Of a stretch of 12,751 nt of DNA, positions 1 through 12,751 are shown piece after piece. The DNA is from a virus. Taxonomy: Duplodnaviria; Heunggongvirae; Uroviricota; Caudoviricetes. Below the pieces are notes generated by a model, which did no database searches, was not told the DNA's origin, and saw only the letters and a list, made by a program, of their open reading frames with translations. The stretch lies in the IMG/VR virus record IMGVR_UViG_2778261068_000001, positions 1 to 12,751 of that record. The stretch is one strand, 5' to 3'. Within the stretch, counting starts at the first letter, position 1; the number at the start of each line of letters is the position of its first letter. A program made the translations under genes and the position numbers.

Positions 1-448
1 TCTCAGCATTTACTGCACTCTTTTCCGCCTGGCCGGCTGATATACCCGCATTCCTCGCTGACGTCTCTGCCTCTCCGGCATTCTTCTTCGCCTCCTCAGC
101 GTGACGCGCTGCCTCTTCCACCATCTGTTCAAAACGGCGCAGTGCCTCCGGCCGGGCATCCTCCTCCGTCATGGCACCGAGAAAATCATTCAGCGTACCC
201 GGCTGAGAATCTTCATACACGGTGATGGTCCCGGCATGTGACGGCGGGAATCCCTCCACCAACAGAATGACGCTGTACTGACCGTACTCAACGTCCATTG
301 TGTAACGCCCGGCTTCATCCGGGTTTTCTGAAGCCACCGTGTTCACCACCACCGTGATGCTGTTGCGCCTGGCTTTCAGCTGAATGGTGCAGTTCTGTAT
401 TGGTTTTCCCGCACCATCTTTCAGTACACCTGAAATCTGTACTGCCAT
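1..448 (-). CDS. stf: Side tail fibre protein, N-terminal 149 codons only (gene continues past the window edge)
   Basis: Hand translation from the ATG at 448-446 gives MAVQISGVLKDGAGKPIQNCTIQLKARRNSITVVVNTVASENPDEAGRYTMDVEYGQYSVILLVEGFPPSHAGTITVYEDSQPGTLNDFL..., which matches my recollection of the conserved N-terminus of lambda Stf (MAVKISGVLKDGTGKP...). GGAG lies 5 nt upstream of the ATG (plus-strand CTCC at 454-457). No stop codon before position 1. Not in the ORF track because it is truncated. Confidence 0.85.
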   Translation of the reverse strand, partial: MAVQISGVLKDGAGKPIQNCTIQLKARRNSITVVVNTVASENPDEAGRYTMDVEYGQYSVILLVEGFPPSHAGTITVYEDSQPGTLNDFLGAMTEEDARPEALRRFEQMVEEAARHAEEAKKNAGEAETSARNAGISAGQAEKSAVNAE

Positions 449-463
449 ACTCACTCCACAAAT

Positions 464-487
464 AAAAAAGGCGCCATTTCTGGCGCC
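464..487 (-). terminator. Intrinsic terminator-like hairpin between J and stf
   Basis: Plus strand AAAAAA(464-469) GGCGCC(470-475) ATTTCT GGCGCC(482-487). On the minus strand this reads GGCGCC-AGAAAT-GGCGCC followed by TTTTTTATTT, beginning 23 nt after the J stop codon (510-512). Confidence 0.6.
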
Positions 488-509
488 CGTTATTAGGGTT
501 ATAAATATT

Positions 510-3500
510 TCAACGGATACTGATGCCGGAAGCCGCTTTTTTGGTCACAATCACCGTACAGTCGGTGATATTGCCTGCCCCCTGATTGCCTTTCTGGAAA
601 ATCTTAAACTCCAGAGTGACGCTTCCCCTGCCACCCGGCATATCAATAACCGCACTGTAACTACCGGGAATGGCCCCTTTAGTTTCTCTGGATGCGATTA
701 ATACGCCGTTTTTGCGAACTTCAAATCCATAACCCGTGTACCTTGTACCTCCCGGGTTATTACCACTTCCCGGATCGGTATACGCTATACCGTTAAAGAT
801 AATGGGCGGGATAATAATCTGACGGTCAAAGTTATGATCATCGCTGATGGTGACGGTAACCGTCCCGTCTGGCGTTTCCGTGTTACCCCACGTACCGACT
901 TTTTTCGGGAAGGCTTTTGATACAGCTTTAACGAAATCCCCTCTGACCTGGGTCGCCTCCAGCATGCCCTTAATCGTACAGTTCTCACTTATCGTGACAT
1001 TGTTGAGCGTTCCTGAGTTCGCATTCACGTTACCGCTGATATCAGCGTTTTTCGCCGTCAGCCGCCCGTCCGGTGTCAGGGAAAATGCCGGAGGATTGCC
1101 GCCGCTGGTGATGGTCGGGGCCGTCAGGCGTTTCAGGAACACGTCGTTCATGAATATCTGATCGCCCTGACCAACAAACATTGGTCGTGTGTTGCCATTA
1201 GACGGATCAATAAACGCGATACGGTTAGCGGCAACCAGAAACTGGCTCAGTTTGCCTTCCTCTGTATCCTCCATGCTGAGGCCAATACCCGCGACATAAT
1301 GCTTACCGTCTTTGGTCTGCTCAATTTTGACGCCCCACATGGCGTTCCATTTATCGTTAGCGTCCTTCCACTCTTTCGAAAACTCCTCCAGTCTGCTGGC
1401 GTTATCTTCCGTCAGCTCGACTTTTTCCAGCAGCTCCTTGCCGAGATGGGATTCGGTTATCTGGCCTTTGAAAAAATCCAGGTAACCTTCCGCATCATCG
1501 CTCGCCTGACCGACAGCCTCCACGAATGCCGATTTGCCAACGGTGTTCACGCTGCGGATATAAAAGTAATAATCATGGCCCGGTTTGATATTGCTACTGC
1601 CGGCTATCCAGTACAGCGCCGTACCAAGATAACGCGCGCTGGTTTCAACCTGCCTGATATCGGCAATCCGCTTTTCCGAGAACCAGAACTCAAACTGCAC
1701 CGTCGGGTCATATACAGCCAGTTTCGGGACCGCCGTTATCTGAAAATACCCCGGTATCAGTTCAATAGTGACAGGCGCTGCAGGTGCGGCAATCCTGAAC
1801 GATACCGACGCCGGGTCGCCCTGCTGTCCCCACGCATTTACCGCCCGGACTGTCAGCCTGTAGTTCCCTGGCGCCAGTTGCCTGAAGCGGTATGTGGTTT
1901 CCGTCGTCCGGGCCGTGCTGACCAGCCGCTCACTGCCGTCGTCTGCTGCCACAGTCAGGCGAAGCATAAAGCTCACCCCCTTCACCACCTTCGGCGTGTC
2001 CCAGCGGGCCAGCACCTGATACTCCCCGCTGTCTGCCGAGACTTCGGCGGTCAGGTGCTGCACTGCTGGCGGCGTGACACCATTCACCGTGCCGCTCTGG
2101 TCGCCGTCAAAGTGCGCCCCGTTATCCACGATGGCCTCTTTCTCCGGCACATGCTGCACGGCGGTGATGGCATACGTGCCGTCGTCGTTCTCACGGATAC
2201 TCACGCAGCGGAACAGGCGCTGGCGCAGCGTCGGCAGCTTCAGCCCCCACACGCTGTATCCGGCAACGCCGTCAGGGATACGGTTCACTTTCACCTGCAC
2301 GCCGTCGGTGACGGACTGGACCTCCACGCTGACCGGATTGCCACTTCCGTCAACCAGGCTTATCAGCGTGGTACCGGAGGATGGCAGCGTGATTTCACGG
2401 TCGAGCGTCAGCGTCCGGGTCTGGCTGTTCACCGCCAGTACGCGCCCGCCGGTGCTGATACCGGCATAGTCATCATCGCAGATTTCAATAACATCACCCG
2501 GCACATGGCGAAGCCCTTCTGCACCCACGCTGAAGTCCACGGTCTGCGTTTCCAGCAGTTCCGTTTTAATCAGCCACAGCCCGGCTCGGTGTGCCTGCCC
2601 CCGGCTGGTACAGCCAAAGGCATCCATCTTCGTGACGTTACGACCGTAACGGGCAATGGCCTGCGTGTCCTCCACAAGCTCTGTTGCCGTCTCCCAGCCG
2701 TTGTTCGGGTCAATCCAGTTCACCTCAACGGCATTATGGCGGTCCTTCAGGGCGCTGAAGCTGTAGCGGAACGGCGCGCCATCATCCGGCATCACCACAT
2801 TACTGCGGTTATAGGTCCACACCTTATCCGACGGCCGGTCCTGCACGAACGTCAGCGTCTGCCCGTTCCATACCGGCATACAGCGCATCGCCGAGCAGAA
2901 ATCACTGAGCACATCCCACGCCTTACGTTGTGTGGTCAGGTAAGCGTTACAGGTGATGCGCGGCTCCGTACCGCCAGAGCCGTCCGGCACCGACTGGTCG
3001 CAATTCTGGCCGATGACATACAGCGCCCATTTGTCCACATCCGCCGCACCGAGACGTTTCCCCATGCCGTAGCGCGGGTGGGTCAGCATATCCCACAGAC
3101 ACCATGCCATGTTGTTGCTGTATGCCGGTTTAAACGTCCCGTCCCAGATACCGCTGTATTGCCGCGTCTGCGGGTTATAATTCGACGGCACCTGCAGAAT
3201 ACGCCCGCGAAGATGATAATTACGGCTCACCTGCTGGCTGCCGAACTGCTCCGAATCCACCTGCACGCCGACCAGTGCCGTGTTCGGGTAGCACTGTTTC
3301 ACATCGATGATTTCGGTGTATGACGACCAGAGCGTTTTGTTCTGCAGCTGGTCTGTGGTGCTGTCCGGCGTCATCCTGCGCATCCGGATATTGAACGGTC
3401 GCGGCGGCAGGTTATCCACCACCACCGAGGCCAGATACTGCGAGGTGGTTTTGCCCTTAATGGTGATGTCTTTTTCCGTCACCCAGCCACCATTACGTTG

Positions 3501-3923
3501 TATCTGAACCAGCAGGCGAACTTCCGACGGATTCCGGTCCCCCTTTGAAGTGGTTTCCACCAGTGCCTGCACACCGAAGGTCAGGCGCAGACGGTCGATG
3601 TTTGCCGACGTGATGGTCCGGGTGAGCGGATTGTCATATTTTAATTCTGCACCGATAACGGTTTCTGAACCGGAGGATTCAAATCCCTCCGGAGGTGTCT
3701 GCTCCTGCTCACCTGCCCGGAACACCACCGTGACACCGGAGATATTGGTATTCCCCTCACTGTCCAGCACCGGCGTACTGTTCAGCAGCACACTTTTTAA
3801 TCCGTCCACCGGACCTTCAATCGGCCCTTCACTGATGGCGTCTATCACGCTCAGCAGCTGGGATGATTTCAGGTTGTCCTTCGCTTCGCGCGGGGTATGC
3901 CCCTTACTGCTGCCTTTACCCAT
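510..3923 (-). CDS. J: Central tail fibre / host specificity protein J (1137 aa)
   Basis: N-terminus [20 protein letters not shown]... and most of the length match lambda gpJ (about 1130 aa) from memory. Correct position at the end of the M-L-K-I-J tail tip block. The last ~150 aa diverge from lambda. GAGGA sits directly against the ATG. Confidence 0.95.
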
Positions 3924-3937
3924 TCCTCACGCTCCAG

Positions 3938-3964
3938 AAACGACAAAACCGCCCTGAGGCGGTT
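3938..3964 (-). terminator. Terminator-like hairpin between I and J
   Basis: Minus strand AACCGCC-TCAG-GGCGGTT (plus 3947-3964) followed by TTTTGTCGTTTC. Lies between the I stop (3984-3986) and the J start (3923). Confidence 0.45.
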
Positions 3965-3983
3965 TCACACAAAACATTTTGCA

Positions 3984-4631
3984 TCAGCGACCAATCACCA
4001 CAACCTGACCACCGTCCCCCTCGTCTGCCGTGCTGATCTCCTGAGAGACAACACGTGACCCCACGCGCATTTCACCGTACAGAACAGGCAGAACATTGCC
4101 CTGGGCAACCATATTGTCCAGTGACGAGAAATATGTGTTCTGCTTACCGTTATCCGTTGTTTGTGTGCGGGGAGTTCTGGGTTTAGGGGCCAGCATCTGC
4201 GCCACACCACCCAGGATCATACTGGCCCCTGCCGCATACATGCCCGATAAAGCCGCGGCACCCAACCAACCTGCGGGGTTCCACCATGCCACCGCAATCA
4301 GCGCCGCCCCCAGCACGGCCTGAAAAAGACCGCCACTTTTGGCTCCCGCCAGACGCGGCACAATGTGGATTACGGCACCATTTGCCAGCGGTTCATTAAG
4401 ACGGGCTGATAATTCAGTTTCACCTGTATCACGCCCGGCAATGCGTACCTGATACCAGCCGTCGCTCAGTTTCTGACGAAACGCCGGAAGCTGTGTGGTC
4501 AGCGCCCGGATGGCTTCAGCCCCCGTTTTCACACGAAGGTCGATGCGGCGGCCAAATCGTTGTAAATCCCCGTAAAGGCAGATGCGTGCCATGCCCGGTG
4601 ACGCCAGAAGGAGTGTGTGCGTCGCTGCCAT
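3984..4631 (-). CDS. I: Tail tip assembly protein I (215 aa)
   Basis: MAATHTLLLASPGMARICLYGDLQRFGRRIDLRVKTGAEAIRAL... and the C-terminus ...QTTDNGKQNTYFSSLDNMVAQGNVLPVLYGEMRVGSRVVSQEISTADEGDGGQVVVIGR match lambda gpI from memory. Overlaps the 3' end of K by 103 nt, as in lambda. Confidence 0.9.
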   Translation of the reverse strand: MAATHTLLLASPGMARICLYGDLQRFGRRIDLRVKTGAEAIRALTTQLPAFRQKLSDGWYQVRIAGRDTGETELSARLNEPLANGAVIHIVPRLAGAKSGGLFQAVLGAALIAVAWWNPAGWLGAAALSGMYAAGASMILGGVAQMLAPKPRTPRTQTTDNGKQNTYFSSLDNMVAQGNVLPVLYGEMRVGSRVVSQEISTADEGDGGQVVVIGR

Positions 4632-5272
4632 TTGTCGGTATACCTCTCTCGTTTGCTCAGTTGTTCAGGAATATGGTGCAGCAGCTCGCCGTCACCACAG
4701 TAAATGGCGGCATGATTCGGCACAGATGAACCAAAACAGCACAGCAGCACATCGCCCGGCTGCACCGCTGACAACGGTACCTGATACAGCCCTGTGGCCT
4801 CCAGATTATCCAGATAGAGATTCTGACCGTTACGCCACCAGTCATCCCCGCGGTGAAAATCCGGCATCTCAATTCCCGCCAGATGGTAAGCGTCCCGGAA
4901 CAGCGTGTAACAGTCCGTCACCCCGTGTTCAAAGCGCCGCCCGGTAAGATGTGGCACACAGCGGAACTTGTGAATCTCACCCCGGCAGACCAGCCACCAC
5001 GGCAAATCACTCTGCACCTGCAGCCGCCGGTCAGCCTCACTCAGCCAGGGCAGACCACCGGGGTGGCTGTGGACCAGCGCCACAATCTCACCCTGCATTT
5101 CTGCCTGCAGCCAGTCCTCCGGCGACAGCCTGAAATAATCCTCCGGCTCACCGGAGATATTCACGCAGGGAAAATATCTTTCCCCCTCCGGTGTTCTTAC
5201 CACGAAGCCGCACGACTCCGCTGGCGCACATCGCCGGGCGTGCGCCAGAATCGCTGATTCTGTTTCTGTCAT
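4529..5272 (-). CDS. K: Tail tip assembly protein K (247 aa) with MPN/JAMM and NlpC/P60 motifs
   Basis: Start taken at the ATG at 5272-5270 (MTETESAILAHARRCAPAESCGFVV...), 2 nt after the L stop codon. JAMM motif HxHx7Sx2D is present as HSHPGGLPWLSEAD. The C-terminal half carries a Cys (GVTDCYTLF) and a His (VPNHAAIY) consistent with an NlpC/P60 fold. The ORF track's extension to 5347 overlaps L and has no support. Confidence 0.85.
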   Translation of the reverse strand: MTETESAILAHARRCAPAESCGFVVRTPEGERYFPCVNISGEPEDYFRLSPEDWLQAEMQGEIVALVHSHPGGLPWLSEADRRLQVQSDLPWWLVCRGEIHKFRCVPHLTGRRFEHGVTDCYTLFRDAYHLAGIEMPDFHRGDDWWRNGQNLYLDNLEATGLYQVPLSAVQPGDVLLCCFGSSVPNHAAIYCGDGELLHHIPEQLSKRERYTDKWQRRTHSFWRHRAWHASAFTGIYNDLAAASTFV

Positions 5273-5276
5273 GGGT

Positions 5277-5975
5277 TTACTGCGAAAGTTTGTTGATGGA
5301 AAGGTAGCCGCCAAAGTTACCGAGGTTATTGCGAAACTTACAGCCACTCAGGCATTTGCTGCATTTATCCTTCGTGATATCGGACGTCGGCTGGTCATAT
5401 TCATCCGCGACAGCCGGACCGTTATAACCGCACTCATCACCGCGATAGGTCCAGGTGCAGGTGTTGGCCAGCATGATACGTCCCGGAAAAACAGCGCCAT
5501 CCGTTTCCGTCGGCGTGGACAGTACAAAGGAGGCACTCACCGCGCTCAGTTCGCTGCACTGCTCGATGCGCCAGCGGCTGATCACCTCCTGCTCCGGGTC
5601 TGCCTCGATGTTTCCGTTGACGAAGTTCACCGCATCCAGAAAACGGGCGTAAACCTTACGCCGAACCACCGTTCCGCCGACCAGACTCTGCATATCTTCC
5701 ACCATCCCGGTGACCATGCCGTGCAGATTAGAGACTTTCAGAGTTGGCCTGGCGCTGGCTCCTTTACCGTTCATCTCAAATCCGCTCCCCTGAATGGGGT
5801 ACGCCTGATACTGTCGCCCCTGCCAGGTGACCGGCTCACCTTTTTCGTTCTGCTCATTACAGAAAAAATAACGCTCTCCGCCGACTTCTGTCAGATCGAC
5901 TTCCCAGAGCACGACCAGCGCGGATTGCTCCGCTTTTGTACACTCATTCAGTGTTTCCTGCTGTATATCCTGCAT
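5277..5975 (-). CDS. L: Tail tip protein L (232 aa)
   Basis: MQDIQQETLNECTKAEQSALVVLWEVDLTEVGGERYFFCNEQNEKGEPVTWQGRQYQAYPIQGSGFEMNGKG... matches lambda gpL in sequence and in length. Has the C-terminal cysteine cluster (C..C...CSKCLSGC). Its ATG overlaps the M stop codon (ATGA). Confidence 0.9.
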   Translation of the reverse strand: MQDIQQETLNECTKAEQSALVVLWEVDLTEVGGERYFFCNEQNEKGEPVTWQGRQYQAYPIQGSGFEMNGKGASARPTLKVSNLHGMVTGMVEDMQSLVGGTVVRRKVYARFLDAVNFVNGNIEADPEQEVISRWRIEQCSELSAVSASFVLSTPTETDGAVFPGRIMLANTCTWTYRGDECGYNGPAVADEYDQPTSDITKDKCSKCLSGCKFRNNLGNFGGYLSINKLSQ

Positions 5976-6316
5976 CAGTGAGTGACCTCTTCAAAGGTAC
6001 AGTTAAAATCGGTATACATGGCATTATCCGAAATACTCCACTCCCTGCAGACAACCCGGACGGTTCTGTTGTGTTTTGGCGGACGCCACAAAAAAGCACG
6101 TATCCCGGCATGACGGGATAAAAAACTGTCCAGCGCAGCACGGGAATATTCATCTGTGACACGAAACACCGGTTTAAACGTTTTCAGATCCGCATTCAGA
6201 CCACCAGCCCGTCGCTGTTCATATCCGTCACCGAACTTTACCGTAATAACAGATGGCTTTCGTGTCGTCTCCATCCCCTCGCGGGGGATCCAGTTAAAAA
6301 CTTCAGGCTCAGGCAC
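5975..6316 (-). CDS. M: Tail tip protein M (113 aa from a GTG start)
   Basis: FGDGYEQRRAGGLNADLKTF...FLWRPPKHNRTVRVVCREWS resembles lambda gpM. I prefer the GTG start at 6316-6314 because GGAGGA lies 8 nt upstream and the resulting length matches lambda M. The track's TTG start at 6373 overlaps H by 65 nt. The alternative ATG at 6274 would give 99 aa. Confidence 0.75.
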   Translation of the reverse strand: MPEPEVFNWIPREGMETTRKPSVITVKFGDGYEQRRAGGLNADLKTFKPVFRVTDEYSRAALDSFLSRHAGIRAFLWRPPKHNRTVRVVCREWSISDNAMYTDFNCTFEEVTH

Positions 6317-9300
6317 TGTATAATCCTCCGTCCCGACGTGATGACTGCATAATTGACACAACCCTGCTGTCAATCAGATCCGCCAGCCCCCTGGCTGACT
6401 GCGTATCTATCTCGCCATTGCTCCCTTTATTCTGAATACTGATGTGATACACAGGAGAATAGACAAATCCGCCGCCACCATTCACATTGCCAATGGCTCT
6501 GACCCCAAGAGAGCCGTCCGCTGCCCGCGTCAGTGGCATGATAGCTTCAGGCCCGGCCTCGCCCATCAGTCCGGCACCTTTCGCAAAAGCAAAATACGTC
6601 GGCGTATCCACAATGGTGTTACTGTAAGCACTCAGATTTGCCGATGTGTAAACACCACCTTTTGCGTTTGCCACTGCCCCCGAAATCCATCCGCCTACCG
6701 TACCAAACCACCCTCCGGCGCCGGAGAGTGATTTCAGTCCGTTAACAATGGCCGCATTCATCAGAATTTTTGAAACTTCCTGGAGAACTGAACTCCCCCA
6801 GTTCCTCCAGTCCACAACATTCCCGGCCAGTGCATCGGAAATATTTGATACCAGCCCGTCCATGGTGGAAACGACAGCATCTGCCGCCAGTGAAGCATAA
6901 TCGGTGGCGCTGTCTGCCCAGTTGGTCAGTCCCTCCTGGAGTCCGGCATTCCAGTTATTACGTAAAGCATCGGCCTTTGCATAATAATCCTGCTGATCGC
7001 TGAGACGCTCTTCCAGATATTTTTTATTCAGTTCTTTCTCCTGTTTCCACAGGGCTTCTTCAATTTCTCCGGTCTGATACTGCCTCAGGAGTTCGTTATT
7101 TTTCTGCTCAAATGCCTGCCGGATACTCCACATTTCCTGGAGTCGTTCACGCATCCGTGAGCCTTCACCATATCCCAGCAACTGCGCATCGTTAGACGCC
7201 CGGGCACTGGCATTACTGTCCGCCAGGCTGCTTTCATAAGCAGCAAGCTGCTCACGAATCTTTTTCTGGTCAATGAGTGCCGCATTCTGTAAAAGCGTTT
7301 TTTTCTGCGCTTCTGACAGAGTTGATAATTCGCCCTGACTGATCTGATACTTCATCCTGGCCAGTTCAGTATTCTGCCCTGCCAGTGCTATTTGTTCTTT
7401 TTGCTGTTTAATCAGCCGTTTATAAATATCTTCTGTTTTTTCCGCTTCGGTCTTTTTATGTGTTTTAGGTTTATTTGCCTGGTTATTTCGCCAGGCATCC
7501 AGTGAGTTATTGATATAATTCTGTCTGGCTGCCTGATACGCCTCTCCCACAAAGCCGAGATCATCCGCAGCATAACCCAGGCGGGCACGCTCACGGGCTT
7601 CCCCCTTCAGGCGGGACAGAGCCAGTTCACGCTCGCTATTATTCAGCGCAGTCTGCTGTTTATCATCCAGAATGGCCTGTGGCAGCCGTAATGGTACATT
7701 CACCAGCCCCTGACGCTGCTGAAGTAACTCATTACCAAGCCCGAGAAGACGATTAAACTCGGTATGCTGCCCATTCATGATCAACAGGGACTGATACGCT
7801 TTGTTTTGTTCTGCCGCCTGTTGACGGATTAACGCCACCCGTCGCTCCTCCAGCCCGGCAAGCACATCCTGAATGGATTGCGCTTTGCCCTGCATTTGAG
7901 TGAGGCGAGACTGTTCAACTGCCAGTTGATTTGTTGCTTCTGCAAGCCCTTCTGTGACAGTTTTTACCGACGTCATGTGGTTAATCATAAAACCGTTATC
8001 GGTTGTCCAGCCCGGGTTTGCCAGCACATACTGATAGCCAGCAATTTTTTCCTGTAAGGATTTAATCTTACTTTTCTGCTCGTCAATTAACCTGTTCTGC
8101 TCCTTCAGTGCCTGCCGCGTCTTTTCTTCATTATCTGACGTTTCAGGAAGCGACATTGCCGACGTTTTCTGGCGAATTTCGTCGATTGTTGCGGCATACT
8201 GGCGTGCAGATTCTCTGGCCTGCTCCTGATTCTGATACATCGTGTACCAGGCCGTCGCTCCCAGCATGACGAGCCCCGGCACACCACCAACCAGCCCCAG
8301 CGCACCACTTAACAGACGACTCCCCACTGACGTGACAGTATTCAGTGTTGTCTGTGCTGCTGTTCTGGCCGCAATATTACGGGTAAGTGACGCCTGGGCA
8401 ACTGTCAGCTTCGCTTCTGCGGCTGCCTGCCTTTCGGTACCGCGAGCAGCAACAACCGCCTGTTGCGCACGATAAACCGCCGCACGCGCCCTGGCGGTTG
8501 CTATCTGTGTCCCCCGAAGTTGCGCTTCCGCAAGAGCCACTTCGTTTCTGGCTGCAGTAATTAATCCGGCAGTTGCAGATCCTGCAGAAGACGCCATATT
8601 GCCAAAATATCGGGCTACCCCGACGGCAACCAGAGCACCGGCAGCGGTTGCCACGGTGTCAATATTGCCTGCAATACCATTCAGCACACCGGAGAGCGTC
8701 TTCGTCACTCCGCTTGCCTCGTTCGCACCACCAACCCAGGCCATAAAGGCGTTTTCAACTTTGGTTGCAGAGGATGAAACCGTATCAGGCATTGCCGCAT
8801 ATTCATCACGTAATGCCCCAAGCTGACTAATCAGTGCAGGAACAACCTTATCGGCGGTCAGTTTTCCGTTATCCGCCATGGCCTTCAGATCCTTACGGGC
8901 AACACCCATTCCCGCAGCCAGCGCACGAATAACACGATCGCCGTTCTCATTCACCGAGTTAAACTCTTCACCGCGCAGCACTCCCTGCGCCAGTGCCTGA
9001 CTGAACTGCGTGATCACCGAACTGGCTTCTGCTGTACTGGCACCGGATAATTTCAGCCCCGTGGAGATCGCCTCGGTGACTTTCAGTACCTCCTCAGAAC
9101 TGTAACCATACTCCCGCATGGAAGCTGCAGAGCGGGCAAAAAGGCTGGCGTTATCAGAAAACGCCGTTCCCGTTCTCTGGCTGATTGCCATTAATTCACG
9201 TTGTGATACCTGAAAATCATCACTGGACTTTGAAGCCTGCTTCAGACGGGCATTTACTGAATTCCACTCATCGGCGAGAGAAATAAGATGACCGGTAGCA

Positions 9301-9542
9301 AAAGCTCCGGCAAATGCCCCCGCCATATTCAGTGCCGAAGATTTAGCTGTATTTATCTGATCCGTCACTTCTGCCAGTGCACGCCGCATTTCACGGGATG
9401 CAGCAGCGGACTGCCGGCCTCCGTTCTGCATGGTACGGTAGTAATCCTGCCCCATACGCGAAGCCCGGGAGATCTCTGACTGGAATGACCGGGAATTTGC
9501 CGAGATTTTAATAATCAGTTCACGTAATGTCGCCACACTCAT
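6309..9542 (-). CDS. H: Tail tape measure protein, gpH-like (1077 aa)
   Basis: Correct position between G-T and M. The C-terminus (...YSNTIVDTPTYFAFAKGAGLMGEAGPEAIMPLTRAADGS...) resembles lambda gpH. Has a long Ala/Gln/Glu/Lys-rich coiled-coil middle and a Gly-rich hydrophobic segment (LLSGALGLVGGVPGLVMLGATAWY). The only in-frame start is the ATG at 9542, because an in-frame stop lies 11 codons upstream. Confidence 0.9.
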   Translation of the reverse strand: MSVATLRELIIKISANSRSFQSEISRASRMGQDYYRTMQNGGRQSAAASREMRRALAEVTDQINTAKSSALNMAGAFAGAFATGHLISLADEWNSVNARLKQASKSSDDFQVSQRELMAISQRTGTAFSDNASLFARSAASMREYGYSSEEVLKVTEAISTGLKLSGASTAEASSVITQFSQALAQGVLRGEEFNSVNENGDRVIRALAAGMGVARKDLKAMADNGKLTADKVVPALISQLGALRDEYAAMPDTVSSSATKVENAFMAWVGGANEASGVTKTLSGVLNGIAGNIDTVATAAGALVAVGVARYFGNMASSAGSATAGLITAARNEVALAEAQLRGTQIATARARAAVYRAQQAVVAARGTERQAAAEAKLTVAQASLTRNIAARTAAQTTLNTVTSVGSRLLSGALGLVGGVPGLVMLGATAWYTMYQNQEQARESARQYAATIDEIRQKTSAMSLPETSDNEEKTRQALKEQNRLIDEQKSKIKSLQEKIAGYQYVLANPGWTTDNGFMINHMTSVKTVTEGLAEATNQLAVEQSRLTQMQGKAQSIQDVLAGLEERRVALIRQQAAEQNKAYQSLLIMNGQHTEFNRLLGLGNELLQQRQGLVNVPLRLPQAILDDKQQTALNNSERELALSRLKGEARERARLGYAADDLGFVGEAYQAARQNYINNSLDAWRNNQANKPKTHKKTEAEKTEDIYKRLIKQQKEQIALAGQNTELARMKYQISQGELSTLSEAQKKTLLQNAALIDQKKIREQLAAYESSLADSNASARASNDAQLLGYGEGSRMRERLQEMWSIRQAFEQKNNELLRQYQTGEIEEALWKQEKELNKKYLEERLSDQQDYYAKADALRNNWNAGLQEGLTNWADSATDYASLAADAVVSTMDGLVSNISDALAGNVVDWRNWGSSVLQEVSKILMNAAIVNGLKSLSGAGGWFGTVGGWISGAVANAKGGVYTSANLSAYSNTIVDTPTYFAFAKGAGLMGEAGPEAIMPLTRAADGSLGVRAIGNVNGGGGFVYSPVYHISIQNKGSNGEIDTQSARGLADLIDSRVVSIMQSSRRDGGLYSA

Positions 9543-9552
9543 TCTCCGGACG

Positions 9553-12751: not shown

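Follow-up and report, generated by a model that had tools for sequence, protein, structure and literature searches.

A lom-less J–stf junction of the phage 21 type in the 434-like tail module of an Escherichia albertii prophage

The 61 nt that lie between J and stf (positions 449..509) in the stretch of prophage DNA analyzed here, a window of 12,751 nucleotides, are very probably the kind of spacer normally found between cistrons of a lambdoid late (tail) operon, here in the lom-less arrangement of phage 21 and present as an inherited or recombined allele. The spacer holds nothing but the predicted rho-independent terminator known from the 3' side of J in 434-like phages and the stf ribosome-binding site. 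The lom-less state arose outside the prophage of strain CB9786, whose tail-fibre module carries a widespread allele by inheritance or recombination. Already sequenced and annotated elsewhere, and hence already known, this junction is a common form of the J–stf joint: the arrangement is real, but nothing out of the ordinary, being shared by phage 21 and about one in seven complete E. coli genomes.

The J and stf genes of the window

The whole window, taken as its reverse complement, is an exact match to a prophage of E. albertii on AP014856.1 (L004 1173..13923), a record on which the exact J protein is also encoded and which has been named as that of strain CB9786 (PMC13101514, 2026). The features listed here are all on the minus strand.

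510..3923, minus: gene J, encoding the central tail fibre / host-specificity protein of 1137 aa; stop codon TGA, 512..510; from the list of open reading frames
1..448, minus: 5' part of stf (side tail fibre), ATG at 448..446, 149 codons, running off the low end of the window
449..509, minus: complete J–stf intergenic spacer, 61 nt, made up of a 21-nt AT-rich leader, terminator hairpin with T-tail, and stf Shine-Dalgarno
469..488, minus: predicted intrinsic-terminator hairpin GGGCGCCA-GAAA-TGGCGCCT, from a terminator scan and folding
460..469, minus: terminator T-tail TTTTTTATTT, T6 at 469..464 followed by ATTT
454..457, minus: GGAG, the stf Shine-Dalgarno, separated from the ATG by 5 nt; its phage 21 counterpart is labelled ribosome-binding site
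10999..11015 (U–V), 9559..9574 (T–H) and about 3943..3962 (I–J), minus: hairpins in other spacers

The J product matches the Pfam families of lambda gpJ, including PF24801, PF13550, PF24421, PF24489, PF09327 and PF12421, and aligns without gaps to J of phage 434 at 96% protein identity, both proteins being 1137 aa long. A 674-aa open reading frame antisense to J (1299..3323, plus strand) probably reflects codon usage across a long gene rich in G+C. The 149 codons of stf in the window match the prophage tail fibre N-terminal family PF08400 over profile positions 1-133 of 134 (E = 4.7e-69). J is thus followed by a PF08400-type stf on the same strand with no open reading frame between them, and the J stop at 510, the stf start at 448 and the 61-nt spacer given in the first-pass annotation are all correct.

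Extension beyond the low end of the window showed that stf is neither truncated nor frameshifted. The full gene in the source genome is an uninterrupted 437-aa open reading frame (L004 13476..14789). Its product begins with the PF08400 domain, continues through a segment rich in Ala, Ser and Glu and collagen-like Gly-X-Y repeats (PF01391), and ends in a PF06820 domain; with the annotated side tail fibre of phage 434, also 437 aa long, it aligns without gaps at 93% identity. The gene 3' of stf (L004 14791..15060) encodes an 89-aa PF06820 protein which repeats the C-terminal domain of Stf and is not Tfa-like, and past about codon 107 the DNA identity to lambda stf drops to ~48-67%. Judged by its sequence, the fibre module is of the 434/EHEC-prophage type, with a collagen-repeat Stf and the 89-aa PF06820 protein. 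The stf/tfa frameshift of lambda PaPa, which had been proposed as a comparison, is inapplicable because the module is not of the lambda Stf/Tfa type. The suggestion that the phage carries both tip and side fibres holds as far as the intact stf gene goes, but an intact gene alone is no proof that side fibres are assembled. Further along (L004 14791..15798), the 89-aa PF06820 gene is followed by a hairpin with a T-tract, which resembles a terminator, and by nleG, a type III effector gene with a G+C content of 0.39; the host omptin and hya genes come after it. As this cargo follows the fibre genes, the prophage has placed cargo downstream of the fibres and not at the J–stf junction.

The terminator and ribosome-binding site in the spacer

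Read in the direction of transcription, the spacer runs AATATTTATAACCCTAATAAC-GGGCGCCA-GAAA-TGGCGCCT-TTTTTATTT-GTGGAGTGAGT. The hairpin, U-tract and stf ribosome-binding site that the first-pass annotation saw in it are all present, as the hairpin at 488..469, the T6 run at 469..464 and GGAG at 457..454. The stem has eight pairs, seven of them Watson-Crick (six G-C) with a closing G·U, and is capped by a GAAA tetraloop. This hairpin was the top terminator-like site in a scan of positions 1..1500, and an 81-nt stretch containing it gave a folding energy of -26.4 kcal/mol, as against -16.1 ± 2.8 for shuffled sequences (z = -3.67). In an alignment of ten related loci all eight stem pairs remain paired; hairpin region and tail are invariant except for one pair, which shows a compensatory change from G-C to A-U in four loci. 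The support from covariation is modest, because only this one stem pair varies. The equivalent hairpin is annotated as a terminator in the records of phages 21 and 434. By sequence, then, the element has the features of a rho-independent terminator, with a GC-rich stem-loop and a U-tract 3' of the stop codon on the transcribed strand.

The hairpin is not a described RNA element, since an Rfam scan of the whole window returned no family at its gathering score. A promoter scan of positions 1..1500 found no sigma-70-like site, and so gave no hint that stf has a promoter of its own in the spacer. The window has similar GC-rich hairpins with a T-tract, followed by a ribosome-binding site, in its U–V, T–H and I–J spacers (40-60 nt each); the hairpin at J–stf is therefore no particular mark of a "moron site". 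The T–H position, at which the gp15 moron of HK97 is located (PMC3594210), is empty in the window. A slippery heptamer, A AAA AAG (9888..9894, minus strand), lies just before the TAG stop (9885..9887) of a G-like chaperone gene (9885..10271), and a T-like open reading frame (9583..9873) is in the -1 frame relative to that gene, as expected for the programmed G/GT frameshift of lambda.

The missing lom cassette

Relatives that have lom, such as phage 434 and E. coli MEI003, hold an extra cassette at the J–stf joint. Measured against the co-linear lom-positive MEI003 the indel is exactly 673 nt, and the sequence absent from the window comprises lom itself (600 nt), the leader before it with a ribosome-binding site, and the terminator that belongs to lom. 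The lom product belongs to PF06316 (E = 1.9e-120). In the window the junction reads TGA-AATATTTATAACCCTAATAACGGGCGCCAGAAATGGCGCCTTTTTTATT joined to TGTGGAGTGAGT-ATG. In MEI003 an identical 52 nt, TGA included, is followed across the first breakpoint by GCAGAAAAGCGAGAGGTAATT-ATG, the 600 nt of lom and TGA-TTAGCC...CAGCCCGCCGGTTCAGGCGGGCTTTTT, and then across the second breakpoint by TGTGGGGGGAAT-ATG. In short form, the J terminator with its TTTTTTATT is joined in the window to TGTGGAGTGAGT-ATG, and in both MEI003 and 434 it is joined to GCAG, lom and a closing GGGCTTTTT, which in turn precedes TGTGGGGGGAAT-ATG. The first 49 nt of the spacer after the J stop are therefore identical to the J–lom spacer of MEI003, and the last 12 nt correspond to the final 12 nt of the lom–stf spacer. 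This places the empty cassette site between 461 and 460, ± 2 nt owing to the ambiguity of the T residues, and both cassette breakpoints fall in T-tails after terminator hairpins.

All 61 bases of the spacer are explained by the J terminator and the stf leader. With three Lom alleles as queries, a tblastn search of the window and 23 kb of source genome gave nothing better than E = 0.36, and short-word blastn with the three lom alleles against the same sequences returned just chance 12-13-mers outside the spacer. No lom gene or Ail/Lom moron of family PF06316 lies between J and stf, and the idea that the spacer could be the relic of a deleted lom is ruled out, as no remnant was detected by either search and every base is assigned.

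The same picture emerged from the database. The best-matching sequenced phages (Stx phages, 434 and lambda hybrids) align to positions 1..1300 of the window in two pieces which span ~1970 nt, and where the phage records are annotated, they name the additional piece as Ail/PagC/OmpX or Lom; the two-piece alignment was likewise seen in 27 of the best 30 E. coli chromosomes. The first-pass reading of J followed directly by stf, with no lom between, is thus borne out by the list of open reading frames, by the lom searches and by the additional 673 nt in close relatives, and comparison of the junction with lambda and related prophages showed that lom is present in lambda, 434 and MEI003 and absent in phage 21. 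The G+C content, considered as a sign of a foreign origin of lom, was rejected, since lom (0.555) is indistinguishable from its flanks J (0.565) and stf (0.59).

The type strain of E. albertii, NBRC 107761, carries a second kind of lom-positive allele (L027 340..1162), in which the lom–stf spacer is longer and lom ends in a different terminator. A 9-nt direct repeat (TTTTTTATT ... TTTTTTTATT) brackets the cassette of this allele and makes a loss of lom by short-homology recombination easy.

Distribution of the lom-less junction

The frequency of the contiguous junction was determined with a 161-nt query centred on the joint, too short for the two halves of a lom-positive locus to join into one match, and genomes were scored as positive when at least 80% of the query was covered in one piece. 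The contiguous J–stf junction was found in 746 of 5426 complete E. coli genomes (~14%), including LF82 and NRG 857C, and an equivalent query for the lom–stf junction was positive in 4252 of the 5426 (~78%). Phages with the contiguous junction are 21, ev207, Tritos, HannyBb, PhiR11_1, PhiR63_1, mEp460, ev017, 4A7, 1W and 3W, in addition to a series of environmental lambda-like isolates; a 29-nt junction pattern with one degenerate position (R = G or A) occurs in 85 IMG/VR contigs, and the junction is also present in E. ruysiae and in Escherichia sp. E1V33. Phage 21 and the window have homologous spacers, with the same hairpin, the T6ATTT tail and the GTGGAGTGA leader.

Scanning a genome collection with the Stf N-terminus added few informative loci (E. 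ruysiae, Escherichia sp. E1V33 and the E. albertii type strain), and the majority of matches outside Escherichia were ascribed to lambda control DNA. These are low-coverage contigs with the lambda-type lom–stf arrangement (L014–L019, L022–L024, L028, L030 and others), several of them of about 48.4-48.5 kb, in assemblies of unrelated bacteria such as Pseudomonas, Shewanella, Oceanobacillus, Desulfosporosinus and Bradyrhizobium, and contamination with lambda control DNA is their most likely origin.

The closest lom-less E. coli relative is EPSSH018, with 98.5% identity across the junction. Its K-like C40 peptidase gene (L002 4029..4772) has an internal stop; the K gene of the window appears intact, with an open frame at 4529..5347 and a 247-aa product called in the source genome.

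Origin of the lom-less junction

The junction TTTTTTATTTGTGGAGTGA(G/A)T-ATG is the same across backgrounds which differ in their J 3' ends, terminators and Stf types: at least 17 spacer variants of the J 3' end plus terminator precede it, and the Stf open reading frames that follow range from 350 to 798 aa, the 437-aa type being rare among them. Alleles without lom have A at the sixth base of the stf leader and CAG at stf codon 4, and in lom-positive alleles the same two places read G and AAG or CGG, the one exception to the leader rule being the lom-positive E. ruysiae locus L032, which has A in its leader. Because these variants in the leader and first codons of stf mostly track the lom state, the lom-less state in the window is inherited and not a fresh deletion. 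As an absolute marker of the lom state, the leader variant (GTGGAGTG as opposed to GTGGGGTG) was rejected on account of L032, which is lom-positive and has GTGGAGTG.

The identity of the window to its relatives changes over short distances. Within the initial 64 nt of stf the window has 92-98% identity to lom-less loci as against 86-91% to lom-positive ones, and from about nt 130 of stf onwards 97-100% identity to the lom-positive MEI003; in the part of the spacer next to J it matches MEI003 exactly and is unlike the lom-less EPSSH018. This profile has the form of a mosaic joint, in which the lom state travels on a short segment and is reassorted by homologous recombination in the conserved sequences at the 3' end of J and the 5' end of stf. 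The alternatives that the phage either never acquired a moron or lost one, as they were put in the first-pass annotation, were right about the absence of lom, but the dichotomy itself does not stand, since the lom-less junction is a widespread allele exchanged by homologous recombination.

It is very improbable that a 434- or MEI003-like J–lom–stf arrangement has recently lost its cassette in this lineage by illegitimate recombination between the terminator T-tails. Both breakpoints do lie in T-runs, the J-side spacer of the window is that of a lom-positive relative, and the 9-nt direct repeat of TTTTTTATT around the cassette of the E. albertii type strain would be an ideal substrate for such a deletion. 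Nevertheless, the junction equals, base for base, that of phages and hundreds of genomes with other J and Stf modules, and the stf leader and the first 64 nt of the gene carry the lom-less variants and not the lom-positive ones. Furthermore, a joining of the common-type T6 runs predicts T6-GTGG, and what is observed is T6-ATTT-GTGG. The occurrence of the same junction on many backgrounds, the mosaic identity and the T6-ATTT-GTGG joint together indicate that the event was not local to the CB9786 prophage.

For the original event, wherever it took place, we lean towards a gain of lom. The lom-less junction would be ancestral, the lom cassette would have been added once, right after the J terminator, in a lambda/434-like ancestor, and the segment found in the window would never have held lom. 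Outgroups, the self-contained nature of the cassette and its status as a moron mildly favour such a gain on a lom-less backbone. In the more distant siphophages Opt-155 (a Serratia phage) and PhiR12_2_star a PF08400-type fibre gene directly follows the J-family gene, with gaps of 15 nt and 182 nt, respectively; the cassette has its own leader and terminator; lom is among the few lambda genes expressed in lysogens and is counted as a moron (PMC3594210, PMC7067206); and J and Stf modules of great diversity accompany the lom-less allele. Against an ancestral lom-less backbone are the similarity in composition of lom and its flanks, the fact that lom-positive is the majority state in E. coli, and the outgroups themselves, which are few and have fibre genes just 36-57% identical, while rampant recombination hides the history of this single segment. 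A single old deletion of lom could also have produced one junction sequence on many backgrounds: on that account the deletion made the phage 21-type junction, and homologous recombination in the J 3' and stf 5' ends then spread it, including into the window. The mosaic identity around the junction fits this too, and cassette alleles flanked by direct repeats do exist; but the outgroup phages have no lom at the J–stf position and nothing in the spacer resembles a scar, and we regard an old deletion as possible rather than probable. The gain of lom on a lom-less backbone is the reading to which we give some preference.

Function and significance

In lambda, transcription from the late promoter that has been modified by the Q antiterminator ignores intrinsic terminators. 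If the biology of lambda applies here, Q-modified late transcription would read through the hairpin during lytic growth and stf would be made along with J, while in the repressed prophage the hairpin would stop stray transcription leaving J. Because lom is missing, the lysogen would obtain no Ail/Lom outer-membrane protein from the J–stf locus, and so would have from this locus neither the Lom adhesin nor an outer-membrane protein of the serum-resistance type.

The value of these results lies mainly in annotation, in that the tail module of the CB9786 prophage can be placed as 434-like with a lom-less junction of the phage 21 type. They also provide a base-resolved example of a moron cassette as a common presence/absence polymorphism, a textbook illustration and not a discovery. 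A more speculative proposal, which we consider unlikely, is that cassettes bounded by terminators might enter or leave preferentially at the T-tail of the J terminator (TTTTTTATT), via short homologies between tails. The borders which fall exactly at the tails, the 9-nt repeat of the type strain and the similar hairpins in the U–V, T–H and I–J spacers speak in its favour; if it were true, intercistronic terminators would be general docking sites for the exchange of morons.

Comparison with known phages

Lambda (NC_001416, 18904..19649) shares with the window the gene order of the backbone and a homologous stf leader, TTTTTTGTGGGGTGAAT-ATG, and its Stf N-terminal domain has 88% protein identity to that of the window over residues 1-110. 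It differs from the window in the presence of lom, in the C-terminus of J and in the J–lom spacer; furthermore, the distal part of lambda Stf and Tfa are encoded by orf-401/orf-314/orf-194, frameshifted in the reference strain, whereas the window belongs to a module with a collagen-repeat Stf and a PF06820 C-terminus.

Morons were reportedly defined for HK97 and HK022, by Juhala et al. in 2000. The morons of these two phages have since been reviewed (PMC3594210). By that definition the lom cassette of the relatives qualifies as a moron, as it is a self-contained extra transcription unit with its own terminator, inserted between conserved genes and found in some relatives only, although it lacks the deviant G+C content expected of many morons. 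The window has no moron at this point, just the empty site. That the junction does accept cargo is shown by CAjan, a virulent siphophage with a small reverse-strand lipoprotein gene (L129 2185..2418) between J and a PF08400-type fibre gene.

Phage 434 (OL657226.1) resembles the window in the type of its J terminator and in the 89-aa PF06820 gene after stf, and is unlike it in that an Ail/Lom gene of 600 nt, equipped with a leader and a terminator of its own, separates the J terminator from the stf ribosome-binding site. The counterpart at the junction itself is phage 21 (OL657228.1, 19176..19233), in which J is directly followed by stf as in the window, and whose record has a terminator and a ribosome-binding site annotated between "central tail fiber" and "side tail fiber". 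A literature search found no explicit statement that phage 21 is without lom, and its absence there rests on the annotated record. The spacers of this type (21, ev207, Tritos, mEp460, ev017 and 4A7) are 58-61 nt long and have the same hairpin GGGCGCCAGAAATGGCGCC, the T6ATTT tail and, before the ATG, the leader GTGGAGTGA(A/G)T, the same as that of the window. Phage 21 differs from the window in the C-terminal region of J, with about 46-84% DNA identity per 100-nt block across most of the last 1200 nt, and in its Stf, which is of another type and 686 aa long; the window instead joins this junction to a J and an Stf of the 434 type.

Follow-up and report, generated by a model that had tools for sequence, protein, structure and literature searches.

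The whole stretch of DNA analyzed here, 12,751 nucleotides long and hereafter called the window, was found to be the exact reverse-complement of a part of chromosome AP014856.1, which belongs to Escherichia albertii strain CB9786 (PMC13101514). This chromosome also encodes a protein identical to the product of gene J in the window, and the window is a part of an E. albertii CB9786 prophage. The features on which the following analysis is built are listed below, with the last line referring to the AP014856.1 locus outside the window.

1..448, minus strand: N-terminal 149 amino acids of the side tail fibre gene stf, which leaves the window (Pfam phage_tail_N, E 4.7e-69; 90.5% nucleotide identity to 434 stf)
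459..488, minus strand: intrinsic terminator after J, with an 8-bp stem, 6 G-C pairs and a T-run (terminator scan), part of the 434-like segment
510..3923, minus strand: gene J, tail tip attachment or central tail fibre protein, an intact ORF of 1137 amino acids (ORF list and translation)
510..968, minus strand: 434-type receptor-binding cassette of J (aa 986-1137 plus the stop codon; 36.7% identity to lambda and 96.1% to 434)
516..923, minus strand: PF12421 Ig_GpJ_C (aa 1001-1136), an Ig-like beta-sandwich with four variable loops (88.7 bits, cutoff 26.2)
969..3923, minus strand: lambda-like J body (aa 1-985) with hub, FNIII/Ig domains, helical shaft and beta-prism stalk (95.1% amino acid identity to lambda J)
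3984..5975, minus strand: tail-tip genes I, K and L (Pfam Lambda_tail_I, Prok-JAB+NLPC_P60 and Phage_tail_L)
15172-15798 and 16025-23414, AP014856.1 locus: NleG-family effector and host-gene region

The J protein of the window carries the Pfam domains FNIII-A_GpJ, Phage-tail_3, Ig_J, Ig_J_second, Phage_Tail_Tip and Ig_GpJ_C (PF24801, PF13550, PF24421, PF24489, PF09327 and PF12421), every one far above its cutoff. The gene is preceded by M, L, K and I and followed by the side tail fibre gene, as judged from the Pfam matches of the neighbours and the gene calls of AP014856.1. By this complete hub-to-tip domain set and its operon position, the protein belongs to the lambda gpJ family. The I, K and L genes form with J a lambda/434-like block, which blastn aligned at ~91% to both phages and which ends at window position 5995. 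Upstream of L (window 5995-12751), no nucleotide similarity to lambda or 434 was detected by blastn. In that part, the tape measure protein, of 1075-1077 aa compared with 853 aa in lambda, contains an HK97 TLTM domain, and the head-tail genes are HK97-like as well (Phage_connect_1, HCP and HK97-gp10_like). The HK97-like genes, together with the missing lambda/434 similarity upstream of L, therefore point to a mosaic phage with a joint near the M/L boundary; judged from its sequence, the phage combines a lambda/434-like tip with a shaft of the HK97 type. The slippery site GGGAAAG of the lambda-type G/T frameshift was absent from the G/T region of the window, and since this region is HK97-like, the absence says nothing about integrity.

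On the downstream side of J, stf follows directly at window 449-509 without a lom/ail outer-membrane protein gene, in contrast to lambda and 434, both of which have lom/ail between J and stf; the prophage of E. coli EPSSH018 lacks lom, as the window does. Some other E. coli relatives have an insertion of ~690 bp between J and stf. The terminator after J aligns with the annotated terminator of 434 and not with that of lambda, and its stem at window 469-488 reads GCGCC/GGCGC against GCACC/GGTGC in 434, a compensatory pair that keeps the hairpin. Beyond the window, AP014856.1 continues with the remainder of stf (437 aa in full), a tail fibre assembly gene, an NleG-family type III effector and then host genes, namely an alpha/beta hydrolase gene, omptin and hyaABC, with hya ~96% identical to that of E. 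coli.

To locate the change within J, the protein and its gene were aligned with J of lambda (NC_001416) and J of phage 434 (OL657226). Over aa 1-985, the window protein was 95.1% identical to lambda and 95.7% to 434, the two references being 97.7% identical to each other. Over aa 986-1137, the identity to lambda was 36.7% and that to 434 was 96.1% (146 of 152 residues), with 35.4% between lambda and 434; this tip aligned with 434 without a gap and with lambda only with four indels. In a running window of 15 aa, the matches to lambda fell from 13-15 to 7-8 between aa ~975 and ~985, and only 3-4 were left beyond aa ~1000. At the DNA level, the identity to lambda dropped from 0.80 to 0.50 across J nt 2941-3000 and then ranged from 0.3 to 0.7, which places the breakpoint at window ~954-985. 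In agreement with this, the lambda similarity found by blastn covered window 954-5995, while the 434 similarity extended to window 461, past the tip and the terminator, so that the terminator 3' of J switches to the 434 version together with the tip. In the alignment, lambda and 434 part from each other in those columns where the window parts from lambda (aa ~985, J nt 2941-3000), and the junction in the window is thus the known lambda/434 junction.

These alignments bear on most of what the initial annotation had proposed from the sequence alone. It had placed a replaced tip at 510-965, which proved right to within about 20 nt, as seen from both the drop in DNA identity and the blastn end at 954, and its description of ~990 lambda-like residues followed by a divergent stretch of ~150 aa agrees well with the two identity values against lambda given above. 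An identity of at least 80% to the C-terminus of lambda J, which it had named as speaking against a replacement, contrasts with the 36.7% found here, and the high identity to lambda J aa ~986-1132 that would mark a lambda-type LamB-binding tip was likewise absent (36.7%; 36.8% by tblastn). Its wording that the tip no longer resembles lambda was borne out as regards the sharp loss of identity and was overstated as regards kinship, because homology is still clear (tblastn 36.8%, E 1e-15; shared PF12421 domain).

Within the J body, three patches showed only 83-88% nucleotide identity to both lambda and 434, at window 3564-3683, 1644-1883 and 1044-1283 (J nt 241-360, 2041-2280 and 2641-2880); between lambda and 434, the identity in these patches is 91-97%. 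These patches look like lineage-specific local mosaic pieces.

The fold of the tip was examined by profile, sequence and structure comparisons. Residues 1001-1136 matched PF12421, [quoted passage not shown], with the score listed above. When the last 196 aa were compared with PDB sequences, full-length matches were obtained to the lambda gpJ entries 8XCJ/8XCK (E 4e-47) and, as the best match, to 9WCA, "A8 gpJ 713" (E 1.4e-53). An AlphaFold2 model based on a 17-sequence alignment was all beta, with a tip pLDDT of 78-94, in a monomer model of moderate overall quality (pLDDT 72.7, pTM 0.63, TMq about 0.6) in which the stalk was poorly modelled. The best Foldseek matches of this model in the PDB were the lambda gpJ and A8 gpJ tips (8XCJ, 8XCK, 9WCA and 9WCB; E 8e-17 to 4e-15), the last of these entries being the A8 gpJ tip complexed with OmpC of E. 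coli EDL933. An alignment of the tip types showed a kept framework (FP..GT.TV..DD..FDRQ..IP...F.G, NG..I, DMP.G.G..L.F and KK...GIS) interrupted by four hypervariable, indel-rich segments. According to a published description, the tip of lambda is an Ig-like domain whose four loops contact the receptor (PMC11101478). The four variable segments fit this arrangement and would correspond to L1-L4, and all four differ from lambda in sequence, with indels, so that, on this assignment, the lambda loops are not conserved in the window. No unrelated domain has come in; the window carries a diverged allele of the PF12421 Ig-like domain that lambda also has.

We then asked how widely this tip is distributed. 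The 456-nt tip segment was found in 74 phage records at 90-95% nucleotide identity; phage 434, mEp460, cdtI, phage 2851 and many Stx phages are among them. Of 5426 complete E. coli genomes, 2112 carry it (about 39%), the best match being 99.8% identical. The whole J gene aligns end to end at ~93% with those of 434 and lambda h434 imm21 (OM418627), and the latter, in which the classical h434 host-range allele has been sequenced (PMC9119081), has the same 3414-nt J type as the window. When the tip protein was compared by tblastn with 243 phage records, 74 were at least 90% identical and 169 less than 60% identical (lambda, 36.8%), with none between. A search of 5.8 billion proteins returned the same two tip classes, only from Escherichia or Shigella, and a 99%-identical cluster, P0001, with 1400 member sequences was named E. 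albertii. By its ungapped 96.1% identity and the same junction, the tip of the window is 434-type (h434). The allele itself is already known and extremely common: it has been familiar to geneticists for decades, it has been sequenced in 434, and its receptor has been published.

Among the systems compared, J of phage 434 (UMO75286.1, OL657226) is the closest, being alike in its length of 1137 aa, the lack of indels, the junction, the terminator and the stf type. Besides the lom/ail gene mentioned above, it differs by 48 J substitutions, 6 of them in the tip, and the window differs from it in its E. albertii host and in its genes upstream of L, which are HK97-like and not lambda/434-like. Lambda gpJ (NP_040600; 8IYK, 8XCK, and 8XCJ with LamB), whose receptor is LamB (PMC11101478), shares the six-domain architecture, the body, the Ig-like fold of the tip and its framework, but its tip is only 36.7% identical, with four loops that differ in sequence and length. 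A8 gpJ 713 (9WCA, closed; 9WCB, open with OmpC) also has a gpJ-family tip and is the best PDB sequence match, but it represents another tip type, with 47-51% identity including the conserved stalk, different loops and a shorter first loop; no paper on the 9WCA/9WCB structures was found in our literature search. The 434-type tip is further shared by mEp332, phiSTEC1575-Stx2k, mEp460, cdtI, 2851, long-tailed Stx phages and E. coli prophages such as that of EPSSH018, at 94-98% amino acid identity and up to 99.8% nucleotide identity, in J bodies and neighbourhoods that are patchworks. No receptor tests were found in the literature searched for these phages, phiSTEC1575-Stx2k and mEp332 included, or for the PhiR series.

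The bimodal identities without intermediates argue for discrete, exchangeable cassettes and not for gradual drift. Together with the sharp boundary and the 434-type tip, they support the view, already taken in the initial annotation, that the J tip is a host-range cassette swapped relative to lambda. A comparison with the prophage of EPSSH018, the closest E. coli relative, showed that J is a patchwork throughout, with a 600-nt block across the tip 100% identical, and such a pattern speaks for ongoing, frequent recombination. A clean identity jump at the tip boundary was also looked for in this comparison and was not found; the patchwork runs along the full J gene, and no single event is singled out.

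The base composition of J was examined as well, because the initial annotation had cited a GC contrast as a further sign of the swap. The quoted values were right (0.500 in the tip and 0.596 over J nt 1-2160), but the conclusion drawn from them was not sustained. Over J nt 1-2160, the GC content was 0.596 in the window, 0.592 in lambda and 0.594 in 434; over J nt 2161-2955, which are still 95% lambda-like, it was 0.518, 0.523 and 0.516; and in the tip, it was 0.500, 0.558 and 0.487, respectively. The step in the window thus lies at J nt ~2160 (z=3.8), and at the tip boundary the change from 0.518 to 0.500 was not significant (z=0.62). Because the step precedes the breakpoint by ~800 nt and is common to lambda and 434, GC content does not mark the swap, and it was rejected as a swap signature; the sole GC difference of the tip is that the 434-type lies about 6 points below the lambda tip.

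As for the receptor, phage 434 is known to use OmpC, and lambda carrying the 434 J binds OmpC instead of LamB (PMC3509688, PMC11101478). AlphaFold3 models published in 2025 dock the 434 tip trimer on trimeric OmpC, and the same study gives 35-40% pairwise identity for the tips of lambda, 434 and phi330 (PMC12502783), a range with which the identities to the lambda tip determined here agree. The window J is closest, at 96.1% over the tip, to that of 434, an OmpC user, and the earlier prediction of a receptor other than LamB is supported by this assignment; by analogy with 434, the receptor of the window J is probably OmpC and not LamB. Taken together, these data make it very probable that window 510..968 is the h434 allele, joined by homologous recombination to a lambda/434-like body and directed at OmpC instead of LamB, in a prophage of E. 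albertii CB9786. This variant would be expected to retain OmpC as its receptor, and the prophage presumably assembles functional tails.

By analogy with lambda, three J copies would form the central tail fibre, and their C-terminal Ig-like domains would make up a trimeric tip, the variable loops on its underside docking onto a trimeric outer-membrane porin, which for the 434 type would be OmpC rather than LamB. Porin binding would spread the three tip domains apart, the resulting twist would travel up the conserved stalk (beta-prism and helical shaft), and the tail tip would then open for DNA ejection. In lambda, triggering has been described as such a sequence of tip spreading on the porin, twist via the beta-prism and helical shaft, and tip opening (PMC11101478). 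Since the J stalk of the window is 95% identical to that of lambda, the lambda triggering mechanism is presumed here, and we infer from this likeness that the window J may form trimers and trigger ejection in the same manner.

Other readings of the locus were weighed against this one. The tip could be 434-type by descent and yet have its specificity shifted by its six substitutions relative to 434 (T1049D, G1097S, R1099G, I1108V, Q1110H and G1115R), the preferred receptor then being certain E. albertii OmpC alleles or a different porin (OmpF, for instance) instead of the OmpC of K-12. In the 434-type tips sampled, only 11 of 152 positions were variable. Several vary repeatedly, with three residues each, as at 1049 (T/D/S) and 1115 (G/R/W), and several of the variable positions, some of the six substitutions among them, lie within or adjacent to the inter-type hypervariable segments. 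In addition, the 99%-identical cluster P0001 bears the name of E. albertii, and a single J substitution can alter which porin lambda or phage 21 uses, a few mutations being enough to give these phages OmpC or OmpF use (PMC11336670). Against such a shift stand the 96.1% identity to 434, the equal loop lengths and the identity of the longest 434-specific loop (14 residues), as well as the E. coli strains that carry the same segment at 98-99.8% nucleotide identity, which means that the variant also occurs outside E. albertii. We consider a shift away from K-12 OmpC unlikely. There is a small chance, only slightly better, that the E. albertii tip variant is tuned to particular OmpC alleles or has gained a second porin; if this were so, the few variable sites of the 434-type tips would reflect a continuing arms race between the tip and an OmpC that is polymorphic across Escherichia species.

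It is similarly doubtful that J is the relic of a defective prophage, its tip being without current function. In attaching-effacing Escherichia, lambdoid prophages are in many cases defective, the prophage end carries NleG virulence cargo, and gene K of the related E. coli EPSSH018 prophage has an internal stop, all of which would fit such a relic. However, all tail genes of the window, from the head-tail connectors to stf, are intact ORFs with full-length Pfam matches, and J is full length and 96% conserved relative to that of a working phage. Finally, gradual divergence of the tip from the lambda type by point mutation and diversifying selection, without module exchange, would account for the homology of the tips (PF12421; 36.7%) and for a kept framework with change concentrated in the loops, but it is highly improbable, as some 60 nt are enough for the nucleotide identity to lambda to go from about 0.9 down to 0.3-0.5, the differences extend to framework positions and to the terminator after J, none of the 243 phage records lies at 60-90% identity, and the EPSSH018 comparison shows a patchwork with 600 identical nt over the tip.

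Under the preferred reading, that of an h434 allele on a lambda/434-like body, the value of the result lies in annotation, in that the prophage J can be labelled as 434/OmpC type rather than lambda/LamB type, a label that predicts which strains are infectable if the phage is active. The locus is a textbook case of host-range cassette exchange at a conserved stalk/tip junction, with the framework kept and four variable loops, and the h434-type J tip found here opens no new question.

Several minor observations were made in the window. The internal GC drop of J from ~0.60 to ~0.52 falls at window ~1760 (aa ~720), near the border of two Ig-like/FNIII domains, and may be a remnant of an earlier junction between modules. 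In the GC-rich part of J, an antisense ORF of 674 aa runs on the plus strand (window 1299-3323); it is most likely a by-product of the high GC3 of J (0.73) and not a gene. The major tail protein (window 10271-10975) has a C-terminal Ig-like domain, with Ig_2/Ig_3 matches at aa 154-233, as do many siphophage tail tube proteins.

Follow-up and report, generated by a model that had tools for sequence, protein, structure and literature searches.

The window analysed here, a 12,751-nt stretch of tailed-phage DNA (IMG/VR record IMGVR_UViG_2778261068_000001), carries on its minus strand a long open reading frame that an earlier note had read as a tape measure protein exceeding lambda H by about 220 aa, with an AT-rich middle acquired either by recombination or by internal expansion. 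The frame (6309..9542) spans 1077 codons from ATG 9542, against 853 aa for lambda H (NP_040595.1); both the tape measure assignment and the length difference, 224 aa in all, stand. The question raised by the locus is whether this excess length records an event in the history of this phage. Our analysis leaves little doubt that the ORF encodes a tail length tape measure protein of the HK97 type, ordinary and full-length, that it belongs to the tail module of a prophage resembling HK97 (Hendrixvirinae-type) and residing in Escherichia coli or a closely related bacterium, and that its excess in length over lambda H is ancestral to the HK97 family.

Delineation of the gene and its surroundings placed it in a typical tail operon. 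The open reading frame, its PHROG 339 match and its identity to HK97 gp16 together define the gene, although Shine-Dalgarno spacing favours GTG 9536 as the probable start, yielding 1075 aa; the genes of relatives are annotated from a GTG start with this same length, and those annotated in E. coli phages share 96.5% DNA identity with the window gene. A terminator-like hairpin followed by T8 (9559..9574, minus strand) lies just upstream, at a place equivalent to that of a putative terminator annotated in HK97. It is preceded by a tail assembly chaperone pair (9583..10271, minus strand) made up of a G-like (9885-10271) and a T-like (9583-9873) gene, annotated in relatives as "tail assembly chaperone" and "tail assembly protein T". 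The pair contains an A8 slippery run (9889-9896) that, judging from the sequence and the frame relation, would serve a -1 frameshift, and a -1 frameshift product is annotated at the HK97 chaperone genes. Based on the ORF list and the annotation of relatives, the order in the window is G/T chaperones, tape measure gene, M, L, K, I and J, with the tape measure gene sitting after the frameshifted G/GT pair and before the M-L-K-I-J tip genes. The major tail tube protein (10271..10975, minus strand) is also of the HK97 gp12 type, with 234 aa, the same length as HK97 gp12, and 72% identity to it; its match to lambda V is only marginal (E 0.006). At least 80% of the window is present in 885 complete E. 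coli genomes.

The domain architecture of the protein identifies the family. An N-terminal tape measure domain (Pfam TMP_3, residues 85-274; 8721..9290, minus strand; E 1e-57) is followed by the central HK97-family domain PF06120, Phage_HK97_TLTM (residues 397-688; 7479..8354, minus strand; E 3.8e-94), which scores 315.7 bits against a Pfam gathering cut-off of 24 and covers profile positions 1-292 of 295, and by a Tape_meas_lam_C motif (residues 863-934; 6741..6956, minus strand; Pfam E 1.7e-12; 47.7 bits against a cut-off of 23). The same three domains occur in the same order in HK97 gp16 (NP_037710.1, 1089 aa), at residues 83-272, 409-673 and 855-926, respectively. The two proteins are collinear over their full length, with BLASTP returning one alignment (residues 3-1077 on 1-1084, 55% identity), and residues 1-1074 align to positions 1-1114 of the 1123 in PHROG 339, "tail length tape measure protein". 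Lengths among the family members compared range from 1075 to 1154 aa, putting the window protein at the short end. The HK97-type family is already known, with hundreds of E. coli prophages carrying it, and a tblastn search with residues 1-320, the part bearing TMP_3, retrieved 1006 phage records from many genera. The protein also contains a hydrophobic, membrane-span-like segment (residues 409-433, LLSGALGLVGGVPGLVMLGATAWYT; 8244..8318, minus strand; Kyte-Doolittle 19-residue mean above 1.4), which was also aligned within the solved tape measure chain 8rk3_A.

Lambda gpH resembles the window protein in its role, in its place in the tail operon and in a homologous C-terminal region of about 320 residues that includes Tape_meas_lam_C, but differs in having an N-terminal TMP_2 instead of TMP_3 and in being devoid of PF06120. 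TMP_2 (PF06791), which matches lambda H at 2.4e-69, gave no match in the window protein even at E values up to 10. Homology to lambda H was detected by BLASTP over residues 755-1076 (on 510-849, 26% identity, E 4e-21), by hhalign with a six-sequence profile over residues 759-958 only (probability 98.7) and, for the lambda tape measure protein in PDB entry 8iyk_H, over residues 753-1076 (E 4.5e-16), and PHROG 24, of the lambda gpH type, matches residues 639-1076 only. Upstream of residue 755, BLASTP, hhalign and Smith-Waterman alignment with shuffle controls found no significant alignment to lambda H (z = 1.8 for residues 1-755 against lambda 1-510). An inserted block thus cannot be placed by alignment to lambda H, and the comparison with both reference proteins, which the earlier note had expected to locate such a block, yielded collinearity with HK97 gp16 instead. 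Lambda gpH-type identity was rejected for this protein, which has lam_C but neither TMP_2 nor a full-length alignment to gpH. Two possible pairings of hydrophobic segments (residues 409-433 or 73-93 of the window protein with lambda 117-140) reached only z = 1.6-1.8, and neither was used. Separately, PHROG 339 also matches lambda H, with residues 119-849 on profile positions 435-1116, a match whose score probably comes mostly from the C-terminus and which hints at possible collinearity downstream of the hydrophobic segment.

According to the Pfam landmarks alone, the N-terminal domain and lam_C are separated by 588 aa in the window protein and by 370 aa in lambda H. Together with the real length gap and a lower mid-gene GC content, this excess is what could be adduced for a lambda-H-like protein that gained about 220 aa through the insertion of AT-rich foreign DNA or the duplication of a coiled-coil core. 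Such a gain is largely refuted and, in our assessment, highly improbable: the middle of the protein is a curated HK97-family Pfam domain common to all relatives, the N-terminal 750 residues are unalignable with lambda H, which makes lambda H the wrong reference, and the composition and repeat analyses described below argue against it as well. The 588 versus 370 aa excess distinguishes two old families from each other and does not record an event in this phage.

The base composition of the middle had been the main argument for foreign origin. The two 60-nt counts on which it relied, 32% GC at 7381-7440 and 63% at 8401-8460, are accurate (31.7% and 63.3%), but are extremes, one coding for KTEDIYKRLIKQQKEQIALA and the other for the Ala-rich AVVAARGTERQAAAEAKLTV. 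Residues 465-865 (6948..8150, minus strand) are rich in Q, K, E and L as described (11.0, 7.5, 10.0 and 12.2%, respectively, 40.7% together), compared with 21.1% for the same four residues in 1-464 and 14.7% in 866-1077. This block has a GC content of 48.0%, its flanks 54.6% and 54.1%. The lower GC is hence confirmed and the profile is not uniform, but the dip is modest and confined to the second codon position: GC2 is 0.347 in the block and 0.530 and 0.514 in the flanks, whereas GC1 (0.603 vs 0.606 and 0.575) and GC3 (0.489 vs 0.502 and 0.533) remain steady. Synonymous-codon shuffles within the gene reproduce the dip (block GC 0.487 ± 0.006, with 15% of shuffles at or below the observed value), and observed GC closely follows the GC expected from the amino acid sequence (r = 0.885). 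Similar dips are seen in HK97 gp16, which falls to 0.41-0.49 mid-gene although its central block is only 22-41% identical, and in lambda H, whose mid-gene region is also A-rich and falls to 0.49-0.55 from 0.61-0.67. The mid-gene dip is real, yet no more than the amino acid sequence dictates; because it affects GC2 only, with GC1 and GC3 steady, and is reproduced by shuffling, it reflects amino acid content and not foreign DNA. The low GC of the middle third is a by-product of a sequence rich in Gln, Lys, Glu, Leu and Asn, encoded by codons with A or T at the second position.

The stretch of lowest GC in the gene (residues 676-750; 7293..7517, minus strand) drops to 0.37-0.40 in 50-codon windows, but from residue 701 onwards it forms one of the segments best conserved between the window protein and HK97 gp16 (80% identity over residues 701-740), which argues against a foreign insert. 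Here GC3 is 0.387 against an expected 0.490, a value reached by 2.9% of shuffles, and a promoter-like match lies on the plus strand at 7322-7351. Both observations could be taken to indicate a signal embedded in the patch, for instance a promoter or pause site inside the gene or a short antisense gene, an explanation to which we assign almost no credence. The nominal GC3 dip is not fully explained, but is gone once the choice of window is counted, with the lowest GC3 of any 75-codon window (0.360, found outside the middle, at residues 46-120) lying at the shuffle mean (0.363). Promoter-like matches numbered four against 3.9 expected from shuffles, and terminator matches were likewise at chance level. 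No Rfam family matched and, apart from the tape measure gene, no ORF of at least 80 aa was found on either strand within 6950-8150, the ORFs of 40-77 aa overlapping this interval being unremarkable.

Internal duplication or expansion, the second origin put forward for the middle, was rejected on the absence of repeats in both DNA and protein. Tandem Repeats Finder detected no tandem repeats at a score of 30 or above, a direct-repeat search returned only two short chance pairs, and self-BLASTP at word size 2 recovered the self-match only, whether or not composition statistics were applied.

Comparison with named relatives revealed mosaicism. HK97 shares with the window gene the G/GT chaperones and terminator-like hairpin on its 5' side and the M-L-K-I-J genes on its 3' side, but in HK97 the gp15 moron separates the chaperones from the tape measure gene, whereas the window has only about 40 nt at that place. 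Identity to HK97 gp16 is 88% over residues 1-260 and 75% over residues 701-760, but falls to 22-41% in a central block (residues 321-700; 7443..8582, minus strand) that is a different, divergent allele flanked by segments 57-88% identical; the last 140 residues or so are 41% identical. This block spans 380 aa in the window protein and 374 aa in HK97. By contrast, E. coli phages vB_EcoS-689R5, Evi, phi467 and PhiR49_2 and E. coli prophages (e.g. that of AR_0089, WP_094284473.1) present 95-96.5% DNA identity across the gene and 98% protein identity, with scattered substitutions only, a 1075-aa product from GTG and the same neighbouring genes. The tape measure protein of HK544 (1085 aa), of the same family and architecture, is collinear with the window protein at 77% identity; its central block is of the window type (92-97% outside residues 481-540), with an allele of its own at residues 481-540, whereas its C-terminal third is of the HK97 type (98-99% to HK97). 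Those of Stx1- and Stx2-converting phages (1080 aa), again collinear and of the same family and architecture, have a central block 81-85% identical to the window type in Stx1_EH1995, and the Stx-phage proteins fall to 55% identity at residues 761-940. At least three central alleles are therefore represented among the window, HK97 and HK544.

These identity shifts are sharp, falling near residues 260-320 and 690-700 in the comparison with HK97 and near 480, 540 and 760 in that with HK544. They might suggest that residues 321-700 or so were recently imported from a lower-GC donor phage with length roughly kept, and that the composition of the middle is a recombination scar. The narrower distribution of the central block points in the same direction, with tblastn retrieving only 159 records, of lambdoid phages of enterobacteria, against 1006 phage records for the N-terminal domain. 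We nonetheless consider such a recent import very unlikely. The mosaic block does not coincide with the low-GC block (residues 465-865), GC within the gene peaks (0.58-0.61) in the Ala-rich first part of residues 321-700, GC3 is not lowered, being indistinguishable from that of the flanks in this one gene, and the HK97 allele dips likewise. The pattern of alleles shows that recombination does shape the HK97-type gene family, but through the exchange of homologous blocks of near-equal length between its members and not through the insertion of new ones.

As regards the coiled-coil core that the earlier note proposed for residues 465-865, a single-sequence AlphaFold model of low confidence (mean pLDDT 43) places helices over residues 3-960, and not in the middle only, with pLDDT of 74-88 only at about 470-510 and 530-570; a crude home-made heptad score was no better than shuffles. 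The protein would be held by the G/GT chaperones and, based on the family, is probably trimeric and largely helical. In lambda, the tube has 32 rings and gpH is a trimer (PMC5099701, PMC10721106), and the ruler rule, established for lambda and TP901-1, amounts to about 0.15 nm of tail per tape measure residue (PMC5099701). Extended inside the growing gp12-type tube, the window protein may set tail length at that ratio. A tail longer than lambda's, as previously proposed, is indeed expected under this general rule, which predicts for this phage a tail like that of HK97, exceeding lambda's by about 34 nm, or 30-35 nm in round terms, equivalent to about 8 tube rings. By the same analogy, the longer tail would be a property of the whole HK97 group; no published HK97 tail length was found in the literature searched. 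During infection, the protein would leave the tail, with the hydrophobic segment and the C-terminal part presumably helping DNA cross the envelope. The HK97 tape measure is cited as being involved in injection via PtsG and FkpA (bioRxiv 10.1101/2025.12.01.691526).

Together, these results indicate that the gene should be labelled as an HK97-type tape measure protein and not as a lengthened lambda H, with little consequence beyond correct annotation. Its GC dip should not serve as evidence of horizontal acquisition: a dip limited to GC2 in a Lys/Gln/Glu-rich helical protein reflects amino acid content, and GC3 or synonymous-shuffle controls decide the matter quickly. Mosaicism in blocks of near-equal length illustrates a ruler constraint that is known, not new. 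More speculatively, and with the odds clearly against it, central-block alleles might define tape measure classes differing in the periplasmic and inner-membrane factors used for injection (FkpA and PtsG in HK97) or in sensitivity to gp15-type superinfection exclusion, with diversifying selection acting on sequence and the ruler constraint on length. If this were the case, the window, which has no gp15 moron, would carry a specificity class other than that of HK97.

The minus strand of the window carries a contiguous phage tail module. By ORF order, head-tail connector and completion genes (11036-12475) are followed by a tube protein gene encoding 234 aa (10271-10975), two small chaperone ORFs (9885-10271 and 9583-9873), a tape measure ORF of 1077 codons (6309-9542) and, downstream of it, M-, L-, K-, I- and J-like genes (510-6373). 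The G-like chaperone ORF terminates in ...GGTTAAAAAAAAGTAG (9885-9900), and its A8 run (9889-9896) is the conserved G/GT programmed frameshift site of long-tailed phages, where a -1 slip brings the ribosome into the frame of the T-like ORF, whose ATG lies at 9873. HK97 and HK544 harbor the gp15 superinfection-exclusion moron between the T-like ORF and the tape measure gene, whereas this prophage has none and presents a gap of about 40 nt (9543-9582), containing a terminator-like hairpin (9574-9559) with a T8 run just upstream of the tape measure gene; all other promoter- and terminator-like matches were at chance level. No Rfam family matched anywhere in the window, and no credible overlapping ORF was found within 6950-8150. 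The J-like tail tip gene (510-3923), which is GC3-rich (GC3 0.67), contains an antisense open frame of 674 aa (1299-3323, plus strand), probably no more than its shadow ORF.

The tape measure gene is of an already known kind. Its product is matched end to end by PHROG 339 and contains the Pfam domains TMP_3 (residues 85-274, E 1e-57), Phage_HK97_TLTM (PF06120; residues 397-688, E 3.8e-94) and Tape_meas_lam_C (residues 863-934), which HK97 gp16 presents in the same places, whereas lambda H carries TMP_2 and Tape_meas_lam_C. BLASTP returned single collinear alignments with HK97 gp16 (1089 aa, 55% identity) and the HK544 tape measure protein (1085 aa, 77%), but with lambda H only residues 755-1076 aligned (lambda H 510-849, 26% identity, E 4e-21); upstream of residue 755, profile comparison and shuffle-controlled Smith-Waterman revealed no significant similarity to lambda H. 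The tube protein likewise shares 72% identity with HK97 gp12 and bears only a faint relation to lambda V. Its C-terminal third (residues ~150-234) resembles the Ig-like decoration domain of gp12, and an "immunoglobulin domain-containing protein" is annotated among the genes under the match in E. coli relatives. At the DNA level, the tape measure gene shares 95-96.5% identity with annotated counterparts in several E. coli phages. Of 5426 complete E. coli genomes, 885 contain at least 80% of the window, yet none matched its full length at an identity above about 95%. The source is a slightly divergent version of a prophage tail module that is very common, possibly belonging to another Escherichia or Shigella lineage.

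The length of 1077 aa reported in the earlier note is correct for the ORF, as is the 853 aa given for lambda H. The protein itself probably starts at GTG 9536 and spans 1075 aa, because the Shine-Dalgarno GGAG (9547-9544) lies 7 nt from this codon and 1 nt from ATG 9542, and because the close relatives AR_0089 and vB_EcoS-689R5 are annotated from the equivalent GTG. By annotated length, it falls at the short end of its HK97-type family, which comprises close relatives with the GTG start (1075 aa), Stx1_EH1995 (1080), HK544 (1085), HK97 (1089), HK75 (1092), ECP1 (1093), HK446 (1104), Klebsiella ST13-OXA48phi12.4 (1128) and Enterobacter LAU1 (1154). The homologous C-terminal parts of the window protein and lambda H are nearly equal (323 versus 344 aa), and the whole length difference therefore resides upstream, in non-alignable residues (754 versus 509). 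The N-terminal Pfam domains occupy similar offsets (85-274 versus 54-256), and 588 aa separate them from the lam_C motif in the window protein, against 370 aa in lambda H. The proposal that the extra length lies in the middle thus holds by Pfam landmarks, though only loosely, as it takes TMP_2 and TMP_3 to be positional equivalents; the excess sets two old families apart and reflects no event in this phage.

The AT-rich middle that had been put forward as a sign of acquired DNA is real but modest. Both spot counts were exact (31.7% GC at 7381-7440, 63.3% at 8401-8460) and represent extremes, encoding KTEDIYKRLIKQQKEQIALA and the Ala-rich AVVAARGTERQAAAEAKLTV, respectively. Across residues 465-865 (6948-8150) GC is 48.0%, versus 54.6% upstream and 54.1% downstream, and the deficit falls entirely on codon position 2: over residues 1-464, 465-865 and 866-1077, GC2 is 0.530, 0.347 and 0.514, GC1 is 0.606, 0.603 and 0.575, and GC3 is 0.502, 0.489 and 0.533. 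Glutamine, lysine, glutamate and leucine make up 40.7% of the block, versus 21.1% and 14.7% of the upstream and downstream flanks. Observed GC and the GC predicted solely from amino acids correlate along the gene (r = 0.885), synonymous-codon shuffles within the gene yield 0.487 ± 0.006 for the block (15% at or below the observed value), and the minimum GC3 over all 75-codon windows (0.360; shuffle mean 0.363) sits outside mid-gene, at residues 46-120. Mid-gene GC also falls in HK97 gp16 (to 0.41-0.49), despite only 22-41% identity to the window there, and in lambda H, where it goes from 0.61-0.67 to 0.49-0.55 and A is strongly overrepresented. Together, these results demonstrate that the dip is a general consequence of mid-protein amino-acid make-up in these tape measure proteins and carries no signature of foreign origin.

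Recombination within this gene, also invoked in the earlier note, is real and takes the form of familiar lambdoid-phage mosaicism. Identity to HK97 gp16 is 88% over residues 1-260, drops to 41, 22 and 26% over residues 321-480, 481-540 and 541-700, recovers to 75% over 701-760 and is 57% and 41% in the last two segments. The HK544 gene (HK544 4000-7257) is a three-way mosaic with nearly constant block lengths: residues 321-480 and 541-700 carry the window-type allele (92-97%), residues 481-540 a private one (42% to the window, 26% to HK97), and the C-terminal third, from residue 761 on, the HK97-type allele (98-99%). Residues 1-320, which hold TMP_3, were found in 1006 phage records from many genera, and the central block in only 159, from enterobacterial lambdoid phages. 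Block exchanges add no length (block 321-700 is 380 aa in the window, 374 aa in HK97). The boundaries of this exchanged block differ from those of the low-GC block 465-865, and nowhere in the gene is GC higher than in the first part of the exchanged block. Internal expansion or duplication found no support: Tandem Repeats Finder returned nothing scoring 30 or above, a direct-repeat search only two short pairs (17-23 nt) consistent with chance, and self-BLASTP the identity match alone. Insertion into or expansion of a lambda-H-like protein is not supported; the original observation was accurate but modest.

A coiled coil that sets the core apart is at best putative. A poor single-sequence AlphaFold model (mean pLDDT 43, reaching 74-88 only at residues ~470-510 and ~530-570) places helices across residues 3-960, followed by a Gly-rich, non-helical C-terminus, making a helical state plausible for most of the protein. 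Following an Ala-rich helix, residues 409-433 (8244-8318) form a hydrophobic, Gly/Leu/Val-rich span of membrane-span length, which is covered by the alignment with 8rk3_A, a solved tape measure chain of 1158 aa, and may insert into the membrane of the host when DNA is injected. Cumby et al. 2015, as cited in bioRxiv 10.1101/2025.12.01.691526, implicate the HK97 tape measure protein in DNA injection, together with PtsG and FkpA.

Tape measure proteins fix tail length at ~0.15 nm per residue, according to a statement in PMC5099701 citing Katsura, and the lambda tube comprises 32 gpV rings that enclose a trimer of gpH (PMC10721106). Under this ruler rule, 224 extra residues would add ~34 nm of tail relative to lambda, or ~8 rings, making the anticipated tail "about a quarter longer" a reasonable prediction. 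No published HK97 tail length against which to check it was found in the literature searched. The prediction of a longer tail is sound but generic, as it would apply equally to HK97 and all relatives.
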